IMG/VR virus record: IMGVR_UViG_3300045988_149348
Length of the DNA: 42,988 nt
Source of the DNA: a virus
Taxonomy: Duplodnaviria > Heunggongvirae > Uroviricota > Caudoviricetes
Direction: 5' to 3' (one strand)
Made by a program: the position numbers and the translations under genes. The number at the start of each line of letters is the position of its first letter. Position 1 is the first letter of the stretch. Below the pieces are notes generated by a model, which saw only the letters and a program-made list of their open reading frames with translations, made no database searches and had not been told where the DNA came from. This document shows positions 1-42,988 of this stretch, in pieces.

Positions 1-35
1 TTTACCGTTTCCTGTAAACCGAGGTATTCGATAAC
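1..35. repeat. gix/hix-like invertase crossover site (left copy); inverted-repeat partner of 42954..42988
   Basis: Bases 1-25 are the exact reverse complement of 42964-42988. Bases 10-35 (TTCCTGTAAACCGAGGTATTCGATAA) resemble the 26-bp Gin/Hin-family sites as recalled. The site lies inside the 3' part of the tail-fibre reading frame. Confidence 0.7.
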
Positions 36-1382
36 GGCGGCAACGGTCGATTTCGCAAGAATATCCCGCCCGACTTTTGTCAGAGTTGCCAGGCTGGCGA
101 CATCATTCCCCGTAAAATACGGAAACTTGTCTGCCGCAGTAGTAAGCCCGGCCAGCGCCGTCAGGGTGGCATCTTTCGGTTGCTTACCCGCAAGCGCGTT
201 AGTCATGGTGGTCGCAAAATTCGGGTCGTTTCCCAGCGCCGCCGCTAACTCGTTCAGCGTATTCAGTGCGTCAGGTGACGAATCTACAAGGGCGGCAATC
301 GCAGCCATAACATAAGCCGTGCTTGCGATCTGAGTATTGTTAGTACCTTTTGGCGCAGTTGGTGTTGTTGGTGTTCCGGTCAGCGCCGGACTGTTCAGGG
401 GCGCTTTCTTGTTCGTTTCATCCATTACCACCTTTACAGCTTTCGATGTCGCGGCCAGTGTTTCAGACGTGCTGTTGGTGGCACTACTGAGCTGAGTTAT
501 TCCCCTTACAGTCAGTGAAGCTACAGGCACATTTGTTATCTGATCCCACGAATGCGTGTGATTGGACGGAGCCTTTCCGGCCGCAAGATCATACGCTGCC
601 TTAACAGCCTTTGGTGTTGCTGCCAGCGTTTCAGACGTGCTGTTGGTGGCACTACTGAGCTGAACAATCCCTTTTCGCGCTGTGGTAGCGTCCTGTGCGG
701 TGTATTTAGCATTAGCCAGGTTATATGCTGCCTTAACAGCCTTAGGCGTCGCAGCAAACGTTTCAGACGCGCTATTGGTGGCGCTGCTAAGTTGAACAAA
801 GCCTTTTGAGGTTAAAGTTGCATCAGGATGATTACGTGATTGCTCATGTTTCACAATGGCTTGCTTAAGCCGCTTTGCTGAAACAGCAAGGGAATCATCT
901 GTACCTGCATCAATTTCTTGTTCATTAGCAAATCTTGCCACCCCAACAACAGTTTCGGTCGCGGGAGGATTAATAAACTCAATATCACCAAATGTAATAT
1001 TTTTAGTATCAAGAGTTTTAATTGCTATATCACTTGATATTAAAGCGATAGTAGATGATGCTTTATTTATTATTGCTTGTTCTTGTGAGTATACAGCAAA
1101 CAACGTACCCTTATTCGTATACAATCCTATTGTATGGACAACATACTCATCTTTACTATCATCCTTCGCTGTTACATGAATTGTATCAGGGGAAACAACT
1201 TTGCCACCTATTGTGGTAAGTCGTTTTATTTCGTTTGTTATATTTGTTTGTGAAGTTGACGTGACATAATATCTACTACCTAAACCAACAGAAACAATCT
1301 CAACTTTATTTGTTCCTGTTTTGTTGGCATTAACCAGCTCCTGACGCCCGGCGTCAGTCATCGTAAATAATAATTTACTCAC
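1..1382 (-). CDS. tail fibre protein, partial (3' end runs off window start); P2 gpH/Mu S-like N-terminus followed by tandem fibre repeats
   Basis: Hand translation of the minus strand gives an uninterrupted frame from GTG 1382 (AAGGA Shine-Dalgarno 7 nt upstream; alternative ATG 1361) to position 1. The N-terminus has a GLYTNKGTLFAV motif like P2 gpH; three copies of GIVQLSSATNSTSETLAATPKAVKAAY follow. Not in the ORF track because no stop lies within the window. Confidence 0.75.
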   Translation of the reverse strand, partial: MSKLLFTMTDAGRQELVNANKTGTNKVEIVSVGLGSRYYVTSTSQTNITNEIKRLTTIGGKVVSPDTIHVTAKDDSKDEYVVHTIGLYTNKGTLFAVYSQEQAIINKASSTIALISSDIAIKTLDTKNITFGDIEFINPPATETVVGVARFANEQEIDAGTDDSLAVSAKRLKQAIVKHEQSRNHPDATLTSKGFVQLSSATNSASETFAATPKAVKAAYNLANAKYTAQDATTARKGIVQLSSATNSTSETLAATPKAVKAAYDLAAGKAPSNHTHSWDQITNVPVASLTVRGITQLSSATNSTSETLAATSKAVKVVMDETNKKAPLNSPALTGTPTTPTAPKGTNNTQIASTAYVMAAIAALVDSSPDALNTLNELAAALGNDPNFATTMTNALAGKQPKDATLTALAGLTTAADKFPYFTGNDVASLATLTKVGRDILAKSTVAAVIEYLGLQETV

Positions 1383-1412
1383 GCTTAATTCCTTGAATAA
1401 ACAAATTGCGAA

Positions 1413-1994
1413 TTAGCACTCGCCAATTAATCGTATATAAGACACAGGCTGACAAGCACCAACAATACCGACACCACCAGAAACATCGGCAGCTTGCGAA
1501 AATGTAAATAATGTTCTTGCCGACTTTGCGCTCTTGATACTTCTTAACGTATCTTCCAGCATCTCTTTCGAAGGAACGGCACCATCAAAAGAGTTAATCG
1601 AAGCAACAATTGAGGCCGTATATGGTTCGCCAGGTGGTGATGTTTCAAACCATTCTGTTATGTTTACCTCTCCACCCAAGCTATTTACTACATCTTCAAC
1701 CGCTGCCCTTGTACCCTTTATTCGCTTTGTTCGTATTATTGATTTAAAAACAGAACGCTTTAACGATACAGGCCAACTATCCCTCCATGTATCAGCATTC
1801 CATTGCCAAGCTAAATGATCGAGAACAACTGAGTCCAGGTTATCAACAACGCTATATATTTCTGTCTTATATATTAAATTGTTAATTGCTTGTAGTTCAT
1901 CATCAATAGCTTTCGACATAGCTATCACGTTGGGATCTCTAGCTAAGTTAGGAGGTAAAACATCCAACAAGCTAACATTAAAGATATCAGCCAT
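1413..1994 (-). CDS. baseplate protein, P2 gpI / Mu gp48-like
   Basis: 193 aa; the LAWQWNADTWRDSWP...NITEWFETSPPGEP pattern matches the recalled gpI family signature; sits between the J-like gene and the fibre gene. Confidence 0.6.
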   Translation of the reverse strand: MADIFNVSLLDVLPPNLARDPNVIAMSKAIDDELQAINNLIYKTEIYSVVDNLDSVVLDHLAWQWNADTWRDSWPVSLKRSVFKSIIRTKRIKGTRAAVEDVVNSLGGEVNITEWFETSPPGEPYTASIVASINSFDGAVPSKEMLEDTLRSIKSAKSARTLFTFSQAADVSGGVGIVGACQPVSYIRLIGEC

Positions 1995-3111
1995 CCTCTA
2001 ACCCCGCATACTGGCAATTTATATTTCTCTCTCTGGCGACCTGCGTCTCTCCAACTACAGTAAATACAGGACTTGATATTTCTAATCTTTTAGCCCCGGC
2101 ATTTTTTAAACGTTGAATAATTTCATCTGGATTTATATCTCTTCCCATAACCGAACGTTGCCATTGTTTATACTCATCAAGAGCTTTCTCAACCTCACTT
2201 TGAATTAACGTTGTTCTGTTTTTGTCCGATGAGTTAATCCAGTATTTAATTATTATATCGTATTCAATGCTCTCTGGTTTCTTAACAAGAACTTTATCTG
2301 TGAATGGTCGAATATTAGTTGCAGAGAGAACGCTATTTATCTGCTCTAATAGTTCATCAGAAGGTATATCCCCGTTCTCTAACAAAGAACGGATTTCTAC
2401 AGTTCCGGGCGATGGTGTATATACATTCACATCTTTTATATTCTGATTGGCTGTTCTTGTCCAATATTTATAAGAATCCTCCGGCCCTGCTGTAGACAGT
2501 TTTTCCGGCGACAGTTTTATTCTTTCAGCATAATTATCATCTGACTCTGTATCAGCACCAGAATTAGATGTTGTTAGATTCCTTACGCTGGAAACATACG
2601 GCAACGGAGTCACCAACTCGTTTATTTGCCCAGGTAAAAATCCATTCCCCGATAAGCCAGGTATAACAGCATATCCTGAGACTGTACCAACTGTTTTCCC
2701 AGCTGGTATTTCCAACAAAACATCTGTTTGGAAAATAACACTATTTCCAGTTGAAATTTGAGTGCCAGCAGGTATTGTATATATCCCCGATAATTTTGTT
2801 GACAGATTAAACTCAAATGTAGTCAAGGCAGATTGAGCTTCCAGCCTAGGCGTATCCGTCAGATAGCCTATATGGTCGAGATATTCCCCCCCACCATATG
2901 TAAGAAGGTTTTGTTTTGCAGAAAAATCGATAGCTTTTCTTTGCTGTATAATAATCTCACACAATGACAAGATGAATAATCTACGTGGATCAGCAGGTGC
3001 TAATGTTTCACCTGTTATACTCTCAAAAGCCCTGATTGAACGAGTTGTTATATCAGTCGGGTTAGAATCTGCGAAAGTAATATCTGGCAAACCACCGCGC
3101 GGCAACGTCAT
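1987..3111 (-). CDS. baseplate J-like protein
   Basis: 374 aa, position between the W-like and I-like genes; overlapping start/stop typical of a baseplate operon. Confidence 0.55.
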   Translation of the reverse strand: MTLPRGGLPDITFADSNPTDITTRSIRAFESITGETLAPADPRRLFILSLCEIIIQQRKAIDFSAKQNLLTYGGGEYLDHIGYLTDTPRLEAQSALTTFEFNLSTKLSGIYTIPAGTQISTGNSVIFQTDVLLEIPAGKTVGTVSGYAVIPGLSGNGFLPGQINELVTPLPYVSSVRNLTTSNSGADTESDDNYAERIKLSPEKLSTAGPEDSYKYWTRTANQNIKDVNVYTPSPGTVEIRSLLENGDIPSDELLEQINSVLSATNIRPFTDKVLVKKPESIEYDIIIKYWINSSDKNRTTLIQSEVEKALDEYKQWQRSVMGRDINPDEIIQRLKNAGAKRLEISSPVFTVVGETQVARERNINCQYAGLEDG

Positions 3112-3428
3112 TCTCTAACTCCTATCACAAGTTTTGGCCTAATAAAACCATCAGAAACGTCCGTTCTTTCAAAAGTAACAGAATGGATAATCGCTCTAGG
3201 CTCAAACTCACTAATTTTTTGAATTATTTCTCGTGTTGCTGTAGCAATAAAAATTGGGCTGGGGCTATCAACAAGACTTGAATTAACTCCTAATTTTCTG
3301 GCATATGGTACAGTGCCAATCTGAGTATTAATAATAGTAGAGACATTTTGCAAAACTTCTTCTACAACTGTTTTGGGCGACCAATCAATCGAGTAAGAAG
3401 GTGATGATATGGTAAACGTATTATTCAT
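3108..3428 (-). CDS. baseplate wedge protein, GPW/gp25-like
   Basis: 106 aa, size and position as in P2 gpW / Mu gp46; coupled overlaps with both neighbours. Confidence 0.55.
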   Translation of the reverse strand: MNNTFTISSPSYSIDWSPKTVVEEVLQNVSTIINTQIGTVPYARKLGVNSSLVDSPSPIFIATATREIIQKISEFEPRAIIHSVTFERTDVSDGFIRPKLVIGVRE

Positions 3429-3892
3429 AATAATTTACCTAACGCACTTCTAGTTTTTGACTCTATATTGCCAGCAATATCAACTAATGCTTCTTTCAGA
3501 GAGGTCTGTCCGACTTCCTGTAATTTAATGCCGACGATAATCACTCGTGGATTCCCAGTTGGACCGAAATAAGTCCATGATTCCTCTATATCTGTAATTA
3601 TAAAATTACCAAAATACTGAATACCAATTACAACAGGATTTACTTCCTGAATTGATTGCATTGTCCTAAGTAATGAAAGCGCAGCCAATGGAACAATGCC
3701 AAGTGTTGTATCCAACCGCATATTAAAACTAACTTCATCCAGATCTGGACCTATATCCTCCAGAACAGGTTTAAGCCCAATAACATCATGGCGCGCTACA
3801 CGACGCTTTGACGTCCTTTTAAAATTGTTGAACGTATTCACCACTATTGATGAGGCAACAAAAGGCATTGTACCAAGCATACCCACAATCAT
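3425..3892 (-). CDS. tail/baseplate-associated protein, unassigned
   Basis: 155-aa ORF tightly coupled between the V-like and W-like baseplate genes. Confidence 0.4.
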   Translation of the reverse strand: MIVGMLGTMPFVASSIVVNTFNNFKRTSKRRVARHDVIGLKPVLEDIGPDLDEVSFNMRLDTTLGIVPLAALSLLRTMQSIQEVNPVVIGIQYFGNFIITDIEESWTYFGPTGNPRVIIVGIKLQEVGQTSLKEALVDIAGNIESKTRSALGKLL

Positions 3893-4509
3893 GCCTGAGC
3901 CTCCGTTGTCGGAGCGTATTCCCCCTGAGCTGTGTGATGGTGGCCTTTAGATTTAATCCCATCAACATCTATATCACCACCAACAACCTTAACATCCCCA
4001 GAAATTGTAGCTGCAACACCTCCAGCAGAAGATCCTTTCATTCCACCTTTGAAGGTTAGTAATCCTTCAACTGTAGCATTTCCGGTAATGATGGTTTCTG
4101 GAGCATCAATAGTTACGGTTCCTGTAGCCTTAACGGTTACATCTCCGACAGCATCAACAAGGAGTAAATTAGATTCTCTGTCTACCTCAATACGAGTTCC
4201 GTTATTAAATCTAATGACGCGTTTATTAACAGTATTAGATGGCGGCTTCTGTGTTTCATCATAAAAACTACCAAGAATAAAACCTTGTTGCGGCCCTGCG
4301 GGATGAAAGATACACAAAACTTGCTCACCAATATCTGGCATCCAGTAATCAGCATTCTTATCCGTATTTTTCACAATAACTGATAACTTTGCCGAAGTGA
4401 CGTTATCCTGATCATCGAAAGTAACTCTTGCTGTAACATCACCATCATCAATATCAGAAACAACGCCAACTCTTATAGTCTGACGTAATAATGTTTCTAA
4501 ATCATTCAT
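3889..4509 (-). CDS. baseplate assembly/spike protein V-like
   Basis: 206 aa; the WMPDIGEQVLCIFHPAGPQQGFILGSF motif matches the recalled Phage_base_V pattern. Confidence 0.65.
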   Translation of the reverse strand: MNDLETLLRQTIRVGVVSDIDDGDVTARVTFDDQDNVTSAKLSVIVKNTDKNADYWMPDIGEQVLCIFHPAGPQQGFILGSFYDETQKPPSNTVNKRVIRFNNGTRIEVDRESNLLLVDAVGDVTVKATGTVTIDAPETIITGNATVEGLLTFKGGMKGSSAGGVAATISGDVKVVGGDIDVDGIKSKGHHHTAQGEYAPTTEAQA

Positions 4510-4511
4510 AA

Positions 4512-5513
4512 TTAATACCCATTAATTACTCTTCGGACATCAATCGAGGTGGTATAACCACTAGCCCCAATTGAATGCACAGCTTTCGATATAAGATATT
4601 TTCCAGAAAATGAACCGAATCCGTCCAGATTTATAGTTACACCAGCTACCAATCTGGTGTCTCCAACCAATACTAAAGATCCTGTATTTTGATATCTATT
4701 TTTAAGCCGCAAAGCAGCCTTTGCCTTACGTTTTGCTTCATCTAAATTAGCTACCAGTTTTCTTATCTTAAGATTCGACCCTTCTTCTACGGATGGATCT
4801 ACCCAAGTATACGAAAGCGACTTTCTTTTTTTAGGTACGCGATATTTGCACGTGCAACTTTTATACAAATCTGTAGATTGTGTGCTAAAGCTATATCTGA
4901 TTATCTCATCAATACCTAACGTAAGCGTAGCGATAGGATCTTTTTGCTCAAACATCTCTTGAGCAAATATTATTAATTGGCTATCAGTGACCTTTAACGA
5001 CAACCCTTCATCCTGGCAAAGTCGATGGAGAAATTTTAAATCGCTTTCCTCCATTTGATCTTCACGCGCATAATATGGATTACTATCACCATCAATAAGA
5101 AACAACAGTTCAAGGTTAGCTAATTTAGCTATAGAGGTTGCTATATCTTTAAGAGTTGTTTTTTCCCATGCATTACTTTTTAAATCACGTCTAATGCCTG
5201 ATGAAACAGGAACAGAAACAGCAGTCACCTCAACAACAGAAGGTGGTCCAGAGCAAGTTATGCCATCTACCTGGAATTTCCCGCACTCAAGGACGATTTG
5301 ATTTATAGGCTTAAAGCTCAAATCAATAAAATCACCCTTTTTAGGTGTCCAGTCTCCAGACCATTTCCCATCATCATTTTTTAATATAATAGAAATATCA
5401 TCGACCTGACCATCTTCATTATCTGTATAAGACATTGACAAAACATCAGGTGACATATGAGCGGTAATATTTACATTCTGATATATAACATCAAAAAGCG
5501 TTTTACGTAACAC
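4512..5513 (-). CDS. tail protein D-like (late control D / baseplate hub)
   Basis: 333 aa directly downstream of the LysM-like X gene and tape measure; C-terminal G..YTTSIDV pattern as in the GPD family. Confidence 0.55.
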   Translation of the reverse strand: MLRKTLFDVIYQNVNITAHMSPDVLSMSYTDNEDGQVDDISIILKNDDGKWSGDWTPKKGDFIDLSFKPINQIVLECGKFQVDGITCSGPPSVVEVTAVSVPVSSGIRRDLKSNAWEKTTLKDIATSIAKLANLELLFLIDGDSNPYYAREDQMEESDLKFLHRLCQDEGLSLKVTDSQLIIFAQEMFEQKDPIATLTLGIDEIIRYSFSTQSTDLYKSCTCKYRVPKKRKSLSYTWVDPSVEEGSNLKIRKLVANLDEAKRKAKAALRLKNRYQNTGSLVLVGDTRLVAGVTINLDGFGSFSGKYLISKAVHSIGASGYTTSIDVRRVINGY

Positions 5514-5721
5514 TATTGCGTCTCCACGGAGGCAAATTGTTTACTGATATTGGCATAACCGGAGCATCAGGAACTTTAAGAATAATTCCCGCAGAAAAAA
5601 GCACCGTAAAGCGGTGCTCCGTATTAGCATCAATAAGAAGATAAGACAGGTACTCATTACCGTACAACTTTAACGCGATACTATCCCATGAGTCCCCTTG
5701 AACCGTTCTATAATCATCCAA
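5503..5721 (-). CDS. LysM-like tail protein X
   Basis: 72 aa; the TVQGDSWDSIALKLYG...ILKVPD pattern is LysM-like, as in P2 gpX. Confidence 0.55.
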   Translation of the reverse strand: MDDYRTVQGDSWDSIALKLYGNEYLSYLLIDANTEHRFTVLFSAGIILKVPDAPVMPISVNNLPPWRRNSVT

Positions 5722-8506
5722 AACTTAATCTCCGTTGTTGGAACATATGAGCACTCAATTTCTTCTCAAAATCAGAATATCCCGCATCTAATGCTCTTTT
5801 AGCTGCCGCCTCAGTTTCCTTTGGTGAACCAGCCGGAAGATTGATTACAGGTGAATAGGTTATTCCACCAGTCACAGCATTAACGTTCTGGCGAGGTCCA
5901 GAAGTCCCGGCGGCAGATATCCCGTGAGGTGATAAATTTGATTGCCCGAACTTGGTTGCTATTGCATTCTGTAAGCTGTTATTCCTGCTAACGCCTGATG
6001 CCAGAGTAGTCATTATTGCACCACCTGACTTTGTTAGCTGTGAGAATGGACCTTTTTTCGCGTCAGAGAACGGTAAATACTCACGTACAGAAGAAAAAAC
6101 GCCTTTCACTTCATTAATTAAAGCATTTGCTTTTGATTTTATCCCAGTGATTAACGTCTCAATTATTTTTGCGCCTGACTCACTCCAGTTTATTCCAGAC
6201 AAATAAGCCGTTACAGATTGGAATGCTCTTATAAAGAGTCCAACTGGTGAAAAACGCATAAAAAAAGATACCAGTGTATCTATGATTTTCTTTCCTGTTT
6301 CGCTCCAGTTAATACCAGAAAGGTAATTTGTTGTAAGTTTAAATGCTTTAATTAAGAACGGAAGCGGAGACATCCATTTAAAAGCACTAATTAATGTACT
6401 GTAAATTCTTACTCCTGCCGAACTCCAGTTTATGTTGGAAAGATAATCCCATGCTTTACCAAACATAGATATAATCCATCCATTGAGATCAAAGTTTAAG
6501 ATAAAGTTTTTTATAGCTTCAAACGATTTAACTGTATATTCCTTAACAGAAGGCCAAACTCTGACAGCATAATCTCTGATCTTATCCCAGTTCTGATAGA
6601 GCAATATTCCTGCGGCAACCAGCGCAGATATAGCCATCTGAATCCACCCGAAGGGTGTTAGCTTTGTCGCTACAGATAAAGCCAGCATAGCTACCCTACA
6701 CGCTATAACCACACTTTTCATGGTTAGAAACGCACCTGCCGCCATCACAATCTGAGACACAAAATTGGGGTTGTTAGCTACAAATTCACTAATTTTTGTA
6801 ATCAGAGGAACCAAAACACTAAGCGCGGCATTCAAAGCAGGTTGCAAGGCCTGACCAAAACTTAATGATGCATTGCTAGCCTGAATACGTAATTGTTTCA
6901 ATCGCTCCGCATTGTCTTTCGTTATGTTGGCAAAATCGCGGTCAATAACAGCACTTCCAGCACCAAGAGATGTTGCTTTGATTCTCTGGTATTCCTTCCA
7001 GTTTTGAATCATCGGACGAACAAAGTTCTGAACCTGCATATCGCCAAATAGCTCACCAAGTAACTTCTGATCTCCGTTCTTAGTCATTTTCATGACAGAA
7101 TGCATTGCAGCTTCGAATGGATTCTTCCCTTTTTTCTGCGCTGTTGTGACAATTTTATATAAATCTACACCGAAATTTTTCTTTGCTTTTTTTAGTGTTT
7201 CAGGGGAAAGTATTTTCGCCAAAAAGTTGTTCATATTATTAGCAGCCTCATCCGAAGTTGCAGCACCTTTGCGAGCTATCTGCAAAGCTGCCCCCATCGT
7301 CGCGGCGGCTTCTTTACCTCCCATTTTTAATGCCTGGAACTGGGCACCAAGCACAGGAAGATTTTTGGCCATATCTTTAAATTCAAAGTTTCCCTCTTTC
7401 CCTGCCTGAACCAGAATCCCCATTGCAGACTTCATTTGAGATGGATCAATCTTCAATGAGTCACTTAATGTAAATGATGCTTTCGAGACATCGAGGATAT
7501 CAGAGCCAGTAGCTGTAGCTGTTCGCCCAATAGTTAGTAGATTCGCCTGAGCCTCTTTATAATCCTGCCCAGCAGCGACGAGAAAACCCTGAGCAGCCTG
7601 AATATCAGATGCAAACTGGTTGGTAGCCGTTCCGGTAACAAGCATCGCCTGCCCCATCGCCTGAACTTCTTCCGGCTTCATATCTGCCGTAAGACCAATC
7701 ATTTTGTTTTCACGATTGAAATTTGCTGCATTGTTAGCAGCAGCAAATGCACCAGCCGCTACAGCACCAGTTTGTAATCCTGACCTTACAAGTTGACTCT
7801 TTGCCTCACCAAGATGCTCTCGCTTCAATTCACGCTGCCTTTCCAGAGCGCGGTTTAACTCCTCCTGAGCACGTTTTACTGCAAGAACATTTTTCCGTGC
7901 ATCAGCCAACGCATTTTTATAGCTGTTAATTTTATCAATACGTTGTTTTTCTAATGCCCGGTTAAGTTCCTCCTGCTGTTTTTTCACTTGCTGAACATTT
8001 GCTCTGGCTAAAGCCAAAGCCGTTCTGTAGCGGTTAACCTGCTCAACGCTACGGACCTGAGCCTCACGATTACGATCAATGCTGGCTTTAAGCTCTTTCT
8101 CTCTTGAGGCCAAAGCTCTGGCAGATGTATCAGCTCCCTGATAGGCAGACTTTAAAGCGGCCAGTTCTTCACGCTGAGAACGTAGTGATGCTCGTAAATT
8201 CGATGAATGTGTTTTTGCCTTCTCAAAGTCACGAAGCATCGCTCTGGTTGGATTGGCCGTGTTTTTTATTTGCTTCTGTAACTCTTCAACGCGAGCGGCA
8301 GCTTTATGATATTCGAGGGCAGTCTGTCCAACCTTTACTTTTACAGATTGTAGCTTTTGAATTTCCCCATGTTCTTTCGTTAATCCAGCAAGCTCGGCAT
8401 TTAATTTAGCAACAGCCTGATTAGCTGTAGTAAAACTTTTGGGGAGAGAGGCGGCAACTTTGCCACCAATTTCAAAAGCCAGCTTAAAGTTCTTATTGCT
8501 GGCCAT
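5714..8506 (-). CDS. tail tape measure protein
   Basis: 930 aa; coiled-coil N-terminal half with repeated QEELNRALE(K/R)QR units, hydrophobic central segment, three tandem ~35-aa YLSGINWSE.G.KII repeats; located between the chaperone genes and baseplate genes. Confidence 0.85.
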   Translation of the reverse strand: MASNKNFKLAFEIGGKVAASLPKSFTTANQAVAKLNAELAGLTKEHGEIQKLQSVKVKVGQTALEYHKAAARVEELQKQIKNTANPTRAMLRDFEKAKTHSSNLRASLRSQREELAALKSAYQGADTSARALASREKELKASIDRNREAQVRSVEQVNRYRTALALARANVQQVKKQQEELNRALEKQRIDKINSYKNALADARKNVLAVKRAQEELNRALERQRELKREHLGEAKSQLVRSGLQTGAVAAGAFAAANNAANFNRENKMIGLTADMKPEEVQAMGQAMLVTGTATNQFASDIQAAQGFLVAAGQDYKEAQANLLTIGRTATATGSDILDVSKASFTLSDSLKIDPSQMKSAMGILVQAGKEGNFEFKDMAKNLPVLGAQFQALKMGGKEAAATMGAALQIARKGAATSDEAANNMNNFLAKILSPETLKKAKKNFGVDLYKIVTTAQKKGKNPFEAAMHSVMKMTKNGDQKLLGELFGDMQVQNFVRPMIQNWKEYQRIKATSLGAGSAVIDRDFANITKDNAERLKQLRIQASNASLSFGQALQPALNAALSVLVPLITKISEFVANNPNFVSQIVMAAGAFLTMKSVVIACRVAMLALSVATKLTPFGWIQMAISALVAAGILLYQNWDKIRDYAVRVWPSVKEYTVKSFEAIKNFILNFDLNGWIISMFGKAWDYLSNINWSSAGVRIYSTLISAFKWMSPLPFLIKAFKLTTNYLSGINWSETGKKIIDTLVSFFMRFSPVGLFIRAFQSVTAYLSGINWSESGAKIIETLITGIKSKANALINEVKGVFSSVREYLPFSDAKKGPFSQLTKSGGAIMTTLASGVSRNNSLQNAIATKFGQSNLSPHGISAAGTSGPRQNVNAVTGGITYSPVINLPAGSPKETEAAAKRALDAGYSDFEKKLSAHMFQQRRLSFG

Positions 8507-8511
8507 TAGTA

Positions 8512-8694
8512 TTAATCCTCATTAAACACATCAATCCATGCGACGATTCGCCTCAACCGAAGCGAAAGCCAGTAGGATATAGGTGTTGATTGAGATGATT
8601 GAGATAGAGAACTCGCGGCCCTCATTATTTGCTTATCAATAGGTTTTTGCTCATCAAAACCTACGAGAGCAAAAAATTCTGTACCTTTTGACAA
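8512..8694 (-). CDS. tail assembly chaperone frameshift extension (E'/GT-like)
   Basis: -1 frame ORF overlapping the end of 8661..8942; the slippery heptamer T_TTT_TTG (minus strand, 8666..8660) would join the two frames. Confidence 0.45.
   Translation of the reverse strand: MSKGTEFFALVGFDEQKPIDKQIMRAASSLSQSSQSTPISYWLSLRLRRIVAWIDVFNED
8660..8666 (-). other. candidate programmed -1 ribosomal frameshift site (U UUU UUG)
   Basis: Heptamer in the zero frame of the chaperone gene, just before its stop; shifted reading continues as FFALVGFDEQKP, the 8512..8694 frame. Confidence 0.4.
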
Positions 8695-8942
8695 ACTTTA
8701 ACAAAGTCTTTCGCTGGCAATCCATTCAGATACTCTATTGGACGGCCAATACAGCGAGCAGCCAAGGCTGCATGGACTTTATTATCAAGTGATGTTTGAA
8801 CTGAAACATGCCCTTGAGATTGCAGTAAGTCCGATACCTCTAAAATATCACTGCCTTTTAGGTTGTCTAAATCAAGGTTGAGTTCAGTCACCGGCTCAAA
8901 GTCTTCAAAACGATATTCTTTACTTAATTTAACGGTTTCCAT
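8661..8942 (-). CDS. tail assembly chaperone (gpE/G-like)
   Basis: 93-aa ORF between tube and tape measure; its 3' end is overlapped by a -1 frame ORF. Confidence 0.55.
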   Translation of the reverse strand: METVKLSKEYRFEDFEPVTELNLDLDNLKGSDILEVSDLLQSQGHVSVQTSLDNKVHAALAARCIGRPIEYLNGLPAKDFVKVCQKVQNFLLS

Positions 8943-8951
8943 TTTGTCACC

Positions 8952-9473
8952 TTATAAACCTAAATCATCACGAACGCTTTTTAATATATCTTCACCATCA
9001 AAGATACAAATAAAGTTCAACTTATCAATTTCCAAGACTTCTTTTCCATCAATAAATAATTTGATATAGAGAACTTCAAATTCATTCTCTGAATCAGTAG
9101 CCTTTGCCACCTGTAGCGAACCTAAATCCAGTTTCTTAGGGTTTAGCTTCATTGAAGCCCGAATAGGAACCGTTTTATATTTTCCTGTTCCTGCATCATA
9201 AACCTGCTGGCTACCGCGAAAATCTACCTGATGCGATGAGGATAGAAATAATTTTGTACCAGCAGAGGTCAGAGTTCGCCATTTAAGAGAGACAGTCATT
9301 GGTTTGAAATGCCCCAGCGTTCCGCTCTCAAGCTCTCCAGCGATACCTGCACCACTAACAGTTTCTGTCATCATCTCAATTGATGGCAGCTTTGCGTCAG
9401 CAACACCGATAATACGGTTTCCCTCACCGTATACTGTAAAGTTAATAAGTCTCTCAGGAATTTGATTGCTCAA
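8952..9473 (-). CDS. tail tube protein
   Basis: 173 aa immediately downstream of the sheath gene, order as in P2 FI-FII / Mu L-M. Confidence 0.6.
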   Translation of the reverse strand: MSNQIPERLINFTVYGEGNRIIGVADAKLPSIEMMTETVSGAGIAGELESGTLGHFKPMTVSLKWRTLTSAGTKLFLSSSHQVDFRGSQQVYDAGTGKYKTVPIRASMKLNPKKLDLGSLQVAKATDSENEFEVLYIKLFIDGKEVLEIDKLNFICIFDGEDILKSVRDDLGL

Positions 9474-9489
9474 AGCAACCTCCTATTAT

Positions 9490-10953
9490 TTATTCAGAAA
9501 ACAAGTTCAGCAGATAATCAGGATTATATTCCATGACGAACTCTATATCTCTGGCAGGTGAGAATGGTGTCATTTTTACATGGAATTTAACAATCCCGTC
9601 CATCAATGACGTAATCGTGTTTTCAGACTGATCAAAGGTAACAACACCACCTGCAATATCCTGATTACCTGTGAGGCCGTTAAGCCAAATATTCGCACTT
9701 GTAACAATCGATTCAATTAATCGACGGTTTGCAGGATTGTCTATTTTTGACCAATGCGAAAGAATTAACGTATTACCCACCCAGTTAAACATACGTCGGC
9801 AAACACGAAATGCGTCTTTGGGGTCTGTAGATGTTGGATAAATAGCATTACGGTTTCCCCATGATTTCCAACCATCAAAATTAAGGCTTGTTACAATCCC
9901 CTGTCCATTTAAGTAGTTTGCCTGGCTAATGTTAAGCCATACTTCACTGCCATCTTTACGTACAGCACCGTCCATCTGTAGTTTTATATTTGACGGAGAA
10001 CGTGATGGAATATCACCATACTGACTATCCAGCAAGCATGTTGCGGCCGCTAAATGGGTTGAGTGATGGTAAATATTGTCACCAAGTTTCACCATCGGCC
10101 AGCACACTGTCTGGTTAGCGGCCATGTGATTATTGTTCTGTTTCCATTCAGGAACAGCCGAGTAATCACTGATAGTAGATTTATCGGTCGGTGCATCAGT
10201 TATGGCTTCTGCTTTGAACAATTCACTAATCAACGCGGCTTTAGCCGCCATTAGCTGACCAACTTCACTATCAGAACTAAATCCAGGCGCAATCACTTGT
10301 CCAGGAACCAACTTGAAGCGGGGATACACATCAGACAGTAACTCAAGCCCTGTATTGGCTTTAGTGTTGGAATCCACACCACCGATAATGTCATTTTTAG
10401 TTACGGCACCGGGATCAAGATGCGTATAACTAACCTTAAGAGTAGCGTCTTTTTCGGTAATTTTTCCTCCGCTAATAGCGGTAATGACCGTATAGCCATT
10501 ATCATCCAGCGCCAGCACATAATCGGTATCAACCGTTAACCCTGCCGAATCACCATCTGCTTTTTTCACAACAACAGATTTATATAAGACACCATCGTTA
10601 GAGAGCGTACCTTTCCCGCCAGAAAGTTTTACTACCTCATCAGTTACGTCTTTCTTATGCTTTGCTGGATCAAGCACATTGATAAATACAACTGGCGCAA
10701 CACCATATATTCCAAATGCAACTTTAATTACTTCGCTTAAAGTATATTTCTCGAAGTTTGTGCTATATCCTATTTTAGATACGGCCTCTGCGTATGTATA
10801 AGCAATGATAGGTTTATTTACCGCTGAGGCTGGATCTTCTAACTGATTAACAGGAGCTGTACCAAATGCGACAATCAACCCAGCACTAACTTGTACTGGA
10901 GGAGTTATAGATGTAGCCAGCTCAGATATATAAATACCGTGGCGATATCCCAT
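9490..10953 (-). CDS. contractile tail sheath protein
   Basis: 487 aa, position upstream of the tube gene; sheath-like size. Confidence 0.7.
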   Translation of the reverse strand: MGYRHGIYISELATSITPPVQVSAGLIVAFGTAPVNQLEDPASAVNKPIIAYTYAEAVSKIGYSTNFEKYTLSEVIKVAFGIYGVAPVVFINVLDPAKHKKDVTDEVVKLSGGKGTLSNDGVLYKSVVVKKADGDSAGLTVDTDYVLALDDNGYTVITAISGGKITEKDATLKVSYTHLDPGAVTKNDIIGGVDSNTKANTGLELLSDVYPRFKLVPGQVIAPGFSSDSEVGQLMAAKAALISELFKAEAITDAPTDKSTISDYSAVPEWKQNNNHMAANQTVCWPMVKLGDNIYHHSTHLAAATCLLDSQYGDIPSRSPSNIKLQMDGAVRKDGSEVWLNISQANYLNGQGIVTSLNFDGWKSWGNRNAIYPTSTDPKDAFRVCRRMFNWVGNTLILSHWSKIDNPANRRLIESIVTSANIWLNGLTGNQDIAGGVVTFDQSENTITSLMDGIVKFHVKMTPFSPARDIEFVMEYNPDYLLNLFSE

Positions 10954-11243
10954 TATTTAATCTCCATGATAGAAGAAGAAACTCTAGAGTACATTACATA
11001 CTCGACACTGGTTTTATCAGAAAGTCTTTTTTCTGCATCTGCAAAATCACTGGTTGCCACAAACAAACACTTTGCACCAGGAATATGTGATATTAATTTT
11101 TCACACTCTGGAGATAAGCCATTCTTAAATAGTTTATGCTTCAAAATTGAGAGTTGAGGGATTGTTGGTCCTATATATACAAATGTTTGAGCAACATCTT
11201 CCTTCTTTTCTATATCTTCTTTACTACTTTTCTTATTAGCCAT
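10953..11243 (-). CDS. hypothetical protein, AT-rich small ORF
   Basis: 96-aa ORF with locally low GC between head-tail joining genes and the sheath gene. Confidence 0.35.
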   Translation of the reverse strand: MANKKSSKEDIEKKEDVAQTFVYIGPTIPQLSILKHKLFKNGLSPECEKLISHIPGAKCLFVATSDFADAEKRLSDKTSVEYVMYSRVSSSIMEIK

Positions 11244-11729
11244 TTAGATAAACTCCTGAGACTGAATATTCTGAGGCTTTAATACTAGCCACGTTCCAGT
11301 TGCTTCCGTTATCCAATATGGATATGGTTGATCATCAAACATTCGCCATCTGATATCACCCTGAAAGAGAAATTTCTCTTCAAGTAAAGGCTTCTCCTGA
11401 AAATGAAACATCATCCTTTCAAGAAGAGCCATTACCCATTCATATCCAGTATGGTCCTCACAAAAACCACCTAGAAGAAACTTAACCTTAACTTCATCCG
11501 TTTCAGGCTGCATTCCTCCTTCCGTGGGTCTGATAATCACATGAGGAAATTCTGGCGGTTTATCTGGAGATGGTTGTGATTTAGGAGGCAAGTATCCTTT
11601 AAATATTGTTGGAACAAACAATTTAATATCGCTGTCTGTTTCATCATAAGGAGGCCCCTGCACTAATAAATCATGGAAAACCTCATGTTCCAACCGATTT
11701 TTTATTGCATCTATCAAAAGATTAATCAA
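11244..11729 (-). CDS. hypothetical virion protein (possible tail completion/neck)
   Basis: 161-aa ORF in the head-tail junction block; function assigned by position only. Confidence 0.35.
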   Translation of the reverse strand: MINLLIDAIKNRLEHEVFHDLLVQGPPYDETDSDIKLFVPTIFKGYLPPKSQPSPDKPPEFPHVIIRPTEGGMQPETDEVKVKFLLGGFCEDHTGYEWVMALLERMMFHFQEKPLLEEKFLFQGDIRWRMFDDQPYPYWITEATGTWLVLKPQNIQSQEFI

Positions 11730-12070
11730 ATCGGCATTCCTCTGTTAGTATTAACAGTGAGAGTTATTTCCAATACACCAACATTATCTGATACTTCATC
11801 AACAATATAATTTTTACCGTTGATTTTCATTGACTGGTCTTTGACAGGGAGAACAGGAAAATCTTTTCTTGAAACAAATAATATTATTTGCCCCTGATTT
11901 ATTCCCTCTGCAAACTCAGCATATGAGCGTTTATTACGCTCATGAATAAGGTCTGTATCAATAACGGCAAGGATATCCTTGCCGTCTATGTTATATGTAT
12001 CGGCAAACTCTTTTTCATTGAGGAATATTGCAGAAATATCTTGCGCTATAACCTCTTTGAAGGAGTTCAT
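11726..12070 (-). CDS. hypothetical virion protein (possible head-tail connector)
   Basis: 114-aa ORF, coupled overlaps with neighbours. Confidence 0.35.
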   Translation of the reverse strand: MNSFKEVIAQDISAIFLNEKEFADTYNIDGKDILAVIDTDLIHERNKRSYAEFAEGINQGQIILFVSRKDFPVLPVKDQSMKINGKNYIVDEVSDNVGVLEITLTVNTNRGMPI

Positions 12071-12462
12071 TACTTCTTATTACCTTTTTTTTGCGTTGAT
12101 TTTTTCGCATTACTGGTATCAGAAGTAGCTACAGATTCAGATGAATCATCAGCAACCATTTCCTCATTGCCGCCATCATCCTCAAACTCAACCTCGAATA
12201 CACAGCTACCCGCCTCCGTTCGCGTAATCAACCCCGCGTCCACAGCATCATTAACAGCAGATGCGTATCCATGCTCAAAAGCTAACTTAGCAGCATCATA
12301 GCCCCCAGCCGATGCCAAATCACCATCCTCTTCGGTGGCAATAGCATGTCCTGACGCAATCAGTTCGGCAATTCTGGAGTTATCCATTAGCCCATTAAGC
12401 AAACGGCCCGCTTTTAGCGAGCCGTGGCTTATCGTATCAATGTTTTTAATCAGTCTGGCCAT
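12070..12462 (-). CDS. hypothetical acidic protein downstream of major capsid gene
   Basis: 130 aa, acidic with Lys-rich C-terminal tail; position only. Confidence 0.35.
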   Translation of the reverse strand: MARLIKNIDTISHGSLKAGRLLNGLMDNSRIAELIASGHAIATEEDGDLASAGGYDAAKLAFEHGYASAVNDAVDAGLITRTEAGSCVFEVEFEDDGGNEEMVADDSSESVATSDTSNAKKSTQKKGNKK

Positions 12463-13506
12463 TTAAACCACCTTAGCCACCAGATAGGCATCAGCCACAC
12501 CAGGATTAGGCAGTGGAGATGACTTCATGGCAACATAACGGCCAGCCGGCTTACGAGTTACCCAGGTGTCTGGAACTCGTGGCGACTCAACAATCGTTAG
12601 AGTCTTTTCGGCGTCATCTACAAGCTCTACAGCACCATACAGCATCGTTCCTCGACCAGGAGAGCCAAAGAGGATCTTATCTTCCGGTACTAATGGTTCT
12701 GGTTTTCCTGTTTTATCATTGCGAATAAGTTCGTCGTAACCATAAAAATCGACACCTTCAAGATTGCCATAATGAGTTACGCCTTCTTCTAACTCCTTAG
12801 GCTCAATATACCCAAGCTCTTTTCGGCGATTATCAAGATATTTAGTTACTGCTTCATTTTTAACGAAGGCATCAACAACTTTTGCGCCCATTACGGCAAC
12901 ACGAGGTGTAAAACCTGAAGTTAGTGATACCCGACGTTTCCAGTTGCGAACATTGACCAACGGATCTGATTTTGCTGCACTCCATAAATCATCACCTGTC
13001 AGTTCAAGATATGGTTTATCTCCTTCCTCTTCAGGCCAAAAATAAACTGTGTCATCCACTCCTTCACCAACAATATCAACCTGCCCCGTAAACAAGACTT
13101 GTGCACACATCCATTCTTCACGGCGGTTAACCATTTCATCAAGCTCAAGCAAATCTTTACCTAATTGCGCGGCGGCTCGTTCTGCTGGCGATTTTGCGTT
13201 GTAAATATTCTCACCCGGAAGCCTGTTTAAAAGCAGCTCGGCTGTTGTTACCAAATCAGGTGCAACAAGTGGTGGCTCCAGAGTTCTCGTTACAAAGCCG
13301 CGTCGCTCAACGGTTTTTGAGCCAAAACCTTTACCAACAAACGGAGCCATAGTACGGCCACCGCGAACAAAATCCAGATCAACTTTCTTTGTATTAAAGG
13401 TCTGAACACCAGGAAAAAAGGTACGAAGAAGAAAACGACGAGCCTTGAAATTCTGAATAACAGGCTCAAGCATTGTACGTCGTTCAAAAATATCAATATT
13501 CGGCAT
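12463..13506 (-). CDS. major capsid protein, lambda gpE-like
   Basis: 347 aa; N-terminal FLLRTFFPGV...LDFVRGG pattern as recalled for the major capsid protein E family; follows the decoration-protein gene as in lambda. Confidence 0.7.
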   Translation of the reverse strand: MPNIDIFERRTMLEPVIQNFKARRFLLRTFFPGVQTFNTKKVDLDFVRGGRTMAPFVGKGFGSKTVERRGFVTRTLEPPLVAPDLVTTAELLLNRLPGENIYNAKSPAERAAAQLGKDLLELDEMVNRREEWMCAQVLFTGQVDIVGEGVDDTVYFWPEEEGDKPYLELTGDDLWSAAKSDPLVNVRNWKRRVSLTSGFTPRVAVMGAKVVDAFVKNEAVTKYLDNRRKELGYIEPKELEEGVTHYGNLEGVDFYGYDELIRNDKTGKPEPLVPEDKILFGSPGRGTMLYGAVELVDDAEKTLTIVESPRVPDTWVTRKPAGRYVAMKSSPLPNPGVADAYLVAKVV

Positions 13507-13526
13507 AAAAATACGACCTCTTTATA

Positions 13527-13910
13527 TTATGCAGATGGATTTTGTTGTGCGGTATTAAGGAATATCCCAACCTTCCGGCAAGCCAGATATACATCGGCAA
13601 TCTTTGCTGATTCAGGAAGGATAACCGCATGTGCATTGAACATTCCGGTCAGCCATGCTGTTCCAACTTGCGCTGAATCAGTCGCATCAATACTATGTTG
13701 AGCGATACAATACGGTTCTTTTGCCACCCCCTCACCAGAGAGATTTATTGGTGCCACAGTGACAACATTTGTTGTCTGATCAATACTGACAAAAGCAAGC
13801 AACTCACCTCGATTTACTTTACCGCTGGCAAGTTTAATACTTGTTGTAATTGCTGGCATACCACCAGAAATAATCAGATTATCTGGTTCAAATGAAAAAG
13901 ACTCTCGCAT
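13527..13910 (-). CDS. head decoration protein, gpD-like
   Basis: 127 aa between protease/scaffold and major capsid genes. Confidence 0.55.
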   Translation of the reverse strand: MRESFSFEPDNLIISGGMPAITTSIKLASGKVNRGELLAFVSIDQTTNVVTVAPINLSGEGVAKEPYCIAQHSIDATDSAQVGTAWLTGMFNAHAVILPESAKIADVYLACRKVGIFLNTAQQNPSA

Positions 13911-13919
13911 AAACTCACC

Positions 13920-15008
13920 TTAATTTTTATCGCGGTTTTTAAATACTGACCCAATAACATTTTTTACTACTTCAGCTTGTTTATCGCCGTTGTTTTCTGG
14001 TTGATTAACATCAACTGAATCATTCACCTCATTTGCGTCTTCTTGCCGTTGATTAAGAAAGTTTTTGTTACGCGCTCGCTCTGCATTCATAATTTCCAAA
14101 GCAAGTTCAGCCGCAGAAATTCCCGTTTTGAATTTTGCATTCTTAACCAGGTCGTCATGACCTGGAATTACGCTATTCTCGATTGTTTCAATGCGCTCGC
14201 GTTCTGATTTAACGCCCTCGTCTTTACCAGCATTAAAAACCTGATTGTATAATTCTGGATGTTTATTTTTTAATTCATCAAGAGTCACAACATCGTCCTC
14301 ATTTTGTTCATTTAATTCAGTAGATAATTCATTTTTATTTTGTGGCAACTTTGCGAGCGAATCAGGTAATTTTGAAAACCTTGATGCTTCAAAAGTTATT
14401 CCATTGAGCGAAAGCATCCCTTCCTTTATAGAAGCGGATAAGCGCATTGGTTTTTCAACTTCGTCAGCAAATCCAAGCTCTACAGCCTCTTCTGCATTTA
14501 GCCATGTTTCCTGATCCATTAGTTCAATTAATTTATCCTCAGAAAGCCCTGTTTTCTCCTTATATGCAGATAAAATACTATCTCGTATCTTATCCATCAT
14601 CTCAGCAATATCACGTAGTTCATCCGCATCACCAGCAGCAAATGTCCACGGATTATGGATCATCATCATAGCATTAGATGGGATAACAACTTTATCACCT
14701 GCCATTGCAATAATGGTTGCAGCCGATGCAGCAATACCATCAATATAAACAGTAATATTAGCCTTATGACGTTTTAATGAAGAAAGAATAGCTTGAGCAG
14801 TAAAAACAGAACCACCATAACTATTAATTTTTACGTTGATAGCATTTGATGATATATCCTTTAATTTATTAACTATGTCAGAAGAAGAAACCTCATCAAA
14901 TTCGCCAATATATCCGTAGATTAAAAGTTCAGCCGGAGAGTCATCTTCACCCGTGCTATTTTTTATTTCCCACCAATTAGGCATCATCTGTCTCCATATT
15001 TTGTTCAT
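13920..15008 (-). CDS. head maturation protease (S49/ClpP-like) with C-terminal scaffold-like region
   Basis: 362 aa; N-terminal INSYGGSV...IDGIAASAATIIAMAGDKVV resembles S49-type prohead protease; C-terminal half is charged and coiled-coil-like. Confidence 0.7.
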   Translation of the reverse strand: MNKIWRQMMPNWWEIKNSTGEDDSPAELLIYGYIGEFDEVSSSDIVNKLKDISSNAINVKINSYGGSVFTAQAILSSLKRHKANITVYIDGIAASAATIIAMAGDKVVIPSNAMMMIHNPWTFAAGDADELRDIAEMMDKIRDSILSAYKEKTGLSEDKLIELMDQETWLNAEEAVELGFADEVEKPMRLSASIKEGMLSLNGITFEASRFSKLPDSLAKLPQNKNELSTELNEQNEDDVVTLDELKNKHPELYNQVFNAGKDEGVKSERERIETIENSVIPGHDDLVKNAKFKTGISAAELALEIMNAERARNKNFLNQRQEDANEVNDSVDVNQPENNGDKQAEVVKNVIGSVFKNRDKN

Positions 15009-16551
15009 TTACCTCAGAAACAGGAGGCGTAATCAGCCCCAACTCACGGCGAGCATTCTCTTCTCTGCCACAAATTTGTGCGGTTTCTTCCCAGTTAAGA
15101 CCTGACATTTCAGCCGCTTCCTTTTCACGGGTAGAGAATGTTTCCTCAACACGCAGTTTTGCAGCTTTGACTTCTTTAAGGGGATCTAATTGGCCTTGTG
15201 ATGGGCCATACCATTGAGCGCCACTCCATGCAGCGCGATATTCAGGCCCATAAAAAAAACCAGGGGCAATAACACGACCTTTAGCAACGGCTTCGGCCAA
15301 CCATTCCTCATAGATCGGTTGGCAAAATGACTGAACCATCCAGTCACGTCGCATACGGAACATTTTCCAGGCTTCAAGTAATGCGGCCCTGCTTGCGCTA
15401 TAACTTGCTGTAAAATGCTTTACCAAAAGTTCGTAAGGGAGTTCTAAAGCAGCCCCAATTTGACGGCATATGGCGACAACAAAACCATCAAATGCCGTAT
15501 TTGGTCGCCCGGGATTTGCTGTATCTATCGACTCACCTTCACCCAAACTTACTATGGAGCCATTCCCCATTTCTTGGGTGTTATCATCATGGTTATCGAT
15601 CTGCTCGTACTGAGGGATACCCGATTCACCGACTGGTCCATCAGGAGCGTCTGTTTTAATAAAGACAGTAAACATCCCTGACACAACCGCAGCAACCAAT
15701 TCAGCATCGGTGTATCGTCCTAACTGCTTCAATGCTTCAATAACAGGAGCAAGAACAGGAACGCCACGGCGTTGCCCAGGCCTTTCAAAATCCTGCATGA
15801 CATGCAGAATATTTCTTCTTCCTGTTTTACTCCCATATGCTGGAATACGTTCCCACTTGCGGGTTACAAAACCAGAAGTCCCGGCTGGGTGATGTTTTGC
15901 AACCCAGTACGCCACAGGCTCGCTAAATTCACCAACCTCTACGCCACCGTAAAGATTTGGTATAAAACGATCCTCTGGATTGCAAACACGATCACCTTCA
16001 ATTAAATAGACGCACAAATCATATATAACACCCTTACGCTTAATAACTGGTAGCGCAGCAAATATATCGCCAGATGTTAACGCAGATATTTGGACCAATG
16101 ATTGCAATTGTCCAAAAGTACACATTCTTGATGCATCACAATTTGGAGAATCAGCCCATAATCTAAACTCACGCTCAACATGCTTTTCCCATGCTCGCGC
16201 TTCTTCCTGCGTCATCCCCAAGAAATCGGCATCAATGTTCGCATTTAGTTTTAAACCGGAACCAACAACGTTTGTCCTGATAGTTTTTATTGCGCCAACC
16301 GATAGCGGGTTTCCCATGAAGAGATCACGAGAACGCTCACGCAATTTATCTATATTTTTAACAATATCATCATCAGGAGAACCAGCTTTACTAAACCAAC
16401 CCCTTAATGATTTTTTATGAGTGCTTGCACCATGACGTGAATATCCAAGGTTATTAATACCTTCAAGTGCTTCTAACCGTTTTCTTGCCAAAGCTCGATT
16501 TAATGCCCTCTGAGGTGAAAACGGCGCAATAACTCGATCAAGAATATTCAT
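14977..16551 (-). CDS. portal protein, lambda gpB-like
   Basis: 524 aa between the gpW-like gene and the protease, as in lambda W-B-C order. Confidence 0.7.
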   Translation of the reverse strand: MNILDRVIAPFSPQRALNRALARKRLEALEGINNLGYSRHGASTHKKSLRGWFSKAGSPDDDIVKNIDKLRERSRDLFMGNPLSVGAIKTIRTNVVGSGLKLNANIDADFLGMTQEEARAWEKHVEREFRLWADSPNCDASRMCTFGQLQSLVQISALTSGDIFAALPVIKRKGVIYDLCVYLIEGDRVCNPEDRFIPNLYGGVEVGEFSEPVAYWVAKHHPAGTSGFVTRKWERIPAYGSKTGRRNILHVMQDFERPGQRRGVPVLAPVIEALKQLGRYTDAELVAAVVSGMFTVFIKTDAPDGPVGESGIPQYEQIDNHDDNTQEMGNGSIVSLGEGESIDTANPGRPNTAFDGFVVAICRQIGAALELPYELLVKHFTASYSASRAALLEAWKMFRMRRDWMVQSFCQPIYEEWLAEAVAKGRVIAPGFFYGPEYRAAWSGAQWYGPSQGQLDPLKEVKAAKLRVEETFSTREKEAAEMSGLNWEETAQICGREENARRELGLITPPVSEVNEQNMETDDA

Positions 16552-16787
16552 AAATCTCTTATCACCACTCGTTTAATTCGTGGGCCTCGGCGTATACCTG
16601 CTGATAATCTTTCTACTTCATTACGCCAGTAATCCATCTCTTTTCTGACTTCTGATAAATCCGCACGAGTTAACTGCCGCGTACCAAATTTATATGACTG
16701 ACCGCCAATAGCAATAGCGCGATATGCTTCCCGCCAGACAGATAACATCTCTCTGGCTTCAGTCAGAGAAAATGCTTCATTGTTCAT
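16548..16787 (-). CDS. head-tail joining protein, gpW-like
   Basis: 79 aa directly after the large terminase, as in lambda. Confidence 0.55.
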   Translation of the reverse strand: MNNEAFSLTEAREMLSVWREAYRAIAIGGQSYKFGTRQLTRADLSEVRKEMDYWRNEVERLSAGIRRGPRIKRVVIRDL

Positions 16788-16798
16788 TTATATTTCCT

Positions 16799-18655
16799 CT
16801 ATATGGTTACGCCTTTACTTATAACTCTACGACGTCTTCTACGTATACCTGACGAGTTCTGCACATACACATTACCTCGCATTTCCTGTTCGGCAAGCCA
16901 GTTAAAATTAGGGTTCAGAATTTCCATCGCGGCAGTTGCATAGTTACGGCAATCAAGAGGCTCGTTACGCTCGTAGACTTTCACCCACTTTTCTTTTGTC
17001 TGCCCATTTTTATATTCAAATATTTTTTTCTCTGATAATAATCCTTTAAAGTATTCGGTATCATATCCTCTGTCAGAATCTAATGGGAAATGCATATAAC
17101 CAGGACCAGGATCATGTAGTTTAATTCTTGCCATGATGGTCCCTTTACCATCATCAACCCCCAAATTAAACAACATAGCACCCACACGGTTATTATTACT
17201 TGGCTTTCCTATAAATGGTAAACCTACCCCACCACGCCCCCTGATAGAGTATATTCGCCTTGATTCTCTCGGCTTAGTAAAGCGATATACCTCTGTCGTA
17301 AAATGCCCACCAGAGTCAATACAAACGGAAGAAATCTGTAATTTTCGACCGTCACGGAATGACCAGCTACGGAGTAAGTATTCATCAAGTTGTTTCCAGA
17401 CAACATCTTGTGCGGGATCACCTGGGAATATTTTATATTCTATCCCCCATGACTCCTTACCTTTTCCCCAACCGACCAATTCACAAACTAAATACGTGTC
17501 CTGTACGTCAACACCAGCACTTAACAATAAAACATCATCTGGTAAAAACTCTTCAAACCTTATTCTGCGTTGCAACAAGTATTCAGGATCGATATCGTCT
17601 TTAGCATCCTCTTTCCATGGCTCACCCAGCTTAAGGTTAATAAACTCCATTAATCCATTTTTATCGCGGTTTCTGGTTGCTTCCGTAAATTCTTCAACCA
17701 GCTCTGACAATGCAACCCACGGGGAGTAAAGACTGTTAATATGAAAACCAACAATACCTTTAACTCCAGTATGTTCAGCTATCCATACCCCCTTCGCCAA
17801 CCAATCAACGTCTGGTTTACCAGATCCGCGCATAATCCCGCCGCACTCACAGCACTCATATCTGGCCGTTTCCGGTAACGCCTCACCTGAATCGCTCTTA
17901 TCCCATCTGACTTGCGACCATTTCATCACCTGCATGGTGCCACAACATGGGCAAGGAACATGGTAGTAACGCTGATCGGAGAGCTTAAACCACTTGTGGA
18001 TTTTGCTCGTTTCCTCCAAAACAGGAGTAGAAACAAAAACTTTCTTACGATTATGAAAGTTGGTAGTACGCTGAATACCTAGTTTTAGTGGGTCGCCCTC
18101 CTGCGTCACACCGTAACGATCAATCTCATCAGCTAACAGTATTCGAATTGGCCTGGATGCAAGACCTGCTGGGGAATTAGCACCAACAAGTGCTATATAT
18201 CCACCAGCGTAATGCTTCATACGTATAGTCGTGCTGGACTTTTTGGCTGCACCGCGCCCCTCTTTCCCTTCATGCAGCTTGTGTTTCAAACCAGGGGAAT
18301 ATTTGAACGTCGGATCAATACGCTCCTTTGAAAAAGCCTCAGCCGCCTCTACCGTTGGATAAATCATCAACTGAGGAGATGGCTCCTGATCTGCAAAGTA
18401 ACCCATAACATTTAGCTGTAATTCGGATTTACCAATTTGTGAGCTACATTGCATCACTACTGTTTCTGTATCAGCGTCACCAATAACATCCATTGGTTCA
18501 CGCAAATATGGCACTCGGCTTGTACGCCACGGCCCTGGCTCTGGAGACGTTCCCGGCGCTACATGACGATACTTATCAGCCCATTCGGAAACAGTTAGCC
18601 GTGATTTAGGGCGAAGCGCACGGAAAAAAGCGGTGCTCCATACTGTTTCGCCCAT
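16799..18655 (-). CDS. terminase large subunit, GpA family
   Basis: 618 aa; N-terminal TVSEWADKYRHVA...VMQCSSQIGKSEL pattern as recalled for lambda gpA; cysteine cluster CPCCG...CCECGG. Confidence 0.8.
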   Translation of the reverse strand: MGETVWSTAFFRALRPKSRLTVSEWADKYRHVAPGTSPEPGPWRTSRVPYLREPMDVIGDADTETVVMQCSSQIGKSELQLNVMGYFADQEPSPQLMIYPTVEAAEAFSKERIDPTFKYSPGLKHKLHEGKEGRGAAKKSSTTIRMKHYAGGYIALVGANSPAGLASRPIRILLADEIDRYGVTQEGDPLKLGIQRTTNFHNRKKVFVSTPVLEETSKIHKWFKLSDQRYYHVPCPCCGTMQVMKWSQVRWDKSDSGEALPETARYECCECGGIMRGSGKPDVDWLAKGVWIAEHTGVKGIVGFHINSLYSPWVALSELVEEFTEATRNRDKNGLMEFINLKLGEPWKEDAKDDIDPEYLLQRRIRFEEFLPDDVLLLSAGVDVQDTYLVCELVGWGKGKESWGIEYKIFPGDPAQDVVWKQLDEYLLRSWSFRDGRKLQISSVCIDSGGHFTTEVYRFTKPRESRRIYSIRGRGGVGLPFIGKPSNNNRVGAMLFNLGVDDGKGTIMARIKLHDPGPGYMHFPLDSDRGYDTEYFKGLLSEKKIFEYKNGQTKEKWVKVYERNEPLDCRNYATAAMEILNPNFNWLAEQEMRGNVYVQNSSGIRRRRRRVISKGVTI

Positions 18656-18660
18656 GAGGT

Positions 18661-19221
18661 TTATTCTTCCTGCTTAATAAATCGGGATTCCTGGAGCGCC
18701 TGAAGCGCAAAATTAATCTCGTCTTCAATAATGCGTTCGATCTCCCTGGCTGTTTTGCCTTCACAACGGGGAGCTGCTCTTGGAGCAATACTAAATAAGC
18801 GGCTACGCAATTCATTAGCTGCCAGAAATGCATCATCCCTGACCGCATCTTTAGCGATGAGAGAGCCTTCCTTTTCTTCAAATTCAAGGCGTTTCAGCTT
18901 TGCCTGATAAATTTTTTCTGCGGTCTTAGCCTTGTTGAATTGCACCGCAACACCGGAAGTACCACCAGCTAATCCGGCATCATCAGCGGGTAACTCTGGT
19001 TGTTCCGAAGATATCCCATGCCCTCTTTTTCCATTTTCAGCAGATACCTCACGACCAACCTGTCGGCTCGCTTCATAAGCCGCACTGGCTTTATCAAAAT
19101 CCAGCTTGCCGCTTTTCAGCACTGGAATGCGACCGGAACGACAGAGCTTCGTAACCATTGCCGGAGAAATACCTTTCCGGCGGGCAAACTCTGACTTACT
19201 GACGATGGCCATTACTTGCAA
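18661..19221 (-). CDS. terminase small subunit, Nu1-like
   Basis: 186 aa with N-terminal helix-turn-helix (VSKSEFARRKGISPAMVTKLCRSGRIPV) immediately upstream of the large subunit. Confidence 0.6.
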   Translation of the reverse strand: MQVMAIVSKSEFARRKGISPAMVTKLCRSGRIPVLKSGKLDFDKASAAYEASRQVGREVSAENGKRGHGISSEQPELPADDAGLAGGTSGVAVQFNKAKTAEKIYQAKLKRLEFEEKEGSLIAKDAVRDDAFLAANELRSRLFSIAPRAAPRCEGKTAREIERIIEDEINFALQALQESRFIKQEE

Positions 19222-19802
19222 CCATTAGCAAGATACTGAACAAATCCCTCATGCGTTTCATGCGCGTCGTGGTACTGACGATAAACATCCAGCAACAATG
19301 CAATTTCCATATCCGTCGCGGGAATACGTTCTTTATCAATAGCCAGGTACTTAATTTGAACAACAGGGGAAGAATTATCGTCTTCTTCCTGCGGCTGTTC
19401 ATCGCTTAACATTTCGTCAAGCTCTGCATCATTAAACCCAAGCAGATCAATATCAAAATCATCATCCATTAACTCTTTGACTTCTTCGGCCAGAAGCTGC
19501 ATATCCCAGCCAGCATTTAAGGCCAGCTTGTTATCTGCAATCCTGTACGCCTTCTTCTGTTTTTCAGAAAGGTTACTCAACCGAATCGCCGGAACTTTAT
19601 CCATTTCCAAAATTTCGGCTGCTGCAAGCCGCCCATGCCCCGCAATCAGTTCATTCTTTTCATCGATCAGCACAGGATTAGTGAAACCGAACTCACGGAT
19701 ACTGTTCACCAACTGCTCAACTTGCTCATCTGAATGAGTCCGTGAATTTTTGGCATATCTGAGCAGCTTACCGACTGGTAAATATTCGATTTTTAGAGCC
19801 AT
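19212..19802 (-). CDS. ParB/Srx N-terminal domain protein (paralog 1)
   Basis: 196 aa; NSRTHSDEQVEQLVNSIREFGFTNPVLID...IAGHGRLAAA is a ParB N-domain-like motif; paralog of 22469..23092. Confidence 0.6.
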   Translation of the reverse strand: MALKIEYLPVGKLLRYAKNSRTHSDEQVEQLVNSIREFGFTNPVLIDEKNELIAGHGRLAAAEILEMDKVPAIRLSNLSEKQKKAYRIADNKLALNAGWDMQLLAEEVKELMDDDFDIDLLGFNDAELDEMLSDEQPQEEDDNSSPVVQIKYLAIDKERIPATDMEIALLLDVYRQYHDAHETHEGFVQYLANGCK

Positions 19803-20359
19803 TTTTTAACCGCCATAACACAACAGGTTAAAGAAAACTGTTTAACTTATTGATACTAAAAGAGAAAAATGACGATCTTTTTACTCATAAAGAATCACAC
19901 AAACCAGCATAATCATCTGATTTTATTAAGTTTTTATAAGTAAAAAGGATCTTGCGATGGTTTTTTGGTTAAAAGATTGGATGTATTTGCATGATTTATA
20001 ACGATTTTTATCAGAACAACATCACATTGGTTAAAGATCTGCGCGTATCTTGATGATCTAAAAGAAAATTTTCTACTTTCTTTTTACCAGCACAAGCACA
20101 GCAAAAAATCACGTTTTCCCAATATTTTTCAATGAGATGAGTAAATTTCTTTTACCGCAACTTTTAACCTAACTTTTTTCACGTTTAGCTAGCCGAACAT
20201 CGGGGTTCGAATGACCCGCATCCAACGCTTTTGGCCAGAAGGACCCAATTCTGCCGGACGATGAAACGATGCTCGTGCACCCCCACAGACAGCCTGCGAG
20301 CGACGCTACAGAACACAGTGAATACACTCTGCATAACAACACCATCAACCACACGATGA

Positions 20360-21079
20360 TTAACGAGAGAAGGTCTTAGAAAGAATGTCATCAATAGCCT
20401 TTGTGACTTCATCAGCAAACGCATCCTCACCAGCACGCAGCGCCACGCCATGCCAATCAAGACGCTGCGAATAGTTAGGTTGCTGGATAAACGTAAGGAT
20501 CAACGTAGGACGCCGCCCAACGCGCTGCCAGACGCCTGGTTGAAGCGGGTTACTTGTACCAGGTCGAACAACAAAAAACTCCGTAGGCTTGCCCTGACGG
20601 CGATTTTGATGCGCATCTCGCTGAACTCTTAGGCCAGATAAGACCTGCTGTAATTGCCCCCGCGAAATATTCCCGTATTTGTCCAGCTTTGCGCCGGGAC
20701 CAGGAGCAAGCTGCCAGCCGTTAGGCAAATATCCACCAGCCCTTAGCGCCCCTTCTGAGCGTTTGTACTGTCGTTGGCCACCTTCGATTTGCGGAGTCAA
20801 CGTTACAGGGGCTGGCGTTCCTCCCCATTCACGAGCATACACAATGGCTGTAGGATCACTCTTCTTTGCGGCCAAAACGTAAGTAGAGTTCTGAATCCAC
20901 GGCGTGGGCCTGTCAAATACCCGATTAATTTCATTCTTAATCGCAGCCTGAGAAGCCTTTGCCGTTCTGGTTGCCGCAAGCGCCATTGCGAACGGCAATT
21001 CGCGTTCTTCAAGGCGCTGGAGTTGTCGTTGAATATCCTGAGAAGAAAAATCCATCTTTATCTCAATTCTGTCAGCCAC
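20360..21079 (-). CDS. hypothetical protein
   Basis: 239-aa ORF in the GC-rich block between the ParB-like genes; no recognised motif. Confidence 0.4.
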   Translation of the reverse strand: MADRIEIKMDFSSQDIQRQLQRLEERELPFAMALAATRTAKASQAAIKNEINRVFDRPTPWIQNSTYVLAAKKSDPTAIVYAREWGGTPAPVTLTPQIEGGQRQYKRSEGALRAGGYLPNGWQLAPGPGAKLDKYGNISRGQLQQVLSGLRVQRDAHQNRRQGKPTEFFVVRPGTSNPLQPGVWQRVGRRPTLILTFIQQPNYSQRLDWHGVALRAGEDAFADEVTKAIDDILSKTFSR

Positions 21080-21095
21080 CAGCGCCTCCTACACA

Positions 21096-22475
21096 CTACT
21101 TAATCAACGGCCGGAAAGCCGCCAGCACATCATCAGATCGTCCGATTGTTGAACCACCAGGCAACGGCAACTCAAACTCAAAACGAACAGCTTTCTCCAG
21201 ACTCGCCCAACTAAGGGAATCATCGTTAATGACGTGCAAATACCAGCTCTTACAGTTGAATATTGACCGCTTAATCCTGAAACCATGTACACGACACAAC
21301 TGCTTCACTTCCTCATCAGAGTGAAACTTCTGGTAAAACCAGTGCCCCTTCCGGTACAACGCGGTAAAACCGTTATGATCAATAAAATAAAGCCGGCTTT
21401 TGGAACTCGCCGCTTGTGTCTGCTTCAGGACTGTTTCCAGCTCTCCACGGCTACGGCCAGAAAAGAATATTGACCCACCAGCTTTACACAGCCCTTTCAG
21501 AACCGTCAGAACGGACCATTCAGCCTCGACACTATCGACCGAGTTCAAAACGCTATCGCAAATCACGTAGTCGTAACGCCCTCGCGTTTTTAAGTCGTCC
21601 ACCAGCGTATCAATCATCCGGTTTGTTGCGGTCCTATCCAGAGTGTTTCCAGCGCCCTTACGGCGGAAAAGCTCAAGATCATGCAGGTTATATCCCTTTG
21701 CCCTGAGCATTCGCGCGTAGTCTCCCTGACCCGAACCAAAATCAATTCCTCTTGGCGTCTTGGCAATGATCGGGAGGATCAACGACTCATACAGGTTTGA
21801 TTTCAGGCTGCCACCATTACGCAACCGCATAAGCTGCGCATACGTCTGGATGTATGTTGTTTTCTCCAGATGAGAATACTCAAATACACCATAAGTTTTA
21901 TTCAGATAACTTTGGTATTTTTCCTTCTCAACATCAGGGATCACAAACACCGTTAGCGGTGTGCGCGTCATCTTCGCTGCTAATGCATACTGAGCACAGT
22001 GAATAACCTCGCCAGACTGCGTAGCAACACAACCACCCCACGGACCATACTTGATAACCAGTTCCGCTATGTTCTTTCGAACATATGCCATTTTCGCGCG
22101 CATATTGCCTGAGATCTGGCTTGCCGATACCTGAACAAAACCATGCTTATCTTCCAGACCTGACACCCTGCAACGCTCATCTCCGCTGTCAAAATCCGTT
22201 CCGTTATGCAGTTGGTTAAACCGTACTTCGTCGTATACCGTCGTTTCACAGGGCAACACATACACCGCAGCACGCGTTATTCCCAACTTACGTAGCGCCT
22301 TCGTCCTTTGGTGTCCCGCCACCAGCAAATCGCCGCGCACTATCAATGGCTTCACAAGCCCCAGCTCCCTGACGCTTTCCGCCAGCCTCGCAAGATCATC
22401 CTCACCGATAAAACGCGGGTTATATTCCGCGCCGCGTAGGTGCGTTATGTCGTAATTGAGATGAAGCATCAGCAC
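21096..22475 (-). CDS. ParB N-domain / class I SAM-dependent methyltransferase fusion protein
   Basis: 459 aa; N-terminal ParB-like motif (PLIVRGDLLVAGHQR); C-terminal Rossmann methyltransferase motifs (GIDFGSGQGDY, LHDLE, YDYVICDSVL); no DPPY-type motif seen. Confidence 0.55.
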   Translation of the reverse strand: MLMLHLNYDITHLRGAEYNPRFIGEDDLARLAESVRELGLVKPLIVRGDLLVAGHQRTKALRKLGITRAAVYVLPCETTVYDEVRFNQLHNGTDFDSGDERCRVSGLEDKHGFVQVSASQISGNMRAKMAYVRKNIAELVIKYGPWGGCVATQSGEVIHCAQYALAAKMTRTPLTVFVIPDVEKEKYQSYLNKTYGVFEYSHLEKTTYIQTYAQLMRLRNGGSLKSNLYESLILPIIAKTPRGIDFGSGQGDYARMLRAKGYNLHDLELFRRKGAGNTLDRTATNRMIDTLVDDLKTRGRYDYVICDSVLNSVDSVEAEWSVLTVLKGLCKAGGSIFFSGRSRGELETVLKQTQAASSKSRLYFIDHNGFTALYRKGHWFYQKFHSDEEVKQLCRVHGFRIKRSIFNCKSWYLHVINDDSLSWASLEKAVRFEFELPLPGGSTIGRSDDVLAAFRPLIK

Positions 22476-23092
22476 ACCTCCCCAGCCAGCAATGCGGATA
22501 CAAATCCGATATAGCTGCCATTATCATCAACATAACGAGACACCGCGCAGTCAAAACGATCCGCTTCCTCATCCGTTGCCGGGATTTTATGACCTCCAAA
22601 TGACAGGTACTGAACTTTTACGCCTGATTTGGCCTCATCCTTCTCAAATGGGATATCCATACCCTCTGTGTCATCGTAGACCGCCGCACTCAATAAGTTA
22701 TCCAGTTCGCGCTGAGTAAAACCAATTGAGTCCAGAGCAAAATCATCGGCCGCAAGATCTGCAAGCTCCGCGCTTAACAACTCTTCATCCCAACCAGCAT
22801 TCAGCGGAATACGGTTGTCGGCCAGACGATATGCCTTCTTCTGATTCTCCGTTAGCCCTTCCAGAACAATGCAGGGAACGTCATCCATCCCCAACTGAGT
22901 GGCCGCAGCAATTCGACCATGACCAGCAATTACAACGTTGTTCTCGTCTATCAGGATCGGATTAGTCCATCCGTACTCCTGTATGCTGGCAACAATCTGA
23001 TCTACCTGCTCCACGGAGTGTGTGCGAGCGTTCTTTTCATAACCAATCAACACAGAAAGTGGTAAAGAAACCACATTAAGATGTTTTGTCAT
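22469..23092 (-). CDS. ParB/Srx N-terminal domain protein (paralog 2)
   Basis: 207 aa; NARTHSVEQVDQIVASIQEYGWTNPILID...IAGHGRIAAA; shares the C-terminal KIPATD motif with paralog 1. Confidence 0.6.
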   Translation of the reverse strand: MTKHLNVVSLPLSVLIGYEKNARTHSVEQVDQIVASIQEYGWTNPILIDENNVVIAGHGRIAAATQLGMDDVPCIVLEGLTENQKKAYRLADNRIPLNAGWDEELLSAELADLAADDFALDSIGFTQRELDNLLSAAVYDDTEGMDIPFEKDEAKSGVKVQYLSFGGHKIPATDEEADRFDCAVSRYVDDNGSYIGFVSALLAGEVC

Positions 23093-23214
23093 GCCGTTTA
23101 TCCGCTAAAATCCCCTCGCTTGTGCAAGCAAGTGGGCCTCGGTTTGTATCCACGGCACCCTGTGGGTATGAATGACTGTCGTCAGGTCGCAACTGACGGC
23201 GGGTGAGAGTGAAT

Positions 23215-23290
23215 TGGTGGCCCCTACCGGATTTGAACCGATGACCGTGCGATTATGAGTCGCCTGCTCTAACCACTGAGCTAAGGGGCC
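23215..23290 (-). tRNA. tRNA with CAU anticodon (Met or Ile2/lysidine type)
   Basis: 76-nt cloverleaf folded by hand: 7-bp acceptor stem, GCTC/GAGC D stem, anticodon loop CUCAUAA, T loop TTCAAAT, 3' CCA encoded. The 5' 42 nt match E. coli ileX-type tRNA as recalled. Confidence 0.8.
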
Positions 23291-23459
23291 ATATTTGATC
23301 TGTTTGTCTGGTGTGGCGCCGCGCACGAAAATCCCAGCCAATAAATTCAGGATTTTTGGGCGCGGCGGCATATCAGACAAACATGGTTGATGCGTGCGCC
23401 CATGAGAAAAGCGCATAGAATGTTGTAACTATATATTTATATAATTATAGAAATATATA

Positions 23460-23669
23460 TTACTTGGGGCAGTTGATTTCCCATGCCCTGTTATGAGCCA
23501 GAATATCTTTCTTTGTCTGGCGGTCCATAACATCGATATCGTGATCAGTCAGGTAGATGGGCTTTACCCAATCACAGGCGGTATCAACCACCACCGGGAC
23601 GCTTCCACGACTCCCGCAGCTCGCGATCAACATCGTCATCAGCCATATGGTTAACACTCTGCTGTACAT
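23460..23669 (-). CDS. o-spanin, Rz1-like lipoprotein
   Basis: 69 aa with lipobox LIASC; overlaps the 3' end of the Rz-like gene in another frame. Confidence 0.55.
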   Translation of the reverse strand: MYSRVLTIWLMTMLIASCGSRGSVPVVVDTACDWVKPIYLTDHDIDVMDRQTKKDILAHNRAWEINCPK

Positions 23670-23862
23670 TCCCCACCTCTTTTGTCACTTCTATACGCCG
23701 CTCCGCAGTGGCTTTTACGGCGGCTGCATTCTCATTAATGCGCTGCTTTTCAGCTTCATCTTCGGCCTTTTCTCGCCCCTTCATACGACCAAAACCAAAC
23801 GCACCGAATGCAACCAATATAACGGTGCCGATAAATGACAAAACGGCTTTCAAACCAGTCAT
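23584..23862 (-). CDS. i-spanin, Rz-like
   Basis: 92 aa; N-terminal transmembrane segment then charged coiled-coil; directly downstream of the endolysin. Confidence 0.55.
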   Translation of the reverse strand: MTGLKAVLSFIGTVILVAFGAFGFGRMKGREKAEDEAEKQRINENAAAVKATAERRIEVTKEVGNVQQSVNHMADDDVDRELRESWKRPGGG

Positions 23863-24401
23863 ACCACCACTCGCTCTTTCATCCAGCCGTAGACAAACGA
23901 CTCATTAGCCTCGCGCTTCTCCGCCAGCTCCAGATAGCGTTCGCCCTGCGTACAGTTCAGCGACGTCAGCATCACCCGTTCGCCGTCTTTTCCCCGATTC
24001 CCAAGATAAGCACGTAGCGCATTAATGGTACGTGGACCGATTCGTCCGTCTGCATCCAAATCGGGATACAGCTTCCCGCGCAGGTTGAACACATTCAGCC
24101 AGCGTTGAAGCATTTTTGACGCCACTGTTGGCCCCATGTTCACCCCCGTGTCACACAGCTCTGCGGCAATATCAGAGGATAATGCGGCCACCTGATCAAA
24201 GCGTGGTCCGTACCAGTAATCAGCCTCAAGGATTTCCAGTGCCTGTTCGCGGGTTAAATCGCGCATATCGCCACGGTATCCATGAGCACGGGCAGTGTTC
24301 TGAGTAATGCCCCACTTTGTTGGGCCTCCCTTGTCGTCAGGGTGATCCACATAGCCGCCCTCTTTTCCAAGAACGCTGTTAAAAATCTCATCTTTGGTCA
24401 T
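23859..24401 (-). CDS. endolysin, GH108-type muramidase with peptidoglycan-binding domain
   Basis: 180 aa; N-terminal EGGYVDHPDDKGGPTKWGIT motif as recalled for glycoside hydrolase family 108 lysins. Confidence 0.7.
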   Translation of the reverse strand: MTKDEIFNSVLGKEGGYVDHPDDKGGPTKWGITQNTARAHGYRGDMRDLTREQALEILEADYWYGPRFDQVAALSSDIAAELCDTGVNMGPTVASKMLQRWLNVFNLRGKLYPDLDADGRIGPRTINALRAYLGNRGKDGERVMLTSLNCTQGERYLELAEKREANESFVYGWMKERVVV

Positions 24402-24684
24402 GATTAAACCCTAATGCGTCAACTATCCGCGCCAGATTGCCCCTGAAATACAGAACAACGATGCAGATAATCAGATTTCCAATAACCACCAGCCAGTGGG
24501 ATTCTTGATAAAGACCGAACACATAACGGAAGGGAACATTGGCGTATACAATGACGTAGATATAAGCCAGAAAGGAAACAAATGGACGATGCCTGGAGTC
24601 TTTCCGTCGATAAAGCATCAGCGCCATTACTATTACTGTGCAAAGCACCGCATTAATCAGTGCTGACGGGTCACTGCTTACCAT
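24388..24684 (-). CDS. membrane protein, holin/antiholin-like
   Basis: Multi-pass hydrophobic ~98-aa ORF (from internal Met) between the holin-like gene and endolysin. Confidence 0.4.
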   Translation of the reverse strand: MVSSDPSALINAVLCTVIVMALMLYRRKDSRHRPFVSFLAYIYVIVYANVPFRYVFGLYQESHWLVVIGNLIICIVVLYFRGNLARIVDALGFNHDQR

Positions 24685-25066
24685 TTGAACCCCCTCCACG
24701 TAAGCGGGAAAGCATTCCAAAGATGCTACCGAGATCCTGGCTGTTTACGAACGTGAGGATTTTAATTGTCAATGCAGCCACAATAACCGCACCAAGTGCA
24801 TCAAGAGGACGATCGTTGTAGCTGGTCCATTTGGCAAGAAATGAGCCAACTAACGGCGCTCCAATCACTCCAACAATGAACGATGTAAAGAAATAGCCAA
24901 TCAGCTTGAGACGGCTAATATTCACCGCTGTAGCAACATAGAAAACAGCGCCAGCAAATGCCCCGAATACAACGCCGTAATCAATACCAGTTGCAATACC
25001 AAAAACGCTGGCACCCATCAGGCCACCAGCAGCAACGGCCGTACCGGAAATTGGTTCTGCTGACAT
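24671..25066 (-). CDS. holin-like membrane protein
   Basis: 131 aa, Gly/Ala-rich transmembrane segments, first gene of the lysis cassette; GAGGA Shine-Dalgarno 5 nt upstream. Confidence 0.5.
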   Translation of the reverse strand: MSAEPISGTAVAAGGLMGASVFGIATGIDYGVVFGAFAGAVFYVATAVNISRLKLIGYFFTSFIVGVIGAPLVGSFLAKWTSYNDRPLDALGAVIVAALTIKILTFVNSQDLGSIFGMLSRLRGGGSNGKQ

Positions 25067-25080
25067 TGAAATCCTCGTTA

Positions 25081-25110
25081 AAAAAAAAGCCCCGCCGAAA
25101 AAGGCAGGGC
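25081..25110 (-). terminator. rho-independent terminator immediately upstream of the holin gene
   Basis: Minus strand: GCCCTGCC-TTTTTC-GGCGGGGC hairpin followed by eight U residues; ends 15 nt before the holin start codon. Confidence 0.7.
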
Positions 25111-25452
25111 TTCATAAAGCAACAAATTACGCGGTAATCGCTTAACGCAGTTTTACTACGTTAAATGAAACACTACACCCAGTTACCACCTAAAACAAGG
25201 TTTCCCCATAAAAAAACCTTCATATCGTGGTTAATCGATCAATAAAAAAGCAATGTTCAACTTTTTACCAACCGAACATCCCGACCAGGACTTCCATAAT
25301 ATTCGCCGATATGCCACTGCTTAAGTTGAGTAATCTTCTCCAACTTAACTCCCATAGAGTCCAGTTTCTGCCATGTTTTCGGTTGTATGTGCTTCATTAC
25401 CCGCTCTGAATATCTGAATACTGCTCGTAAGCGCATGGCTTCTCACTACAGC

Positions 25453-25878
25453 TTATATATGTTCACGACTGGACTTCCAGAATATCCACGCCAGATCAAC
25501 ATTCTGGTCTTGGTAATTCATCCCTTCGTTGGCACGAAGCAATAATGTTTCATGGTTTTTATCACCCGCATGAAACCTGACAAGTGCTTCGAACTTTTCG
25601 CGCCCATCATCCGGCACTACCGCCGTTGGCGGCGCGGAGAATAGAGGTTTAGGTGATATTTCCGCACGTTTTGCGTATGCTTCAACTGTGTCAGGGTTAA
25701 ACAGGATTATGTTTTCACCGCATTCCCACGCTACCGGCTCTGCTTCCAGCGATGCCAGCGCGATACGAAACACATTGGCAAGCAGGCTGCTTGAAGATTG
25801 GTTATCGTGCGCCGGGTCGCTCAGGAAACCAGTGATGAATGATTTAATTTCCGCGTTTTCTCTGGTAATAGTGGTCAT
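25453..25878 (-). CDS. hypothetical protein
   Basis: 141-aa ORF, last gene of the accessory block. Confidence 0.4.
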   Translation of the reverse strand: MTTITRENAEIKSFITGFLSDPAHDNQSSSSLLANVFRIALASLEAEPVAWECGENIILFNPDTVEAYAKRAEISPKPLFSAPPTAVVPDDGREKFEALVRFHAGDKNHETLLLRANEGMNYQDQNVDLAWIFWKSSREHI

Positions 25879-26390
25879 GCCGCGTATCCTTCTTTCTTAT
25901 TAACAATTACACCGTCATATATTTCATTAAGGTGCCCTCTCAACTCCATGCGCCTTAATGCAGATAACATGTAATCGCATTCAACCTGCTTATTCCCAGT
26001 AAATGGCTTATCGTCAGGATTACCCCAACAGCAATTACCCTTGGGCCACCCATGTACTTTCCGTACTCTTCCGTTAACAACGTGAAGCAATCCCCAGCCA
26101 GGCGGTAAATCCTCAACTGAAATAATTCCCGGCTCACTAATAAAGAATCGCCAGTCGCCCATTCCAAGAGACGGATTTTTACGGAAACGCTTTTTTCTAT
26201 CTGCCAACAAGTCAGCACGAGAACACTTCGCCTCTATCAAGCATGATGCTGAATTTCTGAATCCCATAGCATCTGGCTGTTCTCCGGTACTGGTTACAGC
26301 TATAAAGCGGTCATGAAAGCAAACCTTGAACCCGTTGCGCTTAAGGAACTTGTACGCAATCTGACAGAGTTCGCGGTGTGTTAACGCCAT
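25875..26390 (-). CDS. putative PD-(D/E)xK-fold nuclease-like protein
   Basis: 171 aa from ATG 26390 (AAGGAG upstream); D...CLIEAKC arrangement resembles a D-ExK catalytic motif; assignment tentative. Confidence 0.4.
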   Translation of the reverse strand: MALTHRELCQIAYKFLKRNGFKVCFHDRFIAVTSTGEQPDAMGFRNSASCLIEAKCSRADLLADRKKRFRKNPSLGMGDWRFFISEPGIISVEDLPPGWGLLHVVNGRVRKVHGWPKGNCCWGNPDDKPFTGNKQVECDYMLSALRRMELRGHLNEIYDGVIVNKKEGYAA

Positions 26391-26575
26391 CTCACTCTCC
26401 TTTAGTGCGCAGATAACAGTGGTTTTTCCAGCGGTTTTGCGCCGCGCTACGCTTATCTTTGACTCCCTCTCTGGCAATTCCAGAATATAAGTACAACACC
26501 ACACGGCGATTGCTAACTCTCAACCACTGGCTGGGATAGCAACGTCTGTATACACGGGAAATAAGCATCTTTGCT

Positions 26576-26863
26576 TTACGGTTTTTCATCGTTTGCCCCC
26601 TGCTTTTCTGCCCTTAACACCATGCGAGAACCATCATCCAGCTCCCAATTGATTTCACCGCCTTCTGCCATGACAAGATGCCAAACGAGTTGTGCGGCCT
26701 CGTTGGTTACATCACGACCGCGATCATTGCCTACACGGCGTTTTGTTCCGTCACCTAAATCGCGCATTTTGGCCAACACGATGGTTTTTGATAGCGGTGA
26801 AAAACCAAGCTGTAGCCGTGCGGAATTACTCACTGGTTGCCCCCTGAATACGTTTAAACTCAA
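26576..26863 (-). CDS. hypothetical small protein
   Basis: ORF track only; start uncertain. Confidence 0.3.
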   Translation of the reverse strand: MSLNVFRGQPVSNSARLQLGFSPLSKTIVLAKMRDLGDGTKRRVGNDRGRDVTNEAAQLVWHLVMAEGGEINWELDDGSRMVLRAEKQGANDEKP

Positions 26864-27518
26864 TTACCCATACCCACGGGTTAGATAGCCAGTTCTCTTG
26901 CCCGTAAATACCGCGCCAGATATCACCAAAGCCAACGCGATAAACAGCTTCCGGCGGTGTAATCTTGTACGTCGCCGGAGATGCGCCTTCCGCTTTAGCA
27001 TCTGCCTCGCTCATGTCATGCAGCCGTTCCACACGCACGTCGGTAATTTCCAGCAAAATACGCGAAGCCCAGCGCGGCATGTGAATTGATGGACGCCACC
27101 CGCCATCAAACTTTTCATTCACAGTGTGAGGTTTCCAGTCGACATCATCGGGTATCGACCATAAGCCGTAATCACCCTGCTTTTGCTCACAACTGGCCCG
27201 ATAAATCCTTGCTGCGTTCTTCTCATCGCCACGACAAAGGCTGTCGTTCCAGTCCACACTGCAACCATCCTCATTGCCTAATATCGCCCACGCTTCACGG
27301 ACCCATATGCGATCACCAACGTTACCGAACGGGCATAAACCATGTTCCGGTGCATCCATAACGTGGGTATAGACACCATTGCGTTTCTTTGTCGGTTTAC
27401 GGATAACCAGGCAGTTATCGGCCCTGACATTTTTTACAGGTCGGCGAGTCTGCGTCTTCCTGCCTTCGAGGATGGCCCTGACCATCGCATCATTAAAAAT
27501 CATGCCGCGCTCTTTCAT
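26826..27518 (-). CDS. ASCH-domain-like protein
   Basis: N-terminal MIFNDAMVRAILEGRKTQTRR matches the GxKTxExR-type ASCH signature as recalled; start set at an internal Met (27518) to avoid overlap with the upstream gene. Confidence 0.45.
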   Translation of the reverse strand: MKERGMIFNDAMVRAILEGRKTQTRRPVKNVRADNCLVIRKPTKKRNGVYTHVMDAPEHGLCPFGNVGDRIWVREAWAILGNEDGCSVDWNDSLCRGDEKNAARIYRASCEQKQGDYGLWSIPDDVDWKPHTVNEKFDGGWRPSIHMPRWASRILLEITDVRVERLHDMSEADAKAEGASPATYKITPPEAVYRVGFGDIWRGIYGQENWLSNPWVWVIEFKRIQGATSE

Positions 27519-27523
27519 CTTGC

Positions 27524-27889
27524 TCACTTCAACTCCTCCCGACGACGTTCCTGAAGCTCTAGCATTGCGGCTCGGAAATCCTGCCACCATTCCTCATCGG
27601 CTACTGGGGTGTTCCGCTCCAGCACCTTGTCCGCATCGGCGATCAGGTTTGCCAGACTCTTGTCTGAAATCTTCGTTACCGGAGTCGTTGGTTGCTCAAC
27701 CTGCCCGATAGGTTTTATCGTGCTCAAAAGGAGGCGACGGCGGGAAAGAGGTGCCCCACAACGACGGCCATCTTCCTTGCGATATGTTTCTTTCGGACCA
27801 ACACACCAGGTTGTCGGCGTCTCGCGCAACTTCACTTTTTTCTCACCATCATTGGTAATGATTATTCCGGTATGGGTTTTGATGCTCAT
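27524..27889 (-). CDS. hypothetical protein
   Basis: 121-aa ORF, coupled with neighbours. Confidence 0.4.
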   Translation of the reverse strand: MSIKTHTGIIITNDGEKKVKLRETPTTWCVGPKETYRKEDGRRCGAPLSRRRLLLSTIKPIGQVEQPTTPVTKISDKSLANLIADADKVLERNTPVADEEWWQDFRAAMLELQERRREELK

Positions 27890-28167
27890 GCCACAGCCCC
27901 TCTCAACGGCTTAACTTTGGCTAATAAGGTGTTAAACAACATGGAGTTAGGATTCATGCCAAATGGCAATTCCGGTTTAGCGGAGTAGTACAGGCAACCA
28001 TTTATTTTCCTGGTTGTTATCTGTCCTTCGGCAACCATGCTTCTCAGTCTGCAACGCATAGAGTTCTGCGACACACCAATGTGCTCCGCGATTACGTCCA
28101 CTTTTGAACATGGGTGATCGGTCAGGAAATTAATCACATCTTGGGGGTTAATAATTTTGCGTTTCAT
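27886..28167 (-). CDS. small winged-helix DNA-binding protein (putative regulator)
   Basis: 93 aa from ATG 28167; helix-turn-helix-like segment VDVIAEHIGVSQNSMRCRLRSMV; AT-rich motif copy directly upstream. Confidence 0.45.
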   Translation of the reverse strand: MKRKIINPQDVINFLTDHPCSKVDVIAEHIGVSQNSMRCRLRSMVAEGQITTRKINGCLYYSAKPELPFGMNPNSMLFNTLLAKVKPLRGAVA

Positions 28168-28244
28168 TGTCGAGGCGTCCTTATACATTTATATAAATAT
28201 ATAATTCTATATACGGCGGGAGACATCCCGCCGTAGGCTTACTG

Positions 28245-29312
28245 TCAGGCTTTCAATAGCGATTCTTTCAGATATCGGGCATCAGCCAGGGCGTTTGGAG
28301 TAATCTTGCGAACCCATGCATTACGGGTTGGACTCCACTTAAAGGCGCGTGATTTAAGCAGCGAACGAATGTTTGCCTCTGGTTTGCCAGGGAAATAAAA
28401 CAGGATGCGGTTATCCTCTGGATCTATCTCCATAGAAAAGCCGTCGTATTCTTCGCGCTGTGCTCCTGTTACAGACTTGACCGATTCAAGCTCCTTAATA
28501 CGGCTCTGTAGTCGTTTGATTTCGGCGTTATTGTTGCTCAGTGCGTATGAAGGGAATCCGATGCGCCCACAGAAATCTCCGGCCAGTAACTCTTTGGCTT
28601 CGCTTTCTGTAAACCTGAGATCGATTAATGCAGAAAGCTGCTGTAATTGGTCTTTTTTGTATTTGCGAATGGCCTTATTTGCGGCCTTCATTTTGACGTG
28701 TGACTTCATGCAGCCTTGCAGCTTACGAAGCAACTTAAATAGCGCATCAGGATCATCAGACGAAATTCCATTACGACCAACACCTGCGGCTTTGCTCTCG
28801 TAGTGTGATGCTTTACTTTCGCATTCAACAAAGGCTTTTCTGAATAACGCATCAGCTTTAGACAAACGGCGGCGATGGCCTTTCGCGCTATAATGGTCAA
28901 CTAAAATCGGCTGGCCTAACGGGATCACATCCAACAGGTCATGCGCTCGCTTATGCGCTACCGCACCTTCTTTTCTGGCTTTTTCTGCACGAGCAACATA
29001 TCGGGCAAGACGCGCGTTCTGGCGTTCCTGATAGGTGTTTACGTAATCATCTCCGCGCTGCTGCTGTTCAAGCCATGCTTTGCGCAGATCTTCTGTTACG
29101 TCCACCAGCTCCGCAGGGATACAACCAGTTTGGGCTTCATAAGAGTAACCATCCTCATAGATACGCCCATCGTCTTCAACAAAGAAAAAGGTTTCGTGCT
29201 CATCGCTTTTGACCATACGACCATTAACATGGCGTAATAGGTAGCCAGTATCAGTGCTTAACAGGCTGTTAGGGTTGTTGATCCAGTCAGAAATAATTAC
29301 TTGTTTATTCAT
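28245..29312 (-). CDS. hypothetical protein (possibly DUF3560-like)
   Basis: 355-aa ORF, first gene after the Q-like gene; GGAG ribosome-binding site; preceded by copy A of the shared ~100-bp leader. Family assignment from memory only. Confidence 0.5.
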   Translation of the reverse strand: MNKQVIISDWINNPNSLLSTDTGYLLRHVNGRMVKSDEHETFFFVEDDGRIYEDGYSYEAQTGCIPAELVDVTEDLRKAWLEQQQRGDDYVNTYQERQNARLARYVARAEKARKEGAVAHKRAHDLLDVIPLGQPILVDHYSAKGHRRRLSKADALFRKAFVECESKASHYESKAAGVGRNGISSDDPDALFKLLRKLQGCMKSHVKMKAANKAIRKYKKDQLQQLSALIDLRFTESEAKELLAGDFCGRIGFPSYALSNNNAEIKRLQSRIKELESVKSVTGAQREEYDGFSMEIDPEDNRILFYFPGKPEANIRSLLKSRAFKWSPTRNAWVRKITPNALADARYLKESLLKA

Positions 29313-29318
29313 CAGATT

Positions 29319-29420
29319 TCTCCGGTTTAACCAGGGCGGGTATCGCTCGGTTTCGGGTATAACCTTAGGAAATTTTTTCCCACCTGTAAAGCACTTTTTA
29401 TATAAATCTATAATTATATA
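29319..29420 (-). promoter_or_regulatory. duplicated ~100-bp promoter/leader module, copy A (candidate Q-dependent late promoter region)
   Basis: Near-identical to 38909..39021 (3 differences seen by eye); sits between the Q-like stop codon and the next start codon; contains TTTACA-17-TAAGGT and an AT-rich 20-mer. Confidence 0.55.
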
Positions 29421-29481
29421 TTTATAGATTTTCGATGTTCCCGATGTCTACACACCATCAAAACAGCTCAAAATGACACTT

Positions 29482-29859
29482 TCACTCTCTTCTCTTTTTC
29501 AAATAGTCGACAACATACGCCCTGGCTTTTGCCAGCTTCCGGCGATACTGTCTGAGACTAAGAGAAAGGGCGTGGGCTTTATCAATATGCGGTGCATTTA
29601 TGTCGAGGCCCCGAATCTCCCACGCCCCGTATTCAATTCGGACAACCAGCGCCGCAGTCTCATCAACTACCGTGAGGGCCGTCACCGCTCCCTCGATACT
29701 GGTTTCCAGTGAGTCATTTGGTGCGCCGCCCCCTCCGGTAAACTGGCAACGCGTAACCATCATCATTTCTAACATCGACGCGAAACCGCTACGGGCGTTG
29801 CAGCCATTGCGCACCCACAGCGCCCATAGCTCAAACAAGCTATCCAGATCGCGTCTCAC
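29482..29859 (-). CDS. antitermination protein Q-like
   Basis: 125 aa; LFELWALWVRNG and EYGAW motifs resemble the 82/21-type Phage_antitermQ family as recalled; promoter-like repeat directly downstream. Confidence 0.55.
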   Translation of the reverse strand: MRRDLDSLFELWALWVRNGCNARSGFASMLEMMMVTRCQFTGGGGAPNDSLETSIEGAVTALTVVDETAALVVRIEYGAWEIRGLDINAPHIDKAHALSLSLRQYRRKLAKARAYVVDYLKKRRE

Positions 29860-29862
29860 TGT

Positions 29863-30195
29863 TCAGATCTCCCGTATCGTGACGGGATAAAGCGCCTCTA
29901 CCTGCTTTTTCTTCATGATGTAGACGTCTGTTCGCACACCTTTAGTGTCGACACAATCAATCGTCCCATCGTCATAAAACACCATGAAATCAAGTTTATA
30001 AACGACACCACCTGGCAGATTAAAAGGCACCTGCATAAGAAACGTCACAACGCGGCCAGCTTTTCTCAGTAGCTTCAGTTCGCAGTAGTAATCAGCCTCT
30101 TTTTTGCTATCAAAAGCGATATCATCGACAACCGTTTTTTTATTGCCGTATTTGCTTTTCCTGGTCGCTGGTTTGCGAAAGCCGGTATATCTCAT
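29863..30195 (-). CDS. DUF1064-like protein (nin-region type)
   Basis: 110 aa; YGNKKT...FDSKKEADYY...YKLDFMVFY pattern as recalled for DUF1064. Confidence 0.5.
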   Translation of the reverse strand: MRYTGFRKPATRKSKYGNKKTVVDDIAFDSKKEADYYCELKLLRKAGRVVTFLMQVPFNLPGGVVYKLDFMVFYDDGTIDCVDTKGVRTDVYIMKKKQVEALYPVTIREI

Positions 30196-30596
30196 TTGGT
30201 ATCCCCTGGTACTTCACCAAGACTAAGATCAAACCCAATTTCGTCTTTAACTGACTGCGGCAACAGCTCCCACGTCTGCGCACACAAAAATTCATCGGTG
30301 CCATAACGCTCAACAAAGCGAGCACAATTACTCAGGGGAGGGTGACGAACGGCAATATGCGGAGGCACGCGCCCACCACCAGGCACAACACCGCGATGAT
30401 GTGGTGCGCACAACCCAAAGCTATGGAAGTGGCAATTCTCATCAACGCTGCCGTAATCAGGATCGTGATGTAGTTCCGTCCACAGCTCTGGATTCTCAAT
30501 TTCACGGCCATCAATAATGCAAGCTATGCAACCCACGTGAGTGAGCACCGCTTGTATATAAAGTTTCTCTTTCTTCGTTGGTGTACGTCCGTTCAT
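30192..30596 (-). CDS. putative zinc-binding HNH-type nuclease (Ref/NinG-like recombination protein)
   Basis: 134 aa; Cys/His cluster GCIACIIDG...LHHD...CHFHSFGLCAPHH. Confidence 0.4.
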   Translation of the reverse strand: MNGRTPTKKEKLYIQAVLTHVGCIACIIDGREIENPELWTELHHDPDYGSVDENCHFHSFGLCAPHHRGVVPGGGRVPPHIAVRHPPLSNCARFVERYGTDEFLCAQTWELLPQSVKDEIGFDLSLGEVPGDTK

Positions 30597-30829
30597 CAGC
30601 GCCCCTTACCATTGATAAAGAGGTTGAACTCGTTGATTAACTGGACATACATGCTTCTGGCCGCGTAGTTCTTTGCCAGCTCTTTACGGGATGAGATCCC
30701 GCAAAACTCACGCAGAATCACAGAGGCCTCAGAACTGTTTGAAACGTTCTTCCCTGTTTTACTGGTCAGAAAGCGCCAGAATTGGGGATTCTGGCAATGC
30801 ATCGCAGCACCGCGAACATAACTACTCAT
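30596..30829 (-). CDS. hypothetical protein (nin-region)
   Basis: 77-aa ORF, coupled start/stop with neighbours. Confidence 0.4.
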   Translation of the reverse strand: MSSYVRGAAMHCQNPQFWRFLTSKTGKNVSNSSEASVILREFCGISSRKELAKNYAARSMYVQLINEFNLFINGKGR

Positions 30830-31341
30830 TGATGGCCCCCGTCATTTCTGGTGCTTTTCACCGTGCGGCTTCTTAAAAACCTGCCATCACGAACAACAGA
30901 CACTTCTCGTTTACCCAACCTCATTTCACGGCGGTAACATTCAGAAAATGCCTCGTCCGGCATCATATAAATGCGACGCTTCGCCTCCGTATCCAGAAGG
31001 GAACGGCTTGGGGTTACATATAAAAACGACTCATCAATAGGGACAAAACCACGAGCAAGAATTGCTGGCAGAATGCCAGGAAGAACGCAGAAAACAGCTC
31101 CACGATGCAGCAACATCTGGTACTCCATGACCTCCGTTATCCCCGTGACTACTGTTACGGTGTCACGTCTGTTACGGCTGGCAACCAGTCGCTGCACACG
31201 TCCAATTTTCTGATCTACAGATAGATGTTTGCTATCGTTATCAATATGATCGATAACAAATCCTTTAATCGTTTGATCAAGGTAGTGCACCACCTTCGAT
31301 TGAATCTGGTGATTATCACCAAAGAAGGCCAGAATCATCAT
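30826..31341 (-). CDS. hypothetical protein
   Basis: 171-aa ORF in the early operon. Confidence 0.4.
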   Translation of the reverse strand: MMILAFFGDNHQIQSKVVHYLDQTIKGFVIDHIDNDSKHLSVDQKIGRVQRLVASRNRRDTVTVVTGITEVMEYQMLLHRGAVFCVLPGILPAILARGFVPIDESFLYVTPSRSLLDTEAKRRIYMMPDEAFSECYRREMRLGKREVSVVRDGRFLRSRTVKSTRNDGGHQ

Positions 31342-31832
31342 TCCTCAAGCCTCCCGAGTGCTGAACGCCGGGCGTTGCTAATCTCCTTATGAATCAGCTC
31401 GATATCGCTGGAATCTTTATTCTTAAACTCCAGCATGGCAATCGCATCACGAACCTCTGAAACGGTTACGTGTGAGTGTTTCCAGCGAGCAATGAATCGC
31501 GGACCGCGTAGATTGCAACGCTCCGCAGGCATCCCCAGCTCAGAGAAAACCGCTTTCAGCCTTGATAAGCAGTTAACAGGGAGATTCCCTTTGATCTTGT
31601 TCTGCCGAACCGATGTGCCATCGCTACGCTGGCGCTGACGTTCGGCAAAATCTGCCGCCCATTGCTGGACGTTAATCCGGCCTTCCGAATACGCCACCAG
31701 CAGCGTCAGGTTATCCGCACGAGGGAATCTCTCGAAGCGATACCAGGCACCAATCAGTGATGACGTAAAGCCAAACTTTCTGGCAACACCAATTTGGCCT
31801 CCATTTTCGTCAACCCACTCCTGAAAGGTCAT
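31338..31832 (-). CDS. Cro/YdaS-like DNA-binding protein with C-terminal extension
   Basis: 164 aa; N-terminal helix-turn-helix QIGVARKFGFTSSLIGAW; first gene leftward of the divergent operator region; GGAG ribosome-binding site. Confidence 0.55.
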   Translation of the reverse strand: MTFQEWVDENGGQIGVARKFGFTSSLIGAWYRFERFPRADNLTLLVAYSEGRINVQQWAADFAERQRQRSDGTSVRQNKIKGNLPVNCLSRLKAVFSELGMPAERCNLRGPRFIARWKHSHVTVSEVRDAIAMLEFKNKDSSDIELIHKEISNARRSALGRLEE

Positions 31833-31850
31833 TTAACGAACTCCAGTTAA

Positions 31851-31865
31851 ACCACGATATGTGGT
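31851..31865. promoter_or_regulatory. operator, ACCAC-N5-GTGGT family (ACCACGATATGTGGT), Cro-side
   Basis: Perfect 15-bp inverted repeat in the cro leader; imperfect neighbour ACCACATATCGTGAG at 31872..31886 falls in the spacer of a TTGAAA-17-TTTAAT promoter on the minus strand. Confidence 0.6.
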
Positions 31866-31953
31866 ATTAAAACCACATATCGTGAGTTTTTCAATGGGCG
31901 AAACAAAAAATAACCTTCTATTTGTGGTCCACCTCTCGTCTTACCATGTGAAA

Positions 31954-31968
31954 ACCACTAAATGTGGT
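31954..31968. promoter_or_regulatory. operator, ACCAC-N5-GTGGT family (ACCACTAAATGTGGT), repressor-side
   Basis: Perfect inverted repeat just upstream of a TATAAA -10-like hexamer (31973..31978) and the CI-like gene start. Confidence 0.6.
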
Positions 31969-32005
31969 AATGTATAAATAACCCACCATTCACGATTGAT
32001 GAGAC

Positions 32006-32662
32006 ATGAAAAGCAACGACGAGAACATCAAGAAAGAAATAGGTCTGCGCATTCAGACTCTACGGAAACAATCCGGCATGACTGCCGGAGATCTCCAGCA
32101 AGTCACTGGAATAGGCTTAAGCACCTTGCAGAACTATGAGGCCGGATTAAGACAACCATCTATACCTGCCATCAAGAAAATCGCGCACGCCCTGAAAGCA
32201 TCAGCGCCTTATATCGCGTGCTTAACAGATAACCCGTTCCCACCCCAGAATACTAACGCTCCTGTTATTCCTGGGCTTGTAGCTATAAAAAATGACATAG
32301 CATCGCACGCCGGAGAAAAGCCAGTGCTGGCGATAGAACAGGAGATTCTACGAAGCAAGAACATCAACCCATCGTCTCTGTCAGTTCTCCAGAGCAACGA
32401 TGAGTTAATGTCACCAACAATATCCCCTGGCTCCCAAGTCCTGATTAATACAGACGATACAGAGATTCATGAGGGGATCTATGCCCTTGAAGACAGAAAT
32501 GGCCTGGTTGTTTTGAGGCACTGTAGAGTCATACCGGGTGACAATGCTGTTATGCTGTCAACCGAAAGGGATGCTGAAATGAACACTAAGCATCTGAATA
32601 ACGAGGAATTTAAGCGTTATAAAGTTCTTGGCCGCGTAGTTAGTGTTGTCAACTGGTTATGA
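32006..32662 (+). CDS. CI-like repressor (HTH_XRE N-domain + LexA/S24-like C-domain)
   Basis: 218 aa; N-terminal helix-turn-helix (LQQVTGIGLSTLQNYEAG); C-terminal ELMSPTISPGSQVLIN aligns by eye with the S24 GDSMxPxIxxGDxVLVD motif. Confidence 0.7.
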   Translation: MKSNDENIKKEIGLRIQTLRKQSGMTAGDLQQVTGIGLSTLQNYEAGLRQPSIPAIKKIAHALKASAPYIACLTDNPFPPQNTNAPVIPGLVAIKNDIASHAGEKPVLAIEQEILRSKNINPSSLSVLQSNDELMSPTISPGSQVLINTDDTEIHEGIYALEDRNGLVVLRHCRVIPGDNAVMLSTERDAEMNTKHLNNEEFKRYKVLGRVVSVVNWL

Positions 32663-32704
32663 TACACAGCACGGCGAAAGCCGTGCATTTCTACGCTCAA
32701 AAAA

Positions 32705-32719
32705 ACCACATTTTGTGGT
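32705..32719. promoter_or_regulatory. operator, ACCAC-N5-GTGGT family (ACCACATTTTGTGGT)
   Basis: Perfect inverted repeat between the CI-like gene and 32755..33129, followed by TTGACA. Confidence 0.55.
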
Positions 32720-32754
32720 TTTGACAACATGTAAAAGTATAAAAGAGGCTACGC

Positions 32755-33129
32755 ATGGAATTACATACAGCCAATAAAAATGAAACTCTGATCACTGCTG
32801 GAATCGAAATCCAAGCGTTGAACATAGCGATTGAGTGTATGTTATGCCAAATCATTGATAATGAGAAAGATATCGACTGGATAGAATCTATCCTTCATCT
32901 GGCATCAGAACAAAAAGTCTGCCTCAAAACGGCCTTGCAATACGATGTGCCAGCGGTATCGAAGCTGTGCCAGCCATTGATGGCATATAACAGGGCTATT
33001 ATTTCTGTATGCCTCATGATTCTTGATGAAAACACCCCTCTTAGCGACCGCTCAGAAGCTGCTCTAACCCTCTCACGTAAACAGCGACATCTAGCAAATC
33101 AACTGATATCAACGATAGCTGACCTCTGA
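32755..33129 (+). CDS. hypothetical protein downstream of the repressor gene
   Basis: 124-aa ORF with its own operator copy upstream. Confidence 0.45.
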   Translation: MELHTANKNETLITAGIEIQALNIAIECMLCQIIDNEKDIDWIESILHLASEQKVCLKTALQYDVPAVSKLCQPLMAYNRAIISVCLMILDENTPLSDRSEAALTLSRKQRHLANQLISTIADL

Positions 33130-33264
33130 CTGCAAGCGGGCTAACGCCCGCTTATATGATTATAGATTTATATAATTATATAAAACGCTTTCCATCCGCC
33201 AAAAAGTTGGTTATGCTTACCTCGTTCTATAAATATAGATTTATAGAATTATATAACCAAACAC

Positions 33265-33933
33265 ATGGAGTCTCGACAAATGACTATCTCTGTAGGTATT
33301 TTCAACGGAAAAGGCGGCGTAACCAAATCAACAATTGCCCGTGCTTTAGCAGTTGCTTATGCAAAGGCTGGCTGGAATGTATGCCTGATCGATATGGATG
33401 TGCTTAACGGAACGGTAACGCGTTGGGTACAACGCAGAATGGCCAACAATATCGAACCAGCAATCGCGGCGCAGCCGTGCGGCACACCATCACAAGTCCA
33501 GAAAATCATCGAATCAGAAGTATACGACCTGGTTATCGTTGATGGCGGTGCCTACGCATCTGAATCAGTACCGAAGCTATCTGAATTTCTGGATATGGTT
33601 ATTTTGCCAACCCGATTCTCTACCGATGACCTGGAAACCACCGTTAACACTGCTCACGGCATCGTTAAAAAGGGTGTGCCAATCAAGAAAATTTGCATGG
33701 TGTTTTCCGGCGCGGCTGAAAATGAAGCTGACTATATTGAAGCCCAAGAGTACCTGGCTAATACGCCATACTTTGTTGTCGATAAGTACATTCCCCACAA
33801 GCCAGCTCTGAGCAAAGCTCAGGATAAGGGCTTAAGCCTCATTGAATGCTCATACGTTGCGCCACGCAAAAAGGCAGACGACGTTATTCAGGGGATTATC
33901 AACCAGCTTGAGGCTCTGACTACTGCCGCGTAA
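33265..33933 (+). CDS. ParA-family partition ATPase (small, type Ib-like)
   Basis: 222 aa; deviant Walker A GKGGVTKST near the N-terminus; followed by a small ribbon-helix-helix-like gene; AT-rich repeats upstream. Confidence 0.7.
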   Translation: MESRQMTISVGIFNGKGGVTKSTIARALAVAYAKAGWNVCLIDMDVLNGTVTRWVQRRMANNIEPAIAAQPCGTPSQVQKIIESEVYDLVIVDGGAYASESVPKLSEFLDMVILPTRFSTDDLETTVNTAHGIVKKGVPIKKICMVFSGAAENEADYIEAQEYLANTPYFVVDKYIPHKPALSKAQDKGLSLIECSYVAPRKKADDVIQGIINQLEALTTAA

Positions 33934-33976
33934 TATATAATTATAGTTTTATAGATTTATATAAGAGGGGATACAC

Positions 33977-34225
33977 ATGGCCGCACCATCAAAACCACCA
34001 AAGAAGAACAGCAAAGGCGTACCGCCATCGATCGAACAACCGCAGGTTTTCGACCCGACTGAAACGCCAACCAGAACCAAATCAGGTGGGGCACAAATGG
34101 CGTTTAACGTCGACCCTGAATTTAAACGCGAGTACAAAACGTTCGCCAGCTCAATGGATATGTCATTGAAAGAAGTGCTGACAAAATCTTTTGAGTTACT
34201 CAAGGCTCAATACAACCAGAAGTAA
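33977..34225 (+). CDS. ParG-like ribbon-helix-helix partition/centromere-binding protein
   Basis: 82 aa; basic Pro-rich N-terminal tail and C-terminal RHH-like segment (MAFNVDPEFKREYKTFA...); immediately downstream of the ParA-like gene. Confidence 0.5.
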   Translation: MAAPSKPPKKNSKGVPPSIEQPQVFDPTETPTRTKSGGAQMAFNVDPEFKREYKTFASSMDMSLKEVLTKSFELLKAQYNQK

Positions 34226-34254
34226 GAGAAGGTGACGGCCTCCAGCGCCAACTG

Positions 34255-34437
34255 TTGGCCGTCGCGACACAACAAGGGGAATTTGTTATGTCCGAGCAAC
34301 AATATACACGGTTACTGAAAACTCGTCTAACCGACCTCAAACGGCTGCAAGCTGGTCGCTTATTTGCCCTGCTATCCACCAGGCCAGAATGGGTACGTGA
34401 AGCAGTTCTGAAAGGCTTAATGCGCTCCAGCGTTTAA
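34255..34437 (+). CDS. hypothetical small protein
   Basis: 60-aa ORF; last ORF before the hairpin at 34454..34469. Confidence 0.3.
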   Translation: MAVATQQGEFVMSEQQYTRLLKTRLTDLKRLQAGRLFALLSTRPEWVREAVLKGLMRSSV

Positions 34438-34446
34438 ATTCAACCA

Positions 34447-34469
34447 TAAAAAAGGCCCCCGAAGGGGCC
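34447..34469 (-). terminator. rho-independent terminator (minus-strand orientation)
   Basis: GGCCCC-CGAA-GGGGCC hairpin with an A-run on the plus side, giving a U-run on the minus strand after the small peptide ORF. Confidence 0.55.
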
Positions 34470-34475
34470 TAATCG

Positions 34476-34598
34476 CTACTTGCTGCTAATGTTTATCGTC
34501 ACATTCAGAGCGTTATCAGTAATCTTCCAACCCTCCCCATGTGGCGTAAACAAAGCTCCAGTAACAACGATAAAAATACACATGTAGTATTTTTTCAT
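34476..34598 (-). CDS. small hydrophobic peptide (40 aa), candidate membrane peptide
   Basis: MKKYYMCIFIVVTGALF...; AAGGG 8 nt upstream of ATG 34598; own terminator downstream. Low confidence. Confidence 0.3.
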   Translation of the reverse strand: MKKYYMCIFIVVTGALFTPHGEGWKITDNALNVTINISSK

Positions 34599-34976
34599 TG
34601 TGTGGCCCTTACAGGCCGTTTCACGGCATCCCCACCGACGAAAATGACGCGAGAGCAAGCACGCTGTTTGTGCCTGCGTGGTACGGCAAGTGGATAATCC
34701 TTTCCTGAAAGTCGGTGCCCGGTTGCGAATCGGCGAAAAGGCCCCGCGTAATGTTACACCGCAGCCCCTTCATAATGAAGGGATAAAAATGTATTGTTTT
34801 TCATTAGGTTAAATACACACCACAAAAATCACTCGCTTTTGTGCTCTAATAAACCAAATTTATTTGGACAATTTTATTCAGTTGGGTAAGAATATGGTTG
34901 CTGTTTGTGCTTGCGTGGTTGTATTTATACAACAACGTAATGCTGAAAGGACCGCGAATCCGATCAGCACGAAAGA

Positions 34977-35002
34977 ACCGTCCTCAAAAGGACGGTTTTT
35001 TT
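34977..35002 (+). terminator. rho-independent terminator (plus strand)
   Basis: ACCGTCC-TCAAAA-GGACGGT followed by TTTTTT; overlaps the 3' end of the minus-strand gene 34984..35556. Confidence 0.6.
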
Positions 35003-35556
35003 GTTTCTCCCCCTTCCTTCCCAAATGATTCAAATGTTAATGAGAGTGAATCATTTGATATGTTCGATTTAGCGCCGTTATCGACCCAATTTCTGTATGC
35101 TTCATCACAACAGTACCTTACAGCAGTTGGAGTAACAGGGATGCCGCCCCCAAATGAGAATCCCATTGAGCTAATGCTAACTCTTTCGAATGGCCTATTT
35201 CTCAATGCTTCAAACCCCTTGCTATTAAAGTAACGCAGCATCAGAGGTAAAAGGTTATCCTCGTCCTGACTGATTGTTCCAGGGAAAAAGTAGTAACCAT
35301 AACGGTTAAATTCGGGAATAAGAATTTCTACCAATGACATGAAATTCACTGGAGTAATATTAAGGGCTGTGAAAGCACCAAAAAGGGCGTCAACTGTTAA
35401 TACAGACTGCCCGTTCTCTATCTTTGTCCATGCGTTTGGTGTTTTTCCAGCAGCTTGAGCCAGCACTCCTTGATGCACACCTCTTTCTAGCCTAAGTTCT
35501 TTTATGATCATTAGGTGAATTGTTGAAAAACATGAGTTTTTTGACTGTTCAATCAT
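34984..35556 (-). CDS. HTH_XRE-family DNA-binding protein with uncharacterised C-terminal domain
   Basis: 190 aa; helix-turn-helix VLAQAAGKTPNAWTKIENGQSVLTVD; GGGGA ribosome-binding site 6 nt upstream of ATG 35556. Confidence 0.55.
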   Translation of the reverse strand: MIEQSKNSCFSTIHLMIIKELRLERGVHQGVLAQAAGKTPNAWTKIENGQSVLTVDALFGAFTALNITPVNFMSLVEILIPEFNRYGYYFFPGTISQDEDNLLPLMLRYFNSKGFEALRNRPFERVSISSMGFSFGGGIPVTPTAVRYCCDEAYRNWVDNGAKSNISNDSLSLTFESFGKEGGETKKPSF

Positions 35557-35692
35557 TTTTTATCCCCATACTGAATTTTTTCTTGTTCCCGACTTTAACA
35601 AAACCCCACAACTCAGGACTGATTGATTCCTTACAGGAACTATACATTCCCATTTTTAGCATATCAAGAAAATTAAAAGCCCCGCATTCAAA

Positions 35693-35707
35693 CCCACACT
35701 ATGTGGT
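35693..35707. promoter_or_regulatory. operator, ACCAC-N5-GTGGT family (CCCACACTATGTGGT, one mismatch)
   Basis: Immediately upstream of an extended -10-like TGTTAAAAT (35711..35719) that precedes the candidate small-RNA region. Confidence 0.5.
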
Positions 35708-35737
35708 TTAGTCTGTTAAAATCCCTCTGTATTGACA

Positions 35738-35839
35738 TAAATGCGCCATTGGTGGACACTTTCCGAGCCGTAGCAAAATCTACGGTCGGGATTGGAACCC
35801 CGTAGACACAATGGCGCATACCGCGTTAGCGGTTTTTTT
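35738..35839 (+). ncRNA. candidate c4-like antisense regulatory RNA with intrinsic terminator
   Basis: Structured ~100-nt region: GCGCCATTG...CAATGGCGC long-range stem, CCGTAG/CTACGG inner stem, then ACCGC-GTTA-GCGGT plus UUUUUUU terminator (35820..35839). 35789..35817 is complementary in two blocks (CATTGTGTC, GTTCCAA) to 35917..35941 in the downstream leader. Confidence 0.5.
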
Positions 35840-36005
35840 ATGCGTAAAGCACTGCTACACCCAAATTATGGTGGGGCGTGCGGGGGAGTCGTAAGACTCG
35901 CCGGTTCGTCATTGTGTCCGGTAGTTCCAACCCTGCACGTCTCACCACCCAATGATTGGAACCTGACGGTGGTGAGTATCCTTAACCTTTAAGGGAATCA
36001 TCACA

Positions 36006-36197
36006 ATGACAAACCTACCCCATGACTATTACGTCAACCTCGTAAAGATCCTTCTCAAGAAAGCCTCATACGCCGATAAAGTCCGCCTGGCTGAAATCAT
36101 CGAGCGCGAAGCTATGCGCATCGCCAGCAACGATAACGCTGTTTCTGACGCAAAAATCTCCCTCGTAACCAAAGTAGTTATGGGAGGTGCAAAATGA
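36006..36197 (+). CDS. icd-like small ORF, translationally coupled to the antirepressor gene
   Basis: 63-aa ORF whose TGA stop overlaps the ATG of the next gene (ATGA); AAGGG ribosome-binding site lies in a CCTTAA/TTAAGG hairpin. Confidence 0.5.
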   Translation: MTNLPHDYYVNLVKILLKKASYADKVRLAEIIEREAMRIASNDNAVSDAKISLVTKVVMGGAK

Positions 36198-37375
36198 AAA
36201 CGCTTCCGATCGTTAACACCCTACAGCCTATCCTGCATAACCAGATCCCCGTTATCACTACTGAACTACTGGCAAAGCTATACGGCACAGACGTTGATAA
36301 CATCAAAAAAAATTACTCACGTAACGCAACCCGCTTTATTGAAGGAAAGCATTTTTTCAAAGTGGCTGGCGATGAGTTAAAAACTTTGCGAGTGACTTTA
36401 AGTCACTCACAAAATTTGCGACTAGTTTTAAACGAGTCACAAAATGAAGTGCAAATTTCCCCCAAGACTCGCTCTCTCATCCTCTGGACAGAACGCGGGG
36501 CTGCACGTCATGCCAAAATGCTTGAAACTAACCAAGCGTGGGATGTATTCGAACGGCTGGAAGACTGCTATTTCAGCCAGAACGCGCAAACGGCCGCGAC
36601 CGTAACCGTCTCGCCAAACAATGCTCGTGAGGTTGTCGATACGCTCAACGCCAAACCGATGTTTTACATTAAAGTGTGCAACAACGAGCCACTCACAACC
36701 TCAGCCGATGTTGCCCAGGCATTCAGCACCACAAACAATTCCATCGTTATGGCCATCGATGCGCTACGCATTCCTCGCACGGCTGCGGCGCGTCACTTCT
36801 TTAAAGAGCAACGACCGTTGGAAGGAAGCGACCGCGAAATAACAATCTATCGCATGACAAAAGACGGATTTACCTTGCTCATGGAGAGCATCGACGGTCC
36901 AGGCGTGAAAGATATCAAGCTGGCCTACATTGAAGCCTTTAACGCTATCAGCAGCGTGTTAAAAACACAGTACGAGCGTGATCTGGCTAAACGACTGTAC
37001 CAGGAAAAAACGATTATCCGCGCGGCAACAGAGCATAATCGGCTATTAACGGAACCGAACTACAGGAAGGAACTAATCAAGGAGTTTGACAAGGCAACAG
37101 GGAAAACCAAAGCGGCGCTAAATCTGCCAGCAATGACTCAGGAAAATGTGATATCAGCCTTACTTCTTGATCTGCTCAGAAACGCCAGAGCACTTATCAG
37201 CTTTGACGAAAACCTGAATCCTCAGCTCAAGCTACTACCACCGACAGGCAAAGTAGTCGACCAGGCTGATCACAACAGCATACTCAGCGTACTGGATGCA
37301 AACCTGCCAGCCAGGACACTACAGGATCTGATAAAAACATGTGCTGATAAGCTGGCACAGAAAAGCAGACCATAA
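36194..37375 (+). CDS. antirepressor-like protein (ORF6N/KilA-N-like N-domain + Rha-like domain)
   Basis: 393 aa; N-terminal ITTELLAKLYGTDVDNIKKNYSRNATRF (ORF6N-like) and central PLTTSADVAQAFSTTNNSIVMAIDAL (Rha-like), as recalled; GGGAGG ribosome-binding site. Confidence 0.6.
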   Translation: MKTLPIVNTLQPILHNQIPVITTELLAKLYGTDVDNIKKNYSRNATRFIEGKHFFKVAGDELKTLRVTLSHSQNLRLVLNESQNEVQISPKTRSLILWTERGAARHAKMLETNQAWDVFERLEDCYFSQNAQTAATVTVSPNNAREVVDTLNAKPMFYIKVCNNEPLTTSADVAQAFSTTNNSIVMAIDALRIPRTAAARHFFKEQRPLEGSDREITIYRMTKDGFTLLMESIDGPGVKDIKLAYIEAFNAISSVLKTQYERDLAKRLYQEKTIIRAATEHNRLLTEPNYRKELIKEFDKATGKTKAALNLPAMTQENVISALLLDLLRNARALISFDENLNPQLKLLPPTGKVVDQADHNSILSVLDANLPARTLQDLIKTCADKLAQKSRP

Positions 37376-37377
37376 CT

Positions 37378-37399
37378 ACAAGGGGCTACGGCCCCTTAC
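37378..37399 (+). terminator. rho-independent terminator after the antirepressor gene
   Basis: AAGGGGC-TAC-GGCCCCTT hairpin followed by a T-rich tract. Confidence 0.55.
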
Positions 37400-38112
37400 T
37401 CTTTTCTCTCTTATCAACGCCAGAGACTTTCTGAAAATCCTTTCGAATAGCGTCAGCATCACGCGCCAAGCCCATACTGGAATGCGTCGCCATATGACGA
37501 AAATGATCAACTGCCGGAAACAAAGAAATAATGGACCCAATAGCTTGCAGCAAACTCGCTTTTCTACGCATCATAATTCCACCATAACCGATAACCACCC
37601 TTCAGACACAACCCCCCCTCCCCCCATACAGGGTGCCCTTTACCGGAGTTCCGGCCCCTTCTCAAAAGCATCAAAAAAAGCTCGAGATCGAGTACCGGAA
37701 CTCATGCCACCAGATAGCTCCACATCGTTTCCAATGCTTCGCCGCCGTGTGCGCCCTGTGGCCCACAATCATGCCATTGGTCGTCTGATATACCTTCTTC
37801 TGCTCATAGAGCACAGGCGAGTTGTCGCACTCCTGCCTTTCTCAGACTCGACTTAGTTTAGATCGCTGTTCCTGGCTTGCGTCAGCACACTTTCCCCTTG
37901 TACGCATACCCGCGCGCCACTTCGCCCAAAAACACCGAACCCAACGAAGTGGCAAAGACAACGACGCGAGCGTGAGTCTGAAATGGGCACCAGTAAAAAA
38001 GGGGTTGCAGGCGCAAAAAGATTTGATTATCTTTAGACGCAAGAAAGCCGCCCCAATCAAGAGGTGTCTTTTTAAATCCAGCCTACCAAGCAAGATTTAA
38101 ATTTCAGACTGA

Positions 38113-38137
38113 AAACCGCCCGGCAAGGCGGTTTTTG
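38113..38137. terminator. bidirectional rho-independent terminator
   Basis: ACCGCC-CGGCAA-GGCGGT hairpin flanked by AAAA on one side and TTTTT on the other; downstream of the minus-strand operon 38901..38185. Confidence 0.6.
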
Positions 38138-38184
38138 TCTTTCTGGCGCTTACATTACACCACCATAAAACGATCCGTAAAGGA

Positions 38185-38457
38185 TCATTTGATCCCTTGT
38201 TCCAATTCTGACGACACTTTAACCTTTTCCCATACAAGGGTTTGCAGCCTTAACAGAATCGCATCTTTATCAAGGTGTGAAAGATCCTTAACCATATCGT
38301 CAAACGACAGAACGCGAATGGCCATCTCAATGACCCTCGGCGGCTCCCCCTTCTCATATCGCTTATATGTAGCCAACGATATCCCAAATTCTTCGGCGGC
38401 TCGCTCCTGCGTCCAGTTCATCCCACGACGCCATAATTTCAATTCATAACCCGTCAT
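38185..38457 (-). CDS. Cro/C1-type helix-turn-helix DNA-binding protein
   Basis: 90 aa from ATG 38457 (GAGGAGG upstream); WTQERAAEEFGISLATYKRYE helix-turn-helix. Confidence 0.55.
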   Translation of the reverse strand: MTGYELKLWRRGMNWTQERAAEEFGISLATYKRYEKGEPPRVIEMAIRVLSFDDMVKDLSHLDKDAILLRLQTLVWEKVKVSSELEQGIK

Positions 38458-38520
38458 AGCATCCTCCTCGCACAATATTAACACTCGCAAAGTGTCAAAA
38501 TGACACTTTGCGCATTGTGT

Positions 38521-38901
38521 TTACTTAACGAGGAATAAAAATGGTTTATTGTTCGGCGGTGTAATCGGGGCTGGCTCGCTTTTGCTCATGCGGTCAGTGT
38601 ACCAGGCCAGCTCCTTGTCAAAGTAAGCCTGATTAAAATAGGCCATGAATGTGGTTTCAAATCCATAACGACCGCTAATACGCAGCATCTGATTGCCGTT
38701 CTCTGTTTCCAGATATACCAGGGCACGCTCCTGATTCTCCTTCAGCCAGGTTAAAGCCTCATCGCACGAGGACACACGATACTCATCATCGTAGCCGTCA
38801 TCGATGCGGCTTGAAGAAGAACGGCAAATCACGCCAACAGAACCAGCCAGGATAGTTTGAATTTTAAGGAAAGCGTTTTTGCGGATTTTAATCATGCTCA
38901 T
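38521..38901 (-). CDS. hypothetical protein driven by copy B of the duplicated leader
   Basis: 126-aa ORF; 5' region identical to that of 28245..29312 up to the ribosome-binding site. Confidence 0.45.
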   Translation of the reverse strand: MSMIKIRKNAFLKIQTILAGSVGVICRSSSSRIDDGYDDEYRVSSCDEALTWLKENQERALVYLETENGNQMLRISGRYGFETTFMAYFNQAYFDKELAWYTDRMSKSEPAPITPPNNKPFLFLVK

Positions 38902-38908
38902 CGGGTTA

Positions 38909-39021
38909 TCTCCGGTTTAACCAGGGCGGGTATCGCTCGGTTTCGGGTATAACCATAGGAAATTTTTTCCCACCTGTAAAGAACCTTTTTATATAAATCT
39001 ATAATTATATAACTCTATGAG
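38909..39021 (-). promoter_or_regulatory. duplicated ~100-bp promoter/leader module, copy B
   Basis: Near-identical to 29319..29420, including the TATAAATCTATAATTATATA 20-mer. Confidence 0.55.
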
Positions 39022-39065
39022 CACAAAAAAGCCCCTTTGCAACAGGGGCTTATCATTCGTTCTGA

Positions 39066-39365
39066 TCAGATGTTAAACGCTATTCGTTTTCCTGTGGGAA
39101 GCTCAACATCCAGGCTTAATTTGCCTCCCATAGCTTCAACGTAACGCTTTAATGTCGCCAGCTTTAAATCATTTCCGCGCTGCTCCAGCTTTGTTACTGC
39201 TGGCTGGCTTATACCCATCGCCTCAGCAACCTGTTTTTGTGATAACTGGAGTTCTTCACGCATCATCTGCAAGCCGACCTCAAGAATCATCTCATCTGCC
39301 ATTTCTTTAATTCGCGCCTGGCTTTCAGGTGAACGGCTGGCAATCACCTCATCTAATGTTCTCAT
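39066..39365 (-). CDS. HigA-like antitoxin (HTH_XRE)
   Basis: 99 aa; helix-turn-helix LSQKQVAEAMGISQPAVTKLEQ; start overlaps the stop of the upstream toxin-like gene. Confidence 0.6.
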   Translation of the reverse strand: MRTLDEVIASRSPESQARIKEMADEMILEVGLQMMREELQLSQKQVAEAMGISQPAVTKLEQRGNDLKLATLKRYVEAMGGKLSLDVELPTGKRIAFNI

Positions 39366-39718
39366 TACTTGCTCTCCAGTGTGTTCAGATGTGCTGCAAA
39401 CTCATCCTCAGCTATACGCACCAGTTTTTTATAAAACCGCTTATCGTTACTTTTGTCTCCTGCACAAAGAACGATAGCCCGGCGAATCGGATCGAACGCA
39501 TAAAAGGCTCTTATCGGACGGCCAGAAAACTGAACGCGAAGCTCTTTCATATTTTTGTACCGAGAACCTTTTACGGTATCGGCATATGGCCTGGGTAACT
39601 CAGGTCCGTAAACCTGTAGATTTTTCAAATCAGCCAAAACCTTTTCCTGAAGAGCGTCTTCTTGCTCATTTAGCCAGTCGTCAAATCGCTGGCTAAAAAG
39701 TACCGTCCACATGATCAA
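39365..39718 (-). CDS. HigB/RelE-family (Gp49-like) addiction-module toxin
   Basis: 117 aa; W.V.F...F..WL...GS....MKELR...YRA.Y......IVL..G.K pattern as recalled for the killer-protein family; toxin-first order. Confidence 0.6.
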   Translation of the reverse strand: MIMWTVLFSQRFDDWLNEQEDALQEKVLADLKNLQVYGPELPRPYADTVKGSRYKNMKELRVQFSGRPIRAFYAFDPIRRAIVLCAGDKSNDKRFYKKLVRIAEDEFAAHLNTLESK

Positions 39719-39956
39719 TCCTATAACCTGTAGTTTATATCACTAACTATATAACCCGTAGATTATAATTTCAAGAAAAACGGGGCTATTTAACATAATG
39801 GACGTTATCGGCACCACCGGAGCACCGTTCATTGTCGGATCTAAAAAATCCGCTCAAAAGATCATGTTTTCCTGGGCGTTTTCCACCGTTTTTTATGTTG
39901 CTTATTTGTTAATAAAATCTCGTTTCCAGTTTCGCCTCATTTTCGACGCGAAAGCC

Positions 39957-40247
39957 CTATTTTTGTGACTTTACTCCTGGCATATGGACTTCCCAGCGCC
40001 GAATCCCCATAGCTGCGCAAAAATCAGCCACATAATTCAATCCCGCCCATTCGCGGATACCACCACGGGCTTTTTCAATGAAAACGGCAATCCCTTTTTT
40101 ATTGAGAGCAAAAAGCCGCCAGCTTTTTGTCACTTCGTCCTGGGTAGCCACAACACAAGTGAAAGCTCCCATGCGATACAGGTCCAAGAACTCTTTGCGT
40201 GTTTTGCGTACAAGTTCCATAACAAACCTCATATTTGCATGTTTCAA
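39957..40247 (-). CDS. hypothetical protein
   Basis: 96-aa ORF, 4-nt overlap with the upstream HTH gene. Confidence 0.4.
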   Translation of the reverse strand: MKHANMRFVMELVRKTRKEFLDLYRMGAFTCVVATQDEVTKSWRLFALNKKGIAVFIEKARGGIREWAGLNYVADFCAAMGIRRWEVHMPGVKSQK

Positions 40248-40543
40248 ACATCTGTTTTGTTATCAATGAAGATTAACCCTAACCCAGCGAAGTAACACAG
40301 CAGCGCCCAGGCTGCATACGGAATGCTGGATCTGGATGTGGACTCCTTTAACATCTGCCAGTTGCGAACATTGCGACTATCTTTTAAGCCAAGTTTTTTG
40401 GCCAACTGCGAGCCGCTCATTCCGGTCAGGCCAATGACTGCCCGAACTTCTCCACATGTAGGAGATTCCCATTCATCCGCTTTTTTTAAACAAGCCGGAT
40501 TCAACATTTTTAAAACAGTATCTTTATCCATAACCATCTCCAT
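40244..40543 (-). CDS. helix-turn-helix protein with hydrophobic C-terminal segment
   Basis: 99 aa; MSGSQLAKKLGLKDSRNVRNW helix-turn-helix-like; AGGAAA-TC-TTTTCCT palindrome upstream. Confidence 0.4.
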   Translation of the reverse strand: MEMVMDKDTVLKMLNPACLKKADEWESPTCGEVRAVIGLTGMSGSQLAKKLGLKDSRNVRNWQMLKESTSRSSIPYAAWALLCYFAGLGLIFIDNKTDV

Positions 40544-40895
40544 TTATTATATCTACGATGGTAGGAAATCTTTTCCTATGTGGCAATAGAAATTTACTAC
40601 ATTGCGTATAAGACAAGTTTTCTATGTCTAATAGGAAATGATGTTTCTTACGTTTTATCGCGTTCTGATGGCTACTGTGTGCGTATTTATCGACGTTTAT
40701 TGATAAGGCTCGCTCCTTCCTCCTGCAAAGCCCGGCCGTAGGCCTTATTTCGGCCTTATATAAATTGATTTTGTATAGTTCGAAACGCGCCGTTTCGAAA
40801 AGGATGATCAGGCTGCTCCATGCCTCCGGCAAGTGCCGGAGGAGGTATATTTGAGCGTAGCGATTCGAACCGGCGCGAGCTTTAGCTCGCTGCAA

Positions 40896-41174
40896 GGGCG
40901 AACATATTCACAGGCAAAGCCTGCGTAAGTTAAATAAAGAAAGTCTTAATAAAAGAAAGTGATTTTGCATTTATTTGTTTAGTGCATCTATTATAAAAAA
41001 CCATTTGCATATATATATCAAAACTGTGGATAACTTTATTAGCCGATGCCTGTAAAGGCGATATTTTTGCTGTGTTCAGGTTTAGAGAAAATTAATTTAG
41101 ATTGTTTTTTGAACAGATGTTTTATTGCGACGTAGATAATCCTCCGGTAAAACCGGATTCATCATTCAGGTGGG
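40896..41174. other. candidate replication origin region downstream of repA
   Basis: AT-rich non-coding stretch with a perfect DnaA box (TTATCCACA on minus strand, 41025..41033); position relative to repA as in IncFII oriR. Confidence 0.45.
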
Positions 41175-42023
41175 TTAATGTTGGAGTGATTTCCAGGTCT
41201 TTCTTAACCTGTTATAACGCTGCTCAACGAGGGATCGTAAATATGCAAGGTCAGCACCTGGATACATGCCATCAGCAAATTCCTGACTAACCTCTCTAGT
41301 GATTTGATGACGAAGTTCGGCCTCTCCCTTTTCCTGAACAAGACGCGCAGCTCTCTCCGCTGCTTTCTGTTTTGCCTTTATCTCTCTGGCCGTCTTCCTC
41401 TGACGCCATACATTCTCCATCTGCTCCTGAATAACAATACGCTTATAATCAGCCTCCGTTATCGCTTTTTTAAGCCGTTCGCTATTCTTCGCATTGAAGT
41501 AATTAAGTTTCTGGCTAACCGCACGTCTCCATGCTTGTTCAGTAATACCAACGGTTTCCAGCAGTTGATCACGAATCTCTATTTTCGCTGGCCAATACTG
41601 TTTATTCACCCGATCCCAGCGACGTTCATAATCAATAAAACCTAACGCTTTCAGTTGCGACAACGCCCTTGTACAGCGCGTTATAGACTTGTTCCCAGCT
41701 TCGGATACGGTAGACAGGCCGCAAAAATCAGCCAACGCCTCAGCACTAGCCAGAACCCGCTTAGAAATGATGTTTACATGGTGCAAAATCGCAGCGATCA
41801 CAGCATTAATCGCCCGACGACGATGCTCGTTTATCCGGCGCTTCCGCTCTGACGGTTGATTAACGTAGAACGCAACCTCACACGTAAGATCACGCCCATT
41901 AATGCGCTGTAAAGCATCAGATAACACCAGCGGCAGCTTGTGCGTATGGTGCTTTGGAGGCTGGAACTCCGGCGACAAATTACAAACGTAAGCTGAACGT
42001 AGAGACGGCATTGGTCTATCCAT
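41175..42023 (-). CDS. repA: plasmid replication initiator RepA, IncFII RepA1-like
   Basis: 283 aa from ATG 42023; CGLSTVSEAGNKSITRCTRALSQLKALGFIDYERRWD matches the RepA1 core motif as recalled. The ORF track's longer form (to 42185) starts at a TTG. Confidence 0.75.
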   Translation of the reverse strand: MDRPMPSLRSAYVCNLSPEFQPPKHHTHKLPLVLSDALQRINGRDLTCEVAFYVNQPSERKRRINEHRRRAINAVIAAILHHVNIISKRVLASAEALADFCGLSTVSEAGNKSITRCTRALSQLKALGFIDYERRWDRVNKQYWPAKIEIRDQLLETVGITEQAWRRAVSQKLNYFNAKNSERLKKAITEADYKRIVIQEQMENVWRQRKTAREIKAKQKAAERAARLVQEKGEAELRHQITREVSQEFADGMYPGADLAYLRSLVEQRYNRLRKTWKSLQH

Positions 42024-42067
42024 ATGTTCGCTCTTGCGTCCACGGAAAACCAACGTATAATGGGAGT

Positions 42068-42148
42068 TGTCGATGCGCCCATGGATATTGTTGTTGGTTT
42101 TCCGTGGATGTCGCAAGAAGCCCGCAGATTTATCTGCGGGCTTTTTGT
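42068..42148 (+). ncRNA. candidate CopA-like antisense RNA (countertranscript to the repA leader)
   Basis: Plus-strand promoter TTGCGT-16-TATAAT (-10 at 42056..42061); stem-loop CCAUGGA/UCCGUGG; terminator GCCCGCAGA-TTTA-TCTGCGGGC plus TTTTT (42120..42146); lies 45-125 nt upstream of repA on the opposite strand. Confidence 0.55.
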
Positions 42149-42190
42149 TTCCATATCTGGTCACTTTCCAACCAGACACCCACAATCATA

Positions 42191-42205
42191 ACCACGTTAC
42201 GTGGT
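42191..42205. promoter_or_regulatory. operator, ACCAC-N5-GTGGT family (ACCACGTTACGTGGT), upstream of repA
   Basis: Perfect 15-bp inverted repeat in the spacer of a putative minus-strand promoter with -10 TATGAT. Confidence 0.55.
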
Positions 42206-42335
42206 TTTAAGAGAACTCTACCACAACACTTTCGGTCATGCACGAAGTCTCTCACTGATCGAACGATAATCCACCAGTAAAAGGATCTAAATTGGATCTC
42301 GTTTTGCGAGCATCATACTACTGGCCTAACTCCAG

Positions 42336-42890
42336 TCAATGATTCCCAGCCGGAAACCTGCGGTAAAGCGTGGATAAGGTAACATCGAAGATAATCGCTA
42401 TCCGCTTACGTGAAACACCATTCGCAATAAGCCTTCCGATCTGTTCCCATTGCTCTGGTGCCAATTTTGAGCGGCGTCCTCCTATCCTGCCGTTAGCCCT
42501 TGCCACCGCCAATCCTGCACGCGTTCTTTCAATCATATTTTCCCGCTCCATCTCTGCGACTGCACTCAGCATCGTGTAGGCAAAGCGGCCAATTGAAGTG
42601 CTAATTTTTATCCCTTCCGTAATCGAAATAAACTCAATGTTGTTTGATAAAAAATAGTTAAGTAAATCAACAAGATGAATCAGAGAACGCCCCATTCGGT
42701 CCAGCTTCCAGACAATAACCGTATCGCCCGGCCGTAACACCTTCAGTAGCTTATCAAGTCCTGGTCGTTTTGATTTAGCACCGGATATTTTATCTTCAAA
42801 AATCCGGTCACATCCTGAACTCCTGAGCGCTTCCAGTTGTAATTCCAAATTCTGGTCAAAAGTTGACACCCTCGCATAACCATATTGCAT
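42336..42890 (-). CDS. serine recombinase, Gin/Hin/Cin-family DNA invertase
   Basis: 184 aa; YARVSTFDQNLELQ catalytic-serine motif, VWKLDRMGRS, C-terminal GRIGGRR...LSTLYRRFPA helix-turn-helix; closely parallels Gin as recalled; gix-like site about 65 bp upstream. Confidence 0.8.
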   Translation of the reverse strand: MQYGYARVSTFDQNLELQLEALRSSGCDRIFEDKISGAKSKRPGLDKLLKVLRPGDTVIVWKLDRMGRSLIHLVDLLNYFLSNNIEFISITEGIKISTSIGRFAYTMLSAVAEMERENMIERTRAGLAVARANGRIGGRRSKLAPEQWEQIGRLIANGVSRKRIAIIFDVTLSTLYRRFPAGNH

Positions 42891-42953
42891 ACTTTCTAAA
42901 CCGCGATTGTTGCTAAAAGCGGAAAAAAATATCGTTCAGACGACACAGAGGCA

Positions 42954-42988
42954 ATTCGCAAAAACCTCGGTTTACAGGAAACGGTAAA
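42954..42988. repeat. gix/hix-like invertase crossover site (right copy); inverted-repeat partner of 1..35
   Basis: Reverse complement of 42954..42979 is TTCCTGTAAACCGAGGTTTTTGCGAA; 25-bp perfect inverted repeat with window positions 1..25. Confidence 0.7.

Follow-up and report, generated by a model that had tools for sequence, protein, structure and literature searches.

A phage-plasmid contig very probably bounded by the two arms of a Gin/Pin-type tail-fibre inversion switch

The closest described relatives of the locus reported here are the DNA inversion switches run by the small serine recombinases Gin of phage Mu, Cin of phage P1, Pin and Hin, and the locus is itself a switch of this known type, an ordinary and uncharacterised member of the family. 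The hix sites of the Hin system have a 26-bp architecture like that of the crossover sites described below. In Gin, Cin, Pin and Hin, His106 controls the dependence of the enzyme on Fis, and the mutations that make Gin, Cin or Hin independent of Fis map to the region of this residue; the position of residue 46 has also been tied to contact with the enhancer. For Hin, the residues that contact Fis are Gln151, Arg154 and Leu155, of helix 1 of the DNA-binding domain (PMC3798978). In helix B, the equivalent of Hin residue 47 is Lys in all 15 invertases that were aligned, while residues 48 and 51 are Lys or Arg, and the distance from hixL to the proximal Fis site is ~100 bp (PMC3798978). The annotated record of phage P1 places the Cin recombinational enhancer at nt 19-90 of cin, that is, within the gene for the invertase itself.

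The DNA that we analysed, referred to here as the window, is the whole viral stretch of 42,988 nt. We consider it very likely that the window represents the backbone of a ~46-kb circular phage-plasmid, lacking its ~3-kb invertible tail-fibre segment, that this segment belongs to a Gin/Pin-type switch, and that the contig broke where it did because the segment was present in mixed orientations.

A first-pass annotation of the window had reported that positions 42964-42988 are the perfect reverse complement of positions 1-25 (TTTACCGTTTCCTGTAAACCGAGGT), and an exact match was indeed found. The identity ends at nt 26, each arm is single-copy within the window, and a repeat search scores the terminal pair as 28 nt with 96% identity. 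The chance of finding a perfect 25-nt inverted repeat exactly at both termini is ~4^-25. The two arms, and the crossover sites that overlap them, are as follows.

1..25, no strand: left repeat arm, which stops at the window edge, the inner edge of the repeat
42964..42988, no strand: right repeat arm, which stops exactly at the window edge
9..34, plus strand: left gix-like site, 26 bp, TTCCTGTAAACC-GA-GGTATTCGATAA, with its central dinucleotide at 21-22
42955..42980, plus strand: right gix-like site, 26 bp, TTCGCAAAAACC-TC-GGTTTACAGGAA, with its central dinucleotide at 42967-42968

With the boundaries of gix and cix taken from the annotated Mu and P1 records, comparison with these reference sites, which the first-pass annotation had proposed as a check, identified the 25-bp repeat as the inner 25 bp of the 34-bp repeat that flanks the G segment of Mu. 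At both window sites the inner half-site and the TC/GA core are identical to gix. The outer half-sites (TTCGCAAAAACC on the right and TTATCGAATACC on the left) differ from gix and from one another, and it is because of this divergence that the perfect repeat extends over 25 bp and not 34 bp. On the left, the outer half-site is 1 nt off the outer half-site of cixR, falls within the constant region of the tail-fibre gene (Sc) and is kept in four relatives (L001, L008, L013 and L014); the right outer half-site is also present in relatives. All half-sites match TTNNCNNAAACC about as well as those of gix and cix do, and the overall architecture is that of two inverted 26-bp sites, each made up of two imperfect 12-bp half-sites (TTNNCNNAAACC) and a shared 2-bp core. 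No further convincing crossover site was returned by a relaxed search of the window and of the segment of relative L001, and the presence of only two sites points to a simple two-site switch and not to multiple inversion of the Min type. By analogy with the characterised invertases, strand exchange would fall at 21-22 and at 42967-42968, in which case the outermost ~20 nt of each window end would be invertible DNA.

The sites vary among relatives. Five contigs that encode an identical invertase (L017, L019, L020, L023 and L024) carry on their Sc-proximal arm a cix-like inner half-site (GGTTTACGAGAACTCGG...), leaving an inverted repeat of about 12 bp; identity between the inner half-sites is apparently not required by the enzyme. 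For the relative found in ATCC 25922 (L008, L010-L012), both inner flanks start with TCAGGCTTCT... and the segment's initial 68 nt are 98.5% identical to the L001 segment at its opposite end, which suggests, at the level of sequence, that the inverted repeat is longer in this relative. One of its sites also carries an A-to-G change (GGTTTGCAGG).

Next to the right site lies the gene for the putative recombinase.

42336..42890, minus strand: DNA invertase gene, encoding a small serine recombinase of 184 aa with Ser9 as the nucleophile

Its ATG (42890) is 64 nt from the outer edge of the 26-bp site, which agrees with the earlier statement that a recombinase gene begins ~65 bp inside the right-hand site, and the gene reads away from the adjoining site, as gin does in Mu. 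Placement in the Gin family, likewise proposed at first pass, was borne out both by an end-to-end match to Gin and by the gix identity of the inner half-site and central dinucleotide. We detected a Resolvase domain (PF00239, E 3.4e-44) and an HTH_7 domain (PF02796, E 2.9e-13), and residues 2-181 aligned without gaps to residues 2-181 of Mu Gin (PDB 3uj3; E 1.6e-61, 210 bits). Identity is 54% to Gin, 55% to Cin, 60% to PinE of e14 and 87% to Pin of SJ46, and both Ser9 and Arg42 are present. Judged by these alignments, the invertase is a member of the Hin/Gin/Cin/Pin small serine recombinases, proteins of about 180-195 aa that combine an N-terminal catalytic resolvase domain (nucleophile Ser9/10) with an HTH domain for DNA binding at the C-terminus. 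The exact 184-aa protein was seen on 539 public contigs and is indexed in 1,208 assembly-collection blocks, with public names such as 'DNA invertase Pin-like site-specific DNA recombinase'. A promoter/terminator scan of 42000-42988 gave no convincing promoter for the invertase.

At the other end of the window, a tail-fibre gene runs into the left site.

1361 to 3, minus strand: constant N-terminal part of the tail-fibre gene (Sc), 453 aa, open at the window edge

The Sc product matches the Pfam family Phage_fiber_2 in three stretches (E 1.7e-56), and its C-terminal end, ...AVIEYLGLQETV (...YLGLQETV), is coded across the crossover site. The proposal that both ends are arms of a single system was upheld by closed relatives, in which the ends face each other across a tail-fibre cassette segment, the gap between them measuring 2,921 bp in the closed circular plasmid NZ_CP139394.1 and 3,061 bp in Yersinia phage vB_YpM_44. 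The ends were not found in unrelated genomic contexts, the outcome that the first-pass annotation had named as fatal to its reading; relatives join them through the cassette segment. In these relatives the segment holds a tail-fibre C-terminal fragment and a chaperone gene on one strand and a chaperone gene and a tail-fibre C-terminus on the other, the arrangement Sv-U / U'-Sv' of Mu and P1, and over 2.1 kb the G segment of Mu and a relative's segment share 94% identity. Joining Sc in silico to the relative's segment gave in-frame products both ways, of 765 aa or 749 aa, that differ in their C-termini, as would be expected of a host-range switch. The relatives have the same perfect repeat of 25 bp, so that the window halts exactly at the inner edge of the repeat on both sides. 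For the ~3-kb segment, the sequence expected at both termini is ACCTCGGTTTACAGGAAACGGTAAA.

Not all differences between segments are inversions. The segments of vB_YpM_44 (L002, 12071-15171) and L001 (5948-8908) had been taken, from their site-proximal sequences, for opposite orientations, a reading that we rejected since direct alignment revealed a mosaic and not an inversion. The chaperone block has the same orientation in both, at 84% identity, and the two Sv 5' ends are exchanged between the arms, suggesting recombination between the arms on top of simple inversion.

At 98-99% identity, the sequence of the right window end occurs in 71 plasmid records and in three Yersinia phage genomes, and 40,519 of the window's 42,988 nt align colinearly with NZ_CP139394.1, a complete plasmid of 48,995 bp. 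The closed circular relatives are phage-plasmids of 48-49 kb. DNA of NZ_CP139394.1 that is absent at the window ends amounts to the segment alone, in agreement with the earlier suggestion that the window is the whole element minus the segment, and the other differences between the two are internal indels. Genes of the element include those for an IncFII-type RepA, ParA, a RelE/ParE toxin pair, terminase, portal and capsid proteins and a P2/Mu-type contractile tail. The literature that we searched held no published description of this backbone or of its switch, and CP009073 appeared there in incidental citations only. In that literature, vB_YpM_HQ103 is an unrelated 32-kb phage, and the pSLy3 group falls within the SSU5 supergroup of ~100 kb. 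NZ_CP148365.1, which had seemed a size-matched relative, is an N15-like protelomerase phage-plasmid that carries the same module, and NZ_CP139394.1 served for the backbone comparison in its place.

Several further features of the backbone were recorded. At ~23202/23203 the window is without ~3.2 kb of NZ_CP139394.1 (13725-16941, with an MT-A70 methyltransferase and small ORFs), and two blocks found only in the window (25463-26842 and 35012-35689) are unmatched; this absence and these blocks look like accessory-gene flux. A tRNA-Met (CAU) gene lies at 23215-23290 on the minus strand. Rfam matches above the gathering score (35767-35952, plus strand, and 34448-34746, minus strand) comprise isrK (67.7 bits) followed directly by C4 antisense RNA (77.8 bits), a layout that resembles the immI-type immunity regions of P1 and P7, and a full-length ryfA RNA (136.6 bits). 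An AT-rich repeat with a core of about TTATATAAATCTATAATTATATA is dispersed in both orientations over at least six intergenic-looking spots (~23418-23459, 28181-28206, 29385-29440, 33147-33256, 33928-33977 and 38984-39028) and could be an operator or late-promoter motif of the phage-plasmid.

Evidence for inversion came from comparison of relatives. When the backbones are set in one orientation, the whole segment of AP019710 or AP025749 matches that of CP139394 in reverse. The outer half-sites show no difference on either side, and the inner flanks change places precisely at the repeat. A strand comparison across all plasmid matches agreed with these end-to-end inversions, and the order of the chaperone genes in ten retrieved contigs with the identical invertase ran one way in four and the other way in six. 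Assembly breaks told a similar story. The first base of contig L022 coincides with the outer edge of the repeat. In contig L023, the first 77 nt are an inverted copy of the flank on the invertase side, and the far arm follows; L024 has this arm attached to Sc (625/625 nt identical). A start of 77 nt is what a k=77 graph would yield if the flank joins both arms in the reads, and one assembly shows both junction types. Backbone contigs that end at the inner edge of the repeat, together with segment contigs that start at its outer edge, are the de Bruijn signature expected of a mixed population. The claim that the contig had broken at a segment present in two orientations fits these observations, in that both orientations occur among relatives and the window stops at the inner edge of the repeat, matching breaks elsewhere. 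From this, we infer that the orientation was mixed in the window's own sample.

The ATCC 25922 plasmid has the same orientation in four independently closed assemblies, a fifth closure being cut by the record origin, and given this single orientation, switching may be slow or biased. In L021 (GCA_026235235.1, JAEGVG010000034.1, 2273-6640), a cassette segment lies between two invertase genes with no Sc, one encoding a Gin-like protein of 199 aa (K46/H106) and the other a window-type protein of 184 aa; the contig is a genuine hybrid of two elements or else the product of a misjoin at the segment that they share.

Taken by analogy with the characterised systems, the switch would operate as follows. 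Dimers of the invertase would bind the two inverted 26-bp gix-like sites at the window ends, bring them together in a synapse, cleave via Ser9 at the central TC/GA and then exchange strands by a 180-degree rotation of subunits. Each variable C-terminus points in the same direction as its own assembly chaperone, and a flip of the segment would change which of the two C-termini is fused to Sc; the outcome would be particles with alternative host ranges. As for Gin, Cin and Hin, activation would probably come from host Fis acting on an enhancer in the first ~90 nt of the invertase gene. With both orientations in the sequenced population, the assembly graph would branch at the repeat, and this is most likely why the contig ends at the inner edges.

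The same end positions would be expected if the switch were fixed in one orientation in the sample and the break at the 25-bp repeat were technical, caused by a small k-mer, by graph simplification or by a co-resident P1-like plasmid with a ~90% identical segment, since de Bruijn graphs collapse any repeat of at least k-1, and an assembly at a k of about 25 or less would break here whatever the orientation. The uniform orientation of the four closed ATCC 25922 assemblies fits such a reading, as does the finding that E. fergusonii strains hold a 48.7-kb relative together with a 96-kb P1-like plasmid bearing a related invertase module, and the segment is common to many P1-like plasmids at about 90% identity. 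We nevertheless consider a purely technical break unlikely, because the usual assemblers end at k 55-141, where a 25-bp repeat is not collapsed, because the k=77 signature with both junction types is seen in another assembly, and because both orientations are frequent on contigs with the identical enzyme.

Two readings that dispense with inversion fare worse. The recombinase gene lies ~150 bp from the IncFII repA ORF, resolvases are among the small serine recombinases, and the NCBIfam matches of the protein are sub-threshold only, all of which could suit a plasmid multimer resolvase beside repA with an incidental terminal repeat. We regard this as highly improbable: resolvases of gamma-delta and Tn3 score ~100-110 bits, about half of the Gin score, and the Fis-contact triad specific to invertases is conserved; moreover, the sites are two single 26-bp gix-like units, inverted around tail-fibre cassettes, with no three-subsite res layout in direct repeat, and the module recurs on N15-like and P1-like backbones, adjoining tail-fibre cassettes in every case. 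It is hardly credible that the 25-nt repeats terminate a transposon or a linear replicon, even though perfect inverted repeats at both termini are a classical sign of these, given that closed circular relatives bridge the window ends with the cassette segment, that the terminal repeat is gix, that the tail-fibre ORF runs through the left end, and that neither a transposase nor a protelomerase was found at the window ends. We therefore favour a Gin/Pin-type inversion switch with a contig broken by its mixed orientations.

A candidate enhancer could be placed in the invertase gene.

42801..42872, minus strand: candidate Fis enhancer, invertase codons 7-30, homologous to the annotated Cin enhancer of P1

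Over this interval the window gene is gapless against both gin and cin. G-N13-C 15-mers centred on gene nt 29 and nt 78 lie at the positions that they occupy in gin, as picked out by a home-made heuristic score that gives many hits, and the nearer of them is ~105 bp from the crossover. Third-codon-position identity is higher in the enhancer interval than in the rest of the gene (0.46 vs 0.33 against gin; 0.83 vs 0.71 against SJ46), and overall identity in the interval is modestly above that of the remainder. These comparisons point to a predicted functional Fis enhancer in the 5' part of the invertase gene, and by analogy with its relatives the enzyme is likely to depend on Fis. The Fis-contact triad is kept as Q150, R153 and L154; it is lacking in PinL of phi80 and in Asp37.

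Two positions in the enzyme depart from the family pattern. Residue 46, which corresponds to Hin 47, is Asp in place of the Lys that is always found there, with K47 and K50 retained, and codons 103-109 read FAYTMLS (Thr106) in place of FFFHVMG (His106). Pin of SJ46 has both Asp46 and Thr106, whereas Gin, Cin, PinE, D6 Cin and the invertases of Kp4850-2 and KP12 have Lys46 with FFFHVMG (His106). One could imagine that the enzyme, with those of SJ46 and the N15-like phage-plasmid, represents a distinct and widespread Pin-like sub-branch that needs Fis and the enhancer less strictly or in a different way, perhaps serving a host-range cassette that is portable between unrelated backbones; we see this as a long shot. 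The Asp46 and Thr106 changes are a small lead for researchers of serine invertases.

The N15-like element mentioned above (L006, NZ_CP148365.1) carries the invertase at 74-628 with 98.9% DNA identity and the segment at 42852-45919 with 95% identity, on a backbone with a protelomerase, SopAB and a lambda-type non-contractile tail; its segment is fused to a gene annotated as 'prophage tail fiber N-terminal domain'. Based on sequence comparison, the switch looks like a module that has been exchanged among at least three backbones, namely the window type, the N15-like type and, at ~90% identity, the P1-like type. One module on three unrelated phage-plasmid backbones offers a small lead for work on phage-plasmid host range. 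As a textbook host-range switch, the system otherwise adds little biologically. For annotation, its meaning is more practical: under our preferred reading of a mixed-orientation break, the contig would be a complete phage-plasmid minus about 3 kb, and its termini would not be the ends of a transposon or telomeres. Assembly breaks of this kind would mark sites at which DNA is actively inverted, and the tail-fibre and host-range annotation of such contigs would be truncated unless the segment is recovered.

The layout is that of Mu. The order Sc - site - Sv U / U' Sv' - site - invertase is the same, with the 5' end of the invertase gene beside its site, and the TC/GA core and the inner 25 bp of the 34-bp repeat of Mu are identical to the window's repeat. 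The enzyme is colinear with Gin and conserves Ser9 and Q150/R153/L154. It differs in being 54% identical and in having Asp46, Thr106 and FAYTMLS where Mu has Lys46, His106 and FFFHVMG. The outer half-site of Mu is TTATCCAAAACC, compared with TTCGCAAAAACC and TTATCGAATACC in the window, and Mu is a transposable phage, whereas the window is a phage-plasmid with an IncFII RepA.

P1 shares with the window a tail-fibre switch of host range on a phage-plasmid, and its enhancer is annotated in the 5' part of cin. In contrast to the window, however, cin reads toward the segment with cixL at its 3' end, the core is TT/AA, the inverted repeats are 0.6 kb long and Cin is 55% identical; the P1 backbone is unrelated and measures ~94 kb, against ~46-49 kb here. 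The closest named enzyme is Pin of the P1-like SJ46, with 87% amino acid identity, about 90% DNA identity and a shared Asp46/Thr106. PinE of e14 belongs to the same family, has the same length of 184 aa and a similar C-terminus and is 60% identical, but has Lys46 and His106.

Hin is likewise of the same family, and its ~100 bp between crossover site and proximal Fis site (PMC3798978) compares with about 105 bp in the window; it differs in controlling a flagellin promoter and in having its gene inside its own segment. Min of p15B and the shufflons resemble the window's system in that the C-termini of tail fibres or pilus tips are exchanged by site-specific inversion. They use more than two crossover sites, compared with the two found in the window and its relative's segment, and the shufflons rely on a tyrosine recombinase.
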